From Savitreella phatthalungensis (lineage: Eukaryota): a DNA stretch of 64,000 bases. Position numbers and translations under genes: made by a program. Each line of letters starts with the position of its first letter. Positions within the stretch are counted from its first letter, which is position 1. The notes beneath the pieces were generated by a model. It was not told the DNA's origin and did no database searches. It saw nothing but the letters and a program-made list of their open reading frames with translations. The stretch covers positions 434,001 to 498,000 of the forward strand of contig AP039699.1 of assembly GCA_051599415.1 (NCBI GenBank). Direction: 5' to 3'. Shown here piece after piece: positions 1 to 64,000 of this stretch.

Positions 1-2893
1 CGCTTACTGGGCGGCGAACACACTAGCGCAGAGACGAGACATGATCCTCCTCGCACTCGACTGGTCTTGCGGTCTGATTGAGCAAAAAATCGACGACTTA
101 TCTGGCGAGTTGGACGAGAATGACAGCGATATCCAGGAATACCTACGACGACTAGAAGTCTTTGCGCGGCTCGCTTCGCGTGCAGGTATCACAGAGGAAG
201 AGCTCGATTTTGAGAGAATCGCGCGAGCGCACAGCCTTTTGCCTGCCGCTCGAGCTGTCGTTGTTGATGCCCAGGCGCAAATTCGATTGCATTTTGCTCA
301 GCACGCTTTGCCCGCCGCTAATGACCCGGCTCCTTTGCAGATTGATGCCCGTGAAGCAGAAGGTGATGGTATGGCGATGCAGAACAACAACCCAGAAGAT
401 GACATCGAGGGTTTACTGGAACTCATTGGTGTCAGGGGCCCGTTGGTCGCGCTATTTCAGAATTCGATGCTCGTCATCGTCTTGGTACTCGGCTTTGTCT
501 TCTTCGGCGTCTGTCTTCCCTACGTGCTCGGCAGCGTCTCAATCAGGCTGCTCAGCGAGCCGTACACTAACATGGTCGCAAGACCTGCGTACATTATGGG
601 ACTATTCATGACAGAGTTCTTACGAGCGACACATCTCATGACGAAACCAATCATCGAACATTCTCGGTTGATCAAGTACGGACGGCTGTTGTTCGAGCGA
701 ATTGCAGCATCGGACGTTCTGAACGAAGCATTGATCAGCGCCGACGTCCTTATGCGGCGCGCTCGGGATCAGGTACTCCGGCGTATGGTTATCAAGGGTC
801 CCGATGCCGACGAAATCTACCGCACTCTCACCAACATCCTTGCTGAAATACCGCCTCGTGTTTTGGCCGTATCCAGCGGCTACGTGACAGCATCGCTTCT
901 CGGAGCACTCTACGTGCGGGCCAATATACGTTTACTGCCTGGCCATCTGGATGAGATTGTCCGGGCAATTGTTCGTCAGGCTGGCTACGTTCTGAAATTC
1001 GTCACCATACTGGGAATAGAGCTATGCGTCTTCCCATGCTACTGCGGTGCCCTCCTCGACCTGGTGCTGCTGCCCTTATTCAACGCGTCACCAGTAGATC
1101 GACTCCGATTCGCCCTGAATCACCCTTTCACAAGCCTGTACCTGCATTGGTTCTTCGGCACGAGCTACATGTTCAGCTTCGCCCTGTTTGTCAGCATGTG
1201 TCGTGGTATCGTTCGGCCGGGTCTTCTCTTCTTCATCCGCGATCCTAACGACCCTGCATTCAATCCAATCAAGGACATACTCGAACGTTCTTTGCTCAGC
1301 CAGATGCGCAAGATCGGGATTTCCGTCCTCATCTACGGTGCGCTTCTCGTCTTCGGCTTCGGCAGTGCTGTCTGGGCCGCCGGGCATATTGTCACCGGCT
1401 TGTCACCACTGAGACTGGGCGTTCTAACGAGCGGCTTCGAAGCGGGAAGCAAGGGCACCGGCGGCTTCAGTGGATCAGGCATTCTTCCAAGCAGCTTCAA
1501 CGGATCAGCTTTTACCGCAGGCGGGCTGGAACAAATTGTGATGCAACTTCTCCTGCCCTTAGCAATGCGACTCATCGACGTCGTTGCGACATACAGGGGT
1601 ATCTGGCGAGCATGGTTCATGTGGTCCGCCGCGTCGCTACGGCTTAGTAGCTTCATCATGGGTGACCGACATGTGGATGAAGAACGTGTCAGTCCCCTGT
1701 TACGGTCGCTCGGGCTCGAGAAGGCATCGGATGATGGCGATTTCAATGGGTCGTTCCGTCGCGTGCCGGCCACAGACACGCTGCCCGTGCGCATCGGCCC
1801 TGGTCAACACATGCTGATCGAGGTTGACGAGCATAACGAGCGACAAGACGGGCAACCCGAAGACGATACCAGAGAAGACGCGGCATACATGGTAGTATAT
1901 GCTCCACCACATTTCCGACTCAGACTGGGCCTGTTCATGCTTGGAATGTGGCTTTTCGCTGGTATCATGGTGCTCTTCCTTACGGTCCTGCCTATCGCCC
2001 TGGGCAGACGGCTGAGTGGGCGCCTGTTCCCGGGACAGCCCGTCAATGACCTTACGAATTACGGCTACGGCAGCTTTGCGCTGATAGTTGTTTGTGGCAC
2101 GATCACGAAGCTTGCAAAAGCTGCCAGACCTGAACGCCAACTACCGATCGAAGGCTTGGTGGAGCCGGTCGATGCACCTGCTCCTGCAAGGCAAGGTAAC
2201 GAGAACCACGATCAGCAAAATGCACGAGATGATGCTGTAGGCCACGCCGTCATCGCTGCACCGAGCGTGTTGGACTTCTTTGCTCCAGCAATCTTCCTCG
2301 CCAAATGGTCGTACATTTTCCTTTTGTCTGCGATCATCATGCCGCTACTCTGCGGTATCTGCCTAGAGGCCTATGTGGTTATGCCGCTGGCGACCTGGCT
2401 CGAGTGGCGAACCCAGCCGACATTCCATTTCTTCAACGACTGGGTGCACGGTCTTTTGGCTATCAAGTTTCTCGCTTCCTACGGGTTGGCTGCGCCCAAT
2501 AGCTGGGTGGGTCACGCACTTGTGGGCGGCATGCTCCGAGGTGACAGACGGCACGGTTGGCGAGATCCAGACATCGCTGTGGCAACGCGACGGCTGTTTG
2601 GACCAATTGTCGGTGCTGCCGCCATGGCTCTCCTGCTGCCACTTTGCAGCGCCTACACAGCCGAGCGTATCTTCTTTCAAGGATCGACGAAAATGTCGCC
2701 TGAACTCCATAACGCCATCTACCGCATCTCGTACCCAGCCTGTCTGCTGGGCGCCTCGGTGCTAGTCCTTCTTGGGTCTATCCGCGTGCTGCTTGCAAGA
2801 TGGTCACAACGTATCCGTGATGATCTCTATCTCAAGGGCAACTTACTTCACAACTACCAGGAAGATGTGCCTGCAAGAGTCGGACATGCTTAG
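1..2893 (+). CDS. DOA10: ERAD E3 ubiquitin ligase Doa10/Ssm4 (MARCH6 family), 5'-truncated by the window edge
   Basis: Many TM segments; TD-domain motifs GLLELIGVRGP, IELCVFPCYCGALLD, RPGLLFFIRDPNDPAFNPIKDIL; C-terminal W..RIRDDLYLKG..LHNY. The RING-CH domain would lie upstream of the window. Confidence 0.93.
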   Translation, partial: AYWAANTLAQRRDMILLALDWSCGLIEQKIDDLSGELDENDSDIQEYLRRLEVFARLASRAGITEEELDFERIARAHSLLPAARAVVVDAQAQIRLHFAQHALPAANDPAPLQIDAREAEGDGMAMQNNNPEDDIEGLLELIGVRGPLVALFQNSMLVIVLVLGFVFFGVCLPYVLGSVSIRLLSEPYTNMVARPAYIMGLFMTEFLRATHLMTKPIIEHSRLIKYGRLLFERIAASDVLNEALISADVLMRRARDQVLRRMVIKGPDADEIYRTLTNILAEIPPRVLAVSSGYVTASLLGALYVRANIRLLPGHLDEIVRAIVRQAGYVLKFVTILGIELCVFPCYCGALLDLVLLPLFNASPVDRLRFALNHPFTSLYLHWFFGTSYMFSFALFVSMCRGIVRPGLLFFIRDPNDPAFNPIKDILERSLLSQMRKIGISVLIYGALLVFGFGSAVWAAGHIVTGLSPLRLGVLTSGFEAGSKGTGGFSGSGILPSSFNGSAFTAGGLEQIVMQLLLPLAMRLIDVVATYRGIWRAWFMWSAASLRLSSFIMGDRHVDEERVSPLLRSLGLEKASDDGDFNGSFRRVPATDTLPVRIGPGQHMLIEVDEHNERQDGQPEDDTREDAAYMVVYAPPHFRLRLGLFMLGMWLFAGIMVLFLTVLPIALGRRLSGRLFPGQPVNDLTNYGYGSFALIVVCGTITKLAKAARPERQLPIEGLVEPVDAPAPARQGNENHDQQNARDDAVGHAVIAAPSVLDFFAPAIFLAKWSYIFLLSAIIMPLLCGICLEAYVVMPLATWLEWRTQPTFHFFNDWVHGLLAIKFLASYGLAAPNSWVGHALVGGMLRGDRRHGWRDPDIAVATRRLFGPIVGAAAMALLLPLCSAYTAERIFFQGSTKMSPELHNAIYRISYPACLLGASVLVLLGSIRVLLARWSQRIRDDLYLKGNLLHNYQEDVPARVGHA

Positions 2894-5214
2894 ACATTGT
2901 AGACTAAACAAGAGTCAAGAACACATATGGGATTACACATGGGGATTATCTGTTGTTTCGCAATGTTGATCAGCCTGCCAAGTCCGACGGTCGCCTGTGC
3001 ATGTTCGCTAAAATGACTAAGAGCTGCAGCTCGTCGCTCGGGAGGATCTGACGATAAGCCGACAAGCCATAGATGTGTGCATACACACGCAGCGATCTCG
3101 CCTATCTAGTCCTCGGAGAAGCATACACCGTCCGCACTTGCTATATCACGGCTGTATGGGCTCTTGCGGCTGCCGAGCACCAGGCGATGCGGTAAATTGC
3201 TTCCACGGCTCTCATCAGGTTGTTATGAATCGTGATGCAGCTAGCATGCGAGCTGCAGATACAAGTACACCCACGGCGAATTGATCGCCGCTTGACGTGC
3301 GGATCGTTCGAAATCGGCAACTGATCGAGCAGGTGATATTTGACTCACTTACACATGGTATCTGATATGATTCTCCAGATTGAAAGGCGGACTTAACAGA
3401 ACGTCTATCCGTCGGTGCGAAACCTGATTCTTATACAGATGCGACATTTGCAGGTACTGATGAATCAGCTGAATATACAACTACGCTGGAGCAGGACAAG
3501 TCATCAGCATCGAGACTTATGAGCTTTTTGATACGAATGCTGGTCTTAGTGCACGTCACGTACGCACGGCGAAAGGGATTTCGAACCATGCTGCCACTGA
3601 TTCGGAGGAGCAGGTTGTGAGATCCAGTAGCCCTCGGCAATTTTTCGTGTCAACCCTCGTGTCCGTGTGAATTTGAAATCGGAATGACTAGATGATTAAA
3701 TGTGCAGCGTCATACTATGCTCTGAAGGACCTCCATATTCGAAAGGGCTGTAGTTCTTTATCTCGGCTCGATTTACCGGAAGTCGCTCAAATCCTGCAGA
3801 AACGTGGTATCCCCGACTGTGAACGCCTCAACGCCTCCTTTCGCTTCCAAGCGCTAAAACTAATTGCTCGGGATTCAAGCCGAAGTTTTATGGCAACTGA
3901 GCGAGTGTGGGCGTTTGGTGGCATTCTTGCATTTTCATCAGCCAGCAAATTGATAATTGAATAGCCAAGTTGACCAAGGTCGGAAATTTAGCTTCTGGAA
4001 TGTGGGTCCGCATGGCACATTCCAACGGTGTTCTTCGATCGTCATGCAGTTCTCTTCGAAACTAAACGGGGAGGGAAGTCGAATTCGGGCTGAGCTGAGA
4101 TCCCGTTGATCCTGACCCTACTGTATCTAGAGGCACAGCAAGTTGGAGCTTATGGATGTATGTCCGCCACTCGTTTTCCAAAAATATAAACGATGAGAAA
4201 ACTTGTGCTCTGATCATCGTCCATCAGTTCTGTAAAACAGACCTGGAGAAGCGAAGCATAATTATCGCCTGAACCACGGACTTCTATTGCTTCATCTAAG
4301 TTGACGGAGTTTTGAGTCTTCGGACCGATCCAAGCCACGTACTGGATTACACTCATGACATGGCTTTTAAGTCAGATGAGACAATAGAGACTCCGAAGAC
4401 CCTCCCCACATCTGCTTCCAGCACTCGATAGTCCATACATCAAGCAGAAAGCTTGTTGGCCACAGAGCATCGGAGGCTCGGCGTCCACACAGCCGCCGGG
4501 CATGGCCATGTTCTAGAGCTCTGACACCAACCTGTTGCATCGGAAAGTTTCGCAATCGCTTGAGTTTGCCAAAATCCTCAGCCCAGCGCTCTTTAGCTAT
4601 CTTTCCACAGTAATCCAATCTGAGATCTCGTGGGCCACCATGTGCTGTTTGGGCTGTTGCAGGGCGTTGGCAATCGACCTCGTAGCTCCTCGCGAGGTCT
4701 AATCAGTATACCGGCGTTTAACATAAACCTTCTGAGCAAGCTACAGCCAATTGTCTGTCCATCATACTCTTCCCGCCGTTCCCAGCGCCAAACCTTTTTC
4801 ATTTCTGTGCGTGCTTCTGAGATACAGCCACTTGTTTCATATACTGTGGACTTGTAGCCAAGCTGCCTGGATCGGGCGCTGAGCTCAATATATGGATACA
4901 GAGTAGCTCCTTGCACGGCCTAGACTATGCTGTAGCTATACAGGATGTGCTACCGTGTCAGGATGTCTTGTTGAGGCAGGCTACGCGCGCGCACGCGCCA
5001 ATCTGTCCATTGCGCAACTGCCTGATCCTGTCGACTTTTGGAGGAGAGCTAGAGGTCAAATAAGTCCATGTGACGTCGCACAATCGGATCCCCACCTGTG
5101 TACAAACCGGGTCGGCCTTCACTTCTCGCGTCATACCATAGAGTCTCGTCTGTTGAGAATATAGGGGTATCTCGATCAGAGTCATTTTGAAAAGGGTACC
5201 TGGGATCTCTTGCC

Positions 5215-6447
5215 ATGGTTGAGATCGACAGATGTACTGCTACTAAAGGTCCGCAGTCCTGTTCTGCAACAGATGTCAAGTTCTCATCAGACATGCACGG
5301 CTCAAGAACGCCAGCACTCGCGACACTTATCGATACAGATGCTTTGGAGCGACTGGCTGATCAGATCATGCTCAGGATCACCTCTGCTGCAGCTCGTGCT
5401 ACTCATCGCCGCGCGACTCAAAGACGAGCAAGCTCGAGGTCCGCCGGCCTTCATCGTATGTCCACTGGATCTCGGGTTGCCCGCGTGGAACAGGCTTTCC
5501 TAGAGCACGATGTCGCCTCGCTTTCTATAGCTGATATGCCGCCAGCTACAGACTCCCACGATCATCAGCGTAGCGGAGCAACGGAGGGCATCTCACCGAA
5601 GGGCACTCGTGATCGGGGTTTTCGACGGTCTCGAAGCATGGATATATCGCACGAGAGTCACGTTGGATTTTCGCCTCACGAACTTGCTTCATCTCAGCGT
5701 TTTCGGAAACGCGGGCGCGAATATAGTTTCAGTATCGTGAGTGCTCCTCGTCAGAGCAGTGTTAATGTCAGCTCAGAAACACATGATGACAACGGCGCCA
5801 TGACGCCGCCACTGGTCGCACGATTGCGCATGCTTCAGGATGAAAGTGATCCAGCAGAGATAGCTCACGAGCTTGAGATATCGCTACCTTACCTCATGGC
5901 TCAAGTGACGTATCCACGTCCTTGGCCGCAGCTATTAGACGACACCACGTCAGCAAGCTCGTCAAACGTCGAGGTGAGGGGAGCACGCACCGCCTCCGGT
6001 CAAGTATTCAGCAATCAACGGGGTGAAAAAGCTGCTTACTTCATTTTTCCCGACCTGCACATCCTTACGGAAGGCAACTGGACTGCACACATCTCACTCG
6101 TTGCTTTCTCGCCGCAGCAGGGTGAGCCCGAGGATTCTTTTAGTGCTTCGGTGCTTACCACAGTCGCCGCACCTCATCCCTGTCGGGTCACACGATTCCC
6201 TCTGTCGGCCGGAGGCTTACAGGCACACACAGAGGACATTGAAACATTTGAGCTCTTGGCCGGGCTGCGTCAACAGAATGCGCCGATCCGAGCATCAGCT
6301 TCCTTTCTCGATCTACTAGAGGTGCACGACATCGGCGGAATCAGCATTTCCGCCGCACAAGCACGAGCACTTTCATCAGATTCATCTGTCTTGACTGACA
6401 TCAGCTCTGGCGAGATGGCCTCCGCTGAAGGCTCGTCCAGCAACTGA
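5215..6447 (+). CDS. Divergent velvet-domain protein
   Basis: 410-aa ORF; ordered motifs YSFSIVSAP, MTPPLVARLRM, AAYFIFPDLHILTEGNW and LLAGLRQQNAPIR match the velvet consensus blocks (PPPIVQL; FFVFPDLSVRTEG.Y; L..QG..I). Confidence 0.7.
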   Translation: MVEIDRCTATKGPQSCSATDVKFSSDMHGSRTPALATLIDTDALERLADQIMLRITSAAARATHRRATQRRASSRSAGLHRMSTGSRVARVEQAFLEHDVASLSIADMPPATDSHDHQRSGATEGISPKGTRDRGFRRSRSMDISHESHVGFSPHELASSQRFRKRGREYSFSIVSAPRQSSVNVSSETHDDNGAMTPPLVARLRMLQDESDPAEIAHELEISLPYLMAQVTYPRPWPQLLDDTTSASSSNVEVRGARTASGQVFSNQRGEKAAYFIFPDLHILTEGNWTAHISLVAFSPQQGEPEDSFSASVLTTVAAPHPCRVTRFPLSAGGLQAHTEDIETFELLAGLRQQNAPIRASASFLDLLEVHDIGGISISAAQARALSSDSSVLTDISSGEMASAEGSSSN

Positions 6448-6584
6448 ACGCAACATTGTCACATCCGACACACTCAGAGAATTGGAAGTGAGCTAAGCAG
6501 CAAGGTTGTGGCCCCTTAGGATATCGGGGAAATAGTCATGATCATTGTACATCATCAAAGGTGTAAATATTGGAAGCTTTAGAA

Positions 6585-7292
6585 TCAAGTCGCGCTTGCA
6601 GGTGCATTCCACGCAGCGGGAATGTCCGCATCGGCGAAGAAATACCTGTCAATAGATTTGCCATCGATTGCAGCCATCCGAATGACACCTCCAGAGCTGC
6701 CATCTCGCTCCATCGCGAGCGCAATAGCGTGCTTCAGGAAATCAATCGCCTCTTCCCGCGTCATGTCCTTCCGGAAATTTGTGTCAACATATCCGTAGAT
6801 GTATGTAGAGCCTGATCCGCCAATGGCGATGTCCTGCTTGTGAATGCTCCCACCAAGCGGGATTGAGTAGACCTCGCCTCCGGATTTCGCGTCCCATCCA
6901 GCAACGATCAGACCAGCACTGAGGTTGTCTTTGTTTGAATAGCACATCTCAGCTGCGAGATTGGCAGCGACGCGTACCGTCGGTGGAGCTCCATTCTGAG
7001 CCTCGTACATCTGTAGATAGTAATGTAAGATATCGGCAACGGCTTGCGTGTCTGCTGCGCTGCCGGATCGACAGCACCAAATATTATCATAGATCTGGGT
7101 CAGTTTATCTGTGACTCGATTCGCTATGTAGGCTCCGGTCGTAGTTCGCGAATCTGCAGCAAGCAACACGCCTCCGTCATACTTGACAGCGGCAATTGTG
7201 GTACCCATCGAGACCTCTCCCTTTTTCAGAGCCTTCCAATCGATGCCGAGTGAATGATCCATGACAGACGTGTGAGCAGAATAAGTCGTCAT
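6585..7292 (-). CDS. PRE3: 20S proteasome subunit beta1
   Basis: Propeptide ending KKGEVSMG followed by catalytic [50 protein letters not shown]. First ATG at 7292 (alternative 7262). Confidence 0.97.
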
Positions 7293-7768
7293 ACTTGATA
7301 CCTGCAGCCTCAACCTTCGTCTTTTGTCGAACAGCTACTTCAGTATAGCGAGTGGACGAGCGAGTGAATGCGTATGGTATTTCGCGCGCAATGTCGACGT
7401 AAGCGCCTCCAATGCATGGATGTCCTGCATCGAGAACAATTTTGATACACGACTGTTCAGACATTGGAGCACGTGAAAGTATAAGACAATTCACTTCATC
7501 AACATTGCGAGTGAAATCGAACTGACCTCTGTAGCAACGGCGCGCGCCGTGCTGCTTGAGAACTGCGTTTCATGACCTTAGCGAAGTCATTTCCACAGGT
7601 CTAGGAAGTCATCAGGGAGCTACATAATCACAATGCTAGAATGAGTCTACTTAATTGACCCAGAAGCCGACTGGTCAAGCTCAACGATCCAGGGTTGGAT
7701 TCAGCCTCGAAAGCTACCTTGGCAGAGAAGTATCAAAATCTACGTGAGACGCGGCTAGCAGACCAGTC

Positions 7769-9871
7769 ATGCCTTCACGCAAACGTCAGGAGACGGAGCT
7801 ACCTTCGCATCCGTTCAGATTCACGACTTTTACCACGGCCTCATCGCTGAACCTCAAGAACTTTTATACGGGCTACCTGAAAAATGACAATCAAACTCTC
7901 TCAACAAGGCTGATACAGGATAACTTGAAGAAGGCCGCAGCTGCGAAGTCACAACGCGAGGCTGCCGCTGCGGCGGCAAAGGCAGGCACTCCAGACGACA
8001 CAGCATCGCTCGCACCAGAGGATGAAGACGATGCTGCTGAGCAGGCCGCAGGCAGCAAAACAATCGTGCTCCACCTAGGTTCGAGCAATATGCGTGTTGG
8101 CCTTGCAAGTGCATACCAGCCTGAGACAGTGCCCATGGTCATCGCTCGACGTGCACCAGGATCCAGCTTTGTGAGCCGTCCACTGGCTGAAGCCGACAGA
8201 AATTTTGGACCAGGCATGTTCGGACAACGCTTCGAAGAATCCTGGGCGAAGCTGGAAGCCACGATGAAACAGCGCATGCGCGACGCAAAGCGGCGGCAAG
8301 TCCCGCAAGCTGCAGAAATGTCCGCCAACTTCAACAACCGCAGTAAGCCTGAGGATGTAAATGAGCATAACGATTCCGGAAAGGTGGAATGGACGGATGT
8401 TTCCACGGAGCCTCCCATTATCACTGGCGTTGCGGCACTCAGAATACCACCTGATTCGCAGCCACCCTACAATCTTTACAGACCGATTCAGTATGGCCTT
8501 CTAAACGAGGACATCTATTCGCATCTCCCACAAGCCCTCGGCGACATAAGGATTATCTTGGAGGCAGCCTTCATCAACGAACTCAACATTGCGCGGTCGT
8601 CATTTTCGGAATACGGTCTTGCCTTCATCATCCCGGATCTGTACGACAGGACACTGGTGGAGAAGCTGCTAGAGATGTTCATGCGAGAGTTCAATTTCAC
8701 TGAGATCGCGGTGCTACAAGAGTCCACTTGCAGCGTCTATGGTGCAGGCATGACCTCAGCCTGCGTGATTGATGTCGGCTCGCAGACGACGACGATCAGC
8801 TGTGTTGAAGACGGAGCTGTCATCGCGGATTCGCGCGCATCACTCGCCTTTGGCGGCGACGATATGACGCTTCTGTTCACCAAACTGCTTCTCCGAGCGC
8901 AGTTTCCTTATCGCGAATTCGACCTCAGCAGAACATTCGACATGGCGTTCGCAGAAGACCTGAAGCTCCGCTTCTGCACCGCCAACGAGGCAGACGCTGC
9001 CATCCAGCTATATTCCGCGTTTCAGAGGCAGCCAGGACGTCGCACGACCCACAAGTACGAGTTCAAGGTTTACGATGACCAGATCCTTACACCAATGTCG
9101 GTCTATGAACCCAGCATATACGAGCTTGAAGGCAAGCAAGGGGGGCGCAGAAAATTCTTGCAACCTGCGGTTGACATCTTCGAAGGGACCCCGGTTGAGC
9201 CTGAGTCAGTACTGCAGGACAGATTAGTGTACGGGCGATCCGACAAAGAGGCAAACGCTTTGCTCGTGCCGCCCGGTGGACCACGCGTTGGCGTCCAGCC
9301 GGCGCAGAAACCCGCCAACGGAGATGCTGCAAATGCCGCGACCGCCGCTACCGACTCAACGCCCATGGAAGTGGACGGTGTTGATGCGTCGCCTGCTCCC
9401 GCAAGTGCTGCACAGCTGGCAGAGTCCGTGAGTCTGCCAGAGCCTGTCGCCACTGACGAGACTATAGCACAACTCAAGGAACAAGCGCCACCTCGGCCTG
9501 TCGTGTTTCCGCTCGACCAGGCTGTGGTCGCATCGATTGAATGCGCTTGCGAGAATATTCCGGTGCCACAGGCAGAAGAGCGCCTCAAAGCTCTGACATC
9601 AACCGTCATTATCACCGGCGCAGGGTACAACTTCCCTTTCGCTGGCCATTACCTACATGAGCGGCTGCATACCTTGAGGCCAGGATGGGCTCATCTCGCC
9701 ATCATCCCTGCACCACGCGAGCTCGATCCTGCCGTGCTAGCCTGGAAAGGAATGTCCATCTTAGCGCGATGTCGCGTGTACGCAGAGTTTGCTATCACAA
9801 GAGAGGAGTACGACAGGATCGGACTGAGATCCATGCAGGCAAAGAGCAACGGCTATTTCTGGTTAGGCTAG
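7769..9871 (+). CDS. ARP8: Actin-related protein 8 (INO80 complex)
   Basis: N-terminal LNLKNFYTGYLKND; actin fold IVLHLGSSNMRVGLAS, SACVIDVGSQTT, FGGDDMT, PRELDPAVLAWKG. Confidence 0.93.
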   Translation: MPSRKRQETELPSHPFRFTTFTTASSLNLKNFYTGYLKNDNQTLSTRLIQDNLKKAAAAKSQREAAAAAAKAGTPDDTASLAPEDEDDAAEQAAGSKTIVLHLGSSNMRVGLASAYQPETVPMVIARRAPGSSFVSRPLAEADRNFGPGMFGQRFEESWAKLEATMKQRMRDAKRRQVPQAAEMSANFNNRSKPEDVNEHNDSGKVEWTDVSTEPPIITGVAALRIPPDSQPPYNLYRPIQYGLLNEDIYSHLPQALGDIRIILEAAFINELNIARSSFSEYGLAFIIPDLYDRTLVEKLLEMFMREFNFTEIAVLQESTCSVYGAGMTSACVIDVGSQTTTISCVEDGAVIADSRASLAFGGDDMTLLFTKLLLRAQFPYREFDLSRTFDMAFAEDLKLRFCTANEADAAIQLYSAFQRQPGRRTTHKYEFKVYDDQILTPMSVYEPSIYELEGKQGGRRKFLQPAVDIFEGTPVEPESVLQDRLVYGRSDKEANALLVPPGGPRVGVQPAQKPANGDAANAATAATDSTPMEVDGVDASPAPASAAQLAESVSLPEPVATDETIAQLKEQAPPRPVVFPLDQAVVASIECACENIPVPQAEERLKALTSTVIITGAGYNFPFAGHYLHERLHTLRPGWAHLAIIPAPRELDPAVLAWKGMSILARCRVYAEFAITREEYDRIGLRSMQAKSNGYFWLG

Positions 9872-10293
9872 TCGTCACATCATGACACACTCACATAAAC
9901 ATACGTACGCGCACTCACGTCTATATATGGATCGATCGTGGGCATGTCGCTCGCGTTGGGCTGTTCGGATAGCTTTTGAGATAGTGAAGTGCTGTGGGCA
10001 GACAGCGCGTCCCTTTCTAAGTAGGCAGACAGAGTTGCACCAGCGGACCAGTGTATAAGATTTACCTTGCAGCTGTCAATCCGCGGGATGCCGATCAATG
10101 TACGAAACACAGCCTAGCACTGGATGGAGTTGCAAATTTGACTCAACCGCGTAAAATTTCTATTTTAGGAAATGACTCACCTCCATCCCTCATGCGGTCT
10201 TCGCAATTGACAAGACTACCATCCGCCTTGCTGCGCGGCTTCAAGAACGCTTGTTGACATTCACAGGATCACTTGACGAGCTTCTAAGTGAAT

Positions 10294-11346
10294 ATGCCCA
10301 CCGATATCGTTGTTCTCGGTGCTGGCGTGCTAGGTCTGACGATAGCATATCAGCTCTCGCGAGCAGACCAAAAACACAAATACCGCGTACGGATCGTGGC
10401 CAAGAGCTTCCCTGACGATCCGGATGTGACCTATACGTCACAGTACGCCGGCGCCAACTGGCGAAGCGTCTGTGCCAATGATGATCAGACCATGCAAGGG
10501 TTGGAACGCGATACGCTTCTGTATTTGCGCAACTTCGCCCGCTCGCCCGACGGCGAAGGACTAGTACGCGAATGTATGGCGATTGATTATTTTGACCCAC
10601 GGCAGCCGGATGAACAAGACGCACGAATCATCCGGAAGACGGACGTCGCAGGCGGAGAACAGCCCTGGTTCAAGGAGATTTGCAGCAAGTATGCTGTCTT
10701 GCGCGACGAAAATCTGCCACCTGGCGTTCAGTTTGCCGTCACCTTCGATACAGTGACGATCAATGCTCCCCAGTATGTTCAATGGCTGTATGAGCGCTGT
10801 ATCGAGGCTGGAGTGGAAATTGAGCGTAAGCAAGTGTCATCGTTGGAAGAGGCTGCTCTGGAGGATGGGATTTTGGTAAATGCGACAGGTCTCGCCGCGA
10901 GAGAACTTGCAAATGATTCGGCAGTCTATGCGACCCGTGGCCAGACTGTATTGGTTCGGAACACGACGAATCTCAAAGACACGCTGTCACGCGTAGGCGA
11001 CAAGTGGCTATCTTATCTAATTCCGCGTCCTGGCGAAGGCGAGCTGGACGGCTTGATCATCGGCGGCTGCCAGCAACCCGGCAACGAGTCGTATGAGGTG
11101 GACGAACAACTTGCACAAACGATGCTCGGCTGGGCAAAAGAGCTTTATCCCGGCGTGTTTCCCCAAGATCATGAATTTGAGGTGCTCAAGCACAATGTGG
11201 GTATGCGTCCGTCACGCAAGGGTGGCGTTCGAATCGAGCGGGAAAGCTTGAAGAGTGGCAAGACCGTTGTGCACGCATACGGAATCGGCGGCTGGGGCTA
11301 TCAATCATCGTGGGGCATTGGCTTGGCAGTTCAGCGTCTTCTCTGA
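10294..11346 (+). CDS. DAO1: D-amino acid oxidase / D-aspartate oxidase family flavoenzyme
   Basis: IVVLGAGVLGL FAD motif; YTSQYAGANW; VNATGLAA; RGQTVLV; HNVGMRPSRKGG; HAYGIGGWGYQSSWG. Confidence 0.93.
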   Translation: MPTDIVVLGAGVLGLTIAYQLSRADQKHKYRVRIVAKSFPDDPDVTYTSQYAGANWRSVCANDDQTMQGLERDTLLYLRNFARSPDGEGLVRECMAIDYFDPRQPDEQDARIIRKTDVAGGEQPWFKEICSKYAVLRDENLPPGVQFAVTFDTVTINAPQYVQWLYERCIEAGVEIERKQVSSLEEAALEDGILVNATGLAARELANDSAVYATRGQTVLVRNTTNLKDTLSRVGDKWLSYLIPRPGEGELDGLIIGGCQQPGNESYEVDEQLAQTMLGWAKELYPGVFPQDHEFEVLKHNVGMRPSRKGGVRIERESLKSGKTVVHAYGIGGWGYQSSWGIGLAVQRLL

Positions 11347-12145
11347 GTTTGGAGACAAATCCCAAAGACAATTTTCCGAAGCTAGAGCCTCAGGACATAG
11401 AGCTGCACATCAAGGCATCACAGCGGCTTACATTTCGGGACACGTGCTTAAATCATTGTCGGTCTGAGGACTTGGGTATCTTGCACTGGTCTCACGGCGG
11501 CTTTTCGATCCAGCAACAGATCTTCAAACTAAGTGATGACAATGTGGCAGAATAGATCGAAGAGTCCGGCAGTGTGGAGCAGATTTGCCTCATGCTTGAT
11601 CATATGCCTCTATTGTATGAAGCCCGTGTGTTTAGCAGCACTGGTCGGACGACAAAACGTTTGGGATATTGAGCAGAAGAGATATCACTAATTACTATTG
11701 AATCCAATGCAGCTCTAACAATCATAAGATGAGAAGCTTTCCATAGATATAAGAGAGGCCAATTTACATGGAGACGTGAAGAGTATTCGCAACTAATAAG
11801 ACACTATGGATCTAAGTGCAATCCCATCATTTGAATTCCCAGTGAAACTCCATTCTTGTATAAATCTCAGGGCCTTTAATTTGTGCCTTCATTATTCACC
11901 CTTTTGTTGAATCTATTAGCTGGACTCTCGCGGTCTATTAATTGCATATTCATTCAAATATCGATATTGCGGGAGACCGCTTTCAACTTGATTTGATCAC
12001 AATTTGGATAAGTGAAGTCATATATGGACTGCCTGTGATCATCGCGGTATACACGGAAGGTTATTGCTATTGTTGCAGCCATGGTAGATTGATCCAGGCA
12101 CCCACCCACTGACTGACTTTTGAGACTTTGAGAGAGGTGATCATC

Positions 12146-12210
12146 CACTCAGTCACTCAAGTCATCCGCACACTCACTCACTCACTCACTCACTCAGTCA
12201 ATCACTCACT
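12146..12210. repeat. (CACT)n tetranucleotide microsatellite with degenerate flanks, upstream of the SDR gene
   Basis: Perfect CACTCACT... run at 12171-12196 plus CAGT/CAAT variants. Confidence 0.85.
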
Positions 12211-12565
12211 AAATCGATCAATTGAATCAATTACTCGGTCACTCATTAAAACTCCTCCAGCTTTTTAACACCAGCACTATAGCACTAGCACTAGCATTAC
12301 CACTCAATAAGCACAACCAGGTGAAAAAACGCCAAACCCGCAATCACAGTCATAGAGAATCACTTTACCACACACGCACCACCGTACCGATATACACACT
12401 GATCACATTCACATACACGTCACTCCACCACACCCGAATTCATCTCCCTGACAATACTTCGGCCAACAAAAGAAAGCAGGCACACCCTAGTAGATCATTG
12501 TACAGTACAGACAGTGGTTTACTCTCTCTCTTTCTCTCGCTCTCTCTTGTCTCCTGCCATATATC

Positions 12566-13465
12566 ATGTCACAACCAGTGCAGCAGATCATACCGGCACA
12601 GCCTAACGTGCCACCGGCAAGTGCAGTACCAGCTGCTTTTAAGGTAAGATTACTCCAACCACCCTCCGGCATTCATCTCAGCTGCTAACGTGCTATCTAG
12701 CGGTTTTCCCTCGAGGGCAAAGTAGCGGTTGTCACAGGTGGTGCAAGAGGTCTTGGATACAGCATGGCACAGGCAATCTGCTCATGCGGCCTCGCAGGTA
12801 TAGCCATCCTCGACGTTCTCGCAGACGTAGGCGATGAGGCTGCAGCTGCCTTGAACCGCGAATTCGGCATCGCAGCACAATTCTACAAGATCGACGTCCG
12901 TGACGAGGTCGCAGTCTCAGAGGTCCTCGCTGGCGTACGTGAACAGTTTGGTCGAGTCGACGTCCTGATCTGCAGCGCTGGCATCTGCGACAACATCAAG
13001 GCAGAGGTATACGAGGCTGAGCGATTCCGACGCGTGATGGATATCAACGTCACCGGCAGCTTCCTCGTAGCACAGGCGTGTGCGAAGCACATGATTGAGC
13101 TCAAGACTGGAGGCAGCATCATCTTCATCGCATCGATGTCAGGCCACATTGTCAACTACCCACAGCCTCAGTGTGCGTACAATGCATCCAAGGCCGCCGT
13201 TATTCAGCTCGCAAAGTCGCTCGCTGCAGAGTGGTCCCCTTACGGCATCCGGGTCAATTCCATCTCCCCAGGTTACATGGCCACCAAGCTCACAGAAGCA
13301 GAGCACATGCGCGAACTCAAGAAGACATGGGCTGAACGCACACCACTTGGTCGACTCGGTCAGGACTACGAGCTGAATGGCGTGGCCCAATTCCTTGCGT
13401 CTGACGCTTCCTCATTCACAACAGGCGCAGACTTCCTCATCGACGGAGGATACACTGTCATGTAG
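12566..13465 (+). CDS. Short-chain dehydrogenase/reductase (polyol dehydrogenase / sorbose reductase-like); exons 12566-12643 and 12701-13465
   Basis: Intron 12644-12700 (GTAAGA...GCTAAC...TAG) joins MSQPV..AAFK to RFSLEGKVAVVTGGARGLG; ASMSGHIVNYPQPQCAYNASKAAV (YxxxK); RVNSISPGY; DGGYT. Confidence 0.92.
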
Positions 13466-14132
13466 ACGCCATAATGTTCCAATACTTTCATCATCGGCGT
13501 GATCACTTCCAACATAAATCAAGCAGATCCCGCTCGTCCTATCGACGCAAGCGTGAAATAGTCCACTTGTAATTTCGGGACTAGCTCGCCGTCCAGAAGA
13601 TTGTACGGGTGGCGTCCAGGAAAGAATTCTTCTATCTCAGATGGATCTGGCGTCCATTGTCCGGCCGGCATCAGGTGTCGATTTGTCCAAGGCAGCAATT
13701 CTCGGCAGCTGATTCGTGGGAAGCCCGTCTCAGCCCTTTTTAGGTATATCAGGATGGCTAACGCACTGTCCAGTCGACCTAGCACACTCAACGATTTTTG
13801 ACTATCAACAACAACGGCCACTTCGGTGACAGTCGACCTGCTGGACACCACTCATACAATTTAGTCAATGGGCACGTCCAGAGCAATTTATGGAGAGCAC
13901 TGGACACGGTTTCCTCGACTCCACTCCTAAGCACACTTGTCAGTAATGGTCTTGTGACTCGTCGTGGAGTGGTAGGATGTGCACTGTGGTATTATTGCTC
14001 AAACTATCCGAGATTTCTACCACTACCACTTCACTAGACAATTGATCTAACTAATAATACATGCCGAGGTTGGTCTCCCATGACAGATTGTCATATCGAC
14101 CTCCCCAGCAGCCGCTGAACCATGTGACTCGA

Positions 14133-15713
14133 TCAAACGTGATCCTGGTGAATGACGGCGACTTCAGTGGGCTTCTCCTTGAAATCTTTGAGTGAGTCAC
14201 CGGCAGAGTCGAGCGAGGTCGAGCGTGCAAGAGCACCGTCTTGCATCGCGGACGCTGGGATTTTAAAGGCTGGCCACTCGCGAGTAGGCACTCTTGCGTG
14301 AAGCATATAGTCAATCTCCTCGAGAGAGCGGCCGTGGAATTCAGGCAACGCCCACCAGATGACAACGCCGCTTAGAGCGCACAATGTACCATAGACGAAG
14401 CCAATCTTCGCCTTGAGGTTTGCAGTATCGAAGAGGTAGGGCGCGGTAAGCGCCACCAGGAACGCCGACACGAAGAATGTGACCGTGGCAATTGCGGCGA
14501 CTCTGAAGCGATGCTCTCCGACACCAGTGAGCGAGGCTACAGTCGACCAGCACAGAACTCCGATGCCGGCGTTGAACAGAGCAGTGAAGATCATCATGCA
14601 GACGATGACGCCAATGTTGGCCTGGTCGGATGGATGAGCGGGCAGTCCAAGAATGCCGCAGACGAGCAACGTGACAGTCATCATTGAGATCGTGGAAAGC
14701 AGGAGTTTGCGTGACGGGAAACGGTTGACCAGGAAGAACGAGACAAAGACACCCAAGACTTCTGCGCAGCACAACGCCATGGTGAATCGGTAGGCGTTGT
14801 CCTTCTCAATGCCAATGTTCTCGAGGAAGACGGTCATGTAGCTGAAGCAGAATTGAATGCCGTTTGCCTGCTGACCAGAGGTGATGAGCATGACAATCAT
14901 GATCTTCCGGCGCTCAACGTCGGACTTGAGCATATCAAGCCAGCCGCCAGTCGACTCAACGGCGGCCTCGCGAGCTGCCGTGTATTGGATCGCTTCGAGT
15001 TCGCGGACGACGTCAACCTCTCCACTCTTGTGAATCTTCTCGAGCGCACGACGAGCATCGTCGTGGCGGCCCTTGAACACCAGCCAGCGGGGAGACTCGG
15101 GCACAAAGGGGTAGAACACGAACGTGAGGATGGCGATAACCAGTGGCAACGCCATGGGAATACGATACGCAGCCGAGGATGCCATATTGCGAGTCAGGTA
15201 GCCTGGAAGAGCACCGAAGATCTGCCCGTTTGCCAGACCCTGCTGGTGGAGACCAATTGCTCCTGTCCTGACTTTTGCTGGAGCGATCTCAGACAGATAC
15301 TGTGGGACGGAACTCGAAACCATGCCAATTCCGTAGCCAAGTGCAATTCGTCCGGCAACGATGACTCCCTGTTGACCGGTTGCGGCGATCTGGATGACGA
15401 CACCGATAACTGTGCCGACCATGGCAGCGAGGAAAGCGCCTCGTCTACCCCAACGAGCCTGAACATTTGGGGCGGTCAGAGCACCAATGATCTCACCAAC
15501 ATAGACCAGCGATGTCATCAGAGACAGCGAGGTCGCAGACAGCGTGTAAACACCCTTTGCGCTGTCATACGTTCCGAAGTCGCGCTTGAAAGCATCCTGA
15601 CTCTGGACAGAAGTGAAGTAGGTGCCGTCGTAGCCGTACAAGACTGAGCCCAGGGCTGCGTAGCAGAGGTACGGTAGGACTGACCAGTAAGGAATCTTGC
15701 GGTAGGAGAACAT
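14133..15713 (-). CDS. MFS sugar porter (maltose/alpha-glucoside permease-like)
   Basis: About 12 TM segments; LYGYD, RWGRR, YLSEIAP..VR, PESPRWL, PEFHGRSLEEID sugar-porter signatures. Confidence 0.93.
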   Translation of the reverse strand: MFSYRKIPYWSVLPYLCYAALGSVLYGYDGTYFTSVQSQDAFKRDFGTYDSAKGVYTLSATSLSLMTSLVYVGEIIGALTAPNVQARWGRRGAFLAAMVGTVIGVVIQIAATGQQGVIVAGRIALGYGIGMVSSSVPQYLSEIAPAKVRTGAIGLHQQGLANGQIFGALPGYLTRNMASSAAYRIPMALPLVIAILTFVFYPFVPESPRWLVFKGRHDDARRALEKIHKSGEVDVVRELEAIQYTAAREAAVESTGGWLDMLKSDVERRKIMIVMLITSGQQANGIQFCFSYMTVFLENIGIEKDNAYRFTMALCCAEVLGVFVSFFLVNRFPSRKLLLSTISMMTVTLLVCGILGLPAHPSDQANIGVIVCMMIFTALFNAGIGVLCWSTVASLTGVGEHRFRVAAIATVTFFVSAFLVALTAPYLFDTANLKAKIGFVYGTLCALSGVVIWWALPEFHGRSLEEIDYMLHARVPTREWPAFKIPASAMQDGALARSTSLDSAGDSLKDFKEKPTEVAVIHQDHV

Positions 15714-17133
15714 GATGGAAATGGTGATTGTGAAGCGGGCACGGCTAGGTACTTATAGAAAGCTCTAAAATATTCGCAAAACCTCGCATCTCCAAGAGAT
15801 GTTGAAAGTCTGGGCACCAATGGTATGAATGAAAGACTGCAAAGCGTGATGAACAATCATGCATGGCGAAAGGGTTGGGCTTCTCCTACATACTGGCGCG
15901 CACATTTGCACCATTTAGCCTGATGTGCCGTTCGGTGTGGCCGGACGTAGTGCCTATGTACATACATACTGGTACACATCCCATATATGGTCTCCAGATA
16001 TCGATCAAGGTATCCCGTTCATCAACCGACGCGTTTCAGGGCAGACGGACTCGTGTGCCGGATAGCTGGGTGCTATTGAAGCGATTTAGGCTGAAATTTG
16101 GTGAGATTTGATCCCGCTCTGATTTCCTCCATGCATGGCGAAACTTCCGGCTGATTTACTGAGCTGACGCTTGTTCACGATAAGGAAAGAACGTCAGATT
16201 CACTTTCTAGGAATACCGTCAGTCATGTAACTTATCGGCCGACATGTCGATCATGCCTCTCAACGAACGTAGTAAAATTGAGGAGATTTACTAGATGGAG
16301 AAATTCTATTGGACCGATCAAGGCGGGATTGCGGGAGATCGACAGGAGAAGAGTAACAGAATGAAAAGATCCAACTACACAAATATCGAAATTCATCGTG
16401 TCTTGAGCCGCTCACTTGCTTCAGATTCCTGATTGTTCATTTAAGGAAAAGAAAAGATCGGAGACTTTTTATTTATGATCGTAGTTTCCCAAATAAAAAA
16501 TCTTCATTATGTGCAAGCTCATTCGTCCATATCCTCTTGCATACATGGATCTCCGTGAGCCACGCGAGTTCAGTCCAGAGTGCAGCATGCACCCTCCCAC
16601 AAACCCAAAACCCACCCACGCGCCCACGCCGCAGCCACTCTAGCCGAGTGAGTTTACCCACATATTTTGTAACGCTTGGAATCGTGTGAGTAACAGAGAA
16701 AGTTACAGAATTTCAACCTGTTAACAATACATGGATGCAATGGATGCAATCTGCTCTAAGATCAGACCGAATAAGTGGTGCCAGGTGCCCCACTTCCGGT
16801 GACTGACGAATTGATACCCGTGCGGGCACGGAAGCCCACGGATGCTCATGCTCGATTTGCCTTGCAACGTAGTCTGAACAGATCGCAATATCGAGGTGCC
16901 TCCTGCGCTCAGCAGGAGTTTTCATGGCCGGCACACATTGTACCGGATCCAATCGGTGTTCTAGTACTCGAGCAACCATTGAATAGAGGGTCACGGTCTG
17001 GATACCTTGTCATGTCTATCCGAGTCCTTCACGAGGTATCAAAGGAGACGATTCCATCTCGATCGTGTCAGGTCGCGGTCTATAGTATGAAGTGTAAAAG
17101 ATCATTTCATTTATCTGCCCTCTGCTGTGTACA

Positions 17134-18768
17134 CTATTTACGTTGACCCTGAGCAAGCATGTCAAAGAAGCTGAATCCCGCTGCATCAGCCTCCTCTTCT
17201 ATTGTCGATTCCTCGATGGTGCCCGACTTCTGGAGCGTGTCTGCCGAATCCAGCGGCAGATGAGATTGACGCGCTTCTCGACGTTGTTGTGCTTCCCGGA
17301 TCTCTGCGAGTCGACGCTGCTCAACATCTCCGATATCTCGAGTGAAGTCGAGCGAGGCTCTGCCGCTTTCCGTCGCACCAAAATGCTCTTCCTCTTGTCT
17401 GTTGCGCTTTTTCAAGGATCGCCAGGGCTTCTCCGCGCGGGCGTAGACAAGGCAATCGATCAGGCCCTGCAGCGGAAGAAGACAGGCTGAGGCCAAGGCT
17501 AGCGGGAATACAGGGTGCCGCAGGAAGCGATTGCTGTACGCTGTCAGGACGTGGTTGGCGAAAATTGGAACCCACTGGATGAGGAATGCAAGAGGATAGA
17601 CAAGCACCAGATTGAGCTGCCGCGAGACTTCTCTGCGGTGGGAGTCCGACGTTGAGATGCTGCCGAGATCTGTCTGCGTCAAGGACAGTCGAGCAGACGA
17701 AGAAGAATCAATCGGTGAGCTCGTTGTCGATGACGTCTCCTTCTCAATCACGGCGGATTCCACCTTCTCGTCATCGTTGACCAGCCGTTGCTGACGCTGC
17801 TGCCACCGATTGTGAGCTGAGATACTGAGAATGCTGGCGCGTCGTGGCTCTTCGGTTGGCAGGGTGATGGACACCACGCTACCCTTGCGGCCTGTGGAAA
17901 CGATTGTGGGCTGCCCAGGGCCGGCGGAGATGACAACATCTTCTTCGCCTCCATCGGCTGCAGGCTCCGGTAAGTGGCCGTGAAGCTTGAGCTCCGGCGA
18001 GGCTGTTCCGGACGACCTCCACTGTGCAAGTCTCGCGCGTACACTCGGCCTACTTACTCTGCTGCTAGCATCGTCCGCGGTCAGGTCGCTATCCAGGTCT
18101 TTGAAGAGATTGGAGAAGCCGGCGAATTTGCGCTTCGCATAGACGTAAATCGAGACGTACAGCCCGAGAATGAAAAGCATGATGGCGTAACGTGGAGCCC
18201 ACGAAAGTGCGATTCGCCAATAAAAAGGTCTGACTGGCAAGTAGCACCACGAGACAGCCGACGTATAAGCTTGTACTGGATTAAGGAAAGCCAAGGAGGC
18301 GAGCGCTGTCGGATAGATTAACCACATGGTGTAAACCCAGTAACGCCATTTGTACAGTCCTTGCTCTGCCTTATTCCGGCCAAGGCCAGGACAGAAGATG
18401 CAGAGTGCAGCGTGGATGCTGATGATGAGCACTGCGAAATCCGTTGCTGAGATGAAAAAGGACATGAAGAATCCAGAGAGCGTGCAGAAGGAACCTGCAG
18501 AGATGTCGTGATTTGCCAGTGTCACTGCAGGATATACGAGCTCGACCAGTGCCTTACAGAAGTCCGAGAGGACGAGCAACATGATGAGTTGATGCCTGAA
18601 GGTGCGGTGTTTCAGGTAGAGATACCAATACAGCATGAGGAAGCACGCGATCAGAGACAGAGAAGCGCCAATCAGCGCCACGACACGCAAAGCGAGCATC
18701 TGACCTGATGTGTAGGTGAGCCCCGTTGGAGGGTTTTCGCGCGGCAGCAGCATGTTGTAAGCGTTCAT
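17134..18768 (-). CDS. git3: Git3/Gpr1-family glucose-sensing G-protein-coupled receptor
   Basis: 7 TM with a long third intracellular loop; FRHQLIMLLVLSDF, WCYLPVRPFYWRIALSWAPRY, LVYPLAF..QW, QGLIDCLVY..EKPW. Confidence 0.88.
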   Translation of the reverse strand: MNAYNMLLPRENPPTGLTYTSGQMLALRVVALIGASLSLIACFLMLYWYLYLKHRTFRHQLIMLLVLSDFCKALVELVYPAVTLANHDISAGSFCTLSGFFMSFFISATDFAVLIISIHAALCIFCPGLGRNKAEQGLYKWRYWVYTMWLIYPTALASLAFLNPVQAYTSAVSWCYLPVRPFYWRIALSWAPRYAIMLFILGLYVSIYVYAKRKFAGFSNLFKDLDSDLTADDASSRVSRPSVRARLAQWRSSGTASPELKLHGHLPEPAADGGEEDVVISAGPGQPTIVSTGRKGSVVSITLPTEEPRRASILSISAHNRWQQRQQRLVNDDEKVESAVIEKETSSTTSSPIDSSSSARLSLTQTDLGSISTSDSHRREVSRQLNLVLVYPLAFLIQWVPIFANHVLTAYSNRFLRHPVFPLALASACLLPLQGLIDCLVYARAEKPWRSLKKRNRQEEEHFGATESGRASLDFTRDIGDVEQRRLAEIREAQQRREARQSHLPLDSADTLQKSGTIEESTIEEEADAAGFSFFDMLAQGQRK

Positions 18769-20391
18769 GACGTTGACTGTACGTGTCCGAAACTGCGGGA
18801 GAGATCAGAAGACCATGTTGCCACGCGTATCAATGCAGGAGAATGAAGAAGAAGCGCGCGCTTTGAGATGCTGCGCGCCCGGACAATATGTAGTCTTTGT
18901 GAAAAGAACAGGTGATGATGCGTCGGCGTGAACACAAGAAAGGTTGACTGATGTGCTGTTTGACGATGCCGCAAGTGTTCTGGCTAGCTTCCTGACTCGC
19001 GCCTCACGCGTCCAATGTTGTATATAGACTGGACCGTTGCGTTGGCGGCGAACCAGTCAGCGTCTTCAGCGTTTGCGTTTGCGGTGTTATGATTGCCCAA
19101 TAGTATTCGCTTGCAGGACAAAACATCCTCACCTGCTCGAGGACTCCACTGCTCACCGTTGACCTGCAGGTCATATTTCGCCAAGTTCGGCCACCGGTTC
19201 GGGAAGTTGACCTTGATCAGTCACAGTCGATATCACGAATGAGATCTGAAGCTGGTCGCACTAAATCGGAAGTAGATTCTTTGGCTGATATCGATATTTA
19301 CCTGAATTAGGCCCAACACACAATTAAGCGTACGTTGGACAATCTACACACAGTCCAAGTGTATACAGTATAGTGTAAGCAAATTAATATTTCGAAGAAG
19401 GCCGTAGACAATTCAGAAGAAAGCCGGACGCAAGCGAGCTAAACTTGGCTTTTCCTTGTAAGGAATCAGATCGAGCCTATAATCGAGGCAGGCCTAGGAT
19501 CTAGCTCGATACAATCTCAATCTGACACACTTTGCTTCCAAACATGGCTCTCCACCGTATACGAACGAATTCTCCATATGGAAGATATGGCGGCAGGCCA
19601 CTGACGAGCATGCTGTTCGTCTATCACAAGGTCCTTTGGCCGTCTCTGGATGGAGACCCCATAAGATGGATAACATGGTATCTAGAACGTCCACTGCGAC
19701 AGCGCTATGTGTGAGCAGATCCCTGGAATGCTGATACAAGTTTCACTTTTGGCCGAATGAGATATTCACGCACAACGTCGGTGCTTAGATGCTTCCTCTT
19801 TGCACCATCTCGTGCATCTGGATTCGTCGCATTTACCCGTTGCCGAGTTCGTGTTTGAGGTACTCGTCATTGCAATTGCCATTTGTATTATCTAATTTTA
19901 GTACGTACCCCCCTTGACAGGCTGATTGTGCTGTTGGCGTACTAGTCTGATATCAGCTTCAGCTAGAAGTGGACCAAAGGCGAGACCGGCCCATACCAAG
20001 CAGATACCAGACTGATGATAGCTGTTGGCTTTTGTAGCGGCTCTATCGTCCTTACGACGGACCCACCCACTCATGAGACTTACCGATACCATCGGCTTTT
20101 ATCGAGTAAAAGCCGTCGGTAAACCAATAGAGATCCTCCTTGTGTCAGAGTTTGCCAGCCTATGGAGATCAGATCTCCGTGGTCATACCAGCTGACTGTC
20201 CCAATTGAAGTAATCTACCCTTGACCGGAAGCCTGTGTCGTCACCCGAGCCCGTTCACCGAACGTTCGCTCGTCCACGATTGTCTGCTGAACTCGCTTAG
20301 CTCATTGTGTCTTCCTGGCAATCATGTCAGCGAGAAGCTGAGCACCGGGTCCTCGGCGCCTGGTCGCATTGCTTGCATTCCGCCTGCCGGC

Positions 20392-21006
20392 TTAGGTGAA
20401 GAAGAGGATGAGAATGCAGAAGGCGATGACGACAGCGAGAATGACCGAATTGCGCTTCTGACGTGTATTGATCTTGGACAACAGACTGTTCATGCCTGGA
20501 ATCCGGTCAGCACTGGCACTCAGACGTTGTCCGATGTTCTGTAAACTGAGACGTTGTAAGTTGAATTCGTCGCGGGTTGCATACGCCTGTGCAAGGACAG
20601 CATCCGTCATGGAATGAGACGACTCGATCCGGTCGCGTTCGTTGAGCATGTATGCTTCCTCGCCACCGGCCGAACCTGTCGCCAACGATGCCTTGTGCCG
20701 TCGGATATCAGCATCCACATTGCCCAGCAGGTTTTCACGATCGCTCTGCTCGCGCAGACGTTGGATGACGCCTCTTGCAGATGCTTCGTGCTCTGCCAGG
20801 ACTTCTCTGTGACGTTCGAGGTGCTGTGCCTTGTTTCCCTTGACATTCTGCTGGTCGAGAGCTTTAGCAAGCTGCTCAAGCACGTCTCTGCGTTGGGAAA
20901 GCAATGAGTCCAAGTCAGCCTCGCTCGGCTTCTTCGACAGCAGTGTTTCGGTCTCATGCTCGAGCAGGCGCATCTCGGCACGAAGCGTGCCCCAAGACTT
21001 TGACAT
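20392..21006 (-). CDS. GOS1: Golgi Qb-SNARE Gos1
   Basis: W..LR.E.R.LE N-terminus; LERHREVL; ERDRIESSHSMTD..LAQAYATR; IPGMNSLLSKINTRQKRNSVIL followed by a tail-anchor TM. Confidence 0.93.
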   Translation of the reverse strand: MSKSWGTLRAEMRLLEHETETLLSKKPSEADLDSLLSQRRDVLEQLAKALDQQNVKGNKAQHLERHREVLAEHEASARGVIQRLREQSDRENLLGNVDADIRRHKASLATGSAGGEEAYMLNERDRIESSHSMTDAVLAQAYATRDEFNLQRLSLQNIGQRLSASADRIPGMNSLLSKINTRQKRNSVILAVVIAFCILILFFT

Positions 21007-21208
21007 CGCAGCTAGTGTGATTTATTGCGCGCTCTCCTTGAAATGTCTTGGGCTGGCACGGAGACGTGATTTCTTTTGGTGGTCGGGTGACGCGCCGAGA
21101 AAGGCGATGATTTTGACCTGTGTAAATAGACCTCGATACATAAATCGTATTTGCTCTTCCGGATCGCCTTGCGACAGGCCGTGATCAGAGGATCAGTGAT
21201 GTAGGGTG

Positions 21209-21919
21209 ATGCAGCTCAGCAATGGCCTCAATTTAAGGCAAGCCAGAAAGCTGCCGGTAGCTCTAGCGAGCGAAGACGATGCGAAGGACCATCCGCGACC
21301 GCTGCCGCCTAGATCATCCCTACGAATAGATGCAAAGGTTTTGGAGGGGGCCGAGGCAGTGGTCTATGACTTCGATGGCGCACATGACGAGCTCGAGAGA
21401 CAGAGAGCGAAAGCTGCGGCTGGAAGAGCCATGAGGACGGCCGAAAGGCGGCCGAGGTACATGCATGACCTGCTGGAGAATGCCGCTCAACGTCAGCGGG
21501 ACAAGCAGGCCGCCGATGAAGAGCGGCTTAGACGCGAACGGGACAAGCAGGAGGCCCTTGGCATCTCTGTCAAAGAGTCATTCATCACACCTGGCTATCA
21601 TGAACGTCAATGCAAACATGAGCATATGAGCAGCGACTCTGCGCCAAGGTCAAATGACCTTCCGGGTCGAAGCCCAGATCAGGGGGAACCAGCATCGCTA
21701 GCATTCAAGACTCAGGTATCTACGGACAGTCGAGTCATGACGAATCAGGTCGAGGAGCAGCGCGAGCACGAAGAGTCGTACAAGGCTCGTCGTGAAGCCC
21801 ATCGGCAGTCTCAGATTCGTGCTGCGCTGATACATAGGAACGACACAGCTGCGATCGATGCTGCCAGACAACGTTATTTCGAACGTGCACGTCTGCGCCA
21901 AAAGGAGGCCAACGCATGA
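21209..21919 (+). CDS. NSRP1/CCDC55-like (DUF2040) coiled-coil splicing regulator
   Basis: VYDFDGAHD, RPRYMHDLL..A..RQRD, KESFITPGY, C-terminal IDAARQRYFER. Confidence 0.8.
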   Translation: MQLSNGLNLRQARKLPVALASEDDAKDHPRPLPPRSSLRIDAKVLEGAEAVVYDFDGAHDELERQRAKAAAGRAMRTAERRPRYMHDLLENAAQRQRDKQAADEERLRRERDKQEALGISVKESFITPGYHERQCKHEHMSSDSAPRSNDLPGRSPDQGEPASLAFKTQVSTDSRVMTNQVEEQREHEESYKARREAHRQSQIRAALIHRNDTAAIDAARQRYFERARLRQKEANA

Positions 21920-21945
21920 TGGTATATGATATGATATGACAAGAT

Positions 21946-23151
21946 TTACAGCTTCGAGCTTGCCAACTTGATATCGTCCTGTTCGAGCGTCTGCCGCAAT
22001 CGCAAAATTGCCAAGTACTCAATCAGGCGCTTCTTGACCTTTTCCAAGCCGTAATGATCAGCATCCAATTGCTTGCGGGCTGCATCGATGTTTGTCTTGT
22101 CGAGCGACTGAGTCTGTAGCTGCTTCTTCCATGGAATCTCAATCAGGTTGTCGAGATACGTGCGAATCACCTGGTACTCTGCCTGTTGCGGTTGCATGCG
22201 TTTCAATCTTCTGAGCTCCTTCTCGGCGACGGTCCGCGCCTCGTCAGAGAGCTCAGCAGCATCGATGCGCTTGCGCAGCTCCGTTGCATCGTCCTCCTCC
22301 TCGTCATCCTTTTCTCCCGTCGCTTGAGACAACTCTTTCTTGATGGCGTTGAGCTTTTGCCGTAGGATGAATTCCTTCTGCTGCTTGTTCAAATTCTGGT
22401 CGACAGCCGTCGAGATCTTGCGCGACACTTTGACATCGGTCATTTGCTTTGTGACAATCTCGTAGACGAGCTTCAAGCGAGACACAACGTCTACAGCCTT
22501 GAGAATCGCCAACTTGTCGACATAGCTCCCCTCAACGACGGAGACCATCAAGTCGCACAGCTGTCCAGCAGAATCGCCCTCAGCCTTCTGGATGAATCCC
22601 TCCAGGCGGCGGAGAAGGACAGCTGGGAGCTTGAGTCCTTTGAGAGTCGTCACCAGCTCAACTGAAGCATCGCGCAAGGCCTCGAGCTGTTTTTGAGCAG
22701 CCTCGTCGTCGTCGTCAATGCCGCGTTCGTCGTGATGAAAGACGGCCGCCTCAAGCTGACTATCTGCACGATTATTGCTGCTGCTGCTGCCACTACTCGT
22801 AGTGCGCTTAACTTTTTCCAACCGCACACGAGAAAGGCCCTCCACGATGGCGACATAGGCACCATTGTTGCGCTCAACGCGTAGAATCTTGCCCATGCAC
22901 CCATAATCGAGCAGTGTGTCTTTGAGCTGATCGATCGAAATGTCTTTCGAATTGCTGGTGAGCGCTGCAACGGCTTCGGGTCGCTGTGGAACGCATGCGA
23001 CGAGATGCGGCGGGCTTCCGCTATAAATCATGCGTGAGATCGATTGCGCGACATCCTTGCGCTCGACCTGAACACGAAGGACGAGTGACGGAAAGAGGAT
23101 CTGCTCCTTGAGCAACGGGACAACAGGAAGGGTGCGCGGCAAGGGCGCCAT
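21946..23151 (-). CDS. Peroxisomal Lon (LONP2/Pln-type) N-terminal region only, with C-terminal PTS1 SKL; no AAA+ or protease domain
   Basis: LPVVPLLKEQILFPSLVLRV; VEGLSRVRL; QQKEFILRQKLNAIKKEL; KELRRLKRMQPQQAEYQVIRTYL..L.EIPW; ARKQLDADHYGLEKVKKRLIEYLA; then ...LASSKL*. No Walker A motif. Confidence 0.9.
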   Translation of the reverse strand: MAPLPRTLPVVPLLKEQILFPSLVLRVQVERKDVAQSISRMIYSGSPPHLVACVPQRPEAVAALTSNSKDISIDQLKDTLLDYGCMGKILRVERNNGAYVAIVEGLSRVRLEKVKRTTSSGSSSSNNRADSQLEAAVFHHDERGIDDDDEAAQKQLEALRDASVELVTTLKGLKLPAVLLRRLEGFIQKAEGDSAGQLCDLMVSVVEGSYVDKLAILKAVDVVSRLKLVYEIVTKQMTDVKVSRKISTAVDQNLNKQQKEFILRQKLNAIKKELSQATGEKDDEEEDDATELRKRIDAAELSDEARTVAEKELRRLKRMQPQQAEYQVIRTYLDNLIEIPWKKQLQTQSLDKTNIDAARKQLDADHYGLEKVKKRLIEYLAILRLRQTLEQDDIKLASSKL

Positions 23152-23685
23152 GAGTAGTTTGGAGTCAAATGTCTTTTGTCTGATAGTGGACAAGTGAGAG
23201 AGAGACAAACAGTGCAGACTTGAGAGAGTTGGTACGTTAAGTCGATTGTGGTGATCTTATTAAATCATACACCTAACCTTGAAGCTGTTGCGGGGGAATG
23301 TTGCCCCGGATGTTGCTCGGTTACGCAATTGATTGTGGATTATTCCAGTACGTACGTATGTACGTCTCTGACTTAAAGGAGATATCTTCGATCGAACAGT
23401 TTTTCAAGTGACCACAGTCCCGCTGCATATCGAAATGAAAAATTGAAAATTGCTGTGGATATCCGGCCATGTATCCCGGCCGAAACAGCGTCACGTGATC
23501 AGCTAGATCCTTTCAACCTGGACAGTTCATTCGGTCAGTCAGGACATAGCATATGCGTACTGACACGCTAACAGATCTGATCAAATCATGCAAACTTAGA
23601 TCCTGATTCATCCCATTTGCTACAGCAGAGAATCTTGCAATACTTCCACCGCGGAACCCCGGGTCGTCTGCGTGGCAGGTAACGG

Positions 23686-24483
23686 ATGCTGCCTCGAGCG
23701 CTATCATCTGGAACACTGCTGAAGCTCAGGCGAGGCGCGACTTGCTCTTGCTTTGCTGCATATTCAAGAGCAAGAACTCTATCCGTCGCGTCCCATCGGC
23801 TACAGCATACCCAATCAGGCACAAATCCGCCACCCGAAACAACGCCGTGGTATGTCGAATACAATCAAGGGTCACTTCAGCAGGACTTTGCGCCCAAAAA
23901 GCGCGCAAACGCTCAAGTGCCGGAGATTCCATCAGATAGCCCTAGGATCTTGAGTCCGCTGCTGGAATACCTATCGTTCGACGTCGGTTTGACAGACGTT
24001 TGCGTCGTCGATCTCCGCAAGGGCGCCGGATCTGACGAAGCTAATGATCCATGGGGTTATGGCGGTGCTGGAGTCATGTCAGTGCTTGCGACGGCCCCTC
24101 GAGCTGAGAGGCAGCTCATCAGATCGATCGATGCGATCAAACATTTCCTCAAGCAGGATCACCGCCACAGCGGGCTGCGTGTCGAGGGTCTTCAGTCTCT
24201 CAGGGACTCGCGAGTCAGGCGACGACGACGGCGGAAGATGCAAGGCAGGACGAATCTAGCAAGGCTTGAAGAGGAAGAACAGCTTCGCTGGCTGTTTGTG
24301 GATTGTGGCTGTGGTGAAGGAGATCTTGACGAGGCTCGAGTGGTCCTCCAGCTTTTTACCCCAGAAGGAAGAGCAGAGTTCAGGCTCGAGGACGTTTACG
24401 AAGGCATCGCCAACATGTATCACAGTGTCGTTCGTCCATCCGAAACAGACTCTGGACCTCTTGCGCACAGCTCACTGCTATAA
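23686..24483 (+). CDS. ATP25: Mitochondrial Atp25/RsfS (MALSU1-like) ribosome-silencing-domain protein
   Basis: Arg/Ser-rich presequence; PWYV; DVCVVDLR; RVEGL..RVRRRRRRK; WLFVDCG; LQLFTPEGRAEFRLE. Matches the N-terminal half of fungal Atp25. Confidence 0.78.
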   Translation: MLPRALSSGTLLKLRRGATCSCFAAYSRARTLSVASHRLQHTQSGTNPPPETTPWYVEYNQGSLQQDFAPKKRANAQVPEIPSDSPRILSPLLEYLSFDVGLTDVCVVDLRKGAGSDEANDPWGYGGAGVMSVLATAPRAERQLIRSIDAIKHFLKQDHRHSGLRVEGLQSLRDSRVRRRRRRKMQGRTNLARLEEEEQLRWLFVDCGCGEGDLDEARVVLQLFTPEGRAEFRLEDVYEGIANMYHSVVRPSETDSGPLAHSSLL

Positions 24484-25474
24484 TGATCAACGGACCCAAA
24501 TATAATGAATGACAGTGATTCCTATGCGACGTTTGCCAAATCACGCCACAGGAAAGCCCTCGTGTGTCTGTACCTCAGAAAGCCATGCATGTCTAATTTG
24601 TGAGTCGGTACTCGTCACAGAAGAGTCTCGGCATGTCACTTCATCCTCGGTTGATGTTCTGCCGTTGAGCGGAATCTCAGACTGTCATACTTCACTCATG
24701 ACTGGAGCCCATCATTCGTCAGCCAGGACTCGTGATAGGGTCCAACCAATGTTGCAGCATGGAGAGACTTCCTTTCCGTTTCAAATTTTGTGTACAGAAA
24801 TAGCCTGATATGTGGCAGGCAAGTACGTAGCCTGATGCTCTGACACACGTCTATCCTTTCGAGAACAACATGATAGTCGCTGAGCAGACGTCTTGTTGGC
24901 CAGTACGTTTGTAAACCGGATGGACGTCAGGCTTTGTCTGATCCAGCTAGGTTTATTAAAGGTATAAAGGACATGCAATGCACAGTGCTCTGATGATGAG
25001 GCATATGAGGCATATACTACAGAGTGCGCATATTTAGTTGCATAATGGCTTTTGCTTCCAGTCTTAGCAAGAGTCTTACCATAACTAATTTAATTTATAT
25101 TGAATTTGGAAAAATTACACAGCTGGTTGATGGACTTTGCAAGCTTGAAAATTGATGCTTTTCTATTGTTGTCATTCGACAGATATTAACTCGATCAATT
25201 GCTTTTCGATAGTGCGCGCATCCACATGCTGAAAGGAAAGTGTTGAACTGGCACGTGACCAGCGTCTCCGCGTTTCCGCTATCCGGTCTGACAACATCGT
25301 TGGATATGCAGATACGAATGAACGAGAACGGTTGATAGCGATCTTGTGAGAATCTCAAACGTCAGTCATCTTCTACCGCGCGACATATAGTATTTAGGCG
25401 TCCCAAATAGTCAGCTGACATCGCATTTTGCGCATTTATTGAGATAAGGTTCCGAAGTCCTCGCTCCGCCTTCC

Positions 25475-26665
25475 ATGTCCTGGTCGTCCTGGATCAAGTC
25501 CGGGGTGGCCGCTGTCGCGGGTACAGCAGAGCCTGAGTATGGCAGCGGAGCAGTGCAGAGCATCTGCGACAAATTCACCCCGGAGCAGGCTTTCTCCGCC
25601 TTCACGACCGAAGATTATCGTTGGATCGCGCCTGATTGGGGCAGTAACGTCGAAACGCAGACATTTTACGTCACAACGGACGAATACATCTGCTTCGCGC
25701 AGATCATTCACTCAAATCCGACAGGTCTCTCATACACGGCTCAGTTCACCTGCCGTGTATTCAGCACGAAGGACGCATCACAGAATGCATGGTCGTCAAC
25801 GACGCTCGAGAACTTTTCGATCGAGAATGACGGCCGTGATTTTCGCGCTAAAGGTGTCTCTGTCCGCTTGTCCGAAGACAATACCACCTACACGCTCAAG
25901 ATGAACTGTGCTGCAGAGACCATTGTTGACCTGAAGGTCAAGCGTGAGACTTCTGGCTTCAAGATCGGTCGGGATGGAACCACCACATATGGCACTGACC
26001 CTGCAAAGCCCTGGGGCTCGATGCGCCACCTCTTTTGGCCTCGGTGCACAGCTACCGGTACCATCTTGGTTCGTGGAGCGCCCATCGACGTCGTCGATGC
26101 ACCAGCTGAATTCATTCATGCTCTGCAGGGCATGAAGCCCCATCATGCCGCTCGGCGCTGGAACTTTGCCAATTTCCAAGGCAAGGCGTACTCGGCAACG
26201 ATGATGGAATTCACAACACCTTCGTCTTACGCAGACACTGTCATCAATATTGGTGGAATCGCCACAGCTGAAGGAAAGATTCTCGCAGCAACCTGTCAGA
26301 ATACTGCAACGCATCTTGCCTCACAAAAGGACGACGCCACCGATTGGCCAGAGCCAACACAGATTGAGTTCGTGTGGAAAGGAGTTACCTCCAATGATCT
26401 TGCCGAGGACGATGTCCGCAAAGGCGGCAAGACGGTTGAGGCGAAGCTCACCACAGCAGCTGATCTGCATAAACGAAGACTCGAAAGGGTTGATGTGCTT
26501 GCGGAAATACCGCCATGGCTGAAGAAAATTGCCCACGGCGTGTCTGGCACGAAGCCATTCATCTACCAATATGCGGAACGGGATGCAGAGCTCGTTCTAA
26601 CTGTCGATGGCAAGACCGTAACCGATAAGGGCACTCTGTTCATCGAAGCCACATTCATTTCATGA
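25475..26665 (+). CDS. SVF1: Survival factor 1 (Svf1)
   Basis: VAGTAEPEYG, SNVETQTFY, AQIIHSN, PWGSMRHLFWPR, ALQGMKPHHAARRWNF, KPFIYQY, EATFIS C-terminus. Confidence 0.96.
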   Translation: MSWSSWIKSGVAAVAGTAEPEYGSGAVQSICDKFTPEQAFSAFTTEDYRWIAPDWGSNVETQTFYVTTDEYICFAQIIHSNPTGLSYTAQFTCRVFSTKDASQNAWSSTTLENFSIENDGRDFRAKGVSVRLSEDNTTYTLKMNCAAETIVDLKVKRETSGFKIGRDGTTTYGTDPAKPWGSMRHLFWPRCTATGTILVRGAPIDVVDAPAEFIHALQGMKPHHAARRWNFANFQGKAYSATMMEFTTPSSYADTVINIGGIATAEGKILAATCQNTATHLASQKDDATDWPEPTQIEFVWKGVTSNDLAEDDVRKGGKTVEAKLTTAADLHKRRLERVDVLAEIPPWLKKIAHGVSGTKPFIYQYAERDAELVLTVDGKTVTDKGTLFIEATFIS

Positions 26666-26782
26666 GGCCTGCTGCATATAATGTACGCACACATTCATTA
26701 AACACATACCTATTAACTGCTTTAGCTGTACCTCTCTATACCTGTCAGTAGTGCCGCATCAGATAATTTGGCCAGATATTGA

Positions 26783-29700
26783 TTAATTCCTCACTGGAAG
26801 CCTGCGCGGTGAACTCCTGAGTGGTGTCGTCCCTGCAGGCGAAGATACCACGCGGCCGGCGTGAATTTGCTTCGCTGGCGGTGAAAACCCACGTGACAGA
26901 TCGACCTTCCGACCGGGTCTCGGCGCCACCATTGAAGCTGTAGGAGAGATCGCGAGGTACGGATTCACAGTTGGTGCTGGGCTCGGCTGGTAGCCGGTGC
27001 CGTTTGTAGCGTTCGTTGAAGCATTGGATCCACTGCGCTCGATCAAATGGCGTACTCGCAGCTTGAGCAGGCGAACCTCATCTTCGAGAGCGCGGATGCG
27101 TGCTTGACAAGCAGCGTCAGGCGCACAGCTTTGGGATTGCCCGCCTGACGAGATGGACGAATACGCAGAGACGGATGGGGCCACGTCAGAATTGCGCCGC
27201 TTTCCTGTGGATGGCCGTCTGGCAGCTGTTGCAGCAAGTTTTGCCACGGCAGCAGGATGCAGGGTGAAGTGATGCGATGGCGCGATCGAGCTCGGTGTCG
27301 GCGACTGGGACCTTACACTGGCGGCTGATTCGACGACATTATCAAGCACCGGAGCAGGCCAATCCAGCTTGCCGGGTGACTGTGGTCGGTCTATTGGCTC
27401 CAGCGCATCATCATCATCGCCGTCATCAAGCACAGTTTCGGTAGCTGACGTCACTGGTACTTCTGCGACCAAAGAGCTCGAAGTTACGCATTTTTCAGCG
27501 CTTGCTGGCTTGTCCAGCAGACAATCGGCAGTCGCTAGAATGTGTTGAGCACTTGCTGGCGACACGTCTCGGTCTGATGATGGTAACGCGGCTAATTGCT
27601 TCGACAGTCTGCGCAGAGCATCTCCCCGTGATCCTGTGCGTTGATGACGGCCCAAGGGAGACAATGCTGCCTCGCAATCCTCGGCTTCGTCTTCCGGGAC
27701 TTCTGATTGTAGATCTAGGCGCTCGCGACGTTTCTTGTCTCCCGGCTGAGGCGAGAACTCACGTCTGATGGTCGATCGAGATGGCAAGAGCGCAGACGTG
27801 GCGGAAGAGAGGCGTGGCTCGCTCTTCGAGAGCTTCATCGTCCTAGAGTCCTCTGCTGTGTTTGGGCGCGAGCTCGTTCGTGAACGAGGAGCAGGAACAT
27901 CGCCGTCGTGGGCTATAAAGTGAAGCGCTAGATCCAGATCACCTTCAGCATCAAAATTGAACAGAGAAGATCCCGAAAACGCTCGCCCAAGAGCAAGGGA
28001 CGACGAAGCTTTGCGCGGTATTCCGCTACTTCTGCGTAATGACTTTGCCGCTGATGAAGGACGCCTGTTATCCAACTTCAGGGAGGCGATCTCGTCGGAA
28101 AGCTCCTGCTCAAGGTGATTGACTGATTGTTGCCGAGAATGCGAAGGTGAGGGCACAGGTAAGCGCGACGGCGTCAAAGTCCGCTCGTGTGTAGGAGTTG
28201 TTGCAGAAATCTGTGACATTGGCTCTTCTTTCGCCTTTCCTGCGTTCGCAAAGAAACCGGCAAATTCTCGGTAAATCTCTTGCGGCGTTGCAGGCGGCCG
28301 TATCGCCTGCTGACGCGGTTCGATCATAGAGACAATTTCCTTGCGTTGTGGCTTGACGGCGGTAATGTTACCTTCGTTCTCGCACAGCTCACGCAGCGTG
28401 GTCATCTTCTCAACAGGGGCCTCGACGCTCGGCAGCTGCGGTAAATCTTTGTCATCCTTCTTCGAGGTGCTGCTAAGCCCAGCAATACCCAGCATATTAT
28501 CCCGGGGTAAGTCGCAGCCCGGCGGGTTCATGGACTCGAAACTGCGTGTGCGAGCTACCGAATGTGAGTCAGGGTCAGATCCTGAGTAATCGTCAATCAG
28601 GTCTGGTGTAGTCAAAGTGGACGCAGCGGTCAAGGGCGAGCGAAACAGAATCTTTCCGTTTCTAACAAGCTGAGGACCTGACTTTGTGAGATGGCCATTG
28701 TCCGGGACGAATGCATCAGTATCCACGAGAATGGTCTCCAGCGCCTGCAAAAAGCTTGTGACGTACTTACTGGGCACAAGCATTTCACTCAGACATAGCA
28801 CAAAGCGATGTCTCGCTCCAAGAGAGCATTTACCCAGCACATGGCTGCCAAACTGAGAGAGGAGGAGCAAGCATTGTGCCTGATCATTGGGCATCGAGTC
28901 GACAGCGGCTCTAAAGCATGCCCTGCGTGGGATAGCAGCGGCGGCAGTCGCCCGAAGTTCCGTGCTCAGCCTGACTGCAAGTTCTGCACTCAAGACGCTT
29001 TGTTGAAACATCGTCTTCAGATGTATACGCATGGCTGCGATAAGTACCTTGGTACTAACCCCCGACAGGTTGAGTGATTGCTGCATGGGATCTCGCGCAA
29101 CGAGACTAGCGTGCTTGAACTCTCGACTAGTCACTGACTCGAAATCTGCTTCGGTAAAGACCTGTGAGTGACACAGAGCGGTGATGATCGCTTGCAAAAC
29201 AGCGAGGCGATCGTCATCACCCATATTGGCTGAGTTGGCATGTCTGAGGTCACCTGGACTACCGCGCTGATGTCCAGCGGGAGCGCGAGACAGCTCTGGA
29301 CTTTCCACCAGCACAGCTTTCGCCATTGTATGAGTCGCATTCTTGCCACGATCCTTGATGCCGCTCAAGAAGGATGACACTGCCTTGACTGGCGAATGCG
29401 GACGCGACTTCGCCGCTAGCGTGGGCTTGCTATTCTGACCTAGCAAGGTCTCGGCGAAGCTTGACAGGATTTGTGCGACTGCGCAATCGCCGATGAAGCC
29501 TGGATTTAGCCAACTGGCTTGATGAATGCGCGTGATGGAGTCGAACAGTTTTTGGCGGATTTCTTGCAACGATGAGCTCACTTGAAGTACATTGACGCGG
29601 TTGCCGTGCCTGTAGCGTAGGCAGTACTCGTTGCGCTCATTGAAGGACACCACAAAGTTAAAGGCGTTGTGATTGCCATCATCGACGTCCTCCCAAAGGC

Positions 29701-31546
29701 GGAAGATAGCCTGCCGAGCGGCAAGCTCCTGGGCCCAATTACGACTATTGTACAGTTCAAACACCAACTCGTGCCCCAAATGCTGCTGCGTAAGTTCGTG
29801 ATCAGAGAGCTTCAACGCAACTTGCGCTGCGCGGATAGCGCTGTCGACCGCAATATTCTTCTTTGCGTGGAGCCTATAGCGGTGAAGCGTGCCGTCCAAG
29901 CGATTGATGACATGTAAAAGACCTTGTTCATCCACTGCCGTGGATAATGCGTCCAGGCTTACCATGTGAAGGAACTGCAGCTCTCCCTTGCGATTTGACG
30001 ACAAGATGTCCTGAACGCCGATCGATGCGTGAGCTCGATTGACGACAATCAGACGGTCGTGAAGAAGCAGTAGGCTGATTGCAGTTGATTTGCCGTGCGG
30101 AGGGGCGAGCTCAAGCCCCTCGGCGTCAAACATGTCACCCACTTGAATGTTGGCGGAAACGAGTTGAGGCGGCCAGTCTTGGCACAATGTCCCAAGTCGA
30201 ATGATGCGCTCCTGAGACTGGCTGGCCGTCGACACTTTCATGCTACCGATGGCGCGACACAAGGTTAATGCCGCAACAAACGTGTCTGCAGCAGGATGAT
30301 CAGGTGTCATCGTTCTGACGACATTGGTCAGCAAGAGGGCGTAACGAGGGATCCGCGTGACTGGCTCCATGATGAGCTCTCGCACGCCGACCGGCTGTCG
30401 ACAGGACGACCGGACACCGTCGCAAAATTCCTTGAATTTTGGCTGTGACAGACAATCGCGAAGCATTGTCTCTTGAGCGGCTGAGTCCTCGAGATAACGC
30501 CCATAACTTTTCTGAAGCGTTTGCAGGTCTTGCGTCATGACGTCGGCCATCGCAGCAAGTGAGTCACTCTGCTCGAGATTCCTCAATAGGGCCGTGTTGA
30601 GCAGAAGGATGGTTTCCAGAGCTGGTGGAAACACTGTATTGATCTCATAATTTCCCAAAAGTCCCCGACCTTTGCGATTCATGGCGCGCAGGGGCTGCGC
30701 ATAGTCCTGGAGAAGATGCTGAAGTCTTGTGACGTATGAGCGTTCCGTGTGTACGAGCTCGGCGAGGAGGTTCTCCCGCTTCTCGACATTATCGCGCATA
30801 CCGAATTCGACGTCGTGATGAGGGTCATTCGGCTCTCTCGGCGATAGTCGGATGGACTCCTCTGGTAGCAGTCGTCCCAGTACGCTTGCATCGTCCGGAA
30901 CGATGGCGTCTATGCTGATATAGCGGCCTTGCTTCGGTGCCAACAGAGCCTCAATTGACGATGCTCCATGAGGCAGTCTCAAAAGGTGCAGAGAGTCTGC
31001 TAAACGTCGAGCTGTTGTCTCCGAACGGTCGATCTCCTTGTGATAGCATTGACCTGGCAAGCGTTCGAAATTTGTCCAGTAATGTAGAAAGGCTGCTCTC
31101 ACAGCGCCGGTGAGAGGGTCGTCTGAGTATGTCATTGTAGGGGGTACAAAATCGACCATCGACAAGCGGCCTGCGGCAGAAAGGAAGAGAACCTGTAAAT
31201 GCTGCCTGGAGTCTAGCAGCGCTAGGGCGACAATAGCTCCTTGAACCTCGTCTTTGCCTCCATAGCAAGAACAATCCTCCCGGAAGCCTGGACGACGGAA
31301 GAGCTCAGCGACTGACACTGTTTTGATGTGTGGGCTTCGCGAGACCGGGCTCTGACTGGTCGACGATGTCGTAAAGTCTGCTGGCACAAAAGGTGGAATT
31401 CGTCTTGTTTTCGCCGAGCCCAATGCTGATGCTGCTGCCTCGTCCGGTGTCTGCGGAACAGGCTTACTCGTTTTGCGCATGCCCCGTGGTGTTGATACAT
31501 GGGTCTTGTCTGACAGGACGGGCATGGACAAGGGCCTGCGAGCCAT
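26783..31546 (-). CDS. Large Rho guanine-nucleotide exchange factor (DH-PH), Gef2-like
   Basis: DH motifs KRENLLAELVHTERSYVTRL and ELIMEPVTRIPRYALLL; PH-like LLLLHDRLIVV; SRPHSPVK; long S/P-rich tail with a terminal coiled coil. Confidence 0.85.
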   Translation of the reverse strand: MARRPLSMPVLSDKTHVSTPRGMRKTSKPVPQTPDEAAASALGSAKTRRIPPFVPADFTTSSTSQSPVSRSPHIKTVSVAELFRRPGFREDCSCYGGKDEVQGAIVALALLDSRQHLQVLFLSAAGRLSMVDFVPPTMTYSDDPLTGAVRAAFLHYWTNFERLPGQCYHKEIDRSETTARRLADSLHLLRLPHGASSIEALLAPKQGRYISIDAIVPDDASVLGRLLPEESIRLSPREPNDPHHDVEFGMRDNVEKRENLLAELVHTERSYVTRLQHLLQDYAQPLRAMNRKGRGLLGNYEINTVFPPALETILLLNTALLRNLEQSDSLAAMADVMTQDLQTLQKSYGRYLEDSAAQETMLRDCLSQPKFKEFCDGVRSSCRQPVGVRELIMEPVTRIPRYALLLTNVVRTMTPDHPAADTFVAALTLCRAIGSMKVSTASQSQERIIRLGTLCQDWPPQLVSANIQVGDMFDAEGLELAPPHGKSTAISLLLLHDRLIVVNRAHASIGVQDILSSNRKGELQFLHMVSLDALSTAVDEQGLLHVINRLDGTLHRYRLHAKKNIAVDSAIRAAQVALKLSDHELTQQHLGHELVFELYNSRNWAQELAARQAIFRLWEDVDDGNHNAFNFVVSFNERNEYCLRYRHGNRVNVLQVSSSLQEIRQKLFDSITRIHQASWLNPGFIGDCAVAQILSSFAETLLGQNSKPTLAAKSRPHSPVKAVSSFLSGIKDRGKNATHTMAKAVLVESPELSRAPAGHQRGSPGDLRHANSANMGDDDRLAVLQAIITALCHSQVFTEADFESVTSREFKHASLVARDPMQQSLNLSGVSTKVLIAAMRIHLKTMFQQSVLSAELAVRLSTELRATAAAAIPRRACFRAAVDSMPNDQAQCLLLLSQFGSHVLGKCSLGARHRFVLCLSEMLVPSKYVTSFLQALETILVDTDAFVPDNGHLTKSGPQLVRNGKILFRSPLTAASTLTTPDLIDDYSGSDPDSHSVARTRSFESMNPPGCDLPRDNMLGIAGLSSTSKKDDKDLPQLPSVEAPVEKMTTLRELCENEGNITAVKPQRKEIVSMIEPRQQAIRPPATPQEIYREFAGFFANAGKAKEEPMSQISATTPTHERTLTPSRLPVPSPSHSRQQSVNHLEQELSDEIASLKLDNRRPSSAAKSLRRSSGIPRKASSSLALGRAFSGSSLFNFDAEGDLDLALHFIAHDGDVPAPRSRTSSRPNTAEDSRTMKLSKSEPRLSSATSALLPSRSTIRREFSPQPGDKKRRERLDLQSEVPEDEAEDCEAALSPLGRHQRTGSRGDALRRLSKQLAALPSSDRDVSPASAQHILATADCLLDKPASAEKCVTSSSLVAEVPVTSATETVLDDGDDDDALEPIDRPQSPGKLDWPAPVLDNVVESAASVRSQSPTPSSIAPSHHFTLHPAAVAKLAATAARRPSTGKRRNSDVAPSVSAYSSISSGGQSQSCAPDAACQARIRALEDEVRLLKLRVRHLIERSGSNASTNATNGTGYQPSPAPTVNPYLAISPTASMVAPRPGRKVDLSRGFSPPAKQIHAGRVVSSPAGTTPLRSSPRRLPVRN

Positions 31547-32124
31547 CGGTACAGGCGGACGCTGACTCTATGTGCCTAGCAGACTTGACGACTGCTTGTC
31601 TGGTACAATAGATGTATTTTTGAAGATTCTCGATCGAGTGTGGGAGATCGTCTAGCTCTTTGCCTTGATGTTGGGTGGACGGTTGTGTTGTTTGCAACCC
31701 TGTTCAGTCCATTGTTTAGTCCTATCAGTGATTTCTGGCTGTACATTCGTACAGACGTACGTACGTATATAAAATATACGTTAAACTTCATAGTTCTGGT
31801 TTGACAACATACTCAACGTAGATGCCGTCAGTGATCGAGTCAATAGCTCGATCATTTCACCTGGGTCGAGATTTTGAAAATCTATTTACAGCTAGTTCAG
31901 CATGTACATTCATCAGTGGAAGAGAAAATGGAGGCGTACCACATTCATCAACCTCAAGCCTGTGCAAGAACTGGTAAAAGGTTTTTGAATCAGAATTCAG
32001 TCAAATCTTGATAGCAACGTTCTCGTTTCCTGTAAAATGTAAACAGTGGCGCGCGCTAAACAGTTGTAACAAAACGCAAAGTTCTAATGATTCAAGATTT
32101 TAATGGATGCACAATTAGTTTTGC

Positions 32125-32164
32125 GAATTCCTCCTGATCGTGAATTCCTCCTGATCGTGAATTC
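32125..32164. repeat. 17-bp tandem duplication (GAATTCCTCCTGATCGT x2 + GAATTC)
   Basis: Read directly from the sequence. Confidence 0.9.
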
Positions 32165-32843
32165 GGACTTTGATGCAGGCAGCATGAAGTCGAACCATTC
32201 AGATCAGTGAGCTCTATTGAACCCTGCATACTATCATGTGATACTACTATCTTTGATCTATTTCACCTGAATGTGCATATATGAAGTATAAATTAGACTT
32301 ATGATAATTTCAGTTCGAATATAGAGCTGAGATTGAGGCCAGGAGTGACTTGCCCCAGCCATCTGCACTACGTATGCTTTCACGTGCATGAATGGCCGAT
32401 TGCTCGATACACAATTAAGAGGACTAAAATTGTAGACTGATTTGCATTGGCGGATTTGTGATTGATGGATCAATTTTCAGGCACGTAGAGACATGCAATA
32501 TGCATACAAAATCCAACAAGCTACCATCACTTCCACACTGGCTGTAACTTTCCCTCTCAGACTTGAGATCAAGACCCAGACCAAGACCCACTGTGCTCAT
32601 AATCCTAAAGGTGTCTGAGGAAGACCTGGTGCACGATAAAGGCTTCTACTTTCTTCCAGAGAGGTACTAGCATAGATCACGTACCTTGTCATCTCGACCA
32701 CAGCCTCCTTCGCGCTTCCTGGTGACGATCGCGAGACAAAGCTCTTCTGGTCCTCAAGGTACGAGCGAGTACTGTGCTCGGTTGCAAGCGCCGCGGGTTT
32801 TTGCCACACGATCGCCGCCTAGGCGTAGCATTCAAAAGTGACC

Positions 32844-35800
32844 ATGACGCAATCGGAGGCTCGTGCCATTCTCGATGGGCTTCTCAAAGCCAAGACTAGC
32901 GAAGATTGTCTCCAGCAGGCCGATGCGCTCTCTGGTCTTCCAGCCAAGTATGGCCTGCAAATCATCACTACGGAGATCTTGCCTGTACTGGAAAAGGCTG
33001 CAAAAGATAAGAAGAATGGTATCGCACGCGAGTCTGCAATGATCGCTTACAGCCAGCTTTTCCGCCGCTTTCCTCCCTCAACTTCAGTGCTGCTGAAGCC
33101 TGTTCTTCCGCTCGTCCTCGATGCCGCAAGTGACAAGGGTCAGGTCGTGCGGGAAGCATCCGACCTTGCCATCAAAGGTCTGATCCAGGCGTGCGAACCC
33201 TACACGCTCTCATCCCACGTCCTCCCTGTTGTGCTCGACTACCTTGCGGACGGCTCAATCAAATGGCAATCTCGTGTGGCCGCCGTTGGTTTGATCGAGG
33301 TCATCGCCGCCGAGGCACCCGAACGACTCGGTGAGAAATTGGAGGAGGTTGTGCCGGCAGTTGCGGCTTGCATTCACGACACAAAAAAGGAAGTCTCGCA
33401 GAAGGGCTCGACTGCTATGAAGAGCATCACCGATGTTGTTCAAAACCAAGATCTCGACAAGTCCATGCCCCAGATTCTCGACGCCCTTGCAAGCCCTGAT
33501 GGTATCAAGGAGTGTATCCGAGCTCTCTCGCACACAACGTTCGTCGCCGAGGTCGGACCCCCGACTCTAGCGCTGCTCGTGCCCCTTCTCAAGCGTGCAA
33601 TGCTCGATGCCAATTTCGGCGTCCTGACGCAGCGCCAAGCCTCAGTCGTGATAGACAACCTCGTCAAGCTGGTTCCAGATCCGACAACCTGTCTCGACTT
33701 TCTCCGGGACCTCCTTCCCTGCGTCAAGCGTGTCGCAGAGACTGCCTCCATGCCCGAAGTCCGCGCCCTCGCATCCCGCGCCCTGGCCACACTGCAGAGC
33801 GCCGGTGTCGAGGCTCCGCAGACGGTCGATCCCGTCAAGCTGGATGATGTGCGACAATACATTGCTGTCCACACGAAGCCCGAACAAACACCGGAAGAGC
33901 AGCAATTGGTCGTCTTTGTCGCGAAAATGGCGTTCGACATGATCGTTGCCAACGATTACTTCAAAAAGACATGGGAGAAAACCCTTGCGACCTATCTAGC
34001 GCCCGTGCTGCCAGCATCGAGTTCGCCGATTGAGACAGCGAACTCCATCCGTACATTCTACTGGGAAGACTTCAAGGTTCGTACCGGTGTCGACACGCCT
34101 GTGACTGGAGAGCAACCAGTGGTCGAGCTCGACTTCTCTCTAGCATACGGCGGCATGATGCTGCTCAACAAGACAACTCTTCGTCTGTACCGGGGCCACC
34201 GCTACGGAGTGTGCGCACACAACGGAGCTGGAAAATCTACTCTGTTGCGCGCGATCGCCAATGGCAAGGTTGAAGGCTTCCCTTCGTCAGACGAACTCAA
34301 GCCATTCTTTGTCGAACACAAGCTACAAGGCGAGGAAGGCGACATGCCTGTGACGGACTTCGTTCACAAGGACTTCGCAGACCGCAGCCGTTCTGAGGTC
34401 GAATCGGTTCTCGAGGAGGTAGGTTTCGACGCCGTCCGGCGGGAACAGCATGTCGGTGCTCTGTCCGGTGGATGGAAGATGAAGCTCGAGCTGGCAAGAG
34501 CCATGATGTCCAATGTCGATATCCTTTTGCTAGACGAGCCGACAAACCATCTCGATGTGCAGAACGTCGCCTGGCTGCAGGACTATCTTAACAAACAAAG
34601 CAAGATCACGAGCATGATTGTGTCGCACGACAGCGGTTTCCTCGATGCAGTCTGCACCGACATCATTCATTACGAGAAGAAGAAGCTGGCATACTACCCT
34701 GGCAATTTGTCCGCTTTTGTGGCGAAGAAACCGGAGGCAAAATCATACTACACACTCTCCGCCACTAATGCAGCATTTCACTTTCCATCACCAGGTATTC
34801 TGACGGGCATCAATTCGCGGACGAAGGCCATCATGCGTCTGCGCAACTGCACATTCACATACCCGGGCCAGTCGACGCCAAGCTTACACGATGTCTCGGC
34901 AGTCTTTTCCCTCAGCTCTCGTGTTGGCATCATCGGCAAGAATGGTGCTGGAAAATCGACATTCATCAAAGTGCTGACCGGCGAGGCAACCCCACAGCAG
35001 GGAACTGTCGAAAAGCACCCGAACTTGCGTGTTGGATATGTTGCTCAACACTCGCTTCATCACGTCAATCAACACACCCATCTGACTCCTAACCAGTACA
35101 TCCAATGGCGTTACCAATTTGGAGAGGACAAGGAAGTTCTGGAGAAGGAGACTCGCAAGATCTCGTCTTCTGATGTCGATATCGACGTTGAGGTGCCGCA
35201 CCCCAAGACCGGAGAGCTTTTGAAACGGAGAATCGAATTTTTGGTCGGTCGACAGAAGCTCAAAAAGTCGTTCCAATATGAAGTGAAGTGGCAAGGACTC
35301 GATGCGCGCTGGAACACATTCATTCCACGGGAGCGTCTCGTTGAGCTTGGCTTTTCGAAATTGGTGCAGCGATTCGACGATTGGGAGGCAGGACGCGAAG
35401 GACTTGGCTCGCGCGACCTTAACCCGGTCGAGATTCGCAAGCATCTCGAGAGCGTTGGGCTAGACGGCGACATTGCCGACAACAACGAGATTGGCGGTCT
35501 GTCGGGCGGACAGAAGGTCAAGGTCGTCATCGCAGGTGCCATGTGGGCAAAGCCGCATATCCTCGTCCTCGACGAGCCGACGAACTATCTGGATCGTGAT
35601 TCCCTCGGCGGCTTGGCCGTCGCCATTCGCGATTGGTCTGGCGCTGTGGTGATGATCTCGCACAACGATGAGTTCGTCTCTGCTCTGTGTCCAGAACGCT
35701 GGACGATCGAAGCTGGTCGTGTGACAGCGAAGGACAAACTGTCCGTCGACAGTGGCAAATTCGAGGATGCTTCCGCTACAACTGTCGCTGACTCTGTCGT

Positions 35801-36056
35801 GGCCTCAATCGCCGGGACTCCACTTGCATCTGCCGGCGTCTCTCGTGCAGGCTCTGGCACATCTACACCTGTCAATGTGGTCGAGGACAACGGCGGTCAG
35901 ATTGGTGGTGCAAAGGCGCTCGCCAAGATGGGCAAGAAGAAGCGATTGACGCGTAACGAGAAGAAGGAGCAAGAAGCACGTCGGCGTCTCCGCCACATTG
36001 AGTGGTTGTCTGCTCCCCAAGGCACTCCATATCCACCCAACTCTGATTCAGATTGA
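32844..36056 (+). CDS. NEW1: eEF3-like ABCF ATPase New1/Elf1
   Basis: HEAT-repeat N-terminus; two ABC cassettes (AHNGAGKSTL, LSGGWKMKLEL, LLDEPTNHLD; GKNGAGKST, LSGGQKVKVV); chromodomain YEVKW; New1/Elf1-type tail RRRLRHIEWLS.P.GTP. Confidence 0.93.
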   Translation: MTQSEARAILDGLLKAKTSEDCLQQADALSGLPAKYGLQIITTEILPVLEKAAKDKKNGIARESAMIAYSQLFRRFPPSTSVLLKPVLPLVLDAASDKGQVVREASDLAIKGLIQACEPYTLSSHVLPVVLDYLADGSIKWQSRVAAVGLIEVIAAEAPERLGEKLEEVVPAVAACIHDTKKEVSQKGSTAMKSITDVVQNQDLDKSMPQILDALASPDGIKECIRALSHTTFVAEVGPPTLALLVPLLKRAMLDANFGVLTQRQASVVIDNLVKLVPDPTTCLDFLRDLLPCVKRVAETASMPEVRALASRALATLQSAGVEAPQTVDPVKLDDVRQYIAVHTKPEQTPEEQQLVVFVAKMAFDMIVANDYFKKTWEKTLATYLAPVLPASSSPIETANSIRTFYWEDFKVRTGVDTPVTGEQPVVELDFSLAYGGMMLLNKTTLRLYRGHRYGVCAHNGAGKSTLLRAIANGKVEGFPSSDELKPFFVEHKLQGEEGDMPVTDFVHKDFADRSRSEVESVLEEVGFDAVRREQHVGALSGGWKMKLELARAMMSNVDILLLDEPTNHLDVQNVAWLQDYLNKQSKITSMIVSHDSGFLDAVCTDIIHYEKKKLAYYPGNLSAFVAKKPEAKSYYTLSATNAAFHFPSPGILTGINSRTKAIMRLRNCTFTYPGQSTPSLHDVSAVFSLSSRVGIIGKNGAGKSTFIKVLTGEATPQQGTVEKHPNLRVGYVAQHSLHHVNQHTHLTPNQYIQWRYQFGEDKEVLEKETRKISSSDVDIDVEVPHPKTGELLKRRIEFLVGRQKLKKSFQYEVKWQGLDARWNTFIPRERLVELGFSKLVQRFDDWEAGREGLGSRDLNPVEIRKHLESVGLDGDIADNNEIGGLSGGQKVKVVIAGAMWAKPHILVLDEPTNYLDRDSLGGLAVAIRDWSGAVVMISHNDEFVSALCPERWTIEAGRVTAKDKLSVDSGKFEDASATTVADSVVASIAGTPLASAGVSRAGSGTSTPVNVVEDNGGQIGGAKALAKMGKKKRLTRNEKKEQEARRRLRHIEWLSAPQGTPYPPNSDSD

Positions 36057-36187
36057 TGAATATGACTCAACGTCTCAGACCTCGTACCCCACCTGTATGT
36101 AAAATTTTCATAGACTTCCTGATAGATGTTTCGATAGAGAAGTATGGATCTGTATTCATTCGTGTTGGCAATCATGAGTACATACAT

Positions 36188-36958
36188 TTATGAAGTAGCC
36201 GGGTCGAGGAAGGATTTGAAGGCCGAGTTGAAGGTCTCTTTAGCGTTCGTCTCAATAACCTCGCCGTGGCAGGGAACAATGCGATCAAATTGCCAACGTG
36301 CAATCTCCTGGATCTCCCGCTTGAATGCGGGCTTATCCTTTGCAGCCATGTTCGCGTTGAACCAGCGGTGCGAGCCAGAGTCGGCCTTGAGATGCCTGAA
36401 TGGGGACAGCCAGCCAAGTATACCTGCAGACGACGAAACACCTTCGTATTGCTCGGTCGCAGGCAAATTGAAGAGCAGATCAGCCTCGATCAAAGTCCGT
36501 GATGCCTTGTGCAGGAGGACAAGCTCGTGATTGAGGTGGCCGGAGACGTAAGCAACGTCAAATTCGTCGGCGAATCCAGGTTCAACATTGTCATACTTGG
36601 CCTCTCCGTACACCTTGTGCCATGTGACGCCTGGAAGCTTCTCTGGCAGCTCCTTGACGCCGATCAGCTTCGCCTCCGGGAAGCGCTGAGAGTAGTCACG
36701 AAGCTGGAGGTAGTGCTCACGGTCTGGAGCGACGAGATACGACACACGAGTCGGCTTTGAACCTGACAGTTTCTCTAGTGCTGATTCAACTTCTTCCGAC
36801 CATGCCACCGGCGAAAAGATCAGCAGTGAATTATCACGAAGCTTGACAGCGGTCGCGCGAGCACCGATCTTGAAGAGACCGAAGCGTGAGAACGGTCCAC
36901 TGAAGATAGTGACATCAGGCGTCAGAGACCTTGTGACGAACCCATTGGTAGCTGGCAT
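36188..36958 (-). CDS. DUF4336-family protein (metallo-beta-lactamase-like fold)
   Basis: PFSRFGLFKIGAR.TAVKL, LVAPDREHYL, ELVLLHKASRTLIEADLLFN, WQFDRIVPCHGEVIE. Confidence 0.88.
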   Translation of the reverse strand: MPATNGFVTRSLTPDVTIFSGPFSRFGLFKIGARATAVKLRDNSLLIFSPVAWSEEVESALEKLSGSKPTRVSYLVAPDREHYLQLRDYSQRFPEAKLIGVKELPEKLPGVTWHKVYGEAKYDNVEPGFADEFDVAYVSGHLNHELVLLHKASRTLIEADLLFNLPATEQYEGVSSSAGILGWLSPFRHLKADSGSHRWFNANMAAKDKPAFKREIQEIARWQFDRIVPCHGEVIETNAKETFNSAFKSFLDPATS

Positions 36959-37836
36959 CGGGATGGAGGTTTATGAGCGACACGTGAAATCAGTCCAGAT
37001 CAGGCTTGGTGCCACCAGATACCGTTGTGGTTCTACACCAAGGTAGTTTTAGACGAGACATAACATCCTGTTGTTACCTCATCCTCTTGATACTAAGACA
37101 ATTCGCCGATATCCAGCAGAAGATTATACCAAGGACGCACGCTATAATGATATTTCTTAATCGGCAACACAAATAGCGCAATGCAGTTAGACGGAAAAAT
37201 AGTATGACGTACGCGCGGGTATGATAATTGAGATTTGAATATACACTGTAGATGATAGTCGTTGCCTCGGCATGTGATACATAAAATGATTGCATGCATG
37301 GGTAACCCTATGAAACCTTGAAATCGGGATTTTACTATGGAGGAGGTTGAATCCCTCACAGCAACGTCGAAATCAGATCGGGATTTTGTCGAATTTCACA
37401 TCGGGAAATTTTTAATGAATTGTTTTAGTAAGTTGGGAATCGGGAATTAGAATCCTTAGATCGGGATTTTCTGCCGGGATTTTGCTGTCTCGAAACAGGA
37501 TTCGGGATTCCATCTGTGCAAATGCCAAGTTTGAACAAATTTTGCTAAGTCCAAAACTTTTGAATGAATTTTGCTAAGTTGAAACACGAAGATCTCCACT
37601 ACAGACAGACAGAGAAAGTGCAGTAGCCCCCCCCACACACATTCTACCTGAAACGCGTCATCAGAACACCAACACACTGTACACCAGGCATTGTCAATAT
37701 CTTTGTTATTCTACAGTAGGTCTCAATTGAGGACTGCTGTTGTATATCAAAGAGGCTGTCTCTACCTGTGACCATCTGGTACTCACTGGAATACTGGTCT
37801 GCACTCTCCCTTAGTCAATCAAGAGACTGACACTGA

Positions 37837-37923
37837 CAGCAGCAACAGCAGCAACAGCAGCAACAGCAGCAACAGCAGCAACAGCAGCAACAGCAGCAAC
37901 AGCAGCAACAGCAGCAACAGCAA
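37837..37923. repeat. (CAGCAGCAA)9 + CAGCAA perfect repeat
   Basis: Read directly from the sequence. Confidence 0.97.
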
Positions 37924-38100
37924 ATCCAATGTAAGACAAAGCTCTTTTCACAGACCAGGATTGACAAAGAAAGTAGAATCTACACACACCACTACAGCAG
38001 GACCTCACCCACATCATTGCGGGTATGATACACTTTTCACCTCGAAAGAGCAGCCATACTAACCACAGCAGACTTTGTATCAAACAAGCAGACAGACAGT

Positions 38101-38176
<76 letters not shown>
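38101..38176. repeat. (CAGG)19 tetranucleotide microsatellite flanked by CAGA units
   Basis: Read directly from the sequence. Confidence 0.97.
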
Positions 38177-38179
<3 letters not shown>

Positions 38180-38751
38180 ACAAAAGGCCAAGGACCACAT
38201 CAACAACATCGACATCCTTGTCATGTCAACTCGGCTGTTTCAAGTATAGGCAGCACTGTCCAATAGCATTCTAGAATCAATTATTTCAATCTGAAACAGG
38301 TATCCCACGTTTTAAAAGCCGAACCCCGGTCACTAGCCACAATAAAACCCGTGTCCCGATTCCCGCCCAAAAGTGGTTACAAATTTCAGGGTTTCGGGAA
38401 AATCGTGTGGCCCGGCTCAGCTCCGGCCAGAATCTGCTGGATTCCCGGAGCAAGAGTTCAAAATCCCGAAATTTCGGGCTTATAGGGAATCGATTGATTG
38501 ATTGATCGATGGCTAAGTTTGAAAACTCGAGTAAATTTCAAATTCTGGAAGATTCAAGATTTCAAATAAGAATTTAAACAGTTTCAGATTTCAGCTTCTT
38601 CTACCACGTCTGTCGAAGCTCATCGAGTGGTCGTCAATCTCGACCTCGAAATCCCTTGCGAGCAAGTGAATAGGATGATGATTACAGAGCGTCAGCAGAG
38701 CAAATGGTCGGTCGACGTTCGAAGCAAGACGGTAGAGCCCATAGCAATATA

Positions 38752-40137
38752 TTATGTTTGCACATAGTTTGCCGGGAAAATCCCGCGCCGGCCGTTGAGC
38801 TCGCCGGTCCACCAATCATCCGTTGTGTTTGAACGTTCCACGATCGTGATAATGTCGCCCTTGACAAAACCCAAATCTCCCGGCTGATCTGCGTCGAATG
38901 TGAACAGTGCCCTTGCTTTGTTCGGTCCAAGGCCGCCTGTTGCAGCAGGCGCAAGCTTCGTCGCTCTCGCACTTGGCTTGCGTACAAAGCCATCATCGTC
39001 CAAATCATCATCAGAGGGGGGACTTTGCTGCTGTTGGGATGATGGGGCCTTGGAAGCACTGAATACATTAGTGGATGGCGGACTTTCGGGAGCATTGTAG
39101 CGTGCTGCTGACCCAGAGCGCGATCGCGACGACGGTGAATCGAATTTGGGCTTTTCCGATGTCGGCCTCGGGGGAGCATTGTCGGTATATGTGGACCTGA
39201 ACCCAGTGACCTGTGACTTCAGCAAGCCAGCGCCGCTAGCGGACTTGCCACCGCCATTTGAGAGGCTTTGCGATCGGAACTTGCGATCCATCTCATCGTA
39301 ATCATCCTCATAGTCATCCTCGTAGCCGCGGACTCTTCTACTTTCGCGCGAATTTGAAACGGAGCTTGCGCGCGATCGTCCTTCCCCGTATGCGGATCCG
39401 TCACGACCAGCCCAGACCTCACTATCAGCGTCTCCGTAAACTGGAATATCATTGTACATGTCGTCACCGCCCATATCACGAGTTCCGCGGAAAACGCGTG
39501 ACTCAAGCACACGGTGCAGAGGTTCGACACCGGGTGGCGGCGGAACGGAGCCATTGAGGATGTGCTTTGCATTCACGGACTGTCGATAGAACTTTTTGTT
39601 GGCATCCCTGCGCTCAATCAGAACAGATCCTTCCAGGGAGACGCCGGCAAAGAGGCCCTTGGTCTTCGAATATGAAAAGATTGCCGAGACTGCGCGGTGG
39701 CTTGCCGAGGCGCTCGCTTCTGCATTACGCCCAATCGGTCCGGCTGCCACAGAAACGTTGCCTCCGAGAGTGATAGATCCGAGGGACGCAAAAGCCTTGA
39801 CCGCGTCTTTCGAGTTCAGAATCATAACGAAGTCCGTCAATTCGAGGCCGATCTGACCTCCTACGCCGGCACCTGCGAGACCGATACAGGAGGGAGCAGA
39901 CCAGGTTCCATCTGGAAGTCTGGCGATGAGGAGTCCTGAGCCGATGCGCCCGGAGAAAAGGAAGCCACCCTTTAGCACCGTGATAATTGCTAGTCCTTTC
40001 GCGTTGGCGAGAATCTCTGGCGGGATGATCTTATCAGGACCGAAAGCCTGTTTAGGATCGACAAAAGAAGCCAGAATCCGAGCGGCCTTCTTGCACTCGG
40101 ACTTGAGAGAAGCAGGAAGCGGATTGTTCAAACCCAT
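38752..40137 (-). CDS. LSB3: SYLF/YAB + SH3 actin-patch protein (Ysc84/Lsb3/Lsb4)
   Basis: MGLNNPLPASLKSECKKAARIL.SF; AKGLAI..VLKGGFLFSGR; KTKGLFAGVSLEGS; C-terminal SH3 ALFTFDADQPGDLGF..DWWTG..GIFPANYV. Confidence 0.96.
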   Translation of the reverse strand: MGLNNPLPASLKSECKKAARILASFVDPKQAFGPDKIIPPEILANAKGLAIITVLKGGFLFSGRIGSGLLIARLPDGTWSAPSCIGLAGAGVGGQIGLELTDFVMILNSKDAVKAFASLGSITLGGNVSVAAGPIGRNAEASASASHRAVSAIFSYSKTKGLFAGVSLEGSVLIERRDANKKFYRQSVNAKHILNGSVPPPPGVEPLHRVLESRVFRGTRDMGGDDMYNDIPVYGDADSEVWAGRDGSAYGEGRSRASSVSNSRESRRVRGYEDDYEDDYDEMDRKFRSQSLSNGGGKSASGAGLLKSQVTGFRSTYTDNAPPRPTSEKPKFDSPSSRSRSGSAARYNAPESPPSTNVFSASKAPSSQQQQSPPSDDDLDDDGFVRKPSARATKLAPAATGGLGPNKARALFTFDADQPGDLGFVKGDIITIVERSNTTDDWWTGELNGRRGIFPANYVQT

Positions 40138-41268
40138 ACTGCTCTATGTGCAAAGCAGCTGCGTATAGACGGTATTGACGTCGTTCTAGGCCTGTCGCAA
40201 GTCTTTCAGCTGCTGCAATACTCTTGTCCTGCGGTCAAATTGCCAGAGCCTTTTCCACTATTCTTGCTTGTGCTGTTGCGGTCTTGAAGGTGCCGACGAT
40301 TGTGGAGTGCACGATACTGCGCTCTTCAGTCGGTGACGCAACATTCGAATGGCAGCCAGATCACGCACGTGCACATATCTCCGCATCGCTAGAAGATGTC
40401 AAGGCAATTAATCGCTTCAATATTTAGAATGATGATAAATTTAAAGCTGGTTATACGTAATTAAATGTAAATTAAGTTTAAATAGCAGCTATTTGGCGGC
40501 AAGAGAGAGACACTCTCCGTACAGCATGTTTGTCAGCTCGCACAGGAAAGCAGGTCCGCACCCCAGCGACAGAGCTTATAAATTCTCCCTGCCATACGCT
40601 GCTCAGAGTCCGTGGAGTAGGAGGTTGATGGAGTATCTGTAAGAAGAGTCAGAGGCAATGTTGACGGGATTTAGGACTCTAAGAAAGTCTGAGAGCGTCA
40701 ACAGTGACAACCGTGCATTCTTCGATGTCCGTGTTTACTGGCCAACCACGGGTTCCTCGTCAAGGGCGAACTACGAATGGTCCTATCAGAGATTGATCTT
40801 GACAAGCTCGATCGGACGTTTGATCGGGTATTCGGGTATTTGGTTCAAGCATATAGCTATACATGCTTCCAGTCACTAGCTGGCTATGGGAAACCCAGAT
40901 CGTATAAAGCACGTATGCGCAAGATCTGTGCACTGTAATTTCGAATTCTAAATTTAGACTGCGTACACATGTAAGTCAAATTACATGCAGTCCATCCTCC
41001 ACCGACGGTACGTCCGACCACGAATTGCCCGTTCTGGATCTTCCACAGAAATTATATACTGCATATATGTGATATGTTTATGATACAGGCACCGTGCGTG
41101 TTCATCTTGTTCAAGTTCAAGCCACAAGCTACGAGCAGCCGTGCTTCACGGCGCCAGCGACTCTAGTGTAACAATACTATACTGTGGAAACTGGTCATCA
41201 ACGGTACTGCTCACAGATTCTGGCGATTGTATTTTCTCCACATTATCAGCAAGGTGAAACCGCGCTTG

Positions 41269-44016
41269 ATGAGCCGGAATAAGCGGGCATCAAGCCCCGC
41301 GGCATCCGAACCAGATCTCGACTTTGCCGACACCCTTCTTGCGGGAAATTCCGCCGATGACAGCCTGGACGGTGGCTTCTTCAGCAATCTTGCCCCTGCC
41401 ACAAAAGAATCTGGTCGCCGGAAGACCTCGAACGCGGCCTCGCTGTCGGACGCTGAATTTATTGAGGCCGCACAGGCGGCATCAAATCGCAAAGCCTCCA
41501 GCAAAAATGGTCAACGAGCTGGTGTAAAGTCGTCAGGATCCGGGTTCCAGGCTATGGGGCTTCTTCCCTCGCTGACAAAAGCAATCACGCACAAGGGCTT
41601 CAAAGTGCCGACGCCAATTCAACGCAAGACTATGCCTCTCATCCTTGATGGTCGTGACGTTGTTGGCATGGCAAGAACAGGATCCGGAAAGACTGCTGCA
41701 TTCGTGATTCCCCTCATCCAACGTCTCAAGACCCACACAGCGAGACAGGGCGTACGCGGCGTCATTATGTCTCCGTCACGTGAGCTAGCTCTGCAGACGC
41801 TGAAGGTGGTTAAAGAGTTGTCAAAGGGCACAGATCTTCGGTCCGTCTTGTTAGTCGGCGGTGACTCTTTGGAAGAGCATTTCGCTTCGATGTCTGGAAA
41901 TCCTGATATCGTTGTCGCTACACCGGGCAGATTCCTTCACATCAAGGTTGAAATGGGGCTCAATCTTTCGACGGTCGAGTACATTGTCTTTGACGAGGCG
42001 GATCGCTTGTTCGAGATGGGATTTGCTGCCCAGCTTACGGAGATCCTGCATGCCTTACCGCCTACCAGGCAGTCATTGCTCTTCTCCGCAACGCTCCCTG
42101 TTTCGCTCGTCGAGTTCGCCAAGGCCGGACTACAAGAGCCAGTGCTTGTCCGTTTAGATGCCGATAGCAAGATCTCGCCGGAGCTCGAATCTGCTTTTAT
42201 CTCTGTACAAACCACTGACAAGGAAGGCGTGCTGCTCTATCTTTTGTCCGATGTCATCAGATTGGCATCAGCTCAGCAGATGGCAAACTCCAGCCCGGAC
42301 AATCGTACGGTAGGCTCGACTGGTAAAAACTGGCAACACCGGCAGGAGCGCGTTGCTGAGAATGCCACCATCATCTTTGCATGTACGAAGCATCATGTCG
42401 AATACCTCGCAACTCTACTGCGCCAAGCCGGATATTTGGTCTCGTACGTCTATGGTGCTCTGGATCAGACCGCTCGGCGTCTGCAGGTTGATGCATTTAA
42501 ATCCGGTCGCACCAATATCCTAGTCGTGACCGATGTTGCTGCCCGAGGCGTCGATATACCTATTCTCGCAAACGTCATCAACTACGACTTTCCGGCTCAA
42601 CCAAAGGTCTTCGTGCATCGCGTCGGCAGAACGGCACGAGCTGGCAAACGTGGATGGTCGTATTCATTGGTCAGAGCAGAAGATGCTCCGTACTTGCTCG
42701 ATCTTCAGCTATTCCTCGCTCGGCGGCTTGTCACGGCAAATTTGGACCTCAAAGGAGAGCAGGTCGACTACACGAAGGACATCGTTTTAGGTGCATTGCC
42801 GCGGGATGGCTTTGATCGAAGTGGCGAATGGGTCACGAAACTGATGTCTGACAGCACGGATCTAGCATCACAAAAGCGTGTTGCACTCAAGGGTGAAAAA
42901 CTCTATCTCCGGACCCGTCCGGCCGCATCCGCTGACAGCGTCAGGCGAGCCAAGGATCTTGTCCGTTCATCTGAATGGGTCGAAGTGACGCCACTGCTGG
43001 CGAACACTGTGGCAGAGGCAGACAATGCTCGTCTCGATATGCTTAAGCGCGTCGGATCGTTTCGACCAAATGAGACCGTCTTTGAAATCGGCAGTCGTGG
43101 AGCGAATCCTGCAGCTTCTGTCATGCGCACCCGGCGCCACAAGCTTGTCATCGATCCTGCCAAGTCTCGACCTAGCTTGCCAGATGTCAGTCAGCCAGAG
43201 CCGACGGCGTCATCGCAAACTGCAGAGACCGCTCCTGACTATCTCATCGATGAGACCTTCGCACACGGATCCAAGAAGCGGAAGCGTGGTGGCATGGCGG
43301 ATTTCAGAGACACATCGTATATGTCTCACTACGACCCAACGGCAGATGCAGCTGACCATGCGTATGATATCTCGCGTGGTGACTCTGCTACAAGACACTC
43401 CTTTGCCGCTCAAGCGCGCACAGCGCAGCTCGACCTTGCGACAGACGAGGGCAAGGATGCCCGGGCCAATCAAGCCGGCGCCGGCACGGGAGGCAAGCGA
43501 TGGGATCCCAGAAAGAAGAAGTTCGTGAACACTGCAAATGATTACGACGGTAGTAAAGCGCTACCAGACGTCTCAATGGCAGCCGGAAAGAACGGGAGCA
43601 CACGAGGTAAGCGTTTCGTAACAGGCGAGTCGGGCGTCAAAATTCCTGCATCTTACAAGGCTGGACGATACGACGCATGGAAGAGGAGTGCCAAAGCGAC
43701 GCGTCAGCAATTGGGATCCGGTACCAATGTCGACAAGGTAGATGCACGCAACAGCAAGCGTGCAAAGTTTTCTCACAAGCAAGACAAGATGCCACGCCTG
43801 CCGGATCGTTTCCGGGATGACTTCGAGAAGCAAAAGGCGAAGTACGACAAGGCGAGTGAGCGCCGGCAAGGAGTTACTCAGAGTGCCGCTACTCAGCGAT
43901 CAAAGAACGTCAGATCAGAACTTAAGACGGCTGCCGACATTCGCAAGGACAGAATCCTCAAACAAAAGCGTCGCGATAAGAATGCTCGGCCGGCGCAGAA
44001 ACCCAGACGACGGTAG
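41269..44016 (+). CDS. DBP10: DEAD-box RNA helicase Dbp10 (DDX54)
   Basis: GFKVPTPIQRKT, ARTGSGKTAAF, DEADRLFEMGF, SAT, HRVGRTARAG; DBP10CT motifs RWDPRKKKFV and GESGVKIPASYKAGRYDAW. Confidence 0.97.
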   Translation: MSRNKRASSPAASEPDLDFADTLLAGNSADDSLDGGFFSNLAPATKESGRRKTSNAASLSDAEFIEAAQAASNRKASSKNGQRAGVKSSGSGFQAMGLLPSLTKAITHKGFKVPTPIQRKTMPLILDGRDVVGMARTGSGKTAAFVIPLIQRLKTHTARQGVRGVIMSPSRELALQTLKVVKELSKGTDLRSVLLVGGDSLEEHFASMSGNPDIVVATPGRFLHIKVEMGLNLSTVEYIVFDEADRLFEMGFAAQLTEILHALPPTRQSLLFSATLPVSLVEFAKAGLQEPVLVRLDADSKISPELESAFISVQTTDKEGVLLYLLSDVIRLASAQQMANSSPDNRTVGSTGKNWQHRQERVAENATIIFACTKHHVEYLATLLRQAGYLVSYVYGALDQTARRLQVDAFKSGRTNILVVTDVAARGVDIPILANVINYDFPAQPKVFVHRVGRTARAGKRGWSYSLVRAEDAPYLLDLQLFLARRLVTANLDLKGEQVDYTKDIVLGALPRDGFDRSGEWVTKLMSDSTDLASQKRVALKGEKLYLRTRPAASADSVRRAKDLVRSSEWVEVTPLLANTVAEADNARLDMLKRVGSFRPNETVFEIGSRGANPAASVMRTRRHKLVIDPAKSRPSLPDVSQPEPTASSQTAETAPDYLIDETFAHGSKKRKRGGMADFRDTSYMSHYDPTADAADHAYDISRGDSATRHSFAAQARTAQLDLATDEGKDARANQAGAGTGGKRWDPRKKKFVNTANDYDGSKALPDVSMAAGKNGSTRGKRFVTGESGVKIPASYKAGRYDAWKRSAKATRQQLGSGTNVDKVDARNSKRAKFSHKQDKMPRLPDRFRDDFEKQKAKYDKASERRQGVTQSAATQRSKNVRSELKTAADIRKDRILKQKRRDKNARPAQKPRRR

Positions 44017-44036
44017 GATGTCAATACGAGTAAGCC

Positions 44037-45026
44037 TTAGCTCTTCGCAAATTTCGCTCGCCTCTTTTCTTCAAGCCTTTGCCTTGCTTTCTGGAACTCC
44101 TCCTCACTTGGCGGAGCCGCATCGGGATTCTTTCCAAGGTTTGTCTCATGTCCGCGCTTCTGTTTCTTGCTCTTCTTCGATGAGCCACCATATTTCATCT
44201 CGAAGTGTTGTGCAAGGGCAGACAAATTGTGTTCGTTCATGCTGCTGAGCTGACGTCCTCTTTCGCGCTGTCTGGCGAGGATTAGTGTCGCAAGATCGGC
44301 CTCGCTGCTTACGGTCTCCGCTGCCCGAGCTCCTTGAGCAGAGCCGCCGTGCTTGCGCCTCTTAACAGACCTCTCAGACTGTAATTCGTCGCCCAATTTT
44401 GCGGCCTCATCGGCCTCGGCTTGCGCTCTTGATAGCCGTTTGCGACGTGCAGCCTTGGGCTCGTTGAAGAAAATTTCGAAACGCTCCTTCGCTGAAAGTT
44501 CGCCTGTTGAGAAGGCATCCTCCACATATCTTCTGAATCTTAGTTCGTCTGCTTCTTCGAGCTCGACACTAAACATGACATCGCAAAATAGTTTGTGCCA
44601 ATCGCCCTTACGCCGTTTGTATGCTCGTAAGACGTCAGCTCGTTCCTCTTCCGATCCAACATATTCTGCTCGAGCCTTTTCGATAGCTTCGGCATCCACG
44701 ACAGACGCATACTGCTGATCGAAGAACGTTGCCCAGTCGAAATCTTCATCGTCCGCGTCCTGAATCTCCTCCATTGAGCCGGTACGATCGTACCGCGCGC
44801 GCCGACGCGGATTTGAAAGGGTCGCATACGCTAATGCAATTCGTTTGAAATCGTCTTCTGCGGCCTCGCGCTCTGTCGCAGGCCTCTTATCTGGATGGAC
44901 GCGCAGGGCCGCCCTGCGGTAGGCCGATTTAAGTTTACGTTCCCCATCCTGAGTATCAAGTTGCTCCGGAGAGATGCCGAGGATAGCGTAAGCATCATCG
45001 CCTGTTCCAGTATTCTTGGACGGCAT
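44037..45026 (-). CDS. J-domain protein, DNAJC9-like
   Basis: YAILGI..KSAYRRAALRVHPDK; AYATLS...RARYDRTG; EYVGSEEERADVL.AY..KGD; C-terminal PPSEEEF. Confidence 0.9.
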   Translation of the reverse strand: MPSKNTGTGDDAYAILGISPEQLDTQDGERKLKSAYRRAALRVHPDKRPATEREAAEDDFKRIALAYATLSNPRRRARYDRTGSMEEIQDADDEDFDWATFFDQQYASVVDAEAIEKARAEYVGSEEERADVLRAYKRRKGDWHKLFCDVMFSVELEEADELRFRRYVEDAFSTGELSAKERFEIFFNEPKAARRKRLSRAQAEADEAAKLGDELQSERSVKRRKHGGSAQGARAAETVSSEADLATLILARQRERGRQLSSMNEHNLSALAQHFEMKYGGSSKKSKKQKRGHETNLGKNPDAAPPSEEEFQKARQRLEEKRRAKFAKS

Positions 45027-46164
45027 AGTGGACTTCTTGCTACGGCGTGAAGCGCGTGTAACATTTCACTAATACGCGTCTTCAGCTTGCTCATTCGTAG
45101 AACAAATGCTATATAATTTACATGGACGGATATGGATACCTTTGTACGACTAGCTGCTGAGGAGGGCTAGACATTGTACCCGGCTCCACAGATGATAATT
45201 AATGCCTGTTGCGCGCGGAATTAAGTTGGCTGATTCACGAATTAAACTCGCGCTTCAGTGCTAGATATGTCTTACAACCTACTGTTCAATGCAAGGACTG
45301 TGAAGTGGCGAATCTGTGGCCCACAGGCGATAGATGAATAGCTTGCATGCGCTGCTCAAGCTCAGCCAGGATTGCTTGCTTCTTTCATAACGAGTACGGC
45401 TGACGTCTGATGAGCAGTCGACAAAGCAGCCAGAAATCTCCGGCATGTAGAGTGCAATATGTAAGTGGTACTGTATCGTGTCCATCGTCACAACTCAACA
45501 AACAAGTCATTGGCTAGCAGCCTGCCGCAAATGCAAAAGTGGAGACCTGCACCACGTCTTACAAAGGGTGAGTGATCATCGTGATTCAGTCATCATTGCT
45601 GTGTCACCTATACAACAGGCGTGATGCCAAAGGAATCGAATGGCTGCGATTGCTCGAAATAGTTTTAGGATAGAAAACGCGCCGTCCCGTATACCAGCCA
45701 TGTTATCGTATCATCATGAATTACACATGCTTGTACCGTTGATCTAAATCGACACCATCTACATGGGCGGGTCCTTTCGTCTATGCCGCTTAACATCCAC
45801 GACCTGACGACGAGTTTCCAGGCGGACAGCGAAGTTGTGGAAATTTGAGTTCGGAGCCATGCTGATGATGCCCTGTTCGCGGCGACATGTTCTCCAGACT
45901 GACATCTAGCCAGTCCACTGCGATCAAACACAGGGTTCAATAAGGGCATAAACCATGATAGCGCAAAGCGATCCGGTCAAAGCTCATTGAACACGAGCAA
46001 TGCGCCTCTGTGACATAGCGCTCCGGCCTGCCCCTCACGAGTCACTCAATTGAAAACCATCGAATTTATGTCGTTCAGTGAGCCAGTAATTGCTGCAGCA
46101 ATGTCGTTAGTCGTACATTACGGACACATCTCGCGCTCCTTGGGCGAGGAGAGCCACTGATGAC

Positions 46165-47280
46165 TCAAATCCCAAGAACGTGTTTCATGCGCTCATAGAC
46201 GTAAAAGCTGCAGGCTACCATAGGCACAACTTTTATATAGCCAATTGTCAGTCCGACAAAGAACCCTCGTGCTCCATGAGCGGTCCAAATGTCGGCTGCG
46301 GTGTGCCAGAAGCCCTGGCGAGCGCCATTGCCTACAGCGCCGGAGACTTGCATTCGCCGTCGCACGACCTCGAGTGGGTAGGAGGCCGTTTGGGAGAGCA
46401 TACCTGCCAGACCGCCAGCCGTTAGTTCTGCCCAAGCAACAAGCTGTGCTCGAGGCTGATCGTCAGAAGAACTGTACGTTGTCCAAGCGGCCACGCGTTT
46501 GTCACGCATCAGATCGCCGATTGAGTCATGTGTGAGGAACGAAACACCCGCGTACGGCAACATGCCTGCAAGTGTCGGAGAGAAGCCTCGGTAGAAATTT
46601 GCGACGGAGCCTCCCGCCGAATGCGAGCCGCCAAGCCGTCCCCAATATATGTCGCGGCAGATCTTCCGTATGGATGTCTCGGTCTTCCGAGTCTCAAATG
46701 CCAGGCGCACACGGACGACTTCCAAAGGGTAGGTAAAGAAAACAGAAGTCAGACCGGCCATGCTTCCAGCAGCAAATCGTCGCCATGGTACCTCGTCCTC
46801 AGCATCAGTTATGAGCAAAGCCCGGTACTGCTCATATGCAACGAACTTGATACCAGCGTATGGAAAGATTCGGAGCAGAGTAGCCAGATGCCCCTTGAAT
46901 AGACCTAATATTCCAGTATGCGTGTAAATGTCGCTCGCAGCATGCCAGACACCGAAACGGCGCTTTGCGTAGTGAGCATATTCAGGGTTGGATGTCTGGA
47001 ACAGGATTTTGACGCGATCAAGTGGAGCAATTAAACTCTTCGCAGCGCAGCCTGCAACACCTCCTGCAAAACCGCTTCGCATGATGTAGTCAAGCGACCG
47101 TCGATCAGGTATGCGTCTCTGCGAGTCTGTCTTAATGGCTTCGTCCGTTTCGCATACAGGCGCTGCCCGCGAAAGTGGCGACGACTCGGGAGACGATTTC
47201 GCTGGCAGTGGTTGCACTGAAAGTAGGTCGTTGGCATCTGTCTCACAAAGAGGAGCGGATGCAGGTGCTACTCGACCCAT
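46165..47280 (-). CDS. LEU5: Mitochondrial carrier, CoA transporter Leu5 (SLC25A16/42-like)
   Basis: RSLDYIMRSGFAGGVAGCAAKSLIAPLDRVKILFQ; GHLATLLRIFPYAGIKF; three PX(D/E)XX(K/R) repeats. Start set at ATG 47280; an in-frame ATG at 47508 is possible. Confidence 0.94.
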   Translation of the reverse strand: MGRVAPASAPLCETDANDLLSVQPLPAKSSPESSPLSRAAPVCETDEAIKTDSQRRIPDRRSLDYIMRSGFAGGVAGCAAKSLIAPLDRVKILFQTSNPEYAHYAKRRFGVWHAASDIYTHTGILGLFKGHLATLLRIFPYAGIKFVAYEQYRALLITDAEDEVPWRRFAAGSMAGLTSVFFTYPLEVVRVRLAFETRKTETSIRKICRDIYWGRLGGSHSAGGSVANFYRGFSPTLAGMLPYAGVSFLTHDSIGDLMRDKRVAAWTTYSSSDDQPRAQLVAWAELTAGGLAGMLSQTASYPLEVVRRRMQVSGAVGNGARQGFWHTAADIWTAHGARGFFVGLTIGYIKVVPMVACSFYVYERMKHVLGI

Positions 47281-47284
47281 ATTG

Positions 47285-47961
47285 AAAGCCGAATGTGTCG
47301 CAGGCAGCGGTGACCCGACGCACACCCACGTCGACAATGCCGCTCTGATTCGACTAAGGGTCCCTGAGGCTTCAGGCGACGAGATCAAGAAGGCATTTTC
47401 GACCCTCAGCGTGGCCCGAGGAGGACATCCATATCCTTGTAAGTGTCTGCCGTCAGACCGTTGTGTCGGCTTCACGACGTCCGCCGGCACTTTTTCTCCG
47501 GTGTGCATCTATATTCAGAAGATTTTATTATGTTCTGTGGAGCCGAGGCTGCACGAATCGGCGGTCACCCCAGGACCCCAAGACCCCGGAACCACCACAG
47601 TGCTGTCTTCGTACATCGCTCATCGAAATCTAAATCATTTTATTTTGTAGCGGACGCCTTCGGGCTCATTCAAGAGAAGTGGATGTGAGCCGGAGGCAAA
47701 CGACTCTGCTGAGCTGTGGCTAGCGACATGCAAAATAGACATCGCTGAGGCTTAGGGAGCTCGGGCGTCAAGCTTGATTGAATTTGCTAACTCGACACTG
47801 AAAACTCCTAGGGATTTCAATCTCCCTCGACAAGTGACTGCTAGAGACTGCTTGGTCCCCGGGCCCAGCCAGTCTCGTGTCGACTGATCAAGCAGCCCTG
47901 CAGTCAGATCCCCATGTATCGTCGTGATCCATTATAGTCGAGCGTCCTGCTCAGGAACGCT
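47285..47961 (-). ncRNA. Putative structured RNA filling the PsuG/K-LEU5 spacer (telomerase-RNA-like core; identity unproven)
   Basis: More than ten hand-folded helices, most with G-U pairs that favour the minus strand; see findings. Confidence 0.4.
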
Positions 47962-48014
47962 TTCAGGCAGATTCTCTGGCACTACATGAGCTGAGTCGGT
48001 GTCCGAGGCACATT

Positions 48015-50411
48015 TCAGACCACGTTCAATGTCCTCAATGTTCGAGCGACAGACTCATGCGTTTTGAGTGTCTCGATGGAGCATGCCTGCGCGAATGCCA
48101 CAGCCTGATCAATCGATTGACCAGTATGTAGTGCTGTCAGCAGGGCGCCCGCAAATGTATCGCCCGCTCCAGTGTCACTCTTTACTTCGTCTGAATTGAG
48201 TACGGTAGTTACCGGATGGTACTGAACGGTCAGTACAGGTTGCAGTAATCCAGTCCCCTTCATTGTTGACGATGGATGGCGCCAGACAATGGTGTGCTCG
48301 TCCTGTCCGGACAATGGAGTCTGTGAGGCCGTGTCCTCGCTAGCGTCATGAAGGCGCACAGACAAGACGCCAACTCGCCCGAGGGTTAGAAAAATACATG
48401 GGCTGTACGGGAGCAGGTGGATGCACTGCTGAATCGCGCCAAGTTTTTCGAGATCAATCTGCGAAGTGAGATCTGTTCGGTGGCGACTGAAAAAGTGCTC
48501 ACAAATATTTCTGAAATTCGAGTCGATACCCAATGCATCAACGACTTGCCACCAGCCTTGTGCAAGAGCTGAATCCACATCGGCTCGCCTTTTGGCAGCA
48601 TCATAAAGTGCCTTGAGCTCGTGGATATTTGGTGTCATACACGTAATATCATGATTAGGCCAGCACTGTAGCTTGACTGCGCTGTCAAAAATGCGCCCAG
48701 CCTTCGTTACGGAGACAGGCTCGAACAGGACCTTGGCTTCGACGTCACGTGCTGCGGAAAGGGCCGCTTGCAGAGCAACTGGCGATAAGTTAGCATCGCA
48801 TGCTACCCAAGCAGGCTTCAATGCATTCAGACTGCGATTGATGCGTGAGGGATCGATGTTTTCGATAAGGTCCATGTCCGCCACAGCTAAAACCAGTTCT
48901 CCTCGCATCTGGATACAGCAATAAGTTGTGGTCCTTTGGGCCTGTGATCTGTAGATATGGGAGGTGTCCAACTTGTCTGACAGATTGGAAATTATCTGCA
49001 TCGTCGAGTCGCCTTCTGCGTCAGTGCCTATGGCGGAGACCAGTGCGGTCCTGCTGCCTGAATACGCCGAAGCCCTCGCGATGTTCGCGGCAACGCCTCC
49101 GAGACTGCGTTTGCCTTCACCCTTGCACGATGTTTGCAAAAGATCGGCTGCTGCACTGACATCGGAATCGACGGTATACGTGAGGTCGATGGCCGTAGAA
49201 CCCACGACAGCAATATCACAATGTTGATCAGCAGTTCGCCTGAGGTCTTCTCCATCTGTCATCATATCAACGCCTGACCAGAAATTAGCTCCGTTGAAGT
49301 CGACAGCATTGATTGCACTGCCATCCTCCAAGCTCATCAACTCCTTCGCAACTCTCGCCGATGCATCGCGCTCGAGCACCTCTGATTCCTCTGACTCCTG
49401 GGGATCATGATTGCGTTCAAGTTTGGCGAGCTCAACGGCAATTTGCGCACCGACACGTGCATTCTCCATCACCAGGGCTATGTTGGCCGCAAGCGATTTG
49501 CCTTCCGTTGCTTCGCTGACAGCTTGCAAAAGGAACGGCGTTGTGTCTTTGCCACCAACGCCTTGTGACTCGGCATCCGAGAGCGCCATTTCGATCACAC
49601 GATCCATGAATGCCTTCCCCAGCGCTGCGTCTGTCGGACAAGGCACGCAGACAAGTGTCGAACTGCCGAGACCGAGGGAACGGTTCGCGTGGATCAGACG
49701 GGCAGCGTGTTCGGGAGTCGGCGACGTCCGTGGTGAAGGTAGCCCAGAGTCCCGGCTGTAGAACGCCGGGAGGTTCTTTTGACCTCCAACCGTTGTCACG
49801 GCGACTCCCATGGTCTCGAGGTACTCCAGAGTACGTGGAATGTCGAGTATTGCTTTCGGGCCGGCACAGATGACAGCAACGTCGTTGCGCGAGAGCTCGT
49901 TCAGGTCATTGGAGATATCGAAGGTCACATGGCCATTGCGATGCACTCCACCTATGCCACCGGTAACAAATACTTTGATACCCGCTTGCTTTGCCAGGAT
50001 CATGGTCCCACTGACAGTTGTACCGCCCGTGGCTTTATCTGCAACGCACGCCGCCATATCTCTACGACTCACTTTGCGAGCCGACATGCCCTCACGAGCG
50101 AGAAGCTCTAGTGATGCATCGTTCAGCCCGACATGTGGCCGACCTTCAAGAAGAGCAATGGTTGCGGGTGTCGCTCCGTTTCGGCGAACAACATTCTCTA
50201 CCTCCTTGGCCATCTCCAAGTTGCGCGGGTATGGCATGCCGTGCGTGATGATCGTTGATTCCAGACATACGACCGGGTCGCCAGCTGCAATCGCGCGTTG
50301 CACATCGTGAGATATCACGACGCCAGATAGGCATCGCCTTGCAGTCCACAGTCGACGTGACAGGACATGCCTAGCTCTCATCAAGACCAACATCGTCTCA
50401 GAACTCCACAT
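48015..50411 (-). CDS. Bifunctional pseudouridine-5'-phosphate glycosidase (PsuG/IndA) + PfkB-family pseudouridine kinase
   Basis: PVVCLESTIITHGMPYPRN, KVSRRD, GGTTVSGTM, VFVTGGIGGVHR, GKDTTPFLL; then GGVAANIA, TPNIHEL, DTGAGDTFAG. Exact start ATG uncertain. Confidence 0.95.
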   Translation of the reverse strand: MWSSETMLVLMRARHVLSRRLWTARRCLSGVVISHDVQRAIAAGDPVVCLESTIITHGMPYPRNLEMAKEVENVVRRNGATPATIALLEGRPHVGLNDASLELLAREGMSARKVSRRDMAACVADKATGGTTVSGTMILAKQAGIKVFVTGGIGGVHRNGHVTFDISNDLNELSRNDVAVICAGPKAILDIPRTLEYLETMGVAVTTVGGQKNLPAFYSRDSGLPSPRTSPTPEHAARLIHANRSLGLGSSTLVCVPCPTDAALGKAFMDRVIEMALSDAESQGVGGKDTTPFLLQAVSEATEGKSLAANIALVMENARVGAQIAVELAKLERNHDPQESEESEVLERDASARVAKELMSLEDGSAINAVDFNGANFWSGVDMMTDGEDLRRTADQHCDIAVVGSTAIDLTYTVDSDVSAAADLLQTSCKGEGKRSLGGVAANIARASAYSGSRTALVSAIGTDAEGDSTMQIISNLSDKLDTSHIYRSQAQRTTTYCCIQMRGELVLAVADMDLIENIDPSRINRSLNALKPAWVACDANLSPVALQAALSAARDVEAKVLFEPVSVTKAGRIFDSAVKLQCWPNHDITCMTPNIHELKALYDAAKRRADVDSALAQGWWQVVDALGIDSNFRNICEHFFSRHRTDLTSQIDLEKLGAIQQCIHLLPYSPCIFLTLGRVGVLSVRLHDASEDTASQTPLSGQDEHTIVWRHPSSTMKGTGLLQPVLTVQYHPVTTVLNSDEVKSDTGAGDTFAGALLTALHTGQSIDQAVAFAQACSIETLKTHESVARTLRTLNVV

Positions 50412-50749
50412 TACATCAATGTTATGCAGCTTTACGCCCTGACACCGATGCAGATGGCTAAAGTCGTCAAGAGCCGTGACGCTTGACTGCTCGCCGAGTT
50501 ATGTGAGATTTAGACATAAATTATATGCGCACCTGGGACATGTGATGCTATTCCGCGGATACCCCGCCGCAGGGCTGGGGTGCATACCACACGGGCGGGT
50601 GCCTCATCTCGATATCGGTTAAATTCATTTCTGTAAGATGTGAGATCTGGCACGAATACTATGCACAGACTTTGCATATCGACGCGAGTTCTCAGTCCAC
50701 GAAGCCCTTCATGCAGCGTGACACAGGTCCTCGCATTACAAAATGTCCC

Positions 50750-51609
50750 TCATTTCTCGCGACCGCCCTGAACATCTTGCCCGATCCGCATCGCGCCAAT
50801 GCTTTGCCAATTGATTTTTGACCTGGTCACTGGTAGCTGTCGGCGAAGCTGACGGAATGCGCCATCTCCCAGCTCCGTCAAAGTCCTGTTGAGCTCCTCT
50901 TGGAAGTCACGCTCCAGATCCGCGAGTTTGTTGGGCAGTTCAGACGAGCTGCTCTGCATCGCAGCAATCTCTCGCCGCACGAGTAGCCGCACATTGCCGT
51001 CCTCGAAATAGTGGACATCGACCTCGATCGTGCCGCCTGTCAGCCCATTTGCCGGATCGTAGAAATATGTGTTACGCCACCGACCGGTCCAAAAGTTTGC
51101 TTGATTGAACTTTGTACCAACGATCAGAATCACAAAGTGCTCTGGCTTCTCTTTGTTAGGCACGATCGTGACTGCCGACTGTGACGGATAGTGCTCCGCA
51201 CGATATTTCTGTAGAGCGTCACCTAGAGCAGAACTGTGGTGCACGTTAGCCAATGATCTTTACTGACTGATGTGTGCAAGACTTCTTACATTCGGGGGAC
51301 TTTGTCGTAAGGCTTAATGTCCGTTGTTTTCAGTGTCTTGAAGTCGACTTTGAACTCCCGGCCGACAGTAACGTCAAAGAAACGGCCTTCCTTTGCGTCA
51401 AGGGCGTTGTACTCGGAGAGAATCATATCATTGCCGTCAACGTTGACTGTTGAGTGCTGTGAAAGGTGGTAATCGGCCAGTACCTCAGCGCTTGCCTGCT
51501 CGTACTTGTCTGCATCGCCAACCAATTGCTTGATATCCTTCGTAACCTCGGTGAGCTGTCCCGGACCAGTTGATGCTATCAGCGAGAAAATGTCCTTGCC
51601 GCTGGGCAT
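50750..51609 (-). CDS. CAP1: F-actin capping protein alpha subunit; exons 51609-51290 and 51233-50750
   Basis: Intron 51289-51234 (GTAAGA...GCTAAC...CAG) joins the two ORFs in frame (..VPRI-SALGDA..); PGQL.EV..DI, NFWTGRWR, VDVHYFEDGNVRL, LRRQLPVTRSKINW. Confidence 0.95.
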
Positions 51610-52034
51610 GACGCACTGAGCTCTTGGGTCGATGCGGTAAGATCAAAACCGGCTGTCAATTGGGCGAATTGGCCTGTCGTCCAGCTCTTGTGTCGTAAGT
51701 GTCAAACACTATGACGCCAACCCACAAATCACGCTCAGATGCTGCGTGATCACCCTAGTGATCGTCGTTCCAGACGTTCGAGTAAGGAATTTTTGATAGA
51801 ATGCAGGATTGCAGCACTAATGCACTGCATACCTGCATGCATGGTGAAACTACGTACGTACACAAATGATATAATTTATAAGATTGAAATCAATCGCTCG
51901 ATTCGGATTTTGTTGACAGGCAAGTTGGCCACACCATCGATATAGCAATGTAATTTGATCTGCTCGACCATCTTCAGATATGCATGAAAGGCTATCACGA
52001 ATCCTGTGACGTACTGAACTTTCGTACATCACAC

Positions 52035-53567
52035 CTACTGAGCGAACTTGGGAAGGATATCTGGTCGCCAGCCGATACCAATCTGCTCGCTTCCCGCTTG
52101 CTGGAGGAATACAACGTAATTGTTCTTGAGAAAGACATCCCCGTAGATGTCACGATCCATGGTGCCACGAGACTGGATGCCGCTGAAGCACATATTGTCC
52201 TCCACTGGTGCAAAGGCCAATGAGGCGCCAGGTACTCCATGATAAGCACTGCCAATCATGAAAAACAGATCTGGCAGCTGAGCCTTACAGGGTACCAGAT
52301 ATCCTCCGTGTTTCTTGCTATAGGTGGCGCCTTTCACCTGCTGATGTATTGTAAGAACGGTCTCATCGTCAACGAGCATCAGCGTAGTGCCTGTGTCGAT
52401 TATAGCGGAATGCTGCGGCACCAGGCCGCTCTGCATTGAGCCGTCAAAGACTGATAATCCACTCGCAGCTGATGAACGGTCCCTAGAAGATGGCGATCTT
52501 CCGAAAAGACTGGCCAAGCCGTTGGCAATTTGCTGACCCCAGGATAGCAATTCCTTCGAGACAGATTCAGCATCTTTCGTTGAAAGGCTGCCACACGAGC
52601 CCTTCCTTCTTGCGAACCCTGGTACAAGAGATGCTAATGTCGGTGCCAATGGTGACGAAGGCTGACCGTCGCGCTTTGCCAGTGATGCGCTGCTCGATAG
52701 TGCGCCTGGTCTCGGGATGTCAACCCCATTGCGGCCGATGCGTAGATAAGGCGAGTTGACCTCCCAGAACCCGGCACTAGTATCCACAGGAGTATAGCTC
52801 AATTGGCCCACGAAAGCATCTTGGTCAATGAAGCCGAAAGTAAAATGACCTCCAGAACCTTGTGCTACTGTTCCATCCACCAGTTTTGCAGTGAACAGAG
52901 GTTGTGCAAGTCGACCCTGAGCGATTAGATTCTCCATGGGCGTCGCGACGCGCTGTGGCTTCACCGTGTTGAGCTTGCCGAACGCAAGACCAAGCAGTCC
53001 TGTCGCAGATGCGTCAGAGAAGAAGTCTTGGGAAACGAACGAAGCTCGCTGAACGGCCTGACTTTTTACGGCGATACCGCCGAGCCAGAGTGTGTCATGT
53101 CCCACAACTCCAGCAGCTCCCGATTTATCGGCGTACGTGATGTTCCAGGTTGATGCTTGTCCTGGGTTGGCAGAGACTGACGATCTTGAGTTTGTGGGTG
53201 CGTACGCACTCTGACCTTGTCGCTCGCTCGCTGGCATATCTGTGCTGAATACCCAAAAGTCCGATGAGCCTGTATCGAAGTTCAGCCGAATGTTCTGCTT
53301 TGGCTGGCCGATCGCCGCTTCTGTCAACCACTGAGAGCTGTCTTTCACAGCCGTCGAAGCAGCAATGCCGACGCCTGCGGCTGCTTTGATATGATACAAT
53401 GAGCTCCCAAGCAAGTTCGTCGTATTCAGCTCCTGTGCCTCCATCAAAGTTGGCTCAATATAATACTTGGCTACCGTCCTCCGATATGCTGCAGATCCAT
53501 CGAGGTGGATCGGAGCAAGCACAGGAACAGTGCCTTCTGCAAAGCTAGAATTCAAAGCTTGCAGCAT
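52035..53567 (-). CDS. Pepsin-family (A1) aspartic protease, aspergillopepsin-like, no obvious signal peptide
   Basis: Catalytic FDTGSSDFWV and IIDTGTTL; WNITYADKS; GLLGLAF; IYGDVFLKNNYVVF. Confidence 0.92.
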   Translation of the reverse strand: MLQALNSSFAEGTVPVLAPIHLDGSAAYRRTVAKYYIEPTLMEAQELNTTNLLGSSLYHIKAAAGVGIAASTAVKDSSQWLTEAAIGQPKQNIRLNFDTGSSDFWVFSTDMPASERQGQSAYAPTNSRSSVSANPGQASTWNITYADKSGAAGVVGHDTLWLGGIAVKSQAVQRASFVSQDFFSDASATGLLGLAFGKLNTVKPQRVATPMENLIAQGRLAQPLFTAKLVDGTVAQGSGGHFTFGFIDQDAFVGQLSYTPVDTSAGFWEVNSPYLRIGRNGVDIPRPGALSSSASLAKRDGQPSSPLAPTLASLVPGFARRKGSCGSLSTKDAESVSKELLSWGQQIANGLASLFGRSPSSRDRSSAASGLSVFDGSMQSGLVPQHSAIIDTGTTLMLVDDETVLTIHQQVKGATYSKKHGGYLVPCKAQLPDLFFMIGSAYHGVPGASLAFAPVEDNMCFSGIQSRGTMDRDIYGDVFLKNNYVVFLQQAGSEQIGIGWRPDILPKFAQ

Positions 53568-53673
53568 TACTGAGATCCTGTAGGCTGCGTTCGCAAGATA
53601 TATCTTCCAGCTCGCATTAGACTAGAGGCTCGAGCTTGCGTCTCAACCCTGAGAAAGCAGGTCAAAGCGCGTT

Positions 53674-54435
53674 TTAGAAATCCTCGTCAAGATCGTGGTC
53701 AAAGCCGTATTCATCGTCGCTGTAGCGTTCCGAGCTATCGGAGCCAATGACGTCTTCTTCATCACTGGTGTCAAACTCCTCCTCGTCAGGATAGTCGTTG
53801 CCCTGCCAACTTTCAGCATTACTATCTTCCGAGTCGTGATCATCCTCTGGCTCAAGTCCATCCCCATCAGCCTCGATCGAGCCACTAAGCTCGAAGTGCT
53901 CGAGGAGCCCATAATTACTTCGAAGAGCATCCTGAGCAGAGCACAGAGCATCAACCGTTTCAACTGGGTAATAGAGATCGTAGACCCACTCCTCATCAGA
54001 AGTACTCGAATGAATGGAGGTCCCTGTCGATGCAGCGTCACCTGCGAGAAACTCGTCAACGAGCGCCATGTGGGCTGCATTTGGCGCTAGATGATCATCC
54101 ACATGCCCAGCCGTCCGGCGAAGTCGCGTCGGACGATCGTAGGATCGTGGACCGGAGGCAGTATGCACGCTCTCTTGTCGCTCGAGATCAAGGATTAGCG
54201 TGCTGTTCTCTTCACTGAGGCTCTTTCGCTTGCGAAGCGCGAAGCGTGGCACTTCCGTTTGTGTCAAAGTCGAACTCGTCGCCGGAGTCGGCCCGGAAAG
54301 TTGCCAGACCCGTCGACGCTTAGTCGGCGAATCATCTAAGTCCGTGGGATCGTCGGGTATGGCAAGAAGTGCAATGACTGGGTCGTCCGTCCTTTTGCGC
54401 TTGATGCGCAGCAACGGCACAGGAGCGCCAGTCAT
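53674..54435 (-). CDS. IWR1: RNA polymerase II nuclear import factor Iwr1
   Basis: LRIKRKRTDDP N-terminal motif; EEWVYDLYY; DHDSEDSNAE...NDYPDEEE. Confidence 0.9.
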   Translation of the reverse strand: MTGAPVPLLRIKRKRTDDPVIALLAIPDDPTDLDDSPTKRRRVWQLSGPTPATSSTLTQTEVPRFALRKRKSLSEENSTLILDLERQESVHTASGPRSYDRPTRLRRTAGHVDDHLAPNAAHMALVDEFLAGDAASTGTSIHSSTSDEEWVYDLYYPVETVDALCSAQDALRSNYGLLEHFELSGSIEADGDGLEPEDDHDSEDSNAESWQGNDYPDEEEFDTSDEEDVIGSDSSERYSDDEYGFDHDLDEDF

Positions 54436-54994
54436 TGAGATGACTCAACGTGACCAGCGAGAGATCGATTGCTTCATGGACGTGCTCTGACTCGGTCCTG
54501 CACAGCGTGCGATCTCATGGCCGTGATCAAGCAAACGTACAAGCTTAAGCGTAAAAGGCGAATTTGTTCGTGTTCATTGAGCTGATATTGATTCGTCGAT
54601 CGTGTGATGCTGGATTTAATCGTTTCTCGAAGATAAATAATCAACTATAGTAAAGGCTAATTACGACATATTATCACCATGCAAAAACTAGGTGAAAACA
54701 CCGTGCAGACTCGAGGTGTACGTACTAAGTGTGCAATCACATTTCGAACGCGGCGTGCAAACCATAACCTGCCAGCATGTTCACCTGGCGTAGACGAGGG
54801 GAATATGCGTATTGGACGACAGTCATGCTAGGTCGAAGGTGTGTCACTTGTGATCAGAAAACGTCTCAATCAAATGGATAAGTACGTGTGTAATTGGTTC
54901 ATGAAGTGCATGCATGCCGTCAATGTGAGCTTGACCGACATCTTGCTGGAATGTTATGCGAGCGCACTCGGGGCATCATTCAGACCCGCTGGTT

Positions 54995-57900
54995 TCACGA
55001 CAGATGGAAGCTACCGCCACCTTCTCGCATGGCAACCATGAGCTTGCTTCGTAGGACTTGTTCAGACGAGTAATCCGGCAGCTTGAGGTAATTGACACAG
55101 GTCATGACGCTGGGTAGATAGTCATCAGGTCCCAATGGATGGTCGTGCGGTTTGCACACAACGGTGAGTTGAGGCGTCAGATTCTTGAATCCGCCGACTG
55201 GGAGTCGCGGTGACCCCGTGACAAATTGGAGGAATTGGCGACGGCTCACATCATCAAGGCTCGCAAGCACACCGATGAGGTTTTTTATCGATGGCGAAGA
55301 GCCGGTGAAACCATGATCGGCGTGAATGTATTCAGAAAGTGTCGCCTCCGTCCAGTCTTCCGGCGCTTGGCCGAACAGCATGACAAGTTCGTGGGGCGTG
55401 AAAGCGCGCAAGGCGGCGAAGGGAAAGACACTGCTGAAGCCATCCCTGAAAGCTGCAACCTGACGCGCTATGCCTCGCCCGAGCGAAACATCGAGCACGT
55501 TCTCGATGTATTGTCCAATATTGTGCTGCGTCACCTCTTCTGAAGCTCCGTTCGGAATGAGTTCGATCTCGGGGAAACCGGGCATCGTGAAGTCGAGCCC
55601 GAGATCTGCGAGGGAAACGCCATCGATCACGATGGGCTCTGAAGATCTTCCAGCTGACTGTTTCTCAGCCTCACGCGCAAAGCCTTCGAGTAGCGAGAGC
55701 GATTTAGCGAGGCTACGGTCGACGCGAGCGAGACTTGCAAGAGAAGGTTTCGAAAGCGTATCGATAGCAATCCGAATGAACTCAACATTCAAGACAATGT
55801 CGACGATACGGGAATCAAGCAAAGCTCTTGCCAAGAACGTGCCGAGCGTCTGGAAGAGAGCCAAGACCCGCTTGTTGTGCTCTGCCGCTCGTCCGGTATC
55901 TGGCCCAAGTGGCCGCGGGAACAGACCTGTGGTCGCCAGAACGTGTTCAAACTTGGTATGAGGCTGTGACTCGTCCCTCCATAAATGCAATTTGCGCCTC
56001 CCAAAATCACGAGAGACGGTGGCATAGAACTCGAGCGTCGGCCCGAGACCTGTGCCGACCTCGTCAAAATACTCGACTTCTAGCATTGCCGGGCTCGATC
56101 CGTATAGCTCCATGACTTTGACGGCACTTTCCAGCATTCGTGATCGTGAAATCCTGACCTTTTGTCGTTGGAGGCGACCTAAAAAAGCGCGAGCGTCGTC
56201 GCCACCACGGCCAGTCTTTGGCTGGCGCTGTTGCCATCGTGACATCGAACGCGAATAACCAAAGCTTGTTGACTGTAAGAACAAATATCGACTCTCAAAG
56301 GGGAAGAGGAAGGGATATGCTCTTGGCAGCTCTTCGGCCCATCGAGGCAGGGCTGAGGACGCAACGATCAGTGGCTCTTCGAGCTGACGATTGAGCTTCG
56401 CAGTTAATTTGCCATTGACAAATTGGTCCGTAAGATCGAGCGAATCAGGCGTAGCCGTGCTTTCACTGATTCGCAATGCGTGAATGCTCGAGAGGAGCTC
56501 GAATAGAGGCTGCATCTCTGGATTGATAACAGACGAGTCGATCGAGCCGTTCAAAGGGATCTCTGCAAGCGCCAGTCCTCTCGGGTCAGGCGCCGGACCC
56601 GCTGCTTTGCGGAATTTCACCAGATACAGACTAGTTCCGGGCATGCCGAAAGTAGATGCGTCGGCCACAGCAGAGGAATTGATCACGGCACCGTAGATTG
56701 TGGTCTCGGGAGCAATGACCGCTCCATCCACCTCAAACTGTAAATGCCAATCTTGAGGAGCGCTTTGTGCAGCAGCTGCATAGCTCATACTCCGACCTGC
56801 TGGAGCCGGCGACAAAGCCGGGCGCTGTCCCGCGGTCCGTGTGCTCCGCGACGGCTCGGATATCCCGCTAGGCATTTCTGATCGAGTTTTTGCGGTGTCA
56901 TCAACCGCGAATTCGACATTGACAGCGGCCGCAGTTTCGTCGTCTGGTTGCGCGCCGACTTGCGCATCGGTTTCCGCAAACAACTGCGATGCGCTCAACC
57001 CTGCAGATGCAAGGCGATTTCGAATGGAGTCCGACAGATTCGCGTCTGCGGCCATGAGCTGCGCAAGTGCGCTCGTAACAGTCTCAGCGGTGCGGACGGC
57101 GGGATCGCCCGATGAAGCTGCGCTCCGCGGCGTTCCTGTCACATGTGGCGTTCCAGTCTTTGGGCTTCGCACCGGCCCAAATCCAGCCGCCACACGAGGA
57201 CGCAGGTAGTCGTCGAGAGCCTTGAAGGTCGCAATTGCATGGATACTGACCACGAGAGTCTGATAAGGTCTCGGAATGTCGTTTGAATCGTCGGCAACAA
57301 GCTTGAGCCGAATCTGCTTGGCCAATACATTCGAAAGCTCTCGGTCGTCGGAGGATGCATCGGCAGTCCGGACCTCAAAATTCTCGCTTCGGCTGAGCAA
57401 TTCCTGCGTCTTCAATGTCAGGACAGCCAAGTCATCTGCCGTTATGGCAGCGCTGAAGGTCGCGCGACCCAACGGACTTTTGAGGACTTTCGACAGACAA
57501 ATAAGAACGCCTGACGAGGCGAGATAGTGCGACGAAATGTCGCGTCTGACGAATTTGGCCAGATCATCGAAAGCCTCGAGCTCGCCACCCTCGATTCTTG
57601 TCGCTATGTTGCGAAGCTGTCCCAAGGAGTCATCTGTGACAGTTTCCAGAGAGCGCAAATTCTCGGCATGCTCAAGAAGAAATCCAGCAGCATTAGCTCG
57701 GAGACCGGCATTTGCCTCGTCTTCCGACAGCGTGTCGAACGACTCGATCCGTGCAACGCAGCCTTCCGTGACAAGTCGTTGGGTGTAAATGTGTCTTGCT
57801 TTCATTTGGAGTAACCTTGCAAGCCGAACGCCGTCAGTTGCCAAGCTTTTGTCGTGCGCACTCAGAACACCTGCGACAAAGCTCGCGAGCGGCAGATCGT

Positions 57901-59677
57901 CTACAAGCTCCACCAGAAAAGCAGCCGACAGGTGAGTGAGGAGCCTGATGATCGAAAGAAGACTGGAGCGGCGGATGCTGGCATCGACGGTAGAGCTGTG
58001 TATATCCATCAATGTTGGCAGCATGACCCAGGCAAAATCGTGGTATGCCAATTTGGCATCTCGTTCAAATTTGACCGCGCGATCATCCACAGAGCCTTCA
58101 TCTGTCGATGTTGGTAGAAGAGCAGAGACGAGATTCAACACCTCGATTACCTGCTCGCGAGGCATTCGGACCATAGATTGCAGCACGACGATTCCGTTCG
58201 CCTTTCGAGAGGTTGCATCAGCTGGCTTGTCAAGGCCGGTCAAAAGCTGATATAAGACGCCCACAATGTCGATGCAAAGCATATCGAGCGCCAATCTGAT
58301 AGACACAGCCGCGCTTAGACCGAGAGCATGCAAGAGCCGTGTTCTTGTGCCGTCGCCAATTATACCGGACTGAGCGAGCGGAGATAGAAGGGAGACCACG
58401 TTCGCAAGGAGACTCTGATCGAAAAGCTCTTCGAGCCTCTCCGGCATATTGCGAAAGGCTGCGATGATGCGCGTCAAGCACAGACAGGCAGCCTCTACGA
58501 CCTTCGAGTCCGACCCGTTAACAATTGTGCAGAGCATTGGAACGGCATCCCTGATGCTAGGGAAAGCATCTACAGGAATGCTCGAGGCGCAATTTGCAGC
58601 AGTATTGACAGCCGTCCGTTGCACATTTGTAGAGAAGAAGTCGAGATAGGCCAGACATGCATTCAAACCGCCTTCCCGCACGACAGATGCGGGATAGTCC
58701 TTAGATATCTTCTCCAGAGTCGACAGAGCTTGCTCAGCAAGATCGATGTACTGAATTTCAAGTAGCTTTTGACATAGCACCGGGATGGCACCACCGTACG
58801 CGACATTGGCTGTCGATGCGGGTAAGGCCTCCATGAGATTGGCTAAGCAGCGACAAGCGAGCAGCATCATCTCTGGGTTGTCCTCACCGAAGGCATCTGG
58901 CCCGCGCATAATAGTAACCAAAGGAGAGACTAGACCATCTATTGAGATGTAACCTGCGAGCGAATCTTCCGTTGAAATGGACAAAAGATTGGCAAGCTCT
59001 CCAAGCGCGATAAGCTGCAAGGTCGGGTCACCAGAGTTGAGCTGCTCGAGTATATTGCGGAATATGCCGCCGCTGGCATTCGATAGACCTGCGCCGAAGA
59101 ATGACCCAATGCCGATTCTGCGTGATGACGGATGACCGTCATCATCTTGATCGTCCTCTCCCTCGTCGTCGTCGTCATCGTCGTCATCTTCATCATCATC
59201 ATCATCATCATCTTCATCTTCATCATCTTCTTCTTCCTCTTCTTCCTCATCGTCTTCGTGGTCAACATCGTGGTAATCTCCATCATCTGCATTATCACCA
59301 GGAATGTCTCCATCGTCGTCCTTGTCGAGACCTTCGCGATCATGCTGGGCTTCACCATCACCAGAAAGAGTCTCTTCATTCTCGGACTTAGAGATAACGA
59401 TACTGTTCAAATCGTTGTCGGAGCCCCCAGCGTGGTATACATGCTCTGGCGCATCGACAGAATTGGCGGCCACGCTTGAAAAATCTGAGCAGTCATGCAA
59501 CTTGCTTGAGGAGCTCCGATTCGCCACCCGATCTTTTCCAAGATTCTGTTGCGTAAACGGTGGCGACGATCTTGGAGACTGACGAGATGATCGTGGGCCT
59601 GCACCAATGGATTGTTCCAATTGAAGCAGCTCATCGTTGCGTCCTTTTCGGGAGCTGCGTCGTCGTGACTGGGCCAT
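54995..59677 (-). CDS. UFD4: HECT E3 ubiquitin ligase Ufd4 (TRIP12)
   Basis: Acidic N-terminus; ARM region MLLACRCLANLMEALP, IQYIDLAEQALSTLEKIS; KLTAKLNRQLEEP; EVGTGLGPTLEFY; LPSVMTCVNYLKLPDY; GSFHLS end. Confidence 0.97.
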   Translation of the reverse strand: MAQSRRRSSRKGRNDELLQLEQSIGAGPRSSRQSPRSSPPFTQQNLGKDRVANRSSSSKLHDCSDFSSVAANSVDAPEHVYHAGGSDNDLNSIVISKSENEETLSGDGEAQHDREGLDKDDDGDIPGDNADDGDYHDVDHEDDEEEEEEEDDEDEDDDDDDDEDDDDDDDDEGEDDQDDDGHPSSRRIGIGSFFGAGLSNASGGIFRNILEQLNSGDPTLQLIALGELANLLSISTEDSLAGYISIDGLVSPLVTIMRGPDAFGEDNPEMMLLACRCLANLMEALPASTANVAYGGAIPVLCQKLLEIQYIDLAEQALSTLEKISKDYPASVVREGGLNACLAYLDFFSTNVQRTAVNTAANCASSIPVDAFPSIRDAVPMLCTIVNGSDSKVVEAACLCLTRIIAAFRNMPERLEELFDQSLLANVVSLLSPLAQSGIIGDGTRTRLLHALGLSAAVSIRLALDMLCIDIVGVLYQLLTGLDKPADATSRKANGIVVLQSMVRMPREQVIEVLNLVSALLPTSTDEGSVDDRAVKFERDAKLAYHDFAWVMLPTLMDIHSSTVDASIRRSSLLSIIRLLTHLSAAFLVELVDDLPLASFVAGVLSAHDKSLATDGVRLARLLQMKARHIYTQRLVTEGCVARIESFDTLSEDEANAGLRANAAGFLLEHAENLRSLETVTDDSLGQLRNIATRIEGGELEAFDDLAKFVRRDISSHYLASSGVLICLSKVLKSPLGRATFSAAITADDLAVLTLKTQELLSRSENFEVRTADASSDDRELSNVLAKQIRLKLVADDSNDIPRPYQTLVVSIHAIATFKALDDYLRPRVAAGFGPVRSPKTGTPHVTGTPRSAASSGDPAVRTAETVTSALAQLMAADANLSDSIRNRLASAGLSASQLFAETDAQVGAQPDDETAAAVNVEFAVDDTAKTRSEMPSGISEPSRSTRTAGQRPALSPAPAGRSMSYAAAAQSAPQDWHLQFEVDGAVIAPETTIYGAVINSSAVADASTFGMPGTSLYLVKFRKAAGPAPDPRGLALAEIPLNGSIDSSVINPEMQPLFELLSSIHALRISESTATPDSLDLTDQFVNGKLTAKLNRQLEEPLIVASSALPRWAEELPRAYPFLFPFESRYLFLQSTSFGYSRSMSRWQQRQPKTGRGGDDARAFLGRLQRQKVRISRSRMLESAVKVMELYGSSPAMLEVEYFDEVGTGLGPTLEFYATVSRDFGRRKLHLWRDESQPHTKFEHVLATTGLFPRPLGPDTGRAAEHNKRVLALFQTLGTFLARALLDSRIVDIVLNVEFIRIAIDTLSKPSLASLARVDRSLAKSLSLLEGFAREAEKQSAGRSSEPIVIDGVSLADLGLDFTMPGFPEIELIPNGASEEVTQHNIGQYIENVLDVSLGRGIARQVAAFRDGFSSVFPFAALRAFTPHELVMLFGQAPEDWTEATLSEYIHADHGFTGSSPSIKNLIGVLASLDDVSRRQFLQFVTGSPRLPVGGFKNLTPQLTVVCKPHDHPLGPDDYLPSVMTCVNYLKLPDYSSEQVLRSKLMVAMREGGGSFHLS

Positions 59678-60822
59678 CTCGATCGAGCTTGTCAGCGTCG
59701 TTGCTTGCGCAATTGTCTGTTGAGCTGGCTGAGAAGACGACGGCTCGTTGGCAGAAATTCGGTCCTCCTCCTGTGCGTAGTCGTGTCTGGTTTCAAAGTA
59801 AGCGGTCGCACTCGGAGATGCAGATCTCGGATTTGTAGCAATGACAACTCACCTCGGCTTCTTGTGTGGTCTCTGTGGTACTGACGTCGACGAAGATGAG
59901 GACGACATTCAGTCAACTTGACGGCTTGACATGTCTACACCTTTCGCTTCACAGAGCTCAATAGGAGATGAATGCGAAATGATGCGCTCTCCGGAGATGC
60001 TTATCACGAGGTTGGCAGTCGACCGTAGATGTATCTCTGCGCAGATAGTGGGAGCTTCAAGTGAAAGTCAGCAGGCGTTGCTTTGTGATCTATGTGGACA
60101 GACAACAACTGACGTCTTCACGTCACGGCACTTCTTGGTTCTTGTTGCGCGTGAGTACTTCCGCGACGCATGCATATGAGTACGGCTTAAAACGAAGCTT
60201 GAGATTGAATGACAAAACGCAAATGCACAAAACATTGGAAAATATCTATTGATCGATACGATCGTAGATCCGTAGATTATGCGATTGATTAATTTGAATT
60301 GAATTACATATAAATTTTAGGTATGCAAGATTTGAAAGAGATATCGATTGCATGCATGTATCACACAACCCACTGTTTATCCTGTAAAATTGATCTCAAA
60401 TGATAATTGGTGATAGCTACCTTGCAGGTGATATGAGATCGATATACGTGTCTCTAGCTTTATAGGATTCAGTCGCAGACATGGCCGCGGACTCAATAAC
60501 ATTGATCTCAATTGTGATCCTTGGATCGAGTGTACCGCTCGCTTGCATACGCACGTGCTGTACAGTATACGTAATTTTCAGTGGGTTTCGAATTTGATCA
60601 ACTAAATTTCAATCTCCATGTTCAAGCAGAATGCATGCAGCGTTTACGGGCGTGCATTCCATGGTCCAGCTCGAAATGGTCTCGCTTGAGCTGGATCACC
60701 GGCACAGCCGAGACGAGACAATCAGCATGCGCCAAGAACGCAATGGCAGTGTCAGCAGTGACCCTCCACTGACGCTCTCTGTCTGTTTCCTCCAGGAGGT
60801 CACTCGATGTGAGTCGTGAAGG

Positions 60823-62679
60823 ATGCGCTTAAAATCACTCATAGACAGTCAATTCCACCTTTCAAAGAGTTTGGCAAGCCTGCGAAATAACAGACTGGCA
60901 CTCACAATGGCGATCGACACAACGGATAGAGTCGCACGCTTGAGAGCGCTGATGCAAAAGGAGAATCTTCACATGTATGTGGTACCGAGTGAAGATGCTC
61001 ATGCCTCAGAATACACGGCTGAGCGAGACCTTCGTCGGCAATACATCTCCGGGTTTGATGGAAGCGCAGGCCTGGCCCTGATCACACAACATCAGTGCTT
61101 GCTTTGGACCGATGGTCGATACTTCAATCAAGCAGCTCAGCAACTGGATAGTAACTGGACGCTGATGAAACAAGGCTTCGCAGGCGTACCGACGTGGCAA
61201 GAATTTGTTTTGGGCAACGTGCAGCGCAACGGCCGGGTTGGGATCGACGCCACTGTGATCCCACTCTTGGAGGCAACAAGTCTGCAGCGTCAGCTGGCAA
61301 AGCTGGGAGTGGAGCTCGTCGGTGGCAAGATCAACTTGATTGACCAAATCTGGCCCGATCGCCCACCGCCACCTGCGGAGCCTGTCTATAATCATAGCCA
61401 CGCTACAGCTGGGCGCAACAGTGCCGACAAGCTCGCCGACCTTCGAGAGTTCCTGCGCTCTCAGGATGCTGTAGCGTTCATTGTAACATCGGTCGATGAA
61501 GTCTGCTGGCTTTTCAATCTCAGGGGCAGTGACGTTCCCTTCAACCCCGTCTTCTTCTCGTACGCTATCGCCACGCTCGACACATCTGTCATCTATGCTG
61601 ACAAGCTGATTGATCGTGGTCATTTGCCTGAAGAAACGGAAGTGAAGCCTTACGGTCGCTTTTTCCCATCGCTTCATGACCTGCCTGCAGGCAAAATCTT
61701 GATGTCAAATAGGGCTTCGTGGGCGATTGCCAACGCTCTAAAGCAGGTCGAGGCCGTCAAGTCGCCGATCGCAGAGGCAAAGTCCGTGAAGAACGATACC
61801 GAGTTGACTGGTATGCGACAATGTCACATTCGCGATGGCGCGGCGCTTGCAGAATTCTTCTTCGATATGACCAGACTTGCAAGGGATGGTGCGCAACTCG
61901 ACGAGGTCGATGCTGCAGATCTTTTGGAGGGCAAACGTCGTGCTAAGGACAAGTTCGTCGGCCTGTCTTTCCCGACTATTTCATCGACCGGACCAAACGG
62001 AGCTATTATTCATTATCGTCCAGTGAAGGGCGAGTGCGCGATCGTTGACTGGGACGCCATATATTTGTGTGACAGCGGAGCGCAGTATAGAGATGGTACG
62101 ACGGACATCACTCGGACATGGCATTTTGGTCGGCCAAGCGACTTCGAGCGCAAAGCCTTCACTCTGGTTCTCAAAGGCCACATAGCGATCGCGCAGCTCG
62201 TTTTTCCCCGCGGCACGACCGGTTACACCGTCGACAGCCTGGCCAGACAGTTCCTCTGGAAGGAAGGCCTCGATTATTTTCACGGAACCAGTCACGGCGT
62301 GGGGCACTTTCTCAATGTGCACGAGCCTCCCGTGGGTATCGGCACGCGAATCAGCTTCAACGACGTTGCACTCTCACCTGGCAACGTTATCAGTAATGAG
62401 CCAGGGTTCTATCTTGACGGGGAATTTGGAATACGCATCGAGAACATCATTACCTGTCGCCTCAAGCGCACGGAGCACAGATTTGGCGATCGCGACTATC
62501 TCGCGTTCGACACAATCTCCCTGCATCCTCTTTGCCGGACAATGATTGACGTCAACCTGCTGTCAGCGGATGAAATTCGATGGGTCAATGCGTACCATGT
62601 ACAAGTTCTTGAAACGCTTGGCCCCGTCGTGCCCAAGGAAGTGGCAAACTGGCTCACAGATGAGTGCGCCCCGCTCTGA
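60823..62679 (+). CDS. FRA1: Xaa-Pro aminopeptidase P (M24B)
   Basis: VPSEDAHASEY, ISGFDGSAG, WTDGRYF.QA, DSGAQYRDGTTDITRT, HGTSHGVGHFLNVHE, SNEPGFY..GEFGIRIEN. Second in-frame ATG at 60907. Confidence 0.96.
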   Translation: MRLKSLIDSQFHLSKSLASLRNNRLALTMAIDTTDRVARLRALMQKENLHMYVVPSEDAHASEYTAERDLRRQYISGFDGSAGLALITQHQCLLWTDGRYFNQAAQQLDSNWTLMKQGFAGVPTWQEFVLGNVQRNGRVGIDATVIPLLEATSLQRQLAKLGVELVGGKINLIDQIWPDRPPPPAEPVYNHSHATAGRNSADKLADLREFLRSQDAVAFIVTSVDEVCWLFNLRGSDVPFNPVFFSYAIATLDTSVIYADKLIDRGHLPEETEVKPYGRFFPSLHDLPAGKILMSNRASWAIANALKQVEAVKSPIAEAKSVKNDTELTGMRQCHIRDGAALAEFFFDMTRLARDGAQLDEVDAADLLEGKRRAKDKFVGLSFPTISSTGPNGAIIHYRPVKGECAIVDWDAIYLCDSGAQYRDGTTDITRTWHFGRPSDFERKAFTLVLKGHIAIAQLVFPRGTTGYTVDSLARQFLWKEGLDYFHGTSHGVGHFLNVHEPPVGIGTRISFNDVALSPGNVISNEPGFYLDGEFGIRIENIITCRLKRTEHRFGDRDYLAFDTISLHPLCRTMIDVNLLSADEIRWVNAYHVQVLETLGPVVPKEVANWLTDECAPL

Positions 62680-62714
62680 ATTATTCATAATTAGCGCTTG
62701 ACGGACTCGAATCA

Positions 62715-64000
62715 TTATGCCTGTCTAATCATCGCACTATCAAATTGGTTGGCAGCCAGTTGTTGCTCTGCATCTTCAGGCAAAGAAAGCCATCTGGAGG
62801 AGGGAGCGAGTGACGCGGCCCAGTCAAGCACATCCTCGAGCTTGTTCTTCGCCGGCGCGATTAGACCGGTTTGAGACGGAGTCAAGTCGAAGTCAAGGTC
62901 AAAACTTCCGACATGGAAAAGATGGGAAACGATGTCGCCGAGATGCGCGAAATCCTTCATGTCGTCCATGACAGCGCCGTAGACGGACTGCGTAAGGATC
63001 CGGGCGAGTGGACCCCAGGGAATTTCCTGAGGATCGATGTTGTGCTTGTCGACCGGTAGCCAAGCATTGAGCACGCGGCCAGCCGCGGTGAGTTCTGCTG
63101 AGCCGAGCTCGTATGCCTTGCGCCATCCTAACTTTGGCGCAAAGCGAAGTCGCTCAATCACATAAGCATGAAGCCAGCCGGTGAGGATGCCCAATCGCCT
63201 ACGTTCCCGCGGTTCGCGCTCGAATTGAGATGAAAGGCCCACGATTGCTTCTGTGAGACTCGCCCGTAACCCTGCGGGTGCGATGGCTGCAAACGTGATG
63301 CACCCTGCGAGGAAGCTTTTAGGTACGACTGCTGTCTGCTCAGTAGTCAAGAATAATCTGAACGACGGCATCGGTCTGGCTTTAACAACACGCACTCGTA
63401 GACTTTCGAGCCATCTTTGCTCGAGATGCACGTTCTTGAGCACCAACCAGGTGCCACTTCGCGCAGTCAAATCAAGCATCCGCTCTGCCAATGCGATAGA
63501 TTCACCCGCTCCCAAGGATACGGTCTCGAGAGGAGTTCCGCCTGCGGCTGCCTCGACTTCATATGCGGGATCCTGACCTGCATCGGCCACAAGTAGAATC
63601 GGCGTCTCAGCATCCGATTCAGCTTGTATTTGAGCAAGAGTTTTGGGCTCCAGCTCAGTGCCGGTGTAGTCCCTCAAGGTTCTGTCCAAAGCAATGTGTG
63701 ACTGTTGCCATTCGGTTTGTTGCTCAGCGCCGACAGCTAAAAGACGTGCAAGACTTATCTTTAGGTCAACAACATGCTTTGGCAGGAGACTTGCCGACGC
63801 AGTTGATAAAGTCTCCTCGATGAGACTCGGCAAAAACTCGGCCCTGCGCGCAAGCGCGCGCCTAAGCATAGTGGTGAACCAAGCGAGTTTGAATGTATAG
63901 AGTGGAGAAAGCCCGCAAATGGTCTGCAGAATCTCGTACACAGCCGCAGTAGACGTGGCGTCGTGTTCGTATTGGTCCGTTACAGCTTGAATCTGAGCGA
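62715..64000 (-). CDS. DYN1: Cytoplasmic dynein heavy chain, C-terminal part (AAA6 region); gene continues beyond the window
   Basis: Frame is open to the window edge; SPLYTFKLAWF, PILLV..GQDP, GTWLVLKNVHL..WL, FRLFLTTE, WLHAYVIERLRF..GWRKAYE, IPW, VYG. Confidence 0.9.
   Translation of the reverse strand, partial: AQIQAVTDQYEHDATSTAAVYEILQTICGLSPLYTFKLAWFTTMLRRALARRAEFLPSLIEETLSTASASLLPKHVVDLKISLARLLAVGAEQQTEWQQSHIALDRTLRDYTGTELEPKTLAQIQAESDAETPILLVADAGQDPAYEVEAAAGGTPLETVSLGAGESIALAERMLDLTARSGTWLVLKNVHLEQRWLESLRVRVVKARPMPSFRLFLTTEQTAVVPKSFLAGCITFAAIAPAGLRASLTEAIVGLSSQFEREPRERRRLGILTGWLHAYVIERLRFAPKLGWRKAYELGSAELTAAGRVLNAWLPVDKHNIDPQEIPWGPLARILTQSVYGAVMDDMKDFAHLGDIVSHLFHVGSFDLDFDLTPSQTGLIAPAKNKLEDVLDWAASLAPSSRWLSLPEDAEQQLAANQFDSAMIRQA

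Follow-up and report, generated by a model that had tools for sequence, protein, structure and literature searches.

To our knowledge, LonA proteases have been treated as single-chain machines throughout, from bacteria to human organelles. Other ATP-dependent proteases, such as HslUV and ClpXP, are made from two gene products, with the ATPase separate from the peptidase, and stand-alone Lon N-domain proteins, which contain PF02190 with neither AAA+ module nor protease, occur in both bacteria and eukaryotes. For Lon itself, van Dijl and co-workers reportedly expressed the ATPase and protease domains of the yeast mitochondrial enzyme (Pim1) as separate proteins in 1998, an indication that parts of Lon on separate chains can cooperate. 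A full-text literature search found no description of a split or two-gene natural Lon, nor of Lon fission in the Taphrinales, and neither "Lon" nor "peroxisom" occurs in the main text of the Taphrina deformans genome paper. The closest described system is the fungal peroxisomal enzyme LON2 (Pln), in particular SmLON2 of Sordaria macrospora, which in the account given in PMC7911957 is a single chain of 937 aa that needs its terminal SRL for glyoxysomal localisation. Also pertinent is the piggyback import of hetero-oligomers into peroxisomes, in which a partner with a weak PTS1, or none, enters along with a PTS1-bearing one; the known cases are mostly dually localised enzymes travelling on unrelated partners (PMC4680570, PMC5314374, PMC4422123).

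The Savitreella proteins described here belong to the same sequence family as SmLON2, as that protein is presented in PMC7911957, and have its parts in the same order -- N domain, AAA+ module with Walker A and B, S16 protease with a Ser-Lys dyad, C-terminal PTS1 -- but where SmLON2 is one chain with one PTS1 they are two proteins, of 401 and 452 aa, with the PTS1-type ends SKL and SQL and with the cut between the helical bundle and the nucleotide-binding core. While the engineered Pim1 split was made in the laboratory, in a mitochondrial enzyme and between ATPase and protease, this one is natural, peroxisomal in type, upstream of Walker A and conserved across an order. Unlike HslUV and ClpXP, it leaves ATPase and peptidase fused; what forms the separate chain is the substrate-binding head plus a portion of the ATPase module. 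That chain (the N half) also differs from the stand-alone PF02190 proteins in having about 165 extra residues, aligning to the Lon helical linker and the helices before Walker A, in grouping with the N regions of LONP2 and in carrying a PTS1. In contrast to the piggyback cases outlined in the sources above, the Savitreella partners would be halves of one dedicated matrix enzyme. We consider it likely that an ancient gene fission, shared by the whole of the Taphrinales, has produced a two-chain peroxisomal Lon of the LONP2/Pln type, of which the ORF considered here encodes the N half.

The window, a stretch of 64,000 nucleotides from the leaf-surface yeast Savitreella phatthalungensis, contains the N half as one uninterrupted frame on the minus strand, the CDS occupying 21946..23151 and ending in TAA at 21946-21948; the assignment is based on the ORF list, the translation and 12 full-length orthologues. 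An earlier note, written from the letters of the DNA, had described an intact ORF of about 401 aa with the Lon N domain and pre-AAA helices, ending in -SKL and having neither Walker A nor a Ser-Lys protease domain, and the ORF list, the translation and a Pfam search agree with it on each of these points. PF02190, a hallmark of peroxisomal LonA, is the sole Pfam domain in the 401 aa and is covered in full (residues 7-235, 22447..23133, minus strand; E 6.2e-30, profile positions 1-200 of 200), with no AAA and no Lon_C; this is the Lon N-terminal substrate-binding domain. The AAA+ module with Walker A and B and the S16 domain with its Ser-Lys dyad, which peroxisomal LonA has on the same polypeptide, lie instead on a separate 452-aa protein, P0219. 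The N half does not belong to the class of PF02190-only N-domain proteins either; its residues 236-387 (21991..22446, minus strand) align to solved Lon over the helical linker and bundle and the final helix ahead of the nucleotide-binding core, a pre-AAA helix, DHYGLEKVKKRLIEYLAILRLRQ, standing at residues 365-387. Beyond this there is a 14-residue tail, TLEQDDIKLASSKL (21949..21990, minus strand), which maps to the variable linker of full-length LONP2 and closes with DDIKLASSKL, the PTS1 tripeptide SKL being encoded at 21949-21957 (minus strand) directly before the TAA.

The stop lies 26 bp (21920..21945) from that of a convergent NSRP1-like gene (21209..21919, plus strand; NSRP1_N, E 1.6e-17), just the distance reported previously, so that there is no space for additional exons. 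When the Neolecta LONP2 P0014, which has both AAA+ and protease, was compared with the 64-kb window by tblastn, the only significant match was at 22719..21970, which is the N half, the four remaining matches having E values of 0.13 or worse; the previous statement that no AAA+ or protease sequence of Lon appears elsewhere in the window therefore stands.

A length-matched protein search with the N half found 863 proteins at E ≤ 0.001 among 7,994 scored, and the best 120 were listed. The list is headed by 12 close orthologues with E ≤ 1.2e-116, 55-76% identity and lengths of 335-452 aa, all with PF02190 only, two of which are from Protomyces lactucae-debilis (ORY84349.1) and Taphrina deformans (CCG82027.1). 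There follows a steep fall, the next match being a partial Neolecta LONP2 at E 2.4e-54. The family analysed further consists of the window protein (P0001) and these 12 orthologues, with P0015 (235 aa), P0020 and P0014 left out as fragments or as the non-split form. All 13 N halves terminate in the same linker, with the ends SKL (10/13), AKL (2/13) and FKL (1/13). The earlier note had asked whether related genomes have the same breakpoint and SKL; the 12 orthologues answer for the breakpoint, and by this comparison the truncation is not random, since all of them break off within that linker. Across the family, what follows LRLRQ varies in both length and sequence, yet xKL closes every one of the 13, and the idea that selection has kept the SKL of the N half is borne out. 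Twelve of the 13 ends, that of the window's protein included, fit the PTS1 consensus (S/A/C)(K/R/H)(L/M) quoted in PMC7911957, a match of sequence to pattern.

In a tree with the N regions of 21 full-length LONP2, the 13 N halves form one clade (SH-like support 1.0), whose stem is long at 0.59 substitutions per site. No close fused form came up when 1.84 billion cluster representatives, of whatever length, were searched exhaustively: the only close sequences were P0010 (395 aa), the family's own representative, and the 235-aa fragment P0015, and the best longer protein had 918 aa and 40% identity. As it is cluster representatives that were searched, a fused form inside a cluster led by another fungal LONP2 could have escaped the search. 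Six other proteins that resemble independent splits (P0040, P0045, P0073, P0077, P0085 and P0087) have been rejected as such; each goes on into the Walker A region before a frameshift or a fragment end cuts it short, and the Taphrinales family is thereby set apart from them. The intact LONP2 nearest to the split clade on the N-region tree is P0121 (885 aa, from Logan); its linker at the position of the break is very short (LRLKQQTSKIVVRDKGPILLL), and its last residues are -SHI.

When full-length LONP2 proteins are aligned with both halves, the N and C halves together cover the entire enzyme, neither overlapping nor leaving anything out. The break is located in the linker that separates LEYLAVLRLK from KSPILLLVGPPG, a linker whose length in full-length LONP2 varies from about a dozen residues to over sixty; the earlier note had likewise described a variable linker at this position. 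With respect to known structures, residues 160-341 of E. coli Lon 6u5z align to the N half, residue 341 lying opposite N-half residue 383, and the N-truncated Lon constructs 3m6a, 4ypl, 6on2, 6v11 and 7krz (523-555 residues) start at the equivalent of N-half residues ~288-292, so that their first ~100 residues align to the N half. Since the solved ATPase-protease bodies begin there, the C half is without about 100 residues of that body, and it is the N half that carries them; this is the chief reason to expect the association of the two to be obligate. Judged from these alignments, then, the break is inside the ATPase module and not at the usual boundary between N domain and AAA+.

The C half of Savitreella was found with the ATPase-protease part of the Neolecta protein as query, in a search in which P0219 (BFZ56668.1, 452 aa, named S. 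phatthalungensis) stood out among ordinary LONP2 proteins of 860-950 aa. It starts MSAIRAPIILLQGPPGTGKT / MSAIRAPIILLQGPPGTGKTS, 12 residues ahead of Walker A, and ends in QSQL. Its Pfam domains are AAA, which begins at residue 9 with position 1 of the profile, Lon_lid and Lon_C (E 2e-73), with no PF02190, and its catalytic motifs are KDGPSAG at 342 and GGVKEK at 384. A search with P0219 itself (seeded by shared words and covering lengths of 248-791 aa, the best 120 of 7,998 being listed) added two C halves, P0240 (446 aa, 88% identical to P0219, ending SHL) and P0241 (ORY81375.1 of P. lactucae-debilis; 457 aa, 79% identical, ending SLL). A fourth C-half model, P0500 (481 aa, also ending SLL), extends 24 codons upstream of the Met, with codons unlike Lon. 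Walker A, Walker B, the serine of KDGPSAG and the lysine of GGVKEK are present in all three of the C halves checked, and the position of the start has been read from four protein models: two NCBI annotations, one from ENA and one JGI ORF call. The gene for P0219 lies on a contig of 524,108 bp, equal in length to that of the window's N half, and presumably shares its genome and contig; if it is on that contig, its absence from the window places it at least 21.9 kb away on one side or at least 40.8 kb on the other. In Protomyces the halves lie on different scaffolds (P0241 on one of 560,494 bp, the N half on one of 616,673 bp) and are therefore unlinked. A separate ORF, beginning close to the AAA+ module and closing with a PTS1-type signal, had been named in advance as what would favour fission, and P0219, with its 452 aa and -SQL, is such an ORF; together with the Protomyces pair it supports the reading of a divided gene. 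The closest named full-length matches of both halves are of the LONP2 type ("Lon protease homolog 2, peroxisomal") among the matches listed, which puts both nearer to peroxisomal than to mitochondrial Lon.

No C half was seen to go with the N half of T. deformans, or with any of seven more that are Taphrina-like, either among the best 120 matches of the P0219 search or among the listed matches of the search with the Neolecta ATPase-protease part. A Taphrina C half would be expected to have about 75% identity and should accordingly rank within the best 120 of the former; the absence may nonetheless be a limit of the searches, given their length window, gene models split by introns and the restriction to the best 120. 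A metagenome scan with the C half gave 553 stretches encoding relatives, and the 80 loci kept, all 51-57% identical, included no Taphrinales C half and represent ordinary Lon, in all likelihood bacterial.

The C-terminal ends of the C halves differ from those usual in the intact enzyme. Among the 118 LONP2-like proteins listed from the Neolecta ATPase-protease search, 89 end in SRL, 7 in SQL, 5 in SHL and none in SLL; SRL is thus missing from 29 of these 118 and from all three of the C halves checked, and of the ends SQL, SHL and SLL only SHL strictly fits the consensus quoted in PMC7911957. There is a hint here that selection on the PTS1 of the C half has been relaxed, from C halves that are too few and too closely related to say more. 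Because SLL is outside the consensus, import of a C half with that end would need either piggybacking or a weak signal, and by analogy with the piggyback cases it may be that an SLL-ending C half rides in with its SKL-bearing N half.

Constraint on the N half was gauged by regression of N-region on C-region identity over the 210 pairs formed by 21 full-length LONP2, which gave N = 1.13 x C - 36, with r = 0.93. Between Savitreella and Protomyces, the N halves are 61.6% identical at a C-half identity of 78%, where about 53% is expected; between Savitreella and its closer relatives, the values are 78-79% at 89%, where about 64% is expected. By this measure the N half is constrained, relative to the C half, at least as strongly as in intact enzymes. 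The invariant columns of the 13-sequence alignment cluster in residues ~170-390, a stretch that takes in the helical part, and the most conserved part of all, residues ~240-387, is the one that packs on the ATPase core in solved Lon and not the substrate-binding domain. Against the N regions of full-length LONP2, P0001 has a median identity of 35%, as compared with 41% for those regions among themselves; together with the long stem of the clade, this means that some functional change after the split is possible.

Prediction of the two halves as a complex, which the earlier note had recommended, was carried out on two chains, one the N half from residue 240 to 401 and the other the complete C half, the alignments supplied not being used. 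The complex scored 0.64, while the best of three controls scored 0.10, and the runs agree in at least 97% of contacts, with a partner pLDDT of at least 74. Among benchmark pairs, 51 of 78 solved complexes came up to the score mark, as against 2 of 108 mismatched pairs; in eukaryotes, 39 of 65 solved pairs for which older structures offer no like complex did so, and 2 of 126 unrelated pairs. The modelled interface has 107-119 contacts, between N residues 302-386 (21994..22248, minus strand), the predicted docking surface, and C residues 4-33, 53-75, 114-123 and 145-164. The model passes its controls and supports docking of the halves, though it may reflect only their likeness to solved single-chain Lon, in which the same packing is seen.

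These observations suggest the following course of events. A fission in the stem of the Taphrinales would have severed the gene within its variable linker, after the final helix of the N-terminal helical bundle and ahead of strand 1/Walker A. Substrate-binding domain, long helices and helical bundle would all have stayed with the N half, which would have gained a new canonical PTS1 (SKL) at the break, while the C half would have become a separate gene with a new Met 5-12 residues before Walker A and would have retained the ancestral PTS1-type end, SQL in the case of Savitreella. PEX5 would then recognise each half by its own C-terminus, or the pair would enter jointly, with the stronger SKL carrying the C half. 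Inside, the helical bundle of the N half would dock on the nucleotide-binding core of the C half and so rebuild a normal Lon subunit, six such N+C pairs forming an active ATP-dependent protease/chaperone in the peroxisome matrix. The sequences show the truncation, the conserved PTS1, a separate C half with its motifs intact, where the break lies and that constraint has not been relaxed, while import, physical reassembly and activity are what we infer.

Other explanations have been weighed against this one. That the N half results from misassembly or sequencing error, or is a fragment of a recent pseudogene, is scarcely credible: artefacts of that kind do exist among the further PF02190-only matches (P0073, P0087, P0045, P0077 and P0085), but the identical end point and the PTS1 recur in 13 sequences drawn from NCBI, ENA, JGI and Logan, and the N half is strongly conserved. 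The site is also bridged by a Logan contig of 6,621 nt and depth 409 (run X2), which spans 21200-23204 with 0 differences and crosses both the stop and the intergenic gap; X2 is a second run of the same sample, separately assembled though not fully independent, and it gives no sign of the misassembly at the junction that, according to the earlier note, would overturn the case. Joining of the halves at the RNA level, whether by splicing from a donor near the stop, by trans-splicing or by read-through, is very unlikely. A donor-like GTAAAT does overlap the stop (AAGCTGTAAATC), as the earlier note had pointed out when it allowed for unusual splicing, but an xKL-stop preserved in 13 of 13 N halves with differing tails would be pointless if the tail were spliced out. 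The C halves, moreover, have a starting Met of their own, placed alike in all four models, with the upstream codons of P0500 unlike Lon, the Protomyces halves are on different scaffolds, and the convergent gene leaves only its 26 bp beyond the stop.

It is improbable, though less so than an artefact, that the N half acts by itself in the peroxisome, as a holdase, substrate adaptor or regulator, with the C half working as an N-less Lon or lost in some lineages. The recovery of 13 N halves as against 4 C halves would agree with this, as would the want of a Taphrina-branch C half among the best 120 listed matches in either C-half search and the long stem of the N-half clade; the partial complementation described in PMC7911957 for Sordaria LON2 lacking its PTS1 likewise implies that Lon functions can be separated from location. 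On the other hand, the N-half region that is best conserved is the one that packs on the ATPase core in solved Lon, the C half is without those ~100 residues, the predicted docking passes its controls, N-half conservation follows that of the C half as in intact enzymes or better, and the gap in Taphrina may lie in the searches. A mixed arrangement is possible but doubtful, in which an SKL-tagged Lon head would serve Taphrina as a stand-alone holdase or adaptor after loss or divergence of its catalytic half, whereas Savitreella and Protomyces would rely chiefly on the SKL for import and the C half, its own signal drifting (SQL, SHL, SLL), would piggyback.

If the reading of a fission into two cooperating halves is right, a whole fungal order shares a natural two-gene LonA whose cut lies inside the ATPase module, and Lon can receive its head and helical bundle in trans. 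The split enzyme would be a ready-made system for examining the role of the N region in ATPase coupling and in the choice of substrates. A PTS1 gained de novo exactly at the point of fission is also relevant to the question whether matrix enzymes enter the organelle as monomers or as complexes already assembled (PMC4422123, PMC4680570). Database labels can be corrected as well: the NCBI label "ATP-dependent Lon protease pim1" on P0219 looks wrong, the nearest relatives being LONP2, and the N halves are annotated "LON domain serine protease" though they have no protease domain.

Several minor features of the locus have been noted. A serine-rich insertion, TTSSGSSSSNNRADS, at residues 116-130 (22762-22806, minus strand), falls in a loop of the Lon N domain and makes it ~10 residues longer there than in any of the 12 orthologues. 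The Lon N half and the convergent NSRP1-like gene must have overlapping 3' untranslated regions, and a short TCATA repeat is found inside the 26-bp gap. The flanking ORFs, one at 20392-21006 (minus strand) with V-SNARE_C (E 3.7e-15) and one at 23686-24483 (plus strand) with a weak RsfS match (E 1e-4, just above the Pfam cutoff), look like ordinary housekeeping genes, with no link to Lon visible. Short contigs of 191-366 nt that are 95-99% similar to parts of 21200-23324 occur in a phyllosphere metagenome run (X4) and in runs X3 and X6 of two other organisms, none of them covering the stop region; close relatives or strains may be present in those samples.
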